Origin: Malacoraja senta
Lineage: Eukaryota
Assembly (NCBI GenBank): GCA_038087875.1
Contig: JAXLNO010006171.1
Coordinates: forward strand, 1-55,754
Length of the DNA: 55,754 bases
Reading direction: 5' to 3'
Shown piece by piece: positions 1 through 55,754 of this stretch. The notes under the pieces are model-generated. The model did not search any database. It saw only the letters and a list, made by a program, of their open reading frames with translations, and was not told the DNA's origin. The position numbers were made by a program, and so were the translations under genes. Every line of letters starts with the position of its first letter. Positions within the stretch are counted from its first letter, which is position 1.

Positions 1-220
1 GACAGTTTTTTACATTTACCAAGCCAATTAACCTACAAAACCTGGTAGGTCTTTGGAGTGTGGGAGGAAATCAAAGATCTCGGAGAAAACCCACTCAGGT
101 CGCAGGGAGAATGTACAAACTCCGTACAGACAGCACCTGTAGTCAGGATCGAACCCGGGTCTCTGGCGCTGCATTCACTGTAAGGCAGCAACTCTACTGC
201 TGCGCCACTGTGACCGCCCT
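1..220 (-). mobile_element. tRNA-derived V-SINE/HE1-type SINE, 5' part (runs off window start)
   Basis: Reverse complement gives gggcggtcacagtggcgcagcagtagagttgctgcc...gacccgggttcgatcctgac (A/B-box-like) and the core gggttttctccgagatc...tttcctcccacactccaaaga; same family as 27811-28117. Confidence 0.8.
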
Positions 221-952
221 TGAGCAAAACTAAACTGTTGGTGAATCTCAGTGTTTGGCAGATGATGTTTCAGATTGGGACACTTTTTCAGACCAATGGA
301 ATAGTCATAAAGTATAAAAACAAGCCCTTTGCCAGATTCATCCATAAGGACATAAATGCCCTTCCAAGTAGGCCCTGTTTGCCTTGTTGTCCTACGTCCC
401 TCTATAATTTTCCTTTCCGAATACCTTTCCCAATTCTTAAAATGTTGTTGTATCTGCCTCAACTGCTACCTCTGGCAGCTCATTCCATATACCACCACCG
501 TCTGTGTGAAGGAAAGGTCCCTTTTAAATCTTTCCCTTCTCACCTTAAACCAATGCTCTCTATTCTTGATTTCTCCAACCCATGGAAAATAAACTGCATT
601 CGACCAATCTGTTCCCCTCATGATTTTAGACACTCTAAGATTAACCCTAGTATGGATAGAAGTGACAGAATTATGGCCAGCATTGAACACATTGGGCCAT
701 GGGACATGTTTCTATGCTGTACTATTCTGACACTAATATTCAAACCAAATTCAGTATGAGTGAGGTGAATGCTGCATAATGTCAGTGTTGATAGATTAAC
801 TACCCTGTATAAAAGCTTGGCTCCAGTATTCAGTGCAATTTTTTGTACGTTGGTGCCATTTTCTTGCATCCTGGCTGCATTTTCTCGTTTCACTCCTACC
901 ATCGGGAATAAGTAGTCTGAAAACCATGAACACCAGGTTAAAAATAGCTTCT

Positions 953-2156
953 TCCCATCACACGGAGGGCTGGTCCCCCAGTGCAATATTCCACATCTCC
1001 ACCAATTACAATATTGGTAGCCAGTGGGGGGGGGAGGGGGGTGTATGGGTGTTGTGGGCTGAAGGGACTGGTTTCCAGAGGGCTAGTATGGACATTGTGG
1101 GCCGAATGGATTCTTGGGCTGGCGGCTCAGTTATTCAAGACTGTTGTGCTGGCAGCTCACTCACTCACGGCTGGTGGGCTGGCAGTTGTATCACGGCTAT
1201 TCCTTGAAATTCCATTTCAAGCAGGGTGCAAGGCCACCAAATTCAAGTGCAGTTTCATACCATTTCAAGCAGGGTGCAAGGCCACTAAAGACAGCGAGTC
1301 GTGACCTCTCCTCCTCCATCTTGCAGAGACTGGGACACACCCACACTTCTGGGTTTTATAGTCCCTCCCCCCCCGCCCACCAGAAGGGGCGTGATCGACA
1401 GGAGAGAGAATCTCAACATTTTTAAAACACTAATAACTTTTATTTTTCATCGATGGGAAAAATCCTTGGCACATGTTGAGCGGAGGGGGACTCTGAGTAA
1501 GATGGTCAAAAATCACAGCCGAACGTGGGGAGCATTTATCTAAAATCAATATAAAGCGCAAACGGGAAGTGGTCAAGATTATACTTTTAATTATATAGAA
1601 AGCAAGGCAACTTTAATTAGGCAAGGCAACTTTAATTAGGCAAGGCAACTTTAATTAGGCAAGGCAACATTAATTAGGCAAGGCAACTTTAGCATTTCCA
1701 AACCAAAGGCAACACAGCTTTAGCATTTCCAAACCAAAGGCAACACAGCTTTAACATTTCCAAACTATATTTTCCAAACCACATTAAGGGCACTGACAGG
1801 TCAGTGAAACCACTCACAGTTTAGTAGACATGTGTTCAGTGTTATTCACAGCTCCGACTGAGAGACGCAACCCTCTCGCTCCCCATCTTGCAGAGACTGA
1901 CTGAGGCACTCAACACTTCTGGGTTTTATAGTCCCTCCGGAAGCGGCGTGGCCTCAGGCGAGAGAATGTCAACATTTTTTAAACACTAATAACTCTTTTA
2001 TTTTTCATAGATGCGAAAAATCCTCTTGTCCTGCGCAGTGCAGGGGGACTCTGAGTAAGATGGCCAAAAATCACAGCCGGAAGTGGCAGCGTTTTTTCTA
2101 AAATCAATGTACAGAACAACAGGAAGTGGTCAAGATCAGACTTTTAGTAATATGGA
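953..2156 (-). mobile_element. Non-autonomous Helitron, composite with two 5' ends, 3' hairpin lost
   Basis: Minus strand starts A|TCcatattactaaaagtctgatcttg at 2156, with a second TCtatataattaaaagtataatcttg at 1599. Blocks ~1290-1599 and ~1860-2156 are duplicates. Sub-terminal gggggaccagccctccgtgtga (~958-979) matches the 3' region of the complete Helitron at 24966-26195. Confidence 0.7.
1601..1770. repeat. Minisatellites inside Helitron: 19-bp aggcaactttaattaggca x~4.5, then 31-bp tttagcatttccaaaccaaaggcaacacagc x~2.5
   Basis: Tandem units directly visible. Confidence 0.9.
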
Positions 2157-2339
2157 TTACTCAGTTTCTTATTTATGACAGAGACTGAGTGAGCCACGTA
2201 ACTCCCATCTTTGCCATGTCCCATTAATACCATTTTCCTTACTTATTTTCCTGTGATCCAGTCTCTCTCACATGCCCATTTAAACTAGTGATTCTCTTAA
2301 CACTTGGCTAATTTACCGGAGCTAATTAGCATTAGCTCC

Positions 2340-4013
2340 TTTTGGGAGTTGTCGGGGCAGATGACGCTTCCAGTCCGAGCGGCGGACAGGTCGGTGTCTC
2401 CAATCCTAGCGATGAGACTCGATTGGCGAGACCAATGTCGGGCAGAGCTATAGTGATGGGTGACTCCATTGTCCGAGATGCGGACAGGAGATTCTGTGGC
2501 GGCAGGCGAGACTCGAGAATGGTCTGTTGCCTCTCTGGTGCCAGGGTTCAAGATATCACGAACCGACTTCAGAGAGAAGGTGAACAGCCGGCAGTAGTTG
2601 TGCATGTGGGCACATACGACGTAGGGAAGAAGAGGAAGGAGTTTAGACAGTTAGGAAGAAGACTGAAAAGCAGTACTTCTAGGGTGGTTATCTCTGGATT
2701 GCTTCCAGTACCTTGTGCTAGTGGGGGCAGGAACAGGGGGATAGGGGATCTGAATGTGTGGCTGAGGGGCTGGTGCAGGAGCAAGGATTTAGATTTATAG
2801 ACCACTGGGATCTCTTCTGGGGTAGGGGTGACCTGTACAAAAGGGACGGGTTACACCTTAACTGGAGGGGGACCAACATTTTGACAGGCAGGTTTGCTAG
2901 TGCTACACGTGTGGGTTTAAACTAAATAGTGGAGGGGAAGGATTGACAAATTGGGAATATAAAGATGGAGTTAAAGGGGAAGTGAGTACAGGAAAAGTTA
3001 CAAAAGATTCCCGAATTAATGGGAAGGTAAGTTCGACATGGGATAAGAGAGTAAGGTCAGGGCCAACAGTGTGAGAGGGGAGGTGAATACCGAAGTCAAA
3101 GTGTTGTATATGAATGCGTGCAGTATAAGAAATAAAGTGGATATTCAGGTTGGTACTGGACCCCAAGAAAGGGCGTTTGTGCAGTGCCTCTGTGATGGAT
3201 TCTTAGAGCAGCTTGTACTGGAGCCTACCAGAGAGAAGGCAATTCTGGATTTAGTGTTGTGTAATGAACCAAATTTGATAAGGAACTCGAGGTAAAGGAG
3301 CCATTAGGAGGTAGTGACAATAATATGATAAGTTTTAATCTACAATTTGAAGGGAGAAGGGTAAATCAGAGGTGTCAGTTTTACAGTTGAACAAAGGGGA
3401 CTATGGAGCCATGATGGAGGAGCTAGCCAAAGTTGACTGGAAAGATACCCTAGCAGGGATGACAGTGGAACAACAATGGCAGGTATTTCTGGGAATAATA
3501 CAGAAGGTGCAGGATCTGTTCATTCCAAAGAGGAAGAAAGATTCCAAGGGGAGTAAGGGGCGACTGTGGCTGACAAGGGATGTCGGGGACAGTATAAAAA
3601 TAAAAGAAAAGATGTGTAACATGGGAAAGATGAGAAGAAAGCCAGAGATTGGGTAACCTTTAAAGAGCAACAGAAGATAACTCAAAAGGCAATACGGGGA
3701 GAAAAGATGAGGCACGAAGGTAAGCTAGCCAAGAATATAAAGGAGACAGGTACTTTGATCTGTCTTCACCAAAGTGGACACAAACAATCTCCCTGATGTA
3801 CTAGTGGCCAGAGGATCTGGAGTAGACGGAGGAACTGAAGGAAATGCACATAAGGCAGGAAATGGTGTTAGGTAGACTGATGGGACTGAAGGCTGATAAA
3901 TCCCCAGGGCCTGATGGTTTGCATCCCAGGGTACTTAAGGAGGTGGCTCTGGAAATCGTGGACGCATTGGTGATAATTTTCCAATGTTCTATATATTCAG
4001 GATCAGTTCCTGT
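2340..4013 (+). mobile_element. Degenerate, internally deleted CR1 LINE (ORF1 SGNH esterase plus ORF2 endonuclease/linker fragments)
   Basis: GDSIVR...VVVHVGT...VVISGLLPVP (esterase ORF1); LYMNACSIRNK, EPTREKAILDLVLCNE and DKSPGPDGLHPRVLKEV (CR1 ORF2). Confidence 0.88.
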
Positions 4014-5400
4014 GGAGACTGGTCCTTGATTATGCTGGTGGCCTTGTTGATGCAGCGTGAAGTGTAGACGGAATCAATGGAAGTGGGGGGGGGGGGTTGT
4101 GTGATTGTCTGGGCTAAGTCCACAACTCTCTGCAATTTCTTGCAGTCTTGGATGCAGCTTTTCCCAAACCAGGTTGTGATTGCATCCTGATAAGATGCTT
4201 TATATGGCATATCCATAGAAGTAGGTGAGGGTTGATGAGTACATGCTCAACTTCATAAGCCTTCTAAGGAAGCAGAGGCATTGTTGTGCTTTCTTGGCCA
4301 TAGCTTTGACGTGGCTGGTCCAGGTCACATTGCTGGTGATATTTATTCCTGCGAACTTGAAGCTTTTGACCATCTCTACTTCGGTACCATCAATATAGAT
4401 TGGGTTGTGTATACTGCTTTGCTTCCTGAGGTTGATCATAATCTCTTTTGGTTCACTGACATTGAGGGAGAGAGGCTGTTTTCTTGGCACCAAGGTACAA
4501 GGTTCTCAATCTCCTTTCTGTGTGCCTCATCTATTTGATATCTGGCCCACTACAGTGGTGTCGTCTGTGAACTTGTAGATTGAGTTGAATTGGTATTTGG
4601 CCACACAGTCATGAGTGTATAAGAAGTATGGTAGGGAGCTGAGAATTTATCCTCGTAGGGCACTAGTGTTGAGAATTATTGTAGAGGTGGATTTTTCATC
4701 TATTCTCACGGATTGTGATTGCAGACACAAAATGCTGGAGTAACTCAGCGGGCAGGCAGCATCTCTGGAGAGAAGGAATGGGTGACTTCTTCAAGCTTCT
4801 TATCCAGGTTTTCCATGGATGAGTGTTGGGGCAGGTAGATTGCATCAGCCATGGACCTGTTATGGCAGTAGGCGAATTGCAGTGGATCATCGTTGCTTGG
4901 TAGACTGGAGTTAATAAGTTCTATTGCCAGCCTCTCAAAGCACTTCATGATGGTGGATGTCAAGGCCACAGGACAGTAGTCATTAAGGCATGAGATCTTA
5001 CTTTTCTTTGGCACCAGGAATAATTGTGGTCTTCTTGAAGCAGGTGGGTACCTCAGAACAGAGTAGGGAGAGATTAAAGATGTCTGTGAAAACTCCCGCT
5101 AGTTGGTCTGCTAAGATTCTAAGGACGAGGCCAGGAACTCCATCTGGGCCAGTTGCTTTCCATGGGTTCACCCCTGGGAAGGCCGATCTTACATCTACAA
5201 CAGTGACTGCGGGTACAGGCATACTCTAATCTGCCGGGACAGATGTCATCTACCCAAAGTGAGCATAGAATGCATTAAGTTATCACTAGCGATGCTGCCT
5301 GCCTGACGTCGGTTTATAACCCGTGACAGTATTCAGGCCACTGTCAACGGTTGTGTCAAGGCTTATTGGTAGCGGAGTACAGTTCATTCAGAGCAAGCAT
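4014..5400 (-). mobile_element. Degenerate Rex1/Babar LINE, interrupted by a Penelope-type terminal repeat at ~4720-4790
   Basis: [37 protein letters not shown] and KKAQQCLCFLRRL motifs on the minus strand. Confidence 0.85.
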
Positions 5401-6728
5401 GCCATCAGCATTGTGAGGAATGTGGATTGCTCTCAGGATAGCTGAGGTGAATTCCTGTTGTACCTTCAAGGTGGTGTAAAGCTGAGCTCTATTTGGAAAA
5501 GACTACATAGCTCATCCAGACTTCACAGTGTCTACATTTTAATTTAGTGTTTTAATTTGTTTTGTTAGCAATGTTATTTTTGTAATTAATTGAAGGCTTA
5601 TTAAATGGTCTTTTTAAACAGCATTAAAGAGTTCTACACAGGGTTCAGGTCCTGCATTTGAAGGGATAAGTGCTCCATTATACACAATATTTTTCCATGA
5701 TTGCTTTGAAGTTGACTGGCTGGTTCCAATAACTTATTAGCTGAGAATAAAGCTCACATTGTAATTAAAATTATGGGCAGAAAAGCTGTCTTTTTACACG
5801 AGTAGCAGAACCTGTTCCTGCTTTCTCAACCAAATAGGGATTTAGAAAGTCCATAAAATATAGCGGATATTATTTTCTGATTCATTTAAATAAAGTGGAT
5901 ATTTTTAGTGCTTTCTGATATGTATCTGAAAAGTCATGGCACCTATTACGCATCTATGTTTTAAATGAGTGCATTTTGCAAAAAAAATCTTGATCTGTAC
6001 TTGAAGAACCCTGGTAACTAAGGCTGTGAGCCAAGTGCTGGAGGGTAGGATAAGGCTGGGTGGCTCTTTAACAAGAACAGGTACTGTGGGGTGAATGGCC
6101 TCCTTGTAAGATTATTTTTCCTCCTGTTATTGCCTGTACACAATTGGCCATGTGTATAAGAAATGTTTAATACCTTACACTTAACAGCCAGTCAGGGAAA
6201 TGAGCATGCATTCAATATAAATTTGGAAGAAAATTTACTTGGTAAATGGACCTTGTGTTTTTTAAATCCCTGTAGTGTATTCCGGTGCATAACTTGTAGA
6301 TTTGTTAGCATGTTAGAATTTGATTGTTTTAATTTTCCAGTCTAATGGACAGTATTCCGTCAGGTTTCTGATCTAGGCATTAAGGATGTGAGCTGATTCA
6401 TCGTTTGCTGCAGAGTACATGGCCTTGCCACTCCTTATTGGGTTTCTGGTTAAGAATCATTTTTTCTCCTCTCCCCTCCCCCCAAAAGAATATCAGAATG
6501 CTTGTTAATGGCAGATGACTTGATGATAATCATGTGTCTAATTAAAGGTCACATCATCCCCATATAGATTTGTTAAATGGAAGCCACTTTCTAGTCATGC
6601 ATTTCTAATCAAGTTGGACTCTTTCTGTGACTGAATGCCTGTTCCCACATTTAATCTTTGTTTTCAGCCGTTAAACTTGAAAATTATATCTTGGGAAAGG
6701 TTATCAAGCACACTTCATATTTTCCCTT

Positions 6729-8166
6729 TTTCAGGGCACCATAATGTTTGGGACACAGCAATGTCATGTAAATGAAAGTAGTCATGTTTAGTATTTTGTT
6801 GCATATCCTCTGCATGCAATGACTGCTTGAAGTATGCGATTCATGGACATCACCATTGGGTGCTTTCTCTGGTGATGCTCTGCCAGGCCTGTATTGCAGC
6901 CATCTTTAGCTTATGCTTGTTTCGGGGGCTAGTCCCCTGCAGTTTTCTCTTCAGCATATAAAAGACATGCTCAGTTGGGTTCAGATCAGGTGATTGACTT
7001 GGCCACTCAAGAATTGACCATTTTTTAGCTTTGAAAAACTCCTTTGTTGCTTTAGCAGCACATTTGGGATCATTGTCTTGCTGTAGAATGAACCGCTGGC
7101 CAATGAGTTTTGAGGCATTTGTTTGAACTTGAGCAGATAGGATGTGTCTATACACTTCAGAATCCATTATGCTACTACCATCAGCAGTTGTATCATCAAT
7201 GAAGATAAGTGAGTCAGTACCTTCAGCAGCCATACATGCCCAGGCCATAACACCCCCACCACCGTCTTTCACAGATGAGGTGGCATGCTTGAGATCTTGG
7301 GCAGTTCCTTCTCTCCTCCATACTTTGCTCTTGCCATCACTCTGATACAAGTTAATCTTCGTCTCATCTGTCCACAAGACCTTTTTTCCAGAACTGTGGT
7401 TGATCTTTTAAGTACTTCTTGGCAAACTGTAACCCGGCCATCCTATTTTTGCAGCTAACCAGTGGTTTGCATCTTGCAGTGTAGCCTCAGTATTTCTGTT
7501 CATGAAGTCTTCAGCGGACAGTGGTCATTGACAAATCCACACCTGACTCCTGTAGAGTGTTTCTGATGTGTCGGACAGGTGTTTGGTGATTTTTATTTAT
7601 TATAGAGAGAATTCTGTCATCAGCTGTGAAGGTTTTCCTTGGCCTGCCAGTCCCTTTGCGATTAGTAAGCTCTTTCTTCTTAATGATGTTCCAAACAGTT
7701 AATTTTGGTAAGCCTAAGGTTTGGCTGATGTCTCTAACAGTTTTATTCTTGTTTCTCAGTCTCATAATGGCTTCTTTGACTTTCATTGGCACAACTTTGG
7801 TCCTCATGATAAACAGCGATAAAAGTTTCCAAAGGTGATGGAAAGACTGGAGGAAAGACGAGGTGCTGAGAGCTCTCTTATACCTGCATTAAGGAGGCAA
7901 TTAAACACACCTGAGCAATTACAAACGCATGTGAAGCCATGTGTCCCAAACATTTTGGTGCCCTGAAATGGGGGGGACTATGTATAAACACAGCTGTGAT
8001 TTCTACATGGTGAAACCAAAATGTATAAAAATGCCCTTTAATATAATCTGACAATGTGCACTTTAACCACATGTGATTTTTTTTCGATTACAAATCTCAA
8101 ATTATGAAGTACAGAGGCAAATAAATAAATGATGGATCTTTGTCCCAAACATTATGGAGGGCACTG
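6729..8166 (-). mobile_element. Tc1 (DD34E) DNA transposon, one TIR partly deleted, frameshifted transposase
   Basis: HTH plus GRPRKT (7511-7807); WTDETK, QQDNDPK and SPDLNPTE with 34 residues between D and E (6850-7377); end ...ggagggcactg|TA at 8166. Confidence 0.92.
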
Positions 8167-8168
8167 TA

Positions 8169-8330
8169 GGTTAGTTCCTGAGGTTGATCACAATCTCCTT
8201 TGTCTTGCTGACATTGAGGGAAAGGTTGTTGTCTTGGCACCAGGTTACAAAGTTCTCAATCTCCTTCCTGTACTCCATGACGCCATTATTGGATATCTAG
8301 CCCACTATGGTGGCGTCTTCACAATCTGAA
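8169..8330 (-). mobile_element. Rex1/Babar RT fragment
   Basis: Similar to 4420-4570 (WCQDNNLSLNVSKTKEIVI-like motif). Confidence 0.7.
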
Positions 8331-8512
8331 ATTCTTCTCTCAGGATCAATCGCTTGACATCTGATTTGCTATTTGATTTTCAAAAACTTGCTTCCATTTG
8401 TGTTCTAAGGTTTGGGAGATGCTTGTGCAACAACTCTTTAAATGTGGGATTGCCATTGCACACTAGCTACCACACTTGGCAAGTAAGTCTAATAAAACTG
8501 GCAACCTGGTTT

Positions 8513-8670
8513 TGTTTAGGAAGAAACTGCAGATGCTGGTTTAAACTGAAGATAGACACAAAATACTGGAGTAACTCAGCAGGACAGGCAGCATCTCTGG
8601 AGAGAAGGAATGGGTGATGTTACGGGTCGAGATCCTTCTCCAGACTCTCCAGCATTTTGTGTCTAACCTA
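8513..8670 (-). mobile_element. Penelope-type terminal repeat with decayed hammerhead core and short inverted end
   Basis: aagaaactgcagatgctgg...tactggagtaactcagcaggacaggcagcatc...gatgttacgggtcgagatccttctccag, followed by inverted ctccagcattttgtgtcta. Confidence 0.65.
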
Positions 8671-8910
8671 GTTTTGTTGCTCAGGATCAGCACATGCCTG
8701 TAGATGCACATGCACTCTCTGAAGACAATGTGCACACGGTATGACTGCATGCATACATATACTCTGCATACTAAAAATATGCATGGAGTCTTAACCTTAA
8801 TCTTTTCACACAAGTCAGCTCCTCTACCCAAGACGTTGCCTGCAGTTGAATCAGTTGTTTTCATCTTTGCTGTATTTTGTCCATCTTGTACCTGTTCCAT
8901 TTGCCTTTGG

Positions 8911-9759
8911 CCACTAGGCAGCCTGGTAGCCTCTGCCTACAATCTGTCTGTTTTTCCATCTTTTTTAAATTTTTAGTCTGTTTAAAAAGTATGTGGTGGA
9001 GTTTCCTAGTATTTTTATGTGGGGGGAGGTGGGTAGGGTAAGGGGGAAACTTTCCCAGTCACTTCCTGGCAAGGATGCGACTATTCTCCAAGTTGCGTCC
9101 TCGCCCCCCCCTGCCCCCCTCGCGGCCTACCAACTGGATTGGCGGGCCTTTCCTGCCGGAGACTTCCTGCCTCCAGAGCTTCAGCGGCGGCGCAGCACTG
9201 ATTAACCGCAGAGCGAGCGATGCCTTACCTGGATTGCCGTTTGGAGCTCCGGAGTGTTGGGCCTGCTGCTTCAACATCGTGGAGCTGTGCTTTGAGGAAC
9301 TCCCAGCCGCGGGCGGTGCTGACTTCAACATAGTGGAGTCCTGGGATCCCTTTGCCGAGGGCAGCCAGCGTGAATCTCTGCCCAGCTCGGCCTGTGGACT
9401 TCGGGAGCCGAGGTCTCCCCGTAAGAAGTGGCCGATTCGGAAGTCCAAGCCGTTGAGGGTTTGCACCCTTCCGACGTCGGAGTTCCATCATCCCGGCCTG
9501 AACATCGGGCCACCGTTGCGGCGACTGCGGGGGCTCGGGATGCCTCGACCACGGGTGAACATCAAAGAACATCAAAGAGGAGGATGACTGAACTTTGGTG
9601 CCTTCTTTGATTCTGCTGTGTGGGGATGTTTATGTTAAAAACTATCGCGTTCTGTGTTATTTTTATTATTCGTATGGCTGTATGGTGACCCCAAATTTCA
9701 CTGTACCAATTGGTACATGTGACAATAAATGTCTCTTGTCTCTCTTGTCTCTTGTCTTG
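8911..9759 (+). mobile_element. Long CpG-rich non-autonomous retroposon with Rex1-like 3' tail
   Basis: Ends aaatttcactgtacc-aatt-ggtacatgtgacaataaa(tgtctct)n, resembling the Rex1 tail at 20415-20473; colinear at both ends with 36714-37465. Confidence 0.72.
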
Positions 9760-10494
9760 CCTAAATTCTCCTGGCCACCACCCCAGCAGTGAGACCTTGC
9801 TCGCTCTGAGAACAAGACACTTAATGAACACTGCTACTCACCCTCTTGGATTGCTTTCCATCACCAATAGTCTTCCACCAGTCTTGTCAGTGAAAGCCGG
9901 CAGACCAGTGCAGAAACTCTAGACTTCTCCTTGAAATCCTAGGGCAACAGGAATTTCTTCAAACATTTGGTCAGCTCTGCACTCCCTCAGTTCTCTGTGG
10001 TGTCCACGTCTGTCTCTCAGTTGACAGAGGCAGATGTAAGCTGTGGGTGCGGGAGCACCCCATTTAGCTGTCATTATCCCTCCCAACATGTACAATGATA
10101 TGTAAATGTGCAATTTGCAGGAATTTGGCTGTAAATTGCTACAGCATTTCTGACGTGAGGCATTATAATTCAGAGTAGTTTGATTTCCTGTGAAGTAACT
10201 GAACTTAATCATTTTGCATGTGGACTATATTTGATATTTGGCACTGAACATCACTGGAAAGGACCTTTTGGCACCAAGGACCTGGCTTTGATTCTGACCT
10301 TGTTGTGTCTGTGAGATTTGCACAATCTTCCTTTTACGGCATGGGTTTCTGCCAGGTTTCCATGCACATCACAAAGTCTTGGTGAATCATTCTTTAACAT
10401 AGATAAATGACAGAGAATATAAGGAAAGTTTATGGTTATTATGGGAGAGAATTAAGTGTTGCGCTACAAGACGAAAGGGGAATTGGATGTATTG

Positions 10495-11400
10495 GCTTAC
10501 AGCAGCACCTGTGAAAGTAAAAGGCAACATTTCAGGTTGAGATTTTGCTTCAGGGCTGAGGGAACACAAAATCTCGATGGCAGTGCAATGTGGAGTCAGA
10601 TAGAGACGGGTAGGTGATGTGTGAAGCCTGGGGTGGGGTTGATGTGGACATGAAACCAGGTGGGGGAGGAGGGGTAGGACAGAGGCTGGTAGGTGATAGG
10701 TGTTGGCAGATGGGGAGTGGATGGGCAAATGGAATTGGGTGGAGAGGGTGGGATACAGGCAGGTAAGGTGATAGGTAGAGCCACATGGGCAGATAGCATA
10801 ATTGGGGTGAGAGAATGGGAAGGATGAACAATGGGTAGGAAACTAGGTGGATAGGCAAATGTGTGTGTATTTATGTGGGAGGAGAGCATTGAGGGTATGG
10901 GTTATATAGAAAATTCCATGTTGATATCATTGTTGTAAGCATCCCAAGCAGAATGCAGATATTCCAATTTGTATCAGGCTTCTCCATCACAATGGAGAAG
11001 GCAGGGAACTGCCAAGTGAAGTAGGGGTGTAAAGAAATTAAAATTAAAAGTATGTGCAACTGGGAGATTGAAATGGCTATTGTGGATAGGCCCCATTATT
11101 TTCCCCTGCACGCTCATTTGTCCACTCAGTTTCCTTCTCACTTTGTTCATTCTCTTAATGCCTCCCATTCCCCCCCCCCCCCCAACCTGATTCCATCTGC
11201 CATAATCTGCTTCACACAAACCACCTACTAGCCACAGTCCCACCCCTCTTCATGCTGGTAAATACTGGCAATCTTTCCCGTTTCCCCTCAATCCTCCAGT
11301 AGGGTCGCGACCTGAAACATTGACATGCACCTTTTACCTCCACAGATGCTGCTTGACTTGTTGAGTTCTTGCAGCAGTTCTGTTTTTTAGCCTGGTGTAT
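10495..11400. mobile_element. Old Penelope-like element remnant: minus-strand GIY-YIG C-terminus, 3' UTR and terminal repeat, joined to an inverted plus-strand 3' UTR and terminal repeat
   Basis: Minus-strand LPVAHTFN...LLHCDGEA (10974-11090) followed by a degenerate LGxLQPxGMNI-like region; hammerhead-like remnants near 10525-10555 (-) and 11295-11320 (+). Confidence 0.65.
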
Positions 11401-12370
11401 CTGGTGTAGCCTGGTGTATCTTTGTCCTGATTAGTATTAGACTCCAGGTGGTTTGTCCAGTTTTGTTATTTTCGTGGTGGCTTGCTAGAACTGAGTGGTT
11501 TAGTCAATCATTTTGCAGGAGAAATTGGGAATCACCCCCAGAGCTGGGACCGGAATCTCACGCTAACATCGAATTTCCTTCCCTAAAGAATATCATAGGA
11601 TAGGGTTTTTGTCTTACAATAAACTAGTAATTGTATGGCCACCATATTATATCTAATAATTTTCACTGAATAAAGACGCGCAGAATAGAAATTCCTTGGC
11701 TCTCACATGATATGGGGTGGAGGGGCACAGGGCACAGAGGATCCAGAATTTGACAAGCGCTGGAAATTCAAAAATAAGCTAAACAATGCTGGTAAAATGG
11801 CTTTACCTTGTCATTTAATGATGGCCACATTGTTAATCTTTCATTGTGCTAGGTGTATTATTGACATGACAGCTTCATTTGCTATTTAGTTTATGAAAAA
11901 CCATTCCTGATATTTTCAACTAAAAATGCTGCTAGGAATGAGAAATGCTTAGCTGTTGGGCAGCACCTGTGGAGAGGGGAGCAGTCAATTAGGCATTTGA
12001 GGAATTTGTTTGCTTAAATGGTTGCTAAGGAACAGTTTATTACTGTTAATAAACTAACAGCATTGAAAATGTGCATTTCAATCTTGGCATTTATTATCCT
12101 TTTTCCCCAGCATTTCATTTTATTATTATAACATTTCAGCTTAATTACATATCTTTACGATCACTACATTCAGTGATGCATTCAGTATGTTGAAGGAAGT
12201 ATTTAGAATGCCGATAACCAGAGTGTGATTTGTAATTATATAAAACCCCCTGAAGTTTTCCAGCAAGACATGAACCATATTTGAGCAGATATTGCAGTTC
12301 TATGTTTGTTGCTAGTTCATATCCTATAATTTCTCTGAGCACCATCTTTGGAGCAATCTGACACCAAGAA

Positions 12371-12622
12371 TTGTTTAAGAAAGAACTGCAGATGTTGGAA
12401 AAATCAAAGGTAGAGAAAAATGCTGGAGAAACTCAGCGGGTGAGGCAGCATCTATGAAGCGAGGGAATCGGCGCTTTGGAGAGAGGAGGAGAACCTTTTC
12501 AAAGTAGACATACCTTGAGGAGATTTTGCAGTGGAGGAGACGAAATGTTTAAGAAAGAACTGCAGATGCTGGAAAAATCGAAGGTAGACAAAAATGCTGG
12601 AGAAACTCAGCGGGTGAGGCAG
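12371..12622 (-). mobile_element. Tandem Penelope-type terminal repeats with 8-bp flanking duplication
   Basis: ~77-bp unit tgtttaagaaagaactgcagatg...ctcagcgggtgaggcag occurs at 12372 and 12546; accaagaa flanks at 12363-12370 and 12623-12630. Confidence 0.7.
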
Positions 12623-12965
12623 ACCAAGAACTGGTGTGTTTTGAAAATAAATCTAACCATCCCCTTTTCAGGAGAGACAAAAAAGGGTTATTTTCTTTGC
12701 GATTGGCACCTGCATGCTGAGACCAAAAAATGTGTTTATAAAATGCTTTACAGCAGCCCATTTTGCATCTGCCAAACTATGGGGAGCAGGTGTTGCAATT
12801 TATATCAGATTCCTCATTTCAAAGCCAACTAAGGATTGCCGTTTCTGGAGCACCAAATGGCATGTTGTAGTTTAGAGCAAAGGGATAATTGTGATGGAGG
12901 GGTGAATACTATGATGTTTACATTTTACAGCTGAAAATCTTAACTTTCAATTCTATTTCTCAATA

Positions 12966-13340
12966 CAGTAAACCCTCCTTTTAACAGATCCCTTTGTAAT
13001 GAATTTTGATTATAGAAGACAGAGCTGTCTACGCCACCCGAAGCTCGCACCACCTCCTCTCTGCTTACAGCCCGGCTGCAAACGCCATGTCTGGCGCCCA
13101 AGGTGCACCAGTAACCTATGTTGAAGCGGCTGTTGTTGCAACTCGCGTTGTAGCCCCTGGCCATCAGCACTTTCATCAGGTCCCCACCACTGACATGACG
13201 CACCCGGTCACCGTGGGGCTCACTCCCCTCACACTCGGAGTTGCTTCTTCCATTGTTATGTCCACTCCGCACTTCCTCCTTTTCCGACACCTCCTCCTCC
13301 TCATCCCTTTGCTCTGTCCACTCGGCCTCTCCCCCCCCAT
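12966..13340 (+). mobile_element. Tc1/mariner (pogo/Tigger-like) non-autonomous element end
   Basis: TA|cagtaaaccctc terminus; sub-terminal acgccaccc...gctcgca...caaggtgcaccagt is shared in reverse with 30270-30368. Confidence 0.55.
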
Positions 13341-13473
13341 ATAATTAGTTAGTTACCTAATTATAGCTAATTACAAAATTGACCGTTGTGACGGAAATAG
13401 TAATAAACACCTAAACTGCCTTGAAAATTCAAAAATGTGATATTCTCAAGATCAGAACTTTAATATTATTGTA

Positions 13474-13861
13474 TTATATGCTGTAAGTCTGTAACAGATA
13501 GGTAAATAAATTACAATTTCTATCATAGACCAAGTCTTTATGGAGAAGATCAGTTGCTAGCTGGTACATTGGCATATCATAATCAGTAGCATCATCATAC
13601 TCCTCAGATTGTAACCAATAAGCAACTCTGTACACCTTGTTTTTCCTCAACTTTTCAATTTTGGCATTGTAAACTACAAGTTTTTGCTCTTCGAACCACG
13701 CATGACATGCCTTTCTGCCCTTACTTTCCCATTAAGAATGTCCTGTAGATCATCACAATTGGAGTAGTCCAAATTCGGATAATCTCTGCTTATGCTGTCT
13801 AAATCAGTCTCTTTTGCTGGGCATTTGGATTTACAATTTTGCACTTCTTCTTCGGAGACAT
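13474..13861 (-). pseudogene. Frameshifted terminal exon encoding a Spindlin/Tudor-like domain
   Basis: Acceptor ttttttttcctttacattttaaacag|, then (D)VSEEEVQNC...DLQDILNGKV, a frameshift at ~13721, then GRKACHAWFEEQKLVVYNAKIEKLRKNKVYRVAYWLQSEEYDDATDYDMPMYQLATDLLHKDLV...; resembles Spin/Ssty repeats (LVGKAVEH...MYQLLDDYKEGDL). Confidence 0.5.
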
Positions 13862-14299
13862 CTGTTTAAAATGTAAAGGAAAAAAAACACTGAACAGCAT
13901 TAACAGCAACAAGTTATTATTTGCCGTTTTAGAAAAAAGGTAGAAATTATAAAGTTAAATGCTAAAACAAATAGTAAATACCCAACAAAAAAATCATATT
14001 CATCAGTTTCATCAAATCAATTAAATTCATCTATTCAATCTAAATTCATCTAAATTCAATTACTAGATCTAAACATCTATCGATTTCTTAAGAAAAGGCT
14101 AAATTTTTTAAATAGCCTAAGTATCCAAATAACAAACTAATCCCATTCACACACAAATTCACAATATAACATGATTTTTAAATCTCACTGACATGAACTT
14201 ATGCCAAATGGAAGGGATTTAATGTTTAATTCCCATAAATTAATCTAGAAACTTCCACTCTCCATATAATCAAAATTATTATTTTTTTGCACAATACGT

Positions 14300-14447
14300 G
14301 ACCTCTTAAAAATAGCGGAGTCAGGGGATATGGGGAGAAGGCAGGAAGGGGGTACTGATTGTGGATGATCAGCCATGATCACATTGAATGGCGGTGCTGG
14401 CTCGAAGGGCCAAATGGCCTGCTCCTGCACCTATTATCTATTGACTA
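14300..14447 (+). mobile_element. CR1 3' end (5'-truncated)
   Basis: ggatatggggagaaggcagg...gatcagccatgatcacattgaatggcggtgctggctcgaagggcc...cctgcacctatt; same tail as 47700-47812 and 50738-50870. Confidence 0.85.
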
Positions 14448-17379
14448 AAACTGTTGTGTATATTTAGTATAAAAATATTAATTATGGATAGACAATTACA
14501 CAAAATATAGACGATTTAGATGCTCTTATGACATGATTGTCCAAAAAAAAAAGAGAATTTTTATCATCTTGCGAGTGGGTGTTTCTGGAATGCGATCGAT
14601 TGGAACGTTGCCGTTAATTTTAACCCCATATCGGCAGGCAAGACACGGCCGAATCGTTTGGGGACTAAATAACATTTTCGCATCGTAAAATTAGACTAAA
14701 GCCACCCCAAGAAGCAAGATTATATGTGAAATAAACGACTTACCCTTTGTTTTGTCCTGATATTACGATCCGTCACGTTGAAGGCGTTGAGGGTGTTCGA
14801 AGTCACTTTTTACTTTAATCCAACTATTAAATTGTCCAGCGATTTATATATATTTTTAAAAAAACGGGATCGGAAGTCCGATCGATTTTTCTTCATCGAC
14901 TAGCAGCCCAAGGAAATCACTCTCCGACAAGCGATACAAACCTGCATTTTAATCCCGCTCCCCCCCTCAAAGGCGCCGGAGTCGCACACACAGCCAGTGG
15001 CAGACCTGCAGCGCCGCTGAAGGTAGGTTTTGTAACATCGCTACTTATTGAGTGAGAGGCAGAGTTGAAGGGACCAAGACGTCCATTCCCGCTTACATTT
15101 CCTTATGTTCCTGTTGTCATCTGTCCAAATATCTTTAATATCTGTTATATAAAACCCAAATAAGACATCAGCCTCTTGAGAGTAAATTAGTAGAATTATT
15201 AATGAACAGAATTTGTGTTAGTGCAAAGGCTTATTTATGTATGGGGATAGGTGTTAATGTGTTTATAAATACTGTAGAATGGAAGGAATGACAGAAGAAA
15301 TGTATCACTCTGAATTGAACCACAAAAAAAAAGTCTAAACTGTTGCTTTAGAGAAATGTTTTAACTTGGGAAGGGGTTAACTTAAGTTGACACACACAAT
15401 GCAACCTCTTGGGATTGGGTATTATCGCAGGGGGTGTTAGCGTGATTCAAGGTAATTTCATTGTATTGCCTTTTTTTCAAGTATATTGTTCAGATGCAGA
15501 GTAGATTTTTGTCATATGCACGAGGGTGCAATGAAATTCCTTGTTCACATGAAGCCTGCAGACTAAAAGGTAAACATAGAGCAATATTGTTCTTCCACAT
15601 ATAATTGGTTAAGAACCAAATTAATGAAATACATCTTAAATTGCACCGTAACATTTTACTTGATTTACAGTATGAAATTACACTATTGAGTATTGTGAAC
15701 CATGCTAATTTCTCGTAATATGATGCCAGATGACTATGCGGGTCATTGTGGTTCCCCAGCAACATGGAGCAGAAAGAAATCTAATGCCCTGAAGGTGTAT
15801 ACTTGCCATGTTAAACTGCTGTTGAACATTCTATCGTGCAAGTTTAATTGCATGGTGTGATTATTATATGTTGGTGTAGATTCTGTTTCAACAGTTAGCT
15901 TTAGATTCTGAAGCAGTTATTCATGTGGCAATGTTGAAGTAGTGTATTCAGCAACTGAAATTTGTTTGGGGGTGAGGGGAAATCGTTTATAAGCAATTTA
16001 GAAAAAGACTCCATCTTAAACTCACAGATTTTATTTTTAATAATTTTGCAGTGATTTTTAGGTCATGGCTATCTGGGATGACTGCTCAAGTTTCCAGACT
16101 GACTGCGGTGCAGTAGGCGTCTGCCCCATACCATCTGGTTAAGGAATTGGCAAAGGTCCTGATTGTTTCAAGATGTGGATGAAACATTTCCTTATATGGC
16201 AGAAACAATCTCTTGCAAAGCAGGATTTGAGTAAAGCAAATTGTTAAATGTCTATATCGTCTCTGTCCTGCAAACTCCCACTGATTTCCTGCAGTGTAGG
16301 AATGTATTTGTACCCACAACTATCCTATGATTCTGTGTTCTATTTAATATTTCGCTCAGTGGTGTCCAGATCATCAAAAAGAAAAACAGCATAGGTTGTG
16401 CAGATAACCTTGCCATTGAGACCTTTTGTGTGCAGTTATTGCACTTGATGAAGAGACTGATTTTAAGAATGATCAGATTTAAGATACAAGAACAGGATTT
16501 TTCTGATAAATTATCAAAGGCACTGAATTATCAGCATTGGGAGGGACATTAAGGAATAGAACGTTAATAATCTAGCTCTGAAAAATCACTTTTGCTCACT
16601 CTCTGTTAAGCCCCCTGATATTGGGCTATACTTTTATACTTATAACATTAGCAAATTTTCTGACTGCTAATGTTCCCACTTTAGAGCTGGTAAATTTTCT
16701 ATTTATTTCCAGAAAATGAAGGTTGTACATTTCCATTTGGAAGGTATAATTGTGGCCTAATTTATAAAATCAAACAAAACAGGCTTAAACATAAAAATGC
16801 TCTTGATTAAACAAACTGTAGATCAAAATTGATGTGAGTTCAGATTATATTTTATGATAGTCTTTTACATTTAAGGATATGTTCAGAATGAAGCCATGAC
16901 ATTCTGCACTGACCTTTACAATGTCTCACTTTAATAAAGGGTTCTCACCAAATTGAGATAAATCATTGAATGAACATAAAAGGAATCACACCAACTAGTT
17001 TTACCGTGTGGCTCAATGTTTTGTGGCACAATAACAACACCAGATAGCGTATGCTGAACAGATTTGCAGGTCAAAACTGGACATCGTAAGATACAATGAA
17101 ACGTAACAAATGCACATCATCTCAATCTGTAAGCACCTAACTTGACCGGTTTCTCCTAGTATCATCATAACTATCAAACCAGGGAATCAACTTCTGTTCA
17201 GTTGGAGTACAGGAGGCATGCCAGTAGTTGCATCAGGCATGCATAAAAATAAGTGAAGCCACAGCACAGAATTACATATGAGATATACACCATTCAAAAA
17301 GAAAGCCAAGTGATCTCTTAACCAATGAATCAAAGCTCTACAATTGTGTTTCATCAGGTCTTGAATGATGGTGAAAAAT

Positions 17380-18630
17380 CAGAATTTTGGAAGTGAAAGA
17401 AGGTGCATTAAGAATATCATCAACAGTGGTGAGGCCCAGCATGTGAATCCTAAAATCGGGACTGAAATATTCACAGCTGTGATCATCCCTGCTGTAATAC
17501 TGAGACTTGCACTCAGAACTCGGTGTGCTTCCAACCAAGTGGTTCCAATACAATTACAACTCTGGCATCAACCCAATAAAGTGAAACATTGGCTGGGCAT
17601 GACCTGTTCACAAACAAGACTGGCTAATACCACTCAATTAGTGTCCACTCAGTCATTAACGGAATGATGGGTGGTGCCATTGAAACCACTATCAAGCAGC
17701 ACTTTTTTGCTAATTGACCAGCTTAAGTGTGCAGTTCACTAGAACCACTCCAGATCTCATTGCAACCTTGGCCAAACATGGACCAAAGAGTTGAATTCTA
17801 GAAGTGAGTTAAGAGTGGCTACTTTTGATATTATGATGGCATGTGACTGAGTGTGGATCAAGGAAGTCTAACACAACTATTATCGATGGACATGAATGGG
17901 AAACCATTCCGGTGGTTGGAGTCCTCCTCTGTTCAAAGGAACATGGTTTGGTTGTTTGAAGTCAATTATCCTGCCCCAGGACATCGGGAGTTAAACAGGG
18001 TGAGTTGTCGTCCTTGCTAGTCTCAGTTGCTCTGGCAAATTCCTTCCTTCATAGATTAGAAATGGGAAGATTTACTGATGATTGAACAATGTTCAGATGC
18101 ATTCACAACTTCTCAATAGGTGAAATGGCCAATATCTGTTCATAAGACTTGGGCAACATTAAGGTATAGGCTGATAAGTGGCAAGTAACATTCGTACCAC
18201 AGATGTGGTAGGCAATGACAATTGCCAACATGGAAAAGTCTAACTACCTGTATTTGACAGTCAGTTGAACTGCTGTTGCTTACGCTCCCATTATCAATGA
18301 CCTTGGGTCACCGCAACTGGGTCAACCATATAAATATTGTGGCTACAAGAAAAGGTCAGAAGCTTCGTGACTTGCTTCATGACAGCCACAAAGCCATCAC
18401 CGCAGGTTCACCTCCCAAGTCATGCATCAACCCCATCTGGAAACAAAATGTAATTTCTTCATAATTATCGACATCTTGGAACACACTATGCACTGTACTG
18501 CGAGAGTACCTTCACTGAAAGGATTGCAGTGGTTGAATAAGGTGGCTTGCATTCATCTTTTCCAAGGTAATAAGGGATGGATAATCACTGTACTGTCCCA
18601 CAATGTTTTTGGAACGTAAATAAATAAATA
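17380..18630 (+). mobile_element. Ancient CR1/L2-group LINE remnant (RT to 3' end)
   Basis: Degenerate reading: IPAVIL...LFQYxYNSGI...TWTKELNSR...VWxQG...WLES...GVxQG...FTDD...WADKWQVTF; related 3' end at ~31490-31690. Confidence 0.6.
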
Positions 18631-18737
18631 CTTGACCTTCAATACTCAAGGCGTCTCCTTGTTACTCCCAATTGCACTTCTGAAACCAAGGGCGGGAAGT
18701 TGTCTCATTTTGCACTTGGACAGTTACTGGGCATTCA

Positions 18738-20473
18738 TGTGTGGTGACGCAGAGGTCTATAAGAAGTCCAGAGATATGATCTTGACAAGGCCATCAAAAA
18801 GGCCAAAAGGGACTTTCAAGCTGGAGGATGAGGCGGATGTTCGGCTACTATGGCAGGGTTTGAATGCCATCACCTCCTACAAGGTGAAATCAGGAGGCAA
18901 CTCAAGCGACAGTGAAGCATCAATCCCTGATGAGTTCAATGCGTTCAACGCATGCTTTGATAGGAAGAACACTGATGTTCCTTCCCAAGCCCCCATACGC
19001 CCTGATGGTATTACAGTCACAGTCACAGAGGCCAAAGTCAGAATATCCTTTTGGGGAGTGAACCCTCGGAAAGCGTCTGGACGTGATGGTATACCCGGTC
19101 GAGTTCTTAAAACCTGTGCAGACCAACTGGCTGGAGTTTTTGCGGACATTTTCAACCTTTCGTTACTGAGGTCTGAGTTTTCCCACCTGCTTTAAGAGGG
19201 CATTAATAACAGGTGCCCAAGAAGAGTAAGGTGATGTGCCTCAATGATTATCGACCAGTGGCACTATGTCCGTGGTGATGAAGTGCTTTGAGAGGTTGGT
19301 TATGGTGCATATTAACTCCAACCTCAACAAGAACCTCGACCCACTATAGTTTGCCTACCATCACAACAGGTCAACGGAGGATGTCATCTCACTGGCTCTC
19401 CACTCTGCACTGGACCACTTGGCCAATAAAAACACTTACGTCAGGCTGTTGTTTATAGACTATAGCTCGGCATTCAATACCATCATCCCCTCTAGTTGGT
19501 TACCAAGCTCATGGAACTGGGTCACTGCGCATCCCTCTGCAATTGGATCCTCGACTTCCTCATCCACAGATCACAGTCTGTCGAATTGGCAGAAACAGTT
19601 CTTCCTCATTAACAATCAGCTGAAGGTTGCGTGCTCAGCCCCCTGCTCCACTCATTCTATACTCATGACTACAGCCAGACCCAGTGCGAACTCCATCTTC
19701 AAGTTCGCCGACGACACCACCGCTGTTGGACGAATTAAAGATGGGGATGAGTCAGAGTACAGAAGTGAGATCAACCGATTGACCAAATGGTGCACACGAA
19801 TGCAATTATAAAGAAAGCAAATCAACGGCTCTACTTCCTGAGAAGATTACGCGGATTTTGTATGACAGAGAGGATTCTCTTGAACTTCTACGGGTGTACA
19901 GTAGAAAGCATATTGACTGGTTGCATCACGGCCTTGGTTCAGCAACTTGAATGCCCAAGAGCGAATAAGACTGCAAAAAGTTGTGAACACTGCCCAGTCC
20001 ATTACCGGCTCTGATCCCACCATCGATGGGATTTACCAGAATCGCTGCCTCAAAAAGGCAGCCAGTATCATCAGAGACCCACACCACCCTGGCCACACAC
20101 TCATTTCACTCCTGCCATCGGGAAAAGGGTATAGGAGCCTGAAAACTGTAACGCCCAGGTTCAGGAACAGCTTCTTCCCTACAGCCATCAGACTATTAAA
20201 CACTACAACCTCAAATAAGCTCTGAACTACAATAGATTATTATTGTTATTATTGCACTACTATTGTTTGTTTTTTGTGTGTATGTATGTGTGCGTGTGTA
20301 TGTATATATATCTATATATGTAAGTATGCATATACACACTGAACTTTTTCTCTCTCGTATATTATATTGTTTACAGTGTATTATGTTTACATATTCTGTT
20401 GAGCTGCAGCAAGTAAGAATTTCGTTGTTCTATCTGGGACATATGACAATAAAACACTCTTGACTGTTGACTC
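18738..20473 (+). mobile_element. Rex1/Babar LINE, 5'-truncated and internally deleted, intact 3' tail
   Basis: [76 protein letters not shown]; tail aagaatttcgttgttc...atgacaataaaacactcttgactgttgact. Confidence 0.9.
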
Positions 20474-20612
20474 AAGTTTCCCTGAGAGCTGACTGTAGCC
20501 CCTGCTACTTATTACCTCTTGCAATCTATCGGCAACGTGTGATATTCATCATTTTTCACATGTGGACAGCTGATCATTTCCAGCTGTCTTCACTGTCACT
20601 TCTAAAACAGAC

Positions 20613-20845
20613 AAATGTTTTTTTACGCAGAGAGTGGTGACTGGTTGCAACTCCCTGCCGGGGATGGTTGTGGAAGCAGATATGATAGTCTCATTTAAGA
20701 GGCTTTTAGATAGGCACATAATATGCAGGAAATGGAGGGATGTGGATCAAGTGTAGGCAGGGGAGATTAGTTTAACGGCATGATGTTAGGCACAGACATT
20801 ATGGGCCAAAGGGCCTGTTCCTGTGTTGTACAACTCTATGCTCTA
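20613..20845 (+). mobile_element. CR1 3' end
   Basis: FFTQRVVxxxNSLP...FKRLLDRH coding tail plus 3' UTR atgggccaaagggcctgttcctgtg. Confidence 0.75.
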
Positions 20846-21019
20846 CAAATGCAGGATATGGAGAGTCAGGCAGATAAGTATAAATGACGCCAACAATTTA
20901 ATCAGCTGTCATGTTATTGAATGGCAGAGCAAGCTTGGGATTTTGGCTTACTCTTGTGTTCTAATGTTTTCTACACAAGTTAGTTAAGTGCACAATGCCA
21001 ACTTAAGGTACTCTTATGC

Positions 21020-21390
21020 TCTTACGGTCAGGTCGGGGGGAGTTCACCCCTGCCACGGGATACATGTGCTACCTGCTCCATGGTCGGATAGTTGGCGACT
21101 AAACCGTCTCCCCCACCTGGTTTGCCAGGTGAGGAGGGGGCTATGGACCCCCAGCAGGACCAAAAACAAGACCTGTCAAAGGGTGGATGAGCTCCTAGCG
21201 AACCAACAGCCATCCACACTTCAGTAGAAGTTGCGATCACTGTCGTACATAGGATTGTAAGGAATGATGATAAAGCACACACACCAAAATCCTATGGAGG
21301 ACAGAGATGTGTGGTGCGTCCGTCACCGTGCCCATCGGAAACCAGCACCACCGCGTTGCTAATGTTTTCAACGATAATAATAAATAATAA
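21020..21390 (+). mobile_element. Short structured non-autonomous retroposon, probably a bipartite RTE/RTEX-type (5' UTR plus 3' end)
   Basis: GC-rich hairpinned head; 3' part atggaggacagagatgtgtgg (MEDRDVW, like RTE-clade C-termini); (taa)n tail. Confidence 0.45.
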
Positions 21391-21654
21391 AATATGCTAT
21401 GAACCAGATTTTGCTGCCTGTGTTAAACTATCTAATTTGTTGCTACCTGTGATGCTGAGTTGTATTCATCCATCACCTCTGGACTTATTAATTTTGATTC
21501 CTCGTTAAGCTTCTGCCAGCCCTTTTTTCCCCTCCTGGTTTTGAGTTTTCTTTGTAGTCCCATCCCACCCAATCTCTGAAACCTCTTCTGGTCTTATTCT
21601 GGCTCTTAATTGACCCTAAATTTAATACCCTTGGCGGCTGTGCCTTCAGTTGCA

Positions 21655-21760
21655 ATTTTTTTTTTCCAAAATGAACTTTATTCGAGAAATAAACAGATAC
21701 AAAACATGATCCTTACAAAACTCCATCCGACATTCTCGGAGGATGTACATACAATACAGT
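21655..21760 (-). mobile_element. Poly(A)-tailed L1/Tx1-type 3' fragment inserted in an old L2-like tail
   Basis: T11 run and ctttatt (AATAAA on the minus strand); flanks resemble the L2 3' end (ttggcggctgtgccttcag). Confidence 0.5.
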
Positions 21761-22399
21761 TTCTCTGAACTGCTATCTTTACTTCTTTTCATCTTTTTGA
21801 ATCTTTTGAAACTTGCCTCTTTAACTAAGGTTCCGTCATCTACCTTTAGGCTACTTGTGGCTTGTTGAATTCAGGTTCCCAGACAGTTAATTGTAGAATG
21901 CATGCAATTGGTTCCTTGTAAGACTTCACTCATACAGAAGTCACACTTGCACATTCCTTAATGAGCTCACTTTCTGAACTTGGTCCAGAATATTTAAACA
22001 AGAAGGTACACATATTTATTACATTCCCTTTAATGCAATTAAAACTAATTGGAGTAAGTTGTATACATGTCATATTTCATTTGATAAAGTACCAAATGAG
22101 TGGAGCTGATGGTTTGCAGAAATACAAATTCCTTTTATCCTTGTGATATTCATACCATCCTCACCTGCACTCTGCTCAACTCCATATATTGGTCTTGAAC
22201 TTAGAATCTTGAAACTTGACTCGGAAGACAGCACAGCCAATTATTTGAAACAATTTGATCAGAAAACTGCTGGTCTCTGCCACAAAGTAAAATCATTACA
22301 CAAGCAGTCATAGACGTTGTGCGAACTGCTTCATTATGTGGGGAGGAGTTTTCATATAATGTGCACCCCAATCCGAATTCAGCATGTTTTTCTTTCTCC

Positions 22400-22700
22400 A
22401 AGGATTTTAAAACAAGTAATGTTCCAGGCGATTCCATCCCATTTCTTTGAAACTGATTGGGAAAAGTCAAGATTGTAAAAAAGGAAATATGGTGCGACAT
22501 CAATATGATGCCACTCGATATTCCTCTATCCCTACCCTTTCAGCATTCCAACAGCACTGTTCCGCTGTGATTCTCTGGTTCACTTCCATCCCCACGAATA
22601 CAGGTCCTCTCATGACATCTGCCAAGCCTTTTGAGGTCTTGATTAATGTGGAAGCAGGTTTCAGACTTTATTTGGAGGTTTGGGTTTTCACACAGCGAAT
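22400..22700 (+). mobile_element. Highly degenerate Penelope-like ORF remnant (RT to GIY-YIG linker)
   Basis: RHQYDAT...PTLSAFQQHCSxxDSLVH-like reading, resembling PLE linker motifs. Confidence 0.4.
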
Positions 22701-24965
22701 TATAATAGGAGTGGAACCATTTATTACTTGCTCACTGGGGCTATGAAAGAGTTTTGCACTTTTCCAGTGTGGCACAATTTTCTATTTAAAAAATGAAACT
22801 TTGCTTCTGTTTATTATTTACATTTGGACTGGGGACATTAAATGCTGTTTTTTTTTGGTAATCTTGAAGGAAATGTTGAGCCATTACAATTCATGTGATG
22901 GAGGTACTCCATGATTTCCATGATTTTTGACACTGCTAACTGCCACTGCCATTTGCAATTTGACACTGCATATGTTTCCAAGACAGGATATTGTGCAACT
23001 GAGAGGGGAATTTGTAAATTGAGAAATTCTTGCTGCAATGATGGGGACAGAGTGGTCAAATGCTACCTTGATCAATCATGTCTCCCCTTGAATATTTGAA
23101 CCTTTTTTCCAAATTTGGTCCAGGGTTGTACAAGATTAGTAGTATAGTGATTCTGAAAGCTTTCAAACTGATTCTCAGTCACTGCAGTATTAGTAAGTAC
23201 TGTTTTTTTGCACTTTCAGTGTTGCCATCTTTAGCTTCTCTTCATGAGATTGAACCAAACTATAATTCAACAAATTGTCTTTGCTTTTTTTTTTTAACAG
23301 GTACTACATCCCTGTGTGTTTTTTTTAAACATAATTGGTTAGGTGATGTTGTACTGGAGGAGCTTGGCTGGATGTGCAGTTCATTCTGGAGCACACCTTT
23401 AGCCAAGACGTCGTTTGGTCAGTGTCTCATTGCATCTTGTTTATGAAGCATTTCTTGGTAACACATGGAGTGAAATGGATGAGCTAAAGTCATGATGTTG
23501 TTATAGTTGAGAACTTACGAGGAAGCTAAGATGTTGTTAAAAGTCACCTGAGTTCCTGCACAGTATTTCTAACTGAAGATAGTTGCAAGCACTCGATCCT
23601 TGTGGTTGAGTCTGATTGTCATTGTGTTCATTCATTTGCCCAAAATTATTAATGACTGGATGTTGCGGGAGTGTATAACTTTGATCAGACCTACAAATTA
23701 TATAATTATTTAGCCCTGTCAGAATCATGTTGATCCTGCAATTTTGCATTCGCGTTGTCCATTGTTATTGTAACATGAGGTTAATACTTATTAAGTATTT
23801 TCAGACACCTCATCATTCATACTTATGAAAACTAAAGATGAATTAACAAATGGCTGTGTCTCTGAAAAGCATCGAGCAAACACATGAAATAAGGATAATT
23901 TCTTACAACTGTTTCTTTGGTAAATCAAGCAGGGGATGAAATGGTACCTTTGCAATGGGAACACGGCTTGAGATTTAAAAAAATAATCGGATACTTGCTG
24001 AACCTATTTACTGATTCTTCTGTTTCCTTATCTTTGACTAAACTAGATTATAATTATAGTATTACTTAAATTCATGAAAGGATTAATGGAATAGCTGCAC
24101 ACAGATGGAATTTGATTTATACTTAGTATTTCCCAGCTGGGGAGTTCAAAACAGAAGTAGATTCAATCTTCTATTCTGTGCATTGTATAAATCGGGGGTT
24201 GTGCCTGTGCTTTGAATTGTATTTCCTCTTCAAAACTCATTGCAGTCCATAGGTACCAGATGACAGCTGCGTACTTTCAACTGTGGCTGTGCTTCATATG
24301 TCACCTTTGATCATTCTGGCTGGTCATTTGATCAGAGAGGCCAGATTACTTAGATGTAAATATGCTGAATTGTGGAGGTACTGGAGAGCTGACATTTTTT
24401 ATTTCTTTAAGACAAGTATGGTAGGAAGATTTCATTGTCAGTTGCTATCCAAGTTGAAATTAGGGCTGTTCAAATGGGATTTTTGAGTCACGTCAGAAAA
24501 TCTGATAGGACTTTAAAATGTTAAGTGTACTATTGAATTTACTTTGTAGAAATTGAAAAATTACTCATGCTCTTTTTCCTTTTCTAATAGCGTACAAGAG
24601 CAGCTCTGCAGTGATTCTTTAAACTTACTAAATTGCTTTTTTTCTAAAGGTCAGATTGACTTTTCAAGAAAAAGCCAAGAAAAGTTCAAGATAATCAATC
24701 TCAATATTTAATTCTAATTCTCTATAACAATAAGCAACTTTATGATTTTTGGTTCATCCTGTTGGTGACGATTTTGAATAACAATTTAAGCCAGCTTTGC
24801 TGAGCTTTTAAAAATTTACAAAGCTGTAAATGAACCGAACAGTGAAATAATATAGTTTGGTTAATTTTATCTGAATAGAGGACAGAACAAAGTATATTGC
24901 ACAATAGTGACCACATTCAAGAGTTCTTTGTTGCCTTGGTATGCTTTGAGATGTTCTGAAAGCAA

Positions 24966-26195
24966 TCTATACACTTATAAAACTCTCATCTTGTCCTCCT
25001 CCGGTTTGCATTGTTTTTAAATTTGCGCAAAACGGTACCCGATAGCGCTACGATTTTTCGCCACCTTACTCACCATTCTCCTGTGCTGCAAGTGCATCGT
25101 TTTGTTCCGATTGGTGAAATATTACAAAAGCTATTAATCTTCTCCTGTCATTCGCCGGGATGGCGACGCCCCTTCCGGCACCCGCTGTCAATCACCAGCG
25201 GTGAGAATAAAGCTGAAGGAGCGGAGTGAGCAGAGTGTGGGCAGGGGCTGTATTCGCGGGGCGGGCTGGGGCTGTGTTTGCGGGCGGGGGCTGTGTTCGC
25301 GGGCGGGCTGGGGCTGTGTTCACGTGCGGGCGGGGGCTGTGTTCGTGGGCTGGCGGGGGCTGTGTTCGCGGGCTGGTGACCACCATGACGACCCGGGATC
25401 CGCTGAGTGCAGCCGTGGCCGGGAGCCTCTGAGTGCGACAGGAGCCAGGGACGGGAGCTACTGAGTGAGTCCGGAGCCGGTCCTGGAGCCGATGAGTATG
25501 GTTGGAGCCGGAGCCGCTGAGCCCACACACCACCCTCCCCCCACTACACACACCCCTCCCCCTCCCACATAGATCCCCCTCCCCAACCCCCACAACCTCC
25601 CCTCCCCCACCCGCACAATCCCCCCTCCCCCACAAACCCTCCACCTCCACCACCCCCCTCCCCACACCCCCCTTCTCCCACACCCCCGTCCTCTATACCC
25701 CCGTCCCCCACACCCCCCTTCTCCCACACCCCCGTCCTCTATACCCCCGTCCCCCACACCCCCCGTCCCCCACACCCCCCGTCCCCCACACCCCCCGTCC
25801 CCCACACCCCCCGTCCCCCACACCGCCCCTCCCCCACACCGCCCCTCCCCCACACCTCCCCTCCCCCACACCTCCCCTCTCCCACACCTCACCTCCCCCA
25901 CACCTCCCCTCCCCTCCCCCACACCTACCCACACCACACCCCCCGTCCCCCACACCCTCCCATCCCCCACACCCTCCCATCCCCCACACACCCCCGTCCT
26001 TCACACCGCCCCTCCCCCACACCCCAGCCCCCGACAGGCCCCGCCTGAAGCCGTCCCCCTCCCCTGGCTGCAGGATGCTCCCGCTGTTGTGTTGGGGGAA
26101 CAGGTGAGTGGTGGAATATTGCATTGGGGAATGGGTTGCATTGGGGGACCAGGCCTCCCATGTGACTGGGACCCAACGGGTCCCACATAGTCTAG
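24966..26195 (+). mobile_element. Complete non-autonomous Helitron (1230 bp) with internal GC-rich minisatellites
   Basis: A|TC start at 24966; sub-terminal hairpin gggaccc-aac-gggtccc (26168-26184); CTAG|T end at 26195; no TSD. Internal ggggctgtgttcgcgggc repeats (25243-25375) and C-rich ~16-17-bp repeats (25525-26030). Confidence 0.88.
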
Positions 26196-26197
26196 TG

Positions 26198-26389
26198 CAG
26201 TGGTTCTTAACCTGGGAGTTGTGACCCCCTATGGGGGTCGTTTGGGGATTTGCCGGGGGGCATGAAGGGGACACAAATAACATATCCATTTGTTGAACCC
26301 ATGTTTAGGAACCTAACAAAGGTACATACCACATACAGTATTTTGTTCGCGTATACGCGTACTGGTGCCAAAAAGGTTAAGAACCACTG
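26198..26389. mobile_element. hAT (Charlie/MER5-like) MITE, 192 bp
   Basis: 16-bp perfect TIR cagtggttcttaacct/aggttaagaaccactg; 8-bp TSD gtctagtg at 26190-26197 and 26390-26397. Confidence 0.93.
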
Positions 26390-26399
26390 GTCTAGTGTT

Positions 26400-27290
26400 A
26401 CATAAATCCAAGTCTGTCTTCATTGTTTCTTGCCTCAATTTAGCAAGGCAAGTATGTTGTAAGCCTTCTTCACCGCTCTAATCTACCTGTATTTCCACTT
26501 TTGGGTAGAATAGAGCGGTGGAGTTGAATCCCAAGTTCCTCTGTTCATTAACTTTCCTTAATGCCTTACTATTTACTGTACACATCCTACTCCTATTTAA
26601 CTTTGCACAATGCATCACTTTGCACTTGGCACTTTCCAAGATAAAATTCCAACTGCCAATGTTCCTCCAAACATTTTATTCAATTTATATCCCGTTGTAG
26701 CCTTGGACTAACTTTCTGGCCATCCACAATTCAACCAACTTGCATATCAGAAGAAAGATCTCGATCCGAAACACCACCTATCTGTGTTCTCCAGAAATGC
26801 TGCCTGACTTGCTGAGTTACTCCAGCACTTTATGTCCTTTTGCAACTTACATATGATATGCACGCTTACAAATCATACCCCCTACATTTACATCCAAGTT
26901 AATATATATTACAAACAGCAAGGATCCAACATCGATCCCTGGGTGCTGTGTTCACAGGCATCCACCACAATCTTTCCACCACTACACTCTGCCAAGCTAA
27001 TTTTAGATCCAGATGGCCTTGGACCCCATGCATTTTAACATTCTGGTTGAGCTATCATGCATGACCTTGTCAAATGTCACATGAAAGTCCACATGGACAA
27101 TGTGGACTTTCTTCATCAATCTGATGACCCTGCCTTCATCAATCTATTTTGCTACCTCCTCCAAAAATTCTATCAAATTAGTAGAGCAAGAGTTCCCACA
27201 CACAAAGCCATGCTAACTCTCCCTGATCTAACCCTGCCTTTTAATAATGCACATAAATTCTCCCCCTTATGGAAATTATCGGAGAAAATT
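26400..27290 (-). mobile_element. Old CR1 RT remnant with Penelope-type repeat inserted at ~26745-26840
   Basis: Degenerate similarity to the young CR1 at 55126-55754 (ccttgtcaaatg...aaagtccacatggacaatgt, gagttcccacacacaaagccatgct). Confidence 0.6.
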
Positions 27291-27810
27291 CCACCACTGA
27301 CATTTCAAGAGCGTGTGCCAGAAAGTAACTGCAATATTACAGGACTAGAAGATTGGAGCTCTATCTTAGAGTTTCACAAAAACCACAACGTAGCAGTGGG
27401 ATTTTGGGGATAACCTGTTCAGGGAAACACTGCACAGGTCCACACCCAAACTGCTTCTGACATCCGTTGATCTCCTTTAATTATTTTGTAATTGCTGATG
27501 TTGTAAATTTTAAATGTTGACATGCAGTTTCAATAACTAGCTCTAGTAAAGCAATTAATGACCCTTGAGAGGGGTAAGTCCTGATTTCCTTGCATTTCAT
27601 TTTGTACTCAAGCCTCAGGGTTCTAGAATTCACAAGCAGATACTCTTGTTCAAGAAAGGCAACAGAGTTAAGCCAGGTACAACAACAGGGAAAGGAGCTC
27701 GCTCCTTCACGTTTGTTATATGCATTAATTATTTGATGTAAATGCAGAAGATATGATTTATAATTTCTGCCAAAGTGTTTTTGACTTGAAACATACTAAT
27801 GACATGACAA

Positions 27811-28117
27811 TGGGGTGGCACAGTGGTAGAGTTGCTTCCTTACAGCACTTGCAATGCTGGAGACCCGGGTTCAATCCCGACTACGGGTGCTGTCTGCACG
27901 GAATTTGTATCCCCATGACCTCGTGGGATTTCGCCGAGATCTTCGGTTTCCTCCCACACTCCAAAGACGTACAAGTATGTAGGTAAATTGGCGTGGTGTA
28001 TGTGTAAATTGTCCCTGGTGTGTGTAGGGTAGTGTCAATGTGCGGGGATCGCTGGTTGGCGCGGATCCGGTGGGCCGAAGGGTCTGTTTCCGCGCTGTAT
28101 CTCTAAACTAAACTAAA
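27811..28117 (+). mobile_element. Near-full-length HE1/V-SINE-type SINE
   Basis: tRNA-like head (ggcacagtggtagag...gggttcaatccc), V-type core ttcggtttcctcccacactccaaagacgt, CR1-like tail gtgggccgaagggtctgtttccgcgctgtatctc(taaac)n. Confidence 0.85.
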
Positions 28118-28963
28118 AATGCAAATGCAAGATCAGCATTTCAAAAAATCTTCAGTGAAGAATTTCAATGGTATTAATGAACTTAAAGCATTTTATTTGT
28201 TTAAAGCATTGCAACATTAAAAGTTTGATGTTAGACTTCAAACAGCTGACAGTATGGTATGTTTATAAATAAATATCGTCTGGTCAAATTCTGAGGCTCA
28301 GTTATTTTAAATATGTAAGGGTTGCTTCACATTGTTCTGATGTGGGCAAGTATACATTGCTAAACCATCACAATTAAGCTGTGGTCTCAATTTTGGTTGG
28401 GTGAAAACATTTGCTCTTTGTGCTATTGTTCTTGGAATATTTCTCATATGTTCAGTCAGCTCCTCTAATGATGAGCAGACATACTAACAGCTCCAGATTT
28501 GATAGCTGGCCTGCATTGTATTTGATGAATTCAGTTGAATAATATTGGACCACACATTTGTCATCATTAACCCTGCAGGATAAAATATAGCAAGGTTCAT
28601 AATTATGATTAGGCCTTAAATAAAGCAATATAATGTATAGTCTCTTGGCAATCCATGGTGGAGGTGCACAAATATGAATTAAGGTTGAAGCTGGACGAAG
28701 CTGAGCTCTCGTCTTCCCTTTTCTCGGATTTTAGGAATTTAGTTAGGAATTGAACCAAGGACCAGCATTTCGGGTGAATGTGAAGTATTCCTTTGCAGGG
28801 GCGGGAATCACTATCAAAACAATTTCTTGGTGGTCGCAAGCGCATGCGCACACACGCGAGGCTTCGGCCGTGGACCCTGTGGACGATAACATCGGTAACT
28901 GACCTGGTTGGTGACCGACTCCGAACTCTAGCAACAGCAGCTTCGTCCGCCCCGAATCGTGGG

Positions 28964-29161
28964 GCTTCAATTGGCCCGTTTGCAGGGCCTTTCATCGCCT
29001 GGCGTGGCTTAAAACCGGCCGCGGGATCTTCCACCGCCCGGCGGGGGCTTCAACATCGGGAGCCTCGACGCAGCAATTTGACCGCGGGCGATGGAAGATC
29101 CCGTGGCCGATTTTAAGCTGCGCCGGGCGATGAAAGGCCCTGCGAACGGGCCGATTCAAGC
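28964..29161. repeat. GC-rich inverted repeat, ~75-bp arms with ~44-bp spacer
   Basis: Arm 28969-29040 matches the reverse complement of 29085-29156, differing mainly by transitions. Confidence 0.9.
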
Positions 29162-29909
29162 TCAGCTCTATGATCTTTGCTCCACCAGGACGTCTCCCTC
29201 CTCCAATCACCGCGCTCTATCCTCATCCCCACCCCCCTTACTTCCGCCTCTGACCGACACCTCCCTCCTCCAATCATCGCGCTGAATCATCATGTCCCGT
29301 CCCCCCCCTCCCACTGCCTGCTGACCGACGTCTCTCTCGTCCAATCAGCGCCCTCGATCATCAGTCTCACCCCCACTGTCTCGCGGAAAGCGGAGATTTT
29401 TAATAGTTTTTTTCACTGAATTTCAAAATCTGGATTACAAAACATGGGGGGTTTGTCCCCCACCTCTCAAAACATGTAGGGGACACCCCTTCCCCCCGTC
29501 CCACTCGTGATTTCCGTCCACGGTCCTTTGTACTATTTGAAAATGTAAAGGGATTCCTCAGCAAATTGAATGTGTGTTTTTAAATCTTGCTTTCTAGAAA
29601 CCAATAAATTTGGTGGTTCATTTTATTTGCTCTTCAGACGATCTTTAAAAATAATGATACTGTCCAGGCAATACGATCGAAAGATTAACTTGTGAAGAAA
29701 TCTGAGATATTCTTGAACAGAGGTACAGTATAACCAAGATTGTATGCTTTTTACAAAAAAAGTTTCCCAAGAGAATTTACAAATAGAAGGGTGGGAATCT
29801 AAACCATCTCTTGATTAATGAAGAGAAGGCGCAGAGTGCTGGAGCAGCTCAGCGGGTTAGGGCAGCATCTCAGGAGAACAAGGATGGGTGACGTAGTGGG
29901 TCAGGATCC

Positions 29910-30368
29910 CTCCCCGCCCACCCGTCGCTTTGTCCGGTCCCTTCTTCATTGCCGCCTCATCTTCCTTCTCCCCTGCAGTCGCCAACATTTTCCAAGGTGG
30001 AGTATGTTGGCGACTCCAGTGGAGAAGGAGGGGGTGGGGGGGGCGAATGGACAGAGCAACGTGTGAAGGAGGCCTAGGCCACGGTCGAGTCCGGACTGGA
30101 GTAACGGGCTGACCGGAAGAAGCAGCAGCTGCTGAGAGGGGAGGGAATCCACGATGTCCGAGCGCGTCCTCTCAGTAGCAGCGACCTGAAGAAAGTGCCG
30201 TCACCAAGGACTAGAATGTGAGCCGCATCAACAGCCATGTCAAACGGACCGTGCAGAGGGTGAAGAAGGGCTCACTGGTGCACCTTGCGAGCCGGGGTGG
30301 CGTCAGCATCTCCATCCACTATAACCGAAATTCGTTAAAAGCGGGTCCATAAAATTGAGGGTTTATTG
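29910..30368 (-). mobile_element. pogo/Tigger-like non-autonomous element end (same family as 12966)
   Basis: Ends gagggtttattg|TA; shares sub-terminal motifs with 12966-13110. Confidence 0.55.
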
Positions 30369-30399
30369 TACTAAATCCACAATAAATATGTTCAGCAGT

Positions 30400-31200
30400 A
30401 GTCCCTTCAATCCCCAGAATATGTTCTGTCATTCAATGGGTTGATCTGACACGGCTGCCTTTTTCTCAAAACCCTTCATTTCTTACTGATTAGAATGCTA
30501 CCTCAGCCGTATATAAATCAAATTGCTCCGCCCACACAGCTTTCAGTGGCAAGGAGTTATAAAGACATCAACCTTCCTCCTCATTTCAGTCTCTCGTCCT
30601 TTGACCAGATTCTCTGGTTCTGGAATTTGCCATGAGAGGAAACATTGTGAGCATTTACTCTGTCTAACCCCCTCAGAATTCAATAGATTCAAAGATCTAT
30701 AAGATCACCCTCATTCTTCTAAATTACAAGGTTTAATTTTTCTTGTAAGAGAATCTCCATCTCTGCGTTCATCCAACTGAAACCTCTCTAAACTGCCTCC
30801 AATGTAATGATATGTTTCTTTAAATAGGGGGACCAGAATTTTTTTCCATTACTTTAGATGTGGTCTTATACAAATGCAGTTCATTTCATTCTAATTCAAC
30901 CCTCTTGTAATAAGGGCCAACATTCCATTAGCCTTTACTACCTGCTGAATTTGAATGCTGGTTTTGTTTTGCGTATAAGTCTCTTTGTGCTACATCGTTT
31001 TGAAAATGGTCTTCATTTTAAACAATACTGTTCTTTTATTCTTCCAAAATCAATAACTTCACATGTTTCCACATTATATCCTACTTGCCAACTTTTTGCT
31101 AATCAACCAATTAGTGTCTCTCTGTAAACTATCTCCTTGCAAATTCCCCTTCTCACTTGTTTTTTTCTGTCCTCCATAAACATGGTTACAATACATTAGC
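30400..31200 (-). mobile_element. Old CR1 3' portion
   Basis: Degenerate match to the young CR1 3' region (cccctcagaatt...aagatcaccctcattcttctaaa...ggggaccagaa). Confidence 0.6.
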
Positions 31201-31783
31201 TTCCTTCAATGTTTTGAACCTAAAATTCTGGATTAATGGGCATTGAACTATTTCCACATTTCCACTTCAAATCTATTCTTGATCTGGTGGTTTATATGAA
31301 AAAATGCTTCTCAGGTCAGTTGGATAAAGAATGTTATGAAGAGATGGTGTTTGAGGATGTGAAATGTCTGCCAGATCATATTTTGTGCTTGCCAATATTT
31401 TGGTGACCTGCCAGAGAATTAACAATAACTTCCCAAACCCAGCAAAATCATATCTTGAAATGCACGGATTTAAGAGACATATTGGAATACCAATACCTGC
31501 TGCCTTCTTTCCAGATCACATACCATCCTGATTTGGGAATATATATTGCTGGTGTTCCACAAATCCTGTCAATCCTTACCCAACAGTGTAGTGTCAAGTA
31601 CCTTCATTAGAAGGACATTCAAGAATGAGCTCACTATTACCCTATGATGAGCAATTAGACGGTCAACTTGAAATTAATTGATATCTTAACAAAATAGTAA
31701 CCACTATTATAAAAGCCAAAAGCAAAATGAGGGGATGTTGGAAATGTGAAATCAAATCTGAAACTGCTGGAAAAACTGAATAA

Positions 31784-32919
31784 AGCCCCTGTCCCACTTT
31801 CACGACCTAATTCACGAACTCTGCCGAGTTTGCCCTTGACTCATACTCGCAACATGGTCGCCACGAGGTTGTAGGTAGTTCGTAGCAGGTCGTGATGCTA
31901 GTCATAGGTATACGTGGCATCAAGTAGGTCGCGGCGTTTTTTCTAGCTTGATAAAAAATGTCCACGAGTAAAAAAAAGGTTGGCATGGAAAAAAATCGAT
32001 GCTCTTTACTCATCACCTCTGTCACTCCAAGGCATGTTCATTCATAGCTGGAGAGTTTTTTAGAGAGGAGACTTGTGTTTTAGAGATGGCACCAAAAAGA
32101 CAGTAGCGAAGGGGAGGGCACAACCCTAAAAAAAAACGGCCATGCAGGTGTTGCCCACCCAAGAGGAGGAGTGGCAGGAGGTGATGCCACAGGAGGTGAT
32201 AGTGCAGGAGGAGGTAGCCTGCATGAGAGACCCCTGGAGGAGGAGACCAGGGTGGTAGTATATGTCCCCACCACCACCCCATCCTTCACTGCCTCATTTG
32301 AAGGCAGCAAAGCAACCCTTTCTCCTGTGTCTGACACAGCATCAGAGGCAGATGCCCCATTGGTGGTGAGTGAGGGCTTGAGGAAGGTTCTGCCCTACAC
32401 CTTCACCAGGCAGCAGGAGGGGGACCTTGAGGAATGGTTCCAGTAGAATGCCATCCTGTACGAAAAGGAAAATGAGGGGTACAGGGACAGGGACAAGAAT
32501 GGCATGCTTGCCATCCACTGCCCCACATGTGTGCTTAAAGTTCCATCTTTTGTCAAAGCCCAGTGCCACTCTCTTCCAGTCATCTGCTGTACTGGGACAG
32601 TCCATCACGTCATCTCCATTCACCCATTGAGACCTCTTCTTGTGCCTCCTCTTCACCCTTGCTCTTCCCCTTCTGCCTTTCTTAAAAGGCTGCTGAAGCA
32701 AAAGGGCTACTGCAAACAGCAGTAAAACGTACATGGTCGAAGCTCGTCTTCAACATAGTCGAAGGAGGTCTTCAACATAGTCGTGGGAGGGCTTCAACAT
32801 AGTCGTGGGAGGTCGTAGACAGTCGTGGAAGGCCGTAGGAGGTCGTAGGTTACCGCGACCTTGATTTTTTTTAGGTCATTTAAGGTCGTCAGAGGTCGCA
32901 ATTTAGTGGGACAGGGCCT
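31784..32919. mobile_element. Internally deleted PIF/Harbinger transposon
   Basis: TIR agcccctgtcccact/agtgggacagggcct with TAA TSD (31781-83, 32920-22); minus-strand transposase fragment CPSTADDWKRVALGFDKRWNFKHTCGAVDGKH; convergent plus-strand accessory ORF fragment; inserted in a Penelope-type repeat. Confidence 0.9.
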
Positions 32920-33542
32920 TAAGTCACAGCATTTATGGAGAGAGAAGCAAAGTTAACATTTCAGGTCAGTAACCTTTCACTGGAGCTGGGAAATGTTGTG
33001 TAAACTGAATTTTAGTTGCAGAGGAAATGGGAAAGGGTTAAAAGAACACAAAACAAGGTCACTTGTTGGTTGATAACCAGGATAAAATGAATGGCATGAT
33101 TGTGGACAAACAGTATTGGAGTAACTCAACCGGTAAGGCAGCATTTCTTGAGAACATTGCCAGGTACCGCTTTGGTTGTGGTAATGTTGATTGTGGTAAT
33201 GTTGCTAACTGAAAGGCTTGTAAATAACAACAATTATGCCAGTACATATAAGTAGGAATAACTGGTCTGAAATTACCAGAAGAGGAAAATAAAATGCTGG
33301 AAATGAGAAATGACGTTGGAATGCCTATTATATGAAATTAATGAATTAGGTTTTTGTTCCAGTAAGTCTGCAATGTTGGAAGATGACAGTTAGTGCACAG
33401 GTAATTCTGCTATTACGCTTGTTTCCATGACAAGAATTGGATACAACGCAAGTAATGAATTAGGGAACTCAATTTGCATGCAATTTTGATCGGGAAATAG
33501 AGAACCACTTAACAATTACTTTGGATATTGACAAGCAGAAAA

Positions 33543-35676
33543 GCAAGAAAGGCACCTTTCTGACATTTCAGGAGTTGCAACATACTTATGGACTTCGAGG
33601 AAATGATTATTTCAGATATCTTCAACTCAGAGATTATGTAAAATCGAATACTCAAAACTTTCGAATTAGAAATTCAGAAATTCTTGATGACTGTTGGAAT
33701 AAACATCCTAATACAGAAAAATTAATATCTTATATATGTAATATCTTATTAGACAGTGACATTCCATCGACGGACTTACACAGACAAACATGGGAAAAAG
33801 AATTAAATCAAATAATAACGAAAGATACTTGGGAAGAAAGTTTACAACATATACATCAATGTTCATTAAATGCCAGACATTCTTTAATACAATTTAAAGT
33901 AATACATAGATTACATTATTCAAAAACAAAATTACATAAAATCTTTCAACATATCTCACCTATATGTGATAAATGTCAACATTTAGAAGCCACCTTATCT
34001 CATATGTTTGCAAACTGTACAAAAATTAAAAAATTCTGGGTAAATATTTTTAGTATAATATCTAAAGTGACCAGCACACAAGTGGACCCGGATCCAAAAT
34101 TTATAATACTTGGAACATCAGAATTAAATCAAACATTTACAACAACACAAAGAAACTTTATTGATTATAGTATAATAACAGGAAAAAAATTAATTCTAAA
34201 ATTTTGGAAAGGCCCTACGGCCCCCACAATCAAAATGTGGATTATAGAAATGACGGAGACCTTAAACGTGGAAAGAATCAGATTTTCCCTGTTGGACAAA
34301 CAGGAATTATTCGTTGGAACATGGTCTCCCTTTATTGATTATTTAAAGGGTCAGAATGGTTCAGCACGGGAACCTGACTAATGCTCGGGCTAAAAAATGG
34401 ATGAAATGCTTTTTTTTTTTTTTAATTTGTATTTTATTAGAAGTACATTACATTACAACCACATACATTAGTACTTGTCATTTATATCTTCTTACAATTA
34501 ATGTACTCCATTTATTTTTTACACTAGAAAAGGAAAAGATTGAAAGAAAGAAGAAAGTGAAGGAAAAAGTGAAAGTGTAGGAAATGTGACAACAAAAAAG
34601 GACGAAGACCCTATAAGAGCAAAATTAAAAACAAGAGAAAAAGAGTTAAGAAATAGACCCTAGGAAAGAAAGAAAGAGAGAAAGAGGAAAAAGAGAGAAA
34701 CAAATATTTTTATGAGCATTACGTAAATGGGACATACCAACTCTTCAACTATCATCCCCCCTTACCTGACCTCAATTTTTTTTTTTTTAAGTACTTTTGC
34801 ACCCTATGTTTGTAATAATTCTATAAATGCAGACCACGTCAGGTGGAAATGATCTGGTTTACCTGCTAGGAGGAGTCTTATCTCTTCTAGGTGTAATGTT
34901 TCAAACATATTTGAAATCCACATATTTATAGTTGGTATTGGAGCCTTCTTCCAAAATTTTAGAATTAGCTTTTTTCCAGTTATTAACCTATAGTCCATTA
35001 GTTTCTTTTGAAACACATTTAGTTCTGGACCATCTTCCGTTATACCGAAGATAATCCATTCTGCTTTGGGTATCAGTCTTGTTTTAAATAACTTTGTAAA
35101 GATTTCAAAAATTTCATTCCAAAATTTTTGAATTTTTGTACAAGAAACGAATGAGTGCGTTATGGTAGCTTCTTGGGATTGACATTTATCACAAATAGAT
35201 GATACATTTGGGAAAATTTTATGAATTTTAGTTTTCGAATAATATAATCTATGTAAAATTTTAAATTGTATTAAAGTGTGTCTTACATTAATCGAGCATT
35301 TATGCACGTTTAATAAGTATTCATTCCAACTTTCCAATGGATGAAATGCTATATTCTGAAATGTACGAATATATCTCGAATGAAGTTTTTTATTTTAATA
35401 CATTTTTCCACTCTTCTTTAACTATCTTTCTCTTTTGTTTTTTTTGTGGGTTTTTTTTTGTTTTTTTTTTCTCTCTTTTTCTTCTCTTTCTTTCTTTACT
35501 TCATCTATCTTTTTAGTTCTATCTAGTTTAAAATTAAAAAAAAAGGCAAAAGGTATTGGAGACAATGTAATAATAATTGATAATATTATCAATTTAAAAA
35601 TGTAAGACTGTAATGATGTTAAAAAGGTTGTGTACTTATCTCCAATAAAAAATATTTTCAAAAAAAAAAAAAAGAA
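33543..35676 (+). mobile_element. 5'-truncated L1-clade LINE (ORF2 C-terminus, 3' UTR, poly(A)); host of a nested L1
   Basis: ORF 33521..34381 with CSLNARHSLIQFKVIHRLHY...CDKC...HMFANC (Cys-rich domain); aataaa plus poly(A) at 35644-35673; possible TSD aagcagaaaa. Confidence 0.88.
34411..35335 (-). mobile_element. 5'-truncated L1 nested in the 3' UTR of another L1
   Basis: ORF2 C-terminus 34804..35337; poly(T) at 34411; 15-bp TSD aatggatgaaatgct (34396-34410, 35336-35350). Confidence 0.92.
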
Positions 35677-36203
35677 AAGCAGAAAAAAATTAAGAAGCAG
35701 AGAAAAAAAATGGCCTTAAATTTAAACAGTCTATATAGAGGGGTGGGGAGGGGTGGGGGGGTGGGGAGGGTGGGTGGGAGGACTTGTCCCTTAACTGCTA
35801 CTTTAACACAGGTGGTTATTAACATTGCCGACCAAGTTCTATTGACACTTGGGCAATGATACTCCGTTAAACAATGTAGTATAGATCCTTCAGTGTTTTT
35901 AGCATGCATTAACAAAAATAAAATAATTGCTTTGAAAAGACCTTTGAGTTTGATAATCCTTGTGTGAAAAATAACTTTGTTATTTCGAATTTGAAACACT
36001 CTAGCCTCTAGCCCCCATCCCCCATCCCACATTGACACCATATAATATGATTTTTTTCAATAACAAGTTTTTTTGGGAATGCAACTCACATGATAGCTGA
36101 GCTACGTATACTGTATTTGTGCTCATAATCTGATCTCAGCAATTATGAAACCACACTGTCAGTGACTGATTTGCAGAATGCCTCCACTTGGTCTGCAAAG
36201 ATA

Positions 36204-38316
36204 CAGTGCCCTCCATAATGTTTGGGACAGACCTATAATTTATTTATTTGCCTCTGTACTTCACAATTTGAGATTTTGTAATAGAAAAAATCATGTGGTT
36301 AAAGTGCACATTTTAATAAAGGCTATTTTTATACATTTTGGTTTCACCATGTAGAAATTACAGCTGTGTTTATACATAGTCCCCCCATTTCAGGGCACCA
36401 TAATGTTTGGAACACAGCAATGTCTTGTAAATGAAAGTAGTCCTTTTTAGTATTATGTTGCATATCCTTTGCATGCAAGGATTGCATGCTTGAAGTCTGC
36501 GATTCATGGACATCACCGGTTGCTGGGTTTCTCTGGTGATGCTCTGCCAGGCCTGCCATTTGTTTGAACTTGAGCAGATAGGATGTGTCTATACACTTCA
36601 GAATTCATTATGCTACTACCATCAGCAGTTGTATCATCAATGAAGATAAGTGAGCCAGTACCTTCAGCAGCCATACATGCCCAGGCCATAACACTCCACC
36701 ACCGTGTTTCACATGATCATGATCATAATTATAATCATACTCTACTAATGTATGTTTTGCAACAATTTGGTTTGCCATACAGTCATACTACTAGAAAGCA
36801 ACAGACCACAAAATACATTTTAACATAAACATCCACCACAGTGACTCCTCCACATTCCTCACTGTGATGGAAGGCGGAAAAAAAAAGTTCAATCTCTTCC
36901 CTTCATTATTCTCCTGAGGTCGGGGGCCTCGAGCCTTCCGTTGACGGGACGATCTTGACTCCCGTAGCCGGCGGTGGGCATCCTCGTCGGGGCGATCAAG
37001 CTCCCGCATCGGGGGGGTCTCGGCTCCCCCGTGCCAGGCGATTGACCCCGTGTCGGGGCTTTTCGAACCCTCTGCGTTGTTGGAGCTCCCGACTCGGCCT
37101 CTCCCGAGACTGCGAGCTCTTGATGTTAAATGTCCGCAGGTTGGAGCATCGATCTCAGGCAAGGGATTGGCTCCGTTGTTAAGTCCACACCCCGCGGTGG
37201 GGCTCGAAGTCAGTCCCGAGCAAGGCTTCCAGCTCCATGATGTTAGGCTGCAGAGCGACTGGAGATACGACCCGGAAAACAATCGCATCTCCGGCAAGGT
37301 AAGAGATTGAAAAATGTTTCCCCCATATCCCTCCCCTACCCCCACCCCCCCCCATAAAACAAACCAGAGAACATTAACACAAACTTTTAAAACACACTAA
37401 AAATAATTTAAAAAAGTACGAAATGACAGACCGTTGGCGAGGTAGCCATCGCGGGGCCACCTGGTGATGAGGTGGTATGCTTTGGATCTTGGGCAGTTCC
37501 TTCTCTCTTCCATACTTTGCTCTTGCCATCACTCTGATATCAGTTAATCTTCGTCTCATCTGTGACGAGAACTGTGGTTGCTCTTTTAAGTACTTCTTGG
37601 CAAACTGTAACCCGGCAATCCTATTTTTGCGGCTAACCAGTGGTTTGCATCTTGCAGTGCAGCCTCTGTATTTCTATTCATGAAGTCTTCCGCAGACAGT
37701 GGTCATTGACAAATCCACACCTGACTCCTGAAGAGTGTTTCTGATGTATCGGACAGGTGTTTGGTGATTTTTCTTTATTATAGAGAGAATTCTGTCATCA
37801 GCTGTGAAGGTTTTCCTTGGCCTGCCAGTCCCTTTGCGATTAGTAAGCTCTTTCTTCTTAATGATGTTCCAAACGGTTGATTTTGGTAAGCCTAAGGTTT
37901 GGCTGATGTCTCTAACAGTTTTATTCTTGTTTCTCAGTCACATAATGGCTTATTTGACTTTCATTGGCACAACTTTGGTGCTCATGTTGATAAACAGCAA
38001 TACAAGTTTCCAAAGGTGATGGAAAGACTGGAGGAAAGACTAGGTGCTGAGAGCTGCATTAAGGAGGCAATTAAACATACCTGAGCAATTACAAATACCT
38101 GTGAAGCCATGTGCATTGAAATGGGGGGACTATGTATAAACACAGCTGTAATTTCTACATGGTGAAACCAAAATGTATAAAAATGGCCTTTAATAAAATC
38201 TGACAATGTTCACTTTAACTACATGTTATTTTTTCTATTACAAATCTCAAATTGTGGAGTACAGAGGCAAATAAATAAATGATGGGTCTTTGTCCCAAAC
38301 ATTATGGAGGGCACTG
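36204..38316 (-). mobile_element. Tc1 element with both ~200-bp TIRs (IR/DR-like), internal deletion, interrupted by a CpG-rich retroposon
   Basis: TA|cagtgccctccataatgtttgggaca ... tgtcccaaacattatggagggcactg|TA; highly similar to 6729-8166. Confidence 0.92.
36714..37465 (-). mobile_element. Long CpG-rich non-autonomous retroposon (related to 8911-9759) inserted in Tc1
   Basis: Empty site tttcaca|gatgagg is visible in the other Tc1 copy; head and 3' region colinear with 8911-9759; (atgatc/atgatt)-type tail; no TSD. Confidence 0.8.
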
Positions 38317-39409
38317 TAAGTTCAAATTTGAATTGCTTATCACTATAATTCTGCACTCCCACTTTGTTCTCTATTTTTTGCCTCGTACATGTTTCCAATG
38401 AAGCTCGTCAGAAGCTTGAGCAACAGTCTCCCAGGTGCTGATACGGCACATCATTCTTCCAGACTTTATGCTAAATTCTATATTTTCAGATTATCTAATA
38501 TCTCATCCTAGAATTTTACATTTCCAATATTAAATGTTTTCCTAATCTTACCATTCCATTGCCCTATTAAAACTCACCCAGACGTAACTTCACTGATCTC
38601 TACCGCTCATTTTCAATCAACACCATATTGCCATTTGCCTGTCTCTTGAAAATATTCTGTTGAATTTTCCTTCTATATTCCCCGTCCCCTCCCCAGTTTA
38701 CAGATCGTGAAACATTTCTTAACCTAATTATCTGAACGTGAATTTTTTTTTTGTCTGCTCTTACCCAGCTATGTTAGTTTCACCACTTTTCAAATTTTCT
38801 GTGATGCAGTTTTTTGCTGTTCTTCATAGCCCATAACCACATCTGCTGAATAGGCTGTAATAAGTATGCTCTCTTCATCAACCACGATAGCCGTAAGGCT
38901 TATAAGACGTACATCTGGAGCCTATTTCTCAAGGAAATAGCATGGATCAAATTGGTCCAAAATGTTAAATGTGTACTAATGCTTAACAGGATATGAAGCT
39001 GTATGGTTCATACTAGTCGTATTTTTTTACCAGTTGCTGTGGGAAAGGGAAAATAAGCTTAGGCTGTAATTGTGTGGACACTTTGTCCAATAGGATTATC
39101 AAGTTGGTGCCATAGTGATAAAAGAGAATCGAATGGCAAATTGCATATTACAAACAAGGGGGAAAGATTAGATCAGAACATAAAATTATTAGCAGGAATA
39201 AGGCATTCAATTCTTAAATCCAGCCTTGCTATACGGTAAGATTATGGATAGTCTGTTACCACACTTCCTATTTTCCTGCACTTAAACTGTATCTCTTGTT
39301 TCCCACAATAAATTAAAATTGCATATCTGTCTTGAATATACTGCTCTCTTGGATAGAGAATTGCAAAGATTTACCATTCTCTGAGTGGAGAACTTTATGA
39401 CCTCAACCA

Positions 39410-40137
39410 TACTGCACAATCGTAACCACATCCCTACCTGAGCAACAAACTACTATGGATGTTGTACACATACTTCAGCTTGCATTACTACAGTCTGGCT
39501 ACATCATAAATACTGAGAATTCATTGTATTATTGTATATTTGTGTCCTGTTGTGTATTAATGTGCCTGTAAAACTGCAGCAAGAAAATATTTCATTGTTC
39601 CGTTTGTAGCGGCAGATTTTTATATCGTTCAAGAGATTACTCGCTCTAGCCGCTAAGTGGACTATATGGTTAAGGGGAATGTCGTTATACGCATGCAAGC
39701 TCCCCGTCGGGGACCTTCAGAGCTTCGTCACAGATAAATCTTCATAACAGTCTTTTGATTAATAAATTCTTTATTGTTGATGAAAAACAATAAGGTACAT
39801 CCAAACTTCTTCCGACTCGTACACGATAATCTTCATCGAACTCCAGCTTATCGCTTTAAAGGTTAGAAAACTCCTCGTGTCTCCGTTACACTTCGCATGG
39901 TCAAAGGGTATACCTTCCCCATGCTGGTCCAAAACTAAACTAAAAACTAAGCTTCTGCGCAAGAAACTTAGCTCCATACACGCCCTAAAATACGTCATAA
40001 ATCCCACCCACAATATAATGGGCAGTCTAAAATTTAAAGACACATGCCATCATTAATGACACACAAAACAAGCCAAATGGCCACTTCACCGTTCCAGGTG
40101 CATATGACAACCCTTTTACTTTGACTCTTGACTTGAG
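39410..40137 (+). mobile_element. Rex1-type 3' UTR/tail split by a solo LTR
   Basis: ctgcagcaagaaaatatttcattgttccgtt | ccaggtgcatatgacaac...(ttgact)n rejoins into a Rex1-like tail. Confidence 0.65.
39605..40088 (-). mobile_element. Solo LTR, 484 bp (BEL/Pao-, Copia- or Gypsy-type)
   Basis: TG...CA ends with imperfect inverted termini (tgtagcggca / tggccacttca); 5-bp TSD ccgtt at 39600-39604 and 40089-40093; AATAAA on the minus strand near 39770. Confidence 0.85.
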
Positions 40138-40324
40138 CTGACCTCATGGAGACACTGATTTCTCTGGTTGTTAACACCCCTGCCAGAGAACTCCTGTCAA
40201 ATTATGTAACTACTTTGTATGTTTTAACAATAACGCCCCTCATTTTTCTAAACTTAAATGAATATAAGCCCAGTCCCTTTATCACAAGATAAACTTTTAT
40301 CTTTGGCAAGACTTTATCTTGGAC

Positions 40325-40463
40325 CAAACGTAATACCCTTTATACTATACACACTGTGGACGGCCTGATTGTAATCATGTATAGTCTTTTTGCTGACTGG
40401 ATAGCACGCAGCAAAAAAAGCTTTTCACTGTACCTCGGTACATGTGACAATAATAAACTAAAC
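40325..40463 (+). mobile_element. LINE/SINE 3' tail fragment
   Basis: ttttcactgtacctcggtacatgtgacaataataaactaaac, the same stem-loop tail type as 9695-9730. Confidence 0.6.
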
Positions 40464-40654
40464 CTGTTGTCCCAAGAATCAATATGGTGAATGTTTAAAG
40501 TAATTTTATTTCTCTATTTATTCTCAAGGCTAGCAAGATGTGCTAAAGTAATCATTATTATGAAATAGAAAGAAGGAAGATATAACTGAAAAAGAACACA
40601 GAAACTCACTGATGCTCATTACATGTTTATGCTAAGTTACAAAAGGTCTTGTGG

Positions 40655-41030
40655 AAAAACCAAAGCGCTGGATGGGTTCAGCTGGTCAGGCAGCATTTGT
40701 AGAGGGATATGGACAGATGACATTTTGGGTTGGAACCCTTCTTCAGACTGATGGAGTAGAGGGGAGCAAGCTGGTAAAGAGAGGGGATGGGAAGAATAGG
40801 GGCAAAAACTGTAGGTGAGAAGGGGTGATTGGAAGATGGGTGTAGATAGGCTGGAGGTGAAATAGAGACAAAAGGTGTGAGATGAGGAAAGACGAGAAGT
40901 GAGAAGCCAGAGGGAAGGATAGTGAGTGGAAGGGGCCAGGGTGTCGGGGAAAGAAGCGGCATAAAATGAAAAGAGGGGACTTGGAGTGGAGAGAGGTGGG
41001 AACTTCCAGGAATTTTAAGTTTTTGACTCT
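40655..41030 (-). mobile_element. Penelope-like 3' UTR plus terminal repeat with decayed hammerhead core
   Basis: Minus strand: pyrimidine-rich UTR, then ctgaaga-agggtt-cc-aaccc-aaaatgtc (40719-40746) and tgctgcctgaccagctga. Confidence 0.65.
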
Positions 41031-41039
41031 CTCCAATAC

Positions 41040-41665
41040 TGTCCTGTCGATGAAGACAGGTTGTAGATCGTAGGCCTTCCTCTTCTAAAGTCAACAATCA
41101 GGTCCTTGGTTTCACTGACTTTGAGAGCAAGGTTGTTGTTCCGGCACCATTTGGTCAGGCGATCGATCTCCCTCCTATAGTCTGACTCTACGTCATCCGT
41201 AATTCGTCCAACAATGGTGGTGCCTTTGGCGAATTGAAGATGGAGATGGAACTGTGTCTGGCTACACAGTCATGGGTATAGAGTGAGTAGAGGGCTGGCC
41301 ACACAAACTGGAGGTGCTCCTGTGCTGCTCCAGGTGCATATGACAACCCTTGAGCAGCAAATTACAGTTTTCAAGCTCCTATTCCTTCTTCCCGATTGCA
41401 GGAGTGAAGTGAGAGTGTGGCCAGGGTGGTGAGGGTGATGATGCTGGCTGCCTTTTTGAGGCAGCGACTTTGTAAATCTCTTCAATGGTGGGGAAGTCAG
41501 TACCCATGATGGACTGGGCAGTACAGTGCTCATCACTCATTGCAACCTTCTTTGTTCCTGGGCATTTGAGTTGCTGAACCAGACCGTGATGCAATCAGTC
41601 AAAATGCTTTCTACTGTATAGACGTTCAAGAGAGTATTTGTCGACATGCCGAATCTCTTCAAACT
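41040..41665 (-). mobile_element. Rearranged Rex1/Babar fragments
   Basis: STGAPxxCV, FAKGTT and WCRNNNLALKV in 41040-41325; the more C-terminal HPHHPGHT segment lies in 41355-41660. Confidence 0.75.
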
Positions 41666-43429
41666 TTAACTAAACACTGCTAATAACTTTCACTTAATTG
41701 CTGAATGGAAAATCCAGCTGATGAACCCATTTCTTAAAACCCTCTGTATTTTTTCCCAACAGGTTTCTCTTTCTCATAGCACTAAAATGCCCCAAACCAA
41801 ATTTTTGAATGACATTATTTGATTATGTTGCTGGTGCATTAGTTCAACACTGGCAATTCATCATAGTTGACCAGATCAAAAATGTTCAGTTGACTACTTA
41901 CCAAGACTGTTCTTGTTTAGCTCCATTTTTACTTGTTGGACTCCAACTTTAGTCTCTAAGGTTTTTCCCTCATAGTTATCTGAGTATTTTAGGAATGGGT
42001 TCTTCGTCTTTTGTCTTTTCCTCATCTGCAGGCTGAGCTTTAGTATGTTAATTTTCCACAACTCCACATGAATAGCAAGAACCCTTCTAAGATCTCATTC
42101 TTGTTCAGCACTGTTTTGGATAAGACATTTTTTTCAAATCAAACATTGAGGAGACTAAATTAAGCATGTTCTAAAGTTTTCCCAATTGCGTTTTAATCTC
42201 TCTCATCAGTTACCCCCAAATATCCACATCAAATCCTATCACCACCATTCATCCTTGACCATCATACTTTAGCATTCAAAATTAGATAAATGTGCTATGC
42301 CTGTAGTTTAGTTTGCAAGCTTTTAAGCATAGTAATATGTAAGTGCAGCAAATCAAAGTGTTGAAAGAGCTGCTTTAGCTTAAAAATCCTCCTCAACTGA
42401 ACTTGCTTTTATTGCCATTTATGAGGTAAAGTTTCCTTCCTGAAATTGAAAGGAAATTTTTGAAAGACTACTTTATTCCTGAAATGTTCAAATATGCAGT
42501 ACAATGAAATGTTTCTGTTCACAGTGAAATAACATTGGCATGACATCAATTTTTCTTTAACGTAGATTCCATGAGCAATAAGTCCAAGAGTGTTCTTGTA
42601 TTCGATGTGCAAGGGTGGGCGAGTCTTCACCTTTCCTTGTAGGCTTTATGAGGCAGCTATACAAAGCTTAAGTGTGTTTCTCAGCTTGTATTTCTGAATC
42701 TTGGAATTCCCACCTTTTAGTTTTTTTTACTGTGGGCAGCTCCTTGCACTGGAAGACCAAAATGCATCTTTCACAGAGCCAGGCCCTATCAGACGGGGGG
42801 CAACAAGTGCCATTTGGTATGGGCCTCATGCCTGTCTGCTTCAAATGGATCTTGATTTGGGGGACTCTAAAATTGAGGGGCCTCTGCTTGATCTTGGTTT
42901 GGGGGCCTCTGAAATTGAAATTGGCCTGGGCCTCAGTTCATCTATGAGAGAGCCTGCACAGAGCTTACCATTTTTTCAGCAGACCAGGCAACATCTGTGA
43001 AGTGAAAAGAACTGACGATGTTTCTGGTCAGGATTACAGCATCTGCAACCATTGCGTCTGAAGAAGGGTCCCAACCCAAAGGGTCACCTGTTCTTTTCCT
43101 ACACATATGCTGCCTGGCCTACTGAGTTCCTCCAAAAGTTTTCTTTTTTTTTTTTGCTGTGGTAAGTGCCCATCTTCTAGCCCTGCACAAAGTCAATTAT
43201 ATCCCTTCGCAATAGTCTTCCAGAAGAATAGCTCAATTGAATGTAGGATCAATGCAGCTTGAGTGGCACAAACATCTTAATTAAATCCTAACGCATTTTA
43301 GTGATGTTTATTTACAATGCTCTATGCTGTAGAAGCCCAACCCCTCTTCCCCAAAGTAACTTGTATATTTCCTCCATCTTGACGGTTTTGGCATCAATAC
43401 CCAAAGATTTAGTAAATATGGTGACATGA

Positions 43430-43630
43430 GAGATTACAGATGCTGGAATCGAGCAGAAAACTAGTTGCTGGGGGAACTCGACGGGTCAGTTTGCATCTGT
43501 GGAGGGAATGAACAGCTGATGATTTGGGTTGCAATCCTCCTTCAGTCTGAAGAAGAGTCCTGACCCAAAATGTCCTGTCCTTTCCCTCCATAGATGTTGC
43601 CTGAACTGCTGAGTTCCTCCAACACTTTGC
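43430..43630. mobile_element. Palindromic Penelope-derived element (two terminal repeats joined in inverted orientation)
   Basis: Arms 43466-43545 and 43547-43624 are centred on cttcag-t-ctgaag; a further single copy lies at ~43030-43140. Confidence 0.7.
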
Positions 43631-45089
43631 TTTTTTTTATATAGTAAATGTTTTGGCCAGAGATTTTTAAAAACGTGTGTGGAATTCAAAAATTCCTGAG
43701 ACAATCCTCCTCTAAATCTTGTGTACTTGTTTTTTCAGCATCTTTTGTCTGGTTTTCAGGTGAGAGGAAGCTGCTCATATTACATTGCCCCTTTGTCACA
43801 CTAATAATCTGACATCTTCATTAATTTAAGTATGATAATCTTAAAGCAATAAAAACAGATTTCTTTGTAAGGAAAAAAAACTGCAGAAATTATCTAGGGC
43901 TTAAACTATCTTGTGTTTAAAAAAATATTGTCTGTTTGAACATAACTGAGATCCGAGTCAATTTAAGATGATCTTCGAAGCACCTTATGCCTCTGGTATA
44001 TTTATAATGGTTATTTAAAATTTCAAGGCGGGTAGGGACATGACTATATGGGGAGAATCTTAGAACAAATAACAAATGTTGTTTTCTTAAATCTGTTTCT
44101 ACTGTGATCAAGCTCCCTGTTCTGTCAGATGAGCTGGGTGGTCGGTCACTAGCTCGGGGTTTGACAAACACAACTTTCCTGCTGACCCTGTTTTGGGGTT
44201 TGTTTTGTAGGTTTGTCTGTCTCGCAAGAGACTACGAGAGGCATTTCCCTTATGGCAGTAGTTCCCATTGTAGCTTTAATTGACACAGGATGTTAAGTTG
44301 TGGTGGGAATGGAGCTTGTTTAAAGCCAATCTCAAGCCAGTGTATATTCTGTCATTGTCCTCCTGGATGAGGGGTTCCTTAATGAGCGAAGGAGCAATTA
44401 GGAACAAGTGCTGGTTCATGGTGGTTAATTCACTAAGCACTAATTGAATGGGAAATGAGGTGTCTTAGAAAATGAGTGCAGTGTGGTATGTGCTGTTAGC
44501 TGTGTGTTTTGTACTGTGAAATTAAGTGCCTATTGGTGCTGCTGTTTTTTATAAATGACTCAGTCTTAAGCGTCTCCAGGCATTGATATATTTTATCAAG
44601 CATTGTGTACAATGTAATTTGAAGGTGTTTGAAGAAATTTTTAATAAGCCACTGTTATCACTATTTTTATGTAATTCTTTAATTATCTTCACTGTAATAT
44701 TTAAGTGCCATCTGCCACTACGCCATGTACATTCTCATCCAATAGTTCTTTCAACTTTTCCTGCTACCTTCTGAATTGAAAAATTCTATTTCTGCAACAA
44801 CATTAAAAAGGCACGTTATTTTATATTGCCTTCTTGTGACCAAAATATATCGCTTCAAACTTACTTGCATTAAATTTTGTCTGCCTAGTTCACAGATTGT
44901 ATCCTTTTATATTCTGTGGTATTCGTAAGCAGTGAAAGGCAGGGCCAATTCTGATTATGGGGAAACAAAACTGTACTTTCCAGTCTGGAGAGGAAAAAAA
45001 AATCACTCACTATCTCTGTGCTTTTTATCCATCAGCAAATTTCATGAACACACTACCACTGCCTTTTTAATGAGGAATTGAAGTCCAAT

Positions 45090-45360
45090 GAACCTGTCCC
45101 ACTTACGCGATTTTTTTCGGCGACTTGCCGGCACCCGTCTTCCAGCGGCGACCAGAACAAGGTACGACTCTTTAGGCGACTACTCACGACCATACAGGCT
45201 TCACCCCGCGACATGTCGCCAGGGTGTCGCCTGTATGGTCGTGAGTAGTCTCCTCAGCCGCCCAAAGAGTTGTAGTGTCTTTCTGGTCGCCGCTGAATTT
45301 TCAACATGTTGAAAATTTTCGCTGACCTGCAACGACCTATGACGGGTGCCGGCAGTCGCA
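45090..45360. mobile_element. Harbinger-type palindromic MITE, one TIR lost
   Basis: cctgtcccactt terminus as in 31784; nested inverted arms centred on cgacatgtcg (~45209-45218). Confidence 0.7.
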
Positions 45361-46474
45361 CACCAATGAAAAGATACAGCTTACAGTGCCGCAATACTTT
45401 GTGGCCCGAACTAGAAGAGAGCACATAACTGAAAATGTTGGAGCTGAAGGAGTTTAACGAGAAGTGGATACAGACAGCATAAATTTGGATGATCTCCATT
45501 TTGTGGAGAATAGAACAAGTCGACAGGATGTAATGAATGTTTCAGCAGCAGATTTGCTGAGGCAGGAATTAAGTTAAGTGATAGGTGAAATATGTGGTTT
45601 GATGTTGATCTTTATGTCAAAAATGACAATCTGTTTTGACCACCGACTGTGCTCGGAAGGAGGCCTGTTATGGGAAATCAAGTTTGGTGGAAATTGTATA
45701 TTCCATATTTTCTTATGACACGTGGCCGATTATTCGATACTAGCGTTCAGAGCATTCTCATTAGTCCCTTTCCCCCACTTATTTACCTGTAACTTATTCT
45801 CCCTTGCATGCTCATCAATTGAATTTGATTTTCCTGACACCTGCCTATACTAGCATCCGTTTACATGTAGTTAATTTTGTGTCTGCTATCCAATATAGAT
45901 AGCAGTCTGGCAATGTAGAAGGTATTGTTAGGGGAACCCCAGAATTATTTCATGTCTCTTTGCCTTATGAACACGATGAAATGTTGGTTCAATGCACGTA
46001 GAAAAGGGAGGAATATCGAACGATTTTGGGTAAGATAGTCGATACTTTGAGATTAGGGGGCTCTAACTCAAGATCTGGTTAGTTGGGAGATCATTAGTAT
46101 AGAATGCTACAGTATGTCAGTCACAATAGGCTCACTCCATTTGGATTCTGCACACTAATTTAAGCAAAAAGTGCACCGGAGGAGTGATTTTCAAATTGCA
46201 GATGATATGCCACAGGCAGAATTTGGTTTTATCAGCAAACCAGAGCTCTATCCTGTGCTTTGTGCTTTAAAAACTAAACTTTTGTTTCTTTTGTTATTTG
46301 GCTGAGTTTGATCTTATTGTGATGCAGTGAGACAACATCCTGGTTATAATGCATGCACATCACTGCTGAGGGTCACCACACCAGTGGATGCCCATGCTGC
46401 CCATCAGTTTATGCAAATGGTGAATGTAGGTTAAAAGCAGAATGCTAGAAATTCAGCAGTTAAAGCAGGGGAGC

Positions 46475-47039
46475 CGCGTGCGCGGCGGGAGTGTCCCGGG
46501 GAACCGCGCGGGCCCGATCCACCTGCCGAACAACCGCGCCACCGACAACCAGAACGACGAGCGAAGACCGGAACTCGCCCCGGTAGGCCTGACGCCCCAC
46601 AAGCCTCCCAGGAGATTGCGATGAAGCCGGGCGGCGAGGCCTGTCTGGGCCAATGGGAGCCTCGGCGGCAGCGGTGAGAGTGACGGGGGAGGGAAAGACA
46701 ATGGGGACCCAGTGTGGGGGGGGACCGCCGTGAAGAACAATGGGGCCCGGCGTGGGGGGCCCGCCATGAGGGATGGTGGGAGAACAAAGGGGGACCCGAT
46801 GTGGGGGTGGGGGGGCACTCTAGTTTAGAAACCACTGCACAGGGGATAAGCCTGCGTTCGTTTGTTTGTTTGTTCATTTGTTCCGGTGAAGGCACTGTGC
46901 ACAAAGCAGCCAGCCAACAGTTGCTTGTCTTTTTCTTTTTGTTTTCATTTTTAATTTCAAGTTTTTGCGTACCTTGTCTGTTGCGCCAATTTCCCTCCGG
47001 GGATGAATAAAGTTTTATCGTATCGTAGCATAAGTTGAT
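46475..47039 (+). mobile_element. CpG-rich non-autonomous retroposon with Rex1-like tail, flanked by a 35-bp direct duplication
   Basis: Tail aatttccctccggggatgaataaagttt(tatcg)n; internal acaatggggaccc..gtgggggg repeats x3; gaatgctagaaattcagcagttaaagcaggggagc at 46440-46474 and 47040-47074. Confidence 0.7.
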
Positions 47040-47409
47040 GAATGCTAGAAATTCAGCAGTTAAAGCAGGGGAGCAGGTTGGTGCAGTGACTGATGGTTTG
47101 CACAGACTTGCACAATTGTTCCATATGTCATTGCTGAAGTGGGATGGGAAGCAGATGTACGCTTATACTGAGGTTTTATTCCCCATTGGCAGCTGCTGAT
47201 TGTATGCAGTCACAAACATTGAGTATAAGTGAATACATGTCCTGTGATAAGTGAGTTGGAGAGAGAAGAATGGATTCACAAGAAATCATGACAATTCATA
47301 ATGACATAGCTGCCAACAAAGGGTCATAAGTGAAACCTCTGCACCGTACTTAGTTACCCAATACCTAAGCCGAACAGGTGTTTAAGAGCAACATGGTTCA
47401 TGGCAAATA

Positions 47410-47522
47410 TTGCATTTCTTGGGAAGGGGGAGGGGATGGAGACAGAGGGAAAGCAAGGGCTATTTGAAGTTAGAGAAGTCAATGTTCATACCGCTGGGTT
47501 GTAAGCTACCCAAGCGAAATAT
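47410..47522 (-). mobile_element. Penelope-like GIY-YIG C-terminal fragment plus start of 3' UTR
   Basis: 47522-47460 translates IFRLGSLQPSGMNIDFSNFK*, the LxxLxPxGxN end typical of PLE GIY-YIG domains. Confidence 0.75.
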
Positions 47523-47529
47523 TTAAGAA

Positions 47530-47812
47530 TACTTTAAGAATAAGGAGTAAGCCATTTAGAACGGAGATGAGGAAAACTTTTTCACACAGAGGTTTGTGAA
47601 TCTGTGGAATTATCTGCCTCAGAAGGCAGTGGAGGCCAATTCTCTGGATGCTTTCAAGAGAGAGTTAGATAGAGCTCTTAAAGACAGCAGAGTCAGAGGA
47701 TATGGGGAGAAGGCAGGAACGGGGTACTGATTGTGGATGATCAGCCATGATTACAGTGAATGGTGGTGCTGGCTCGAAGGGCCGAATGGCCTAGTCCTGC
47801 ACCTATTGTCTA
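47530..47812 (+). mobile_element. CR1 3' end
   Basis: LRIRSKPFRTEMRKxFFTQRxVNLWN...FKRELDRAL plus 3' UTR tail. Confidence 0.85.
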
Positions 47813-48340
47813 TTAACAATCGACTCAAGCATCTTCCCCACTACCGATGTAAGGCTAACTGGTCTATAATTCCCCGTTTTCTCTCTCGCTCCTTTCTTAA
47901 AAAGTCAGGTTACATTGGCTACATTCCAGTCCACAGGAGCCGATCCAGAGTCGAGAGAACATTGGAAAAATGATCACCAATGTATCCATGATTTCTAGGG
48001 CCACCTCCTTGAGCACTCTGGGATGCAGACCATCAGGCCCTGGGGATTTATCTGCCTTCAGTCCCAATAGTTTACCTATCACCATTTCCTGACTAATGTG
48101 GATTCCCTTCAGTTCCACCCTCCCACTAGATCCTTGGTCCCCTAGTATTTCTGGGAGATTGTTTGTGTCTTCCTTAAAGACAGAACCAAAGTACTTGTTT
48201 TGCTGTTCTGCCATTTTTTTTGTTTCCCATTATAAATCCATCTGTCTCTGATTGTAAGGGTCCCACCTTTGTCTTCACTAATCTTTTCCTTTTTACATAT
48301 CTAAAGAAGCTTTTAGAGTCCATTTTTATATTCCCCGCAA
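47813..48340 (-). mobile_element. CR1 ORF2 linker fragment
   Basis: NKYFGSVF...DKSPGPDGLHPRVLKEV...NYRPVSLTSVVGKMLESI. Confidence 0.85.
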
Positions 48341-50125
48341 GGGGAATTGCATTACATGGGTTCTAACTTTATAGTTCAGAACTCCTTCAAGTAGTTTACA
48401 ATAAAAGTCAGTTACCTATATCATTGTGATCCTAAATTGATTCTATTAAATGCAGCTATTAAAGTAGCATAACATTTTGTCTTTGCATCAGTTCTTCTAA
48501 AGACTAAGTTGGCCTTTCCCCTGGAGGTTTAGGTTTAACTTGCCTTTTATATAATTGTCTATCAAGTTTGGTTATTTGTTGCACACAAAGCAAATCTAAA
48601 TGTGCGTGTGCCATTGCTTTAAATAGAAACAGAAAATGATGGAAACACTCAGCGGATCAGGCAGCATCCATGAAAATAAATGTCGGAAATGAGATTAGTG
48701 GCTTTTAGATGGCTAATGATTTTGAAGGTTATTGAACCAAGACAGGTAGATGTGTTAAGTTGTTTATCAGCCTTAATCTGAAGAGACTCCTGGCTGGACG
48801 AACAATTGCATAGAAATTGCTTACATTTAAAGTTAAACCACCAAAGAAAAGACTTGCAAACTCTTTTTAAGAACTGATGCAATCTAGACAAGGCTTTAGG
48901 CTACTTTAATGTTGTTGTTTGAGTCTGAACTGCTTTTCATGATCTTATGCTACTACTTCACCTTTGAGATGACACTCAGCCCATAGCACCAAGATCATTT
49001 AGTTCAACTTTTTAAATATCATCCATTTCTGCCCAAACCCTTAAATTGTTCCTTTTGCTACAACCAATTTTTGCTGTGCCAGTTATCCTAGCCGTTCTCC
49101 CACCGCTACTCGACATAGGTTTGTGCTACATAAAACTCTACCCTGTTTTAACTGGCTTCAAGTTTCACTCTACTTAAACCCCTCACATTATCTCATTCGC
49201 AATTAAATGTGTGGACGAGGACGCTCACTCTGATGGCAAATCAGTTTTAAGATTGTTCCTCTTATTCTCAGCTTTCTTCTTTACCACCCTATCCTGCCAG
49301 AAACATCCTTTGTTTTCTGTGGTTCTCCATTTGTGGCCTCGAATGATTTCTTTTTAGATTCTACCCAAGTGGTTCACCAGCAGCTTCACCTGCCATGGCT
49401 CAAAGCTCTTGAATTTTCTTCCATTGAAACTCCTCTCCTGCTTGAAAATTCTCCTTAAATTTTACTTTGTGACTAAACTTTCAGTTTTCTGTTCTTTGAT
49501 CTCTTTCTCTGCTTAACATCAAAAGTGAATTCTGGAAACCGTCACTCTGTCAGCCAACATCCACGGATGAATGGAGTAGACTAAGGTCAGCATTCCTGGA
49601 AGGGATGTGAAAACGACGAAAATAAAATAAAAAAAACTGCAGATCTGTTGTGTGATAATGTTGCTGTTATGTATAATGGGATATTCCATTATATGTACTA
49701 TGAGCAATGACTACTGGTATTTATAAAGTGTGGAATGCAACCCACTTCATCTCTGAAAATTTAGTTTTTGAATACTATAAAATTGATGTATGCAAGAGTG
49801 GTTAAAGATTCATTGATGAAACCTTTAAGCTGTCATAGTTCAGATGCAATATTGATTAGATGTCACAGTAAGCTGCTTAAATAGCAGTGACTTTTTTCTG
49901 TCCTTCGACCTGAATTTGAGAATAAGCTGTCAGGGTAGTGAGAAGTGTTCATTCTCAGGTTTATAGTGCTACCCACTCATTTTGGACAAACCCTTAAATA
50001 GCGAAAAGATCAATTGCTTGAATATGAACTTCTATTTCTCTCTCCACAGATGCTAACTGACCAGCTACATATTTCCTGTTTGGATTGGGAGAGTTGGCTA
50101 ATAAATAATATTTGTCTTTTTCCAG

Positions 50126-50419
50126 TGTGCTCGTTACAGGCGCTTATACACTTCACCAAGGAGCCCTATTCCCAGGATGCTTTGCACGGGCGCAGTGCAA
50201 TTCTTCGTTGTGAAGTTCAAATTCCAACAAATATAGTGTTTGAGTGGCTCCTAAATGGCAAGCCTGTAAGGACGTCTGAGCGGCGCTTCATTGAAGGCAG
50301 CAATCTACAGTTCACGGCAGTAGATCGGAGGGAGGACAGTGGCGACTTTCAGTGCATCGCTCGGAATACAGTCACTAGCGAGGAGGCTCAAACGGCAGTG
50401 GCATCTTTCAATATCAAAT
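50126..50419 (+). CDS. PTK7: PTK7 (inactive tyrosine-protein kinase 7) internal coding exon encoding Ig-like domain 1 (exon 2 equivalent)
   Basis: Translation ALIHFTKEPYSQDALHGRSAILRCEV...FEWLLNG...RRFIEGSNLQFTAVDRREDSGDFQCIARNTVTSEEAQTAVASFNIK closely matches my recollection of vertebrate PTK7 Ig1 (human ...SQDALQGRRALLRCEV...DSGTFQCVARDDVTGEEARSANASFNIKW). Acceptor tttgtctttttccag ends at 50125; donor gtgagt starts at 50420; 294 nt, phase 1-1 as is typical for Ig exons. The rest of ORF 50014..50712 is intronic read-through. Confidence 0.93.
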
Positions 50420-50545
50420 GTGAGTACCACTACTTTCTGAATAGAAATGTCCCATGCCTTAATGGGCTCCAAGTTCACCTACAGAGCTGCCAAGGATCAG
50501 AACAGCAGCTTCAGATACCAAATTGTAGTCAGAAAGAGTTATACA

Positions 50546-50737
50546 TCTATCTCTATAATTATAAAACTCTGATCATGGATGTGTGTGGATGTTTGTGCGT
50601 GTGTGTATGTGTGTATATAATCACATCTTCTCGAAAAAACGATGTGCTAACAATAAAATGTTTACATATTCCAGTAGAGATTTATCCCGTCAACTCCGAA
50701 ATCGTCATCTGAAAAAGTCATGCATTATTTCTCGAGT
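50546..50737 (+). mobile_element. Helitron 5' portion (interrupted by CR1)
   Basis: A|TCtatctctataattataaaactctgatc followed by a (GT)n-like tract; same 5' signature as 24966, 2156 and 1599. Confidence 0.65.
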
Positions 50738-53700
50738 TATAGAAACATAGAAAATAGGTGCAGGAGTAGGCCATTCGGCCCTTCAAGCCTGCACCGCCAT
50801 TTGATATGATCATGGCTGATCATCCAACTCAGTATCCCATCCCTGCCTTCTCTCCATACCCCCTGATCCCTTTAGCCACAAGGGCCACATCTAACTCCCT
50901 CTTAAATATAGCCAATGAACTGGCCTCAACTACCTTCTGTGGCAGAGAATTCCACAGATTCACCACTCTCTGTGTAAAAAATGATTTCCTCATCTCGGTC
51001 CTAAAAGTCTTCCCTCTTATCCTTAAACTGTGACCCCTAGTTCTGGACTTCCCCAACATCGGGAATAATCTTCCTGCATCTAGCCTGTCCAACCCCTTAA
51101 GAATTTTGTAAGTTTCTATAAGATCCCCCCTCAGTCTTCTGAATTCCAACGTGTACAAGCCGAGTCTATCCAGTCTTTCCTCATATGAAAGTCCTGCCAT
51201 CCCCAGGAATCAGTCTGGTGAACCTTCTCTGTACTCCCTCTATGGCAAGAATGTCTTTCCTCAGATTAGGAGACCAAAACTGTACGCAATACTCCAGGTG
51301 TGGTCTCACCAAGACCCTGTACAACTGCAGTAGAACCTCCCTGCTCTTATACTCAAATCCTTTTGCTATGAATGCTTTTTTTTTTTTTTTTAATAATTTT
51401 TTTAATAGAAGTACGGTAGATTACAGTAATGTACAACACGTATATATTAATACATTTTTTGTACCGCTTCACTTTTTTAAACTTTAAGAAAGAAAAAGAA
51501 AGAAGTAAGAAAAGTGAAGAAAGTGCGCAAAGGTTGTGAAGTGCAAAAGAGTGTTGGGAAAAGAAAGCCCCTTAGAAAAGAAGTTAGAGAAGGAAGTAAA
51601 GTTAGAAAATAGACCCTAGAAAAGAAAGAGAAAGAAAGAAGGAACAATCGCTTATTATAACTCTTATAACATACTTCATAGAGAAGGAACTACCAACCAA
51701 GTCTGTTTTTGTTTTACCTCCCATTACCAGGTCCAGATACCATTTATTTATTTATTTGTTTTTCTAAATTACTATTGCACCTCATGCTTGTAATAGGTCC
51801 AAAAACGTAGACCACGTCTTTTGAAATTGGTCTACTTTGCCTACTAGGAGGAATCTCATCTCTTCCAGATGTAATGTTTCCAACATATTTGATGTCCACA
51901 TTTTTATTGTTGGTGTGGGCGCATTTTTCCAGAATTTAAGTATAAGCTTTTTTCCCATTATTAGCCCATAATTGAGTAAATTCTTCTGATACACGTTTAA
52001 TTCAGGAATACCTTCCGATATTCCAAAAATAATCCATTCTGGTTTTGGTACCAGTTTTATTTTGATTAATTTTGAAAAAATATCAAATATTTCAAACCAG
52101 AATTTTTGGATTTTTGTACAAAAAACAAAAGAATGTGCTATGGTAGCTTCTTGACATATACATTTATCACAGATTGGTGAGACGTTAGGAAAGATTTTAT
52201 TTAGTTTGGTTTTTGAATAATATAATCTATGTAATGTTTTAAATTGGATAAGCGTATGTCGTACGTTGATCGAGCATTTATGCACCTGTGATAAATGATT
52301 ATCCCAACTCTCTTTTGAAATTTTTATACCTAGATCTTGTTCCCAATCTCTTCTAATTCCATCTGTTGTGGGTATTTCTATGTTTAAGATGATATTATAT
52401 AAGTATGATATTAAATTAACTGATTCCGCCTTTGTCTTCATTGCTTCATCTAGTAAGTCGGAAGGCATATTATAATAATCTTTTGTGTGTGTTTTCAAAT
52501 AGTCACAGATTTGTAGATATTTAAAATATTGATTATTTTTCAAATTATATTTCAGTTGTAGTTGTTGAAATTATAGTAATTTTTCTAATTCATACAGATC
52601 TTCGAGCGTTTTGATTCCCATTCTTTCCCATTGTATAAATGATTTATCTATGATTGAAGGTTTAAACGATGGGTTATTGACTATTGGTATTAAGAGAGAT
52701 AGGTTTCTTAATTTTAGATTCTGTTTTATTTGCTTCCATGTTCTAATAGTGCTATATATAATTGGATTTTTATTATAATTTTTATTATTCAAATTTATTG
52801 GAGAGAGAATAATCGCTCCTATATTATTCGGGGAGCAATCCCCTTTTTCCATTATAATCCAGTCCACCTGCTGGGCAGAATTGTCCAGCAGGTGAATCAT
52901 ATTTTTAATATTTACTGCCCAGTTATAATACATAAAGTTAGGGAGCGCTAGACCCCCCAACTCTTTTCGTTTGTTAAGGTGTGTTCTTTGTATTCTGTGG
53001 GATTTGTAATCCCATATAAAATTTGTAATGTCTGAGTCCAGTTTTTTGAAAAACTTTTTTGGGAGATATATAGGTATTGATTGAAATAGGTAAAGGATTT
53101 GTGGTAAGAAAATCATTTTTATAGCATTTATCCTACCTATTAAGGACATCGGAAGTGTTTTCCAAAATTTAATCAAATTATTTAATTTCTTAAGTAGGGG
53201 ATTATAATTAGCTTTAAACATATCATGGTAATTTCTAGTAATCTCAATTCCTAAATATTTGAATTTTTCCATAGCTATTTTAAAAGGGAATTTCCTGAGA
53301 TGTGTTGAGTCTTTTGGTTTAATCGACATAATTTCACTTTTGTTCCAATTTATTCTATATCCTGAAAAGGATCCAAAGTCCTCAATTAAGTTTAATATAT
53401 TTGGTATACTAATTTGTGGTTTTGTGATGTACAGTAGTACATCATCAGCATATAGGGATAATTTGTTGTTTGAATATTTTGTGTTATAACCGTGAATATT
53501 CGAGTGTGTTCTTATTTTTTCAGCAAGGGGTTCAATTACCAAAGCAAATAACAGCGGTGATAGTGAACATCCTTGTCTGTTGCCCCTAGATAATTCGAAT
53601 TTTGAAGATAATATATTATTAGTTAGTATTCTAGCCGTAGGTTTGTTATATAGTAGTTTTATCCATGCAATAAAGTTTTCTCCCAATTGGAATTTTTGCA

Positions 53701-55754
53701 ATACTTTGATCATATAGTCCCATTCTACTTGATCAAACGCTTTTTCTGCGTCCAGTGAGATGATAGCTAACTCTTGGTCATAAGATTTATGTGAATGCAT
53801 TATGTTAAGCAAACGTCTCAAATTATTAAATGAGTGTCTCTTAGGTATAAATCCTGTTTGATCCTCATGTATTAGTCTACTAACATACTTGCTTAATCTA
53901 TTGGCTAATGTTTTTGCTATTATTTTCTGATCCGTATTTAACAAAGCAATAGCTCTATATGATCCTGGTTCTTCTATATTTTTATCTTTTTTAAGTATTA
54001 ATATGATCGTTGATTCCGCTAGTGTTTCAGGTAGGTTTTGCTCTTTATAAGCATATGTATACATTTTTTGTAATCGTGGAGTAACTATATCATAAAAAGA
54101 TTTATAAAATTCATTACTGAATCCGTCTGGTCCTGGTGTTTTTCCATTTTTTAGTGTTTTTATTGTGTCTTCTATCTCCTTAGAAGTAATTTGTGCTCCC
54201 AGTTCCTCTTGTTCCCTGCGTTCTAATTGTGGTAGATTACAATTATCTAAAAATTCTGAGATTTTATTATTGTCTATTGACGTTTTAGATGTGTATAGAT
54301 TCTGGTAAAATTGAGCAAATCTTTTATTAATATCCTTGGGTAGTGTTAATACTTCCCCTCTATCTGATTTAATCTTTAATATTGCATTCTCTTTTTCCCG
54401 TTTTTTAAGTTGTCGTGCTAGAAGTTTGTGGGGTTTGTCCCCGAATTCGAAGTGTTCTTGTTTTGTGATTTGAAATAATGTTATAACTTTCTCTGACAGT
54501 AATTTATTTAACTGAAATTTCAGTAGTAGTATTTTATTATGTTTATCCATAGTTGGGTCTTTAGCATTATCTATATCTAACTGTTTTATTTGATCTTCTA
54601 AGTGTCTTTGTTCATTCTTATTCTTTTTATTTTGATAAGCTTGAAATGAAATAATGACTCCTCTTATAAATGCTTTGAAGGATTCCCATAATAACGTGGG
54701 GGATATCTCTGGTGTATCATTTAACTCAAAAAATAGATCCATCTGTTTTTTTAGATAGATACTCCCTTGAGGGTCTTTTAAAATTTGTGAGTTAAACCTC
54801 CAGAACGGTTTATTCATAGACATTCCTTCTAGTTTTAGAACAAAAGTTAACGGAGAATGATCTGAGATCGCATTAATATGATATTTAGGATTCAGAGATG
54901 TAAGAGTTCACTGGTTTTAGATTTCGTCTGACCTTTTTGTTTTTGCATCGATTTATCTAAATAAGGATCTAAAACACAATTAAAATCTCCTCCGATTATA
55001 ACATTTTGATAATTAGATTCTGCAATTATATTCAGAATTTTATTAAAAAATTGAGGATTATCAAAGTTGGGCGCATATATGTTTACCAGCGTGATTGGCA
55101 TATTATTGATCTTGCTATGAATGCTAACATACCATTTGCTTTCTTCACTGCCTGCTGCACCTACATTCCTACTTTCAATGACTGGTGTACCATGACACCC
55201 AGGTCTCGTTGCATCTCCCCTTTTCCTAACTGGCCACCATTCAGATAATAGTCTACTTTCCTGTTTTTGCCACCAAAGTGGATAACCTCACATTTATCCA
55301 CATTATACTGCATCTGCCATGCCTTTGCCCACTCACCCAACCTATCCAAGTCACCTTGCAGCCTCTTAGCATCCTCCTCACAGCTAACACTGCCCCCCAG
55401 CTTCGTGTCATCCGCAAACTTGGAGATGTTGCATTCAATTCCCTCATCCAGATCATTAATATATATTGTAAATAGCTGGGGTCCCAGCACTGAGCCTTGC
55501 GGTACCCCACTAGTCACTGCCTGCCATTCTGAAAAGGACCCGTTTACTCCTACTCTTTGCTTCCTGTCTGCCAGCCAGTTCTCTATCCACATCAATACTG
55601 AACCCCCAATACCATGTGCTTTAAGTTTGTATGCTAATCTCTTATGTGGGACCTTGTCGAAAGCCTTCTGAAAGTCCAGATATAACACATCCACTGGTTC
55701 TCCCTTATCCACTCTACTAGTTACATCCTCGAAAAATTCTATAAGATTCGTCAG
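50738..55754 (-). mobile_element. Young CR1 LINE (RT and 3' end), interrupted by L1, runs off window end
   Basis: YLDFQKAFDKV...GVPQGSVLGP...KFADDTKL (55161-55712); LSYEERL...RTRGH...FFTQRVVNLWNSLP (50829-51200); tail (tagaaaca)n at ~50738. Confidence 0.93.
51377..55111 (-). mobile_element. Young 5'-truncated L1-clade LINE (partial EN, RT, Cys-rich domain, poly(A))
   Basis: VNIYAPN/GGDFN (EN), SDHSP, KTPGPDG, SLDAEKAFD, GNRQGCSLSP, LYADD; a nonsense codon at 52571-52573 and an EN deletion near 54890; 14-bp TSD ttgctatgaatgct (51363-51376, 55112-55125). Confidence 0.95.

Follow-up and report, generated by a model that had tools for sequence, protein, structure and literature searches.

The window, a stretch of 55,754 nucleotides of contig JAXLNO010006171.1 from Malacoraja senta, holds two CpG-rich repeats, here called E1 and E2 (Table 1), and it raises the question of what kind of retroposon they are. 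An initial annotation had proposed a possibly undescribed class of retroposons that is diversified, structured, non-coding and dependent on Rex1 LINEs. The latter traits were upheld by our analysis, but we regard the elements as a further form of the LINE derivatives already known to lack an ORF and to have two LINE ends rather than as a new SINE class, because their heads match the 5' starts of Rex1 LINEs. Both elements, their coordinates and their hairpin strings were present as annotated, with the start of E1 shifted from 8911 to about 8908. It is probable that E1 and E2 sit within a long intron, because the window also contains an immunoglobulin-domain exon (50002-50712), which we take to be PTK7-like, and a CpG island (25000-26100) that carries a C-rich minisatellite of 16-nt units.

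Table 1 Location of the elements, their parts and the related repeats in the window
Feature	Position	Strand	Remark
E1, full-length subfamily 1 copy	8908..9759	+	Relatives and consensus of 30 loci
E1 head	8908..8941	+	Subfamily consensus matches 5' start of Rex1 lineage B; about 10 nt missing here
E1 G-tract, four G runs	9016..9050	+	G-quadruplex pattern, predicted only
E1 hairpin H1	9068..9105	+	Folding and covariation
Internal unit CTTCAACATcGTGGAG, two copies, in CpG-rich core of E1	9269..9338	+	
E1 hairpin H2 remnant	9600..9628	+	16-nt deletion in E1
E1 tail: stem-loop H3, AATAAA, (TCTTG)n repeat	9698..9759	+	Rex1 A/C type
Rex1-type LINE, lineage A, 5'-truncated, putative partner type, outside the elements	18713..20475	+	
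hAT-like MITE (presumed label) with about 260 nt of subfamily 3 core (28829-29085)	28796..29522	+	
Tc1-like transposon, host split by E2	36202..38318	.	DDE_3 match
E2, full-length subfamily 2 copy inside Tc1, no TSD	36714..37465	-	
E2 tail, partly deleted, (ATGAT)n-like repeat	36714..36768	-	Rex1 lineage B type
E2 hairpin H2	36833..36870	-	Folding z -2.8
E2 hairpin H1	37261..37292	-	Folding and covariation
E2 G-tract	37316..37356	-	G-quadruplex pattern, predicted only
E2 head	37433..37465	-	Matches 5' start of Rex1 lineage B; opens with CTCF-like motif
Separate CpG-/G-rich non-coding retroposon family, (TATCG)n tail, not a member	46475..47039	+	

Two window repeats belong to one abundant superfamily

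We confirmed that the two repeats are members of one abundant superfamily and represent two subfamilies of non-coding elements of 750-870 nt. Searches of the 1.94-Gb genome recovered dispersed, full-length relatives of both at 81-88% identity (best 40 of 9606 first-look candidates scored for E1, best 40 of 7681 for E2). Thirty loci each of subfamilies 1 and 2 shared a sharp 5' end, and their 3' finish consisted of AATAAA and a microsatellite of variable length. Profile searches with these subfamilies of loci retrieved for different purposes yielded 37 additional pieces, from which subfamilies 3, 4 and 6 were sampled at 20 loci per subfamily. Subfamily 4 is young (92-97% identity), and identities were 86-89% in subfamily 3, many loci of which have common flanks (13 distinct), and 81-87% in subfamily 6. 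The five consensuses are 753-870 nt long and 69-86% identical in aligned columns. Within the window, 8946-9089 pairs with 37431-37274 at 72%. The CpG-rich middles, annotated as diverging, have indeed diverged but are homologous, as the consensuses of subfamilies 1 and 2 align end to end (score 347 vs 30 +/- 4 in 100 shuffles).

A library search of 173 LINE-anchored loci (799 kb) gave 34 matches. We kept 23, 8 of them longer than 600 bp, and excluded 11 short ones that, from their length and position, were probably hits of a single library row to Rex1 tails. This suggests a copy number of 10^4-10^5 and about 1% of DNA, figures that come from a biased sample and a library partly made from the same matches. 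In each of seventeen public sequencing runs, under eight organism labels, 27-37% of the sampled words of E1 were present, and one run covered the element deeply, with flanks at about 30. Contigs from three runs that we guessed to be RNA span the element, repeat contigs being uninformative on a discrete transcript or its start. We found no description of the family among the open papers listed by literature searches. An uncurated Dfam or Repbase entry may well exist. Taken together, these elements form a real, abundant and recently active family.

Two other window repeats had been linked to E1 and E2. The internal relationship annotated at 28830-29110 held for about 260 nt in common with subfamily 3 (score 225 vs 30 +/- 4 in 40 shuffles), but this piece lies inside an element with terminal inverted repeats (TIRs), which is not a member. 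This MITE has 14-bp TIRs and 2711 first-look candidates at 85-95% identity; of 5 copies with both ends found, 3 are flanked by 8-bp repeats that differ at 0-2 positions. It has picked up a piece of the core from subfamily 3. Part of the captured piece is repeated as an inverted repeat. The head-like motif assigned to 46475-47039 was not borne out as a head: it lies near the 3' end, and the profiles of subfamilies 1 and 2 both miss the element. That repeat is flanked by an exact 35-bp direct repeat (whole 46440-47074) and has its own family of 2093 candidates, for which no partner LINE was found.

A structured core without coding capacity

The core spans 500-630 nt and comprises a G-tract, hairpin H1, a CpG-rich repeated unit and hairpin H2. 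A G-quadruplex pattern is predicted in the G-tract of 21/27, 10/20, 6/15 and 16/17 copies per subfamily, and of 2/11 in subfamily 6. The unit around AACATCGnGGAG occurs in 2-4 copies per consensus (shuffled mean 0.04).

H1 folds at -22.3 kcal/mol (z -5.6) on the sense strand of E1 and at -19.3 (z -2.1) on the antisense strand, and at -19.1 (z -2.6) and -13.0 (z -1.2), respectively, in E2. Its annotated preference for the element-sense strand is thus seen in both energy and z, and the A:T/G:C swaps described at the stem base are present. The 8-nt RTTYTCCR loop is found in E1 and E2, but across subfamilies the loop is merely pyrimidine-rich and 7-9 nt long. In 27 rows from about 12 lineages, 87.8% of H1 cells were paired (79.4% shuffled, 36-46% slid), 10/14 pairs showed two-sided change (a count reached by 30/500 shuffles) and the covariation score was 0.44 vs 0.29 (reached by 0/500); these figures and those for H2 and H3 are not probabilities, because the rows are mutually related and picked by hand and atypical copies were omitted. 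RNAalifold recovered the H1 stem unaided. For the tail hairpin H3 (24 rows, 4 from Rex1), two-sided change was seen in 8/10 pairs (48/500 shuffles) with a score of 0.72 vs 0.30. H2, which the initial annotation did not contain, was 94.9% paired in 23 rows, with two-sided change in just 2/12 pairs (419/500 shuffles). Left out were four mislocated H1 rows and broken or atypical H2 and H3 copies, including E1 H2, E2 H3 (a hairpin short by about 11 nt) and the tails of subfamily 6.

The elements have no protein-coding capacity. The longest ATG ORFs in the five consensuses (124, 210, 30, 76 and 40 aa) are not common between subfamilies, and a Pfam search of the open frames of E1 and E2 found nothing, as expected from an annotation that saw no credible ORF. 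The core gave no match to full-length Rex1 A, B or D with blastn or nhmmer --max, the best blastn alignment covering 18 nt on the opposite strand (E 0.015). Against these lineages, the elements are not composed solely of LINE 5' and 3' parts. The initial annotation had regarded a full-length match to a LINE UTR as decisive against it; for Rex1 A, B and D we found none.

Rex1 lineages of the same genome

We sampled four Rex1 lineages (A-D); over the RT-containing part, protein identity among A, B and D is about 50-58%. Rex1 A and D carry an AP endonuclease, RT and PF09004, the last of which we take as a mark of Rex1, in one ORF. A single APE-RT ORF and a conserved 3' UTR with an oligonucleotide repeat were found, the features given for Rex1/Babar in the accessible text of PMC6274825 and PMC13343379. 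The Rex1 label draws on domain features and these two sources, not on an RT tree. The same text of PMC13343379 places rays among the species with the most Rex1.

In the sampled Rex1 LINEs, no more than about 50 nt precede the ORF, and the 3' UTR measures about 150-350 nt. Rex1-A starts with CCAAGATGGCGCC or part of it in 24/30 loci, Rex1-D with AAGATGGCGGCGGCG in 7 of 8 loci (the 7 with the start listed), and Rex1-B with a short GCT-rich run, in which its starts differ, followed by TGGCGCCGACGATGGCGGCC. At some full-length Rex1-A 5' ends, short tandem repeats of CCAAGATGGCGCC were seen (L195, L201 and L207, near 1000-1040). Rex1-D (L377-L384) is very young, with many copies 99% identical and intact ORFs of more than 1000 aa. 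5' truncation was seen in most of the twenty Rex1-A loci selected through their C-terminus and in most of the twenty Rex1-B loci, and 0/12 Rex1-C loci were full-length, all being truncated.

Several other arrangements were observed among the LINE loci. In L205 (853-1044), a subfamily 2 5' fragment lies immediately before a full-length Rex1-A copy, touching its start; insertion of Rex1 into the element is the simplest explanation. Loci L094 (4300-7350) and L104 (4200-7250) share a chimera that combines a 3' segment, presumably zinc-knuckle ORF1-like and Tx1-like, with the RT and tail of a Rex1 element. An endonuclease family search returned mostly L1-sized ORFs, and the cores match those 30 loci at one inserted fragment only. 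These loci (L111-L140) include a very young LINE family, L1-like by size, dozens of whose copies keep a 1271-aa ORF intact.

Both ends resemble Rex1 ends

The annotated Rex1-like tails were substantiated by alignment to lineages A-D, which gave a matching stem-loop and microsatellite, and the elements thus end as an autonomous LINE with a simple-repeat tail does. Among 48 comparisons run, tails of subfamilies 1, 3 and 4 matched Rex1-A and C (0-1/300 shuffles) and those of subfamilies 2 and 6 matched Rex1-B (1/300 and 2/300); the tail of locus L017 matched Rex1-D (0/1000). The subfamily 1 tail folds as the Rex1-A tail does, with 4-bp and 6-bp stems, one bulged base and a 4-nt loop. One core type occurs with tails of different Rex1 lineages. 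A family member with hairpin H2 and a tail of the 46475-47039 type was seen in L288 (near 2950-3100), a hint of additional tail exchange.

At the 5' end, the likeness to an autonomous LINE consists of a short match within the first 20-80 nt, about 20 nt plus T-rich sequence. The score against the Rex1-B 5' start was reached by 0/1000 shuffles for subfamilies 1 and 2, 1/1000 for subfamily 6 and 2/1000 for subfamily 3; for the subfamily 4 head it was reached by 85/1000 and is not significant. The first 14 nt of subfamily 3 are the same as the Rex1-D start (1/1000). A common head motif was present in 22/30 subfamily 1, 21/30 subfamily 2 and 22/29 Rex1-B loci, compared with 0/30 in each set of upstream controls. 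At the peptide level, a short head ORF compared with the Rex1-B leader was not significant in 4/5 cases (24-845/1000 shuffles). In subfamily 6, the head is similar as well to the first part of the Rex1-B 3' UTR (0/300; remaining subfamilies 6-52/300).

The first 15 nt of subfamily 2 (L031-L060) contain a CTCF-core-like motif, relative to an assumed consensus, exactly in 4/30 loci and with at most one mismatch in 13/30 (controls 0/30). As a start common to the whole family this motif was rejected, with 1/30, 0/13, 0/20 and 1/8 in subfamilies 1, 3, 4 and 6. In subfamily 2 it occupies the position of the YY1 motif in subfamily 3; CAAGATGGC is described in the accessible text of PMC5381506 as the YY1 site that determines where transcription of mammalian L1 begins.

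Tests for a pol III head

Neither a tRNA, 7SL or 5S head nor an internal pol III promoter was found. ARAGORN reported 0 tRNA genes in 9 loci, and Rfam gave nothing at gathering score in 6 loci, with two chance-level matches (E 0.08 and 0.4). Relative to assumed box consensuses, every A- or B-box alignment within the initial 250 nt of the two element consensuses examined has at least two mismatches, in line with the initial annotation; the subfamily 2 consensus has a single short B-box match without mismatch at position 310. Runs of at least six T, which would stop pol III transcription, lie within the first 120 nt of the elements. The accessible text of SINEBase defines SINEs by pol III and a length under about 700 bp (elsewhere in the same paper, under 1 kb) and gives family lengths of 75-662 nt (PMC3531059), and the consensuses are longer. 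By the pol III definition the superfamily is probably not a SINE, and by the sampled lineages it is not a pure bipartite derivative.

Insertion sites and age

E2 interrupts Tc1, and a sister Tc1 copy (about 6716-8168) holds the empty site, which places the insertion after the Tc1 copy, as had been annotated. Comparison with this site (7273|7274) revealed neither duplication nor deletion, and 0/16 young copies of subfamily 4 had a TSD of at least 5 nt. Short flank matches averaged 5.9 vs 4.9 in subfamily 1, with at least 8 nt in 2/18, and showed no excess in subfamily 2, with 0/19 at that length. A regular TSD was accordingly rejected, a slight excess being present in subfamily 1 alone and none in 2 or 4. 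E1 diverges from its 30-locus consensus by 5.2% at non-CpG and 16.5% at CpG sites. The two Tc1 copies, host and sister, differ by 2.5-4.8%, and E2 differs from the subfamily 2 consensus by 9% at non-CpG sites. Because E2 postdates its Tc1 host yet is this far from the consensus, its source was probably a minor variant outside the scored matches.

Discussion

We consider it likely, with a probability of roughly 0.72, that the superfamily is no classical SINE but derives from LINEs, lacks an ORF, has a foreign core, depends on Rex1 and is likely transcribed by pol II; its transcription and mobilisation we infer from sequence. The GATGGC/CAAGATGGCG start would then serve as an internal YY1-type pol II initiator and the CpG-rich core as a promoter island. 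Rex1 protein may bind the 3' stem-loop and prime reverse transcription via the terminal repeat. The core (G-tract, H1 and H2) may have been kept for RNA survival or for reaching Rex1 protein at the ribosome, and subfamily clades may have switched partner lineage through an exchange of ends. Trees of the 5' and 3' parts of 10 representatives were broadly congruent, so such exchange would be rare at best. Both resolve three groups, with a B-type head and A/C-type tails in group I, B-type ends in group II and D-type ends in some members of group III. At least one exchange seems likely, because the age of the partner lineages far exceeds that of the 15-30% split between subfamilies. A bolder version, which we regard as possible with the odds against it, would make the structured RNA cassette itself the parasite, moved among at least three Rex1 lineages while swapping promoter end and tail, with one subfamily having scattered thousands of CTCF-consensus sites.

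The origin of the core bears most directly on a different reading, in which the elements are internal-deletion derivatives of an unsampled Rex1 lineage and the core is a long 5' leader or 3' UTR of that lineage. Lineage C has the tails nearest to those of subfamilies 1 and 4, and its truncated copies (12/12) did not show the 5' end, the subfamily 1 core is weakly like the Rex1-A leader in 1/4 comparisons (42 vs 27 +/- 3, maximum 37), and the subfamily 6 head has the 3' UTR likeness described above. However, full-length A, B and D contain no match to the core, the sampled Rex1 leaders and 3' UTRs are short, and one core is combined with tails of several lineages, and we therefore think this derivation unlikely.

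The shortness of the head match would also suit a SINE-like element whose head came from a small RNA or pol III promoter, with only the tail borrowed; the Rex1 5' likeness could reflect convergence on one promoter motif. SINEs with Rex1 (RSg-1) tails are known (PMC3747384, accessible text), and SINEs with GC-rich heads of unknown origin have been reported (PMC7245038, accessible text). Such an origin is rendered quite improbable by the match of two clades to two different Rex1 starts, combined in both cases with the tail of that lineage, and by the missing A/B boxes, the negative tRNA and Rfam searches, the early T runs and a length beyond the SINEBase range. The sharp 5' end, the AATAAA near the 3' end, the CpG richness and the LTR-like length recall solo LTRs or another repeat formed other than by TPRT, but the 3' end is a variable-length microsatellite common to Rex1 rather than a fixed end, a fixed 4-6 bp TSD is absent (0/16 young copies; clean empty site), and a flank comparison of 30 loci found no paired copies around a common interior among the listed matches. 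That origin is very improbable.

If the elements are indeed Rex1-dependent LINE derivatives with a foreign core, Rex1 would join the few LINE clades with ORF-less pol II-type passengers, and the combination of LINE start, foreign structured core and LINE end stands between bipartite LINE derivatives and SINEs. Natural tail-partner pairs together with young intact Rex1 in one genome would allow a direct test of the rules by which tails are stringently recognised. In these fish, regulation and repeat annotation could also be affected by a family that makes up about 1% of the sampled DNA, is rich in CpG and starts with YY1- or CTCF-like motifs.

Comparison with known systems

In its probable way of working, the superfamily is like SVA of hominoids, a composite, non-coding element with a CpG-rich repeated middle and a G-rich tract that is transcribed by pol II and mobilised by a LINE in trans; no sequence in common is implied. 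Unlike SVA, which has L1 as its partner, a poly(A) tail and TSDs, the superfamily has a Rex1-type tail and no regular TSD. The SINEs SlmI, HpaI, OS-SINE1 and SINE2-5_NV likewise owe their 3' stem-loop and repeat to a Rex1-type LINE, among which we count RSg-1. In the accessible text of PMC3747384 their heads are of tRNA or 5S type and hold pol III promoters, whereas the superfamily lacks both and is longer. HE1 (a V-SINE with partner HER1), SacSINE1 and SINEX-1_CM are, like the superfamily, non-autonomous retroposons of cartilaginous fish. They have tRNA heads and CR1-type partners according to the same text (PMC3747384), and the superfamily, with no tRNA head and a partner not of CR1 type, is set apart from them by description, not by sequence.

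The ORF-less bipartite LINE derivatives share most with the superfamily in their design: no ORF, LINE 5' and 3' ends, no small-RNA head and likely pol II transcription, which Kojima 2018 expects for them (PMC5786205). Examples are RIME from Ingi, NARTc, the Vingi-1_EE derivatives, Bov-A, RTESINE1/2 and the R2 derivatives, and the accessible part of that paper lists such elements for RTE, Ingi, Vingi and R2 only (PMC5786205). In contrast to these, the superfamily has Rex1 as its partner, most of its length is a core absent from the sampled partners, and its clades bear the ends of different partner lineages.
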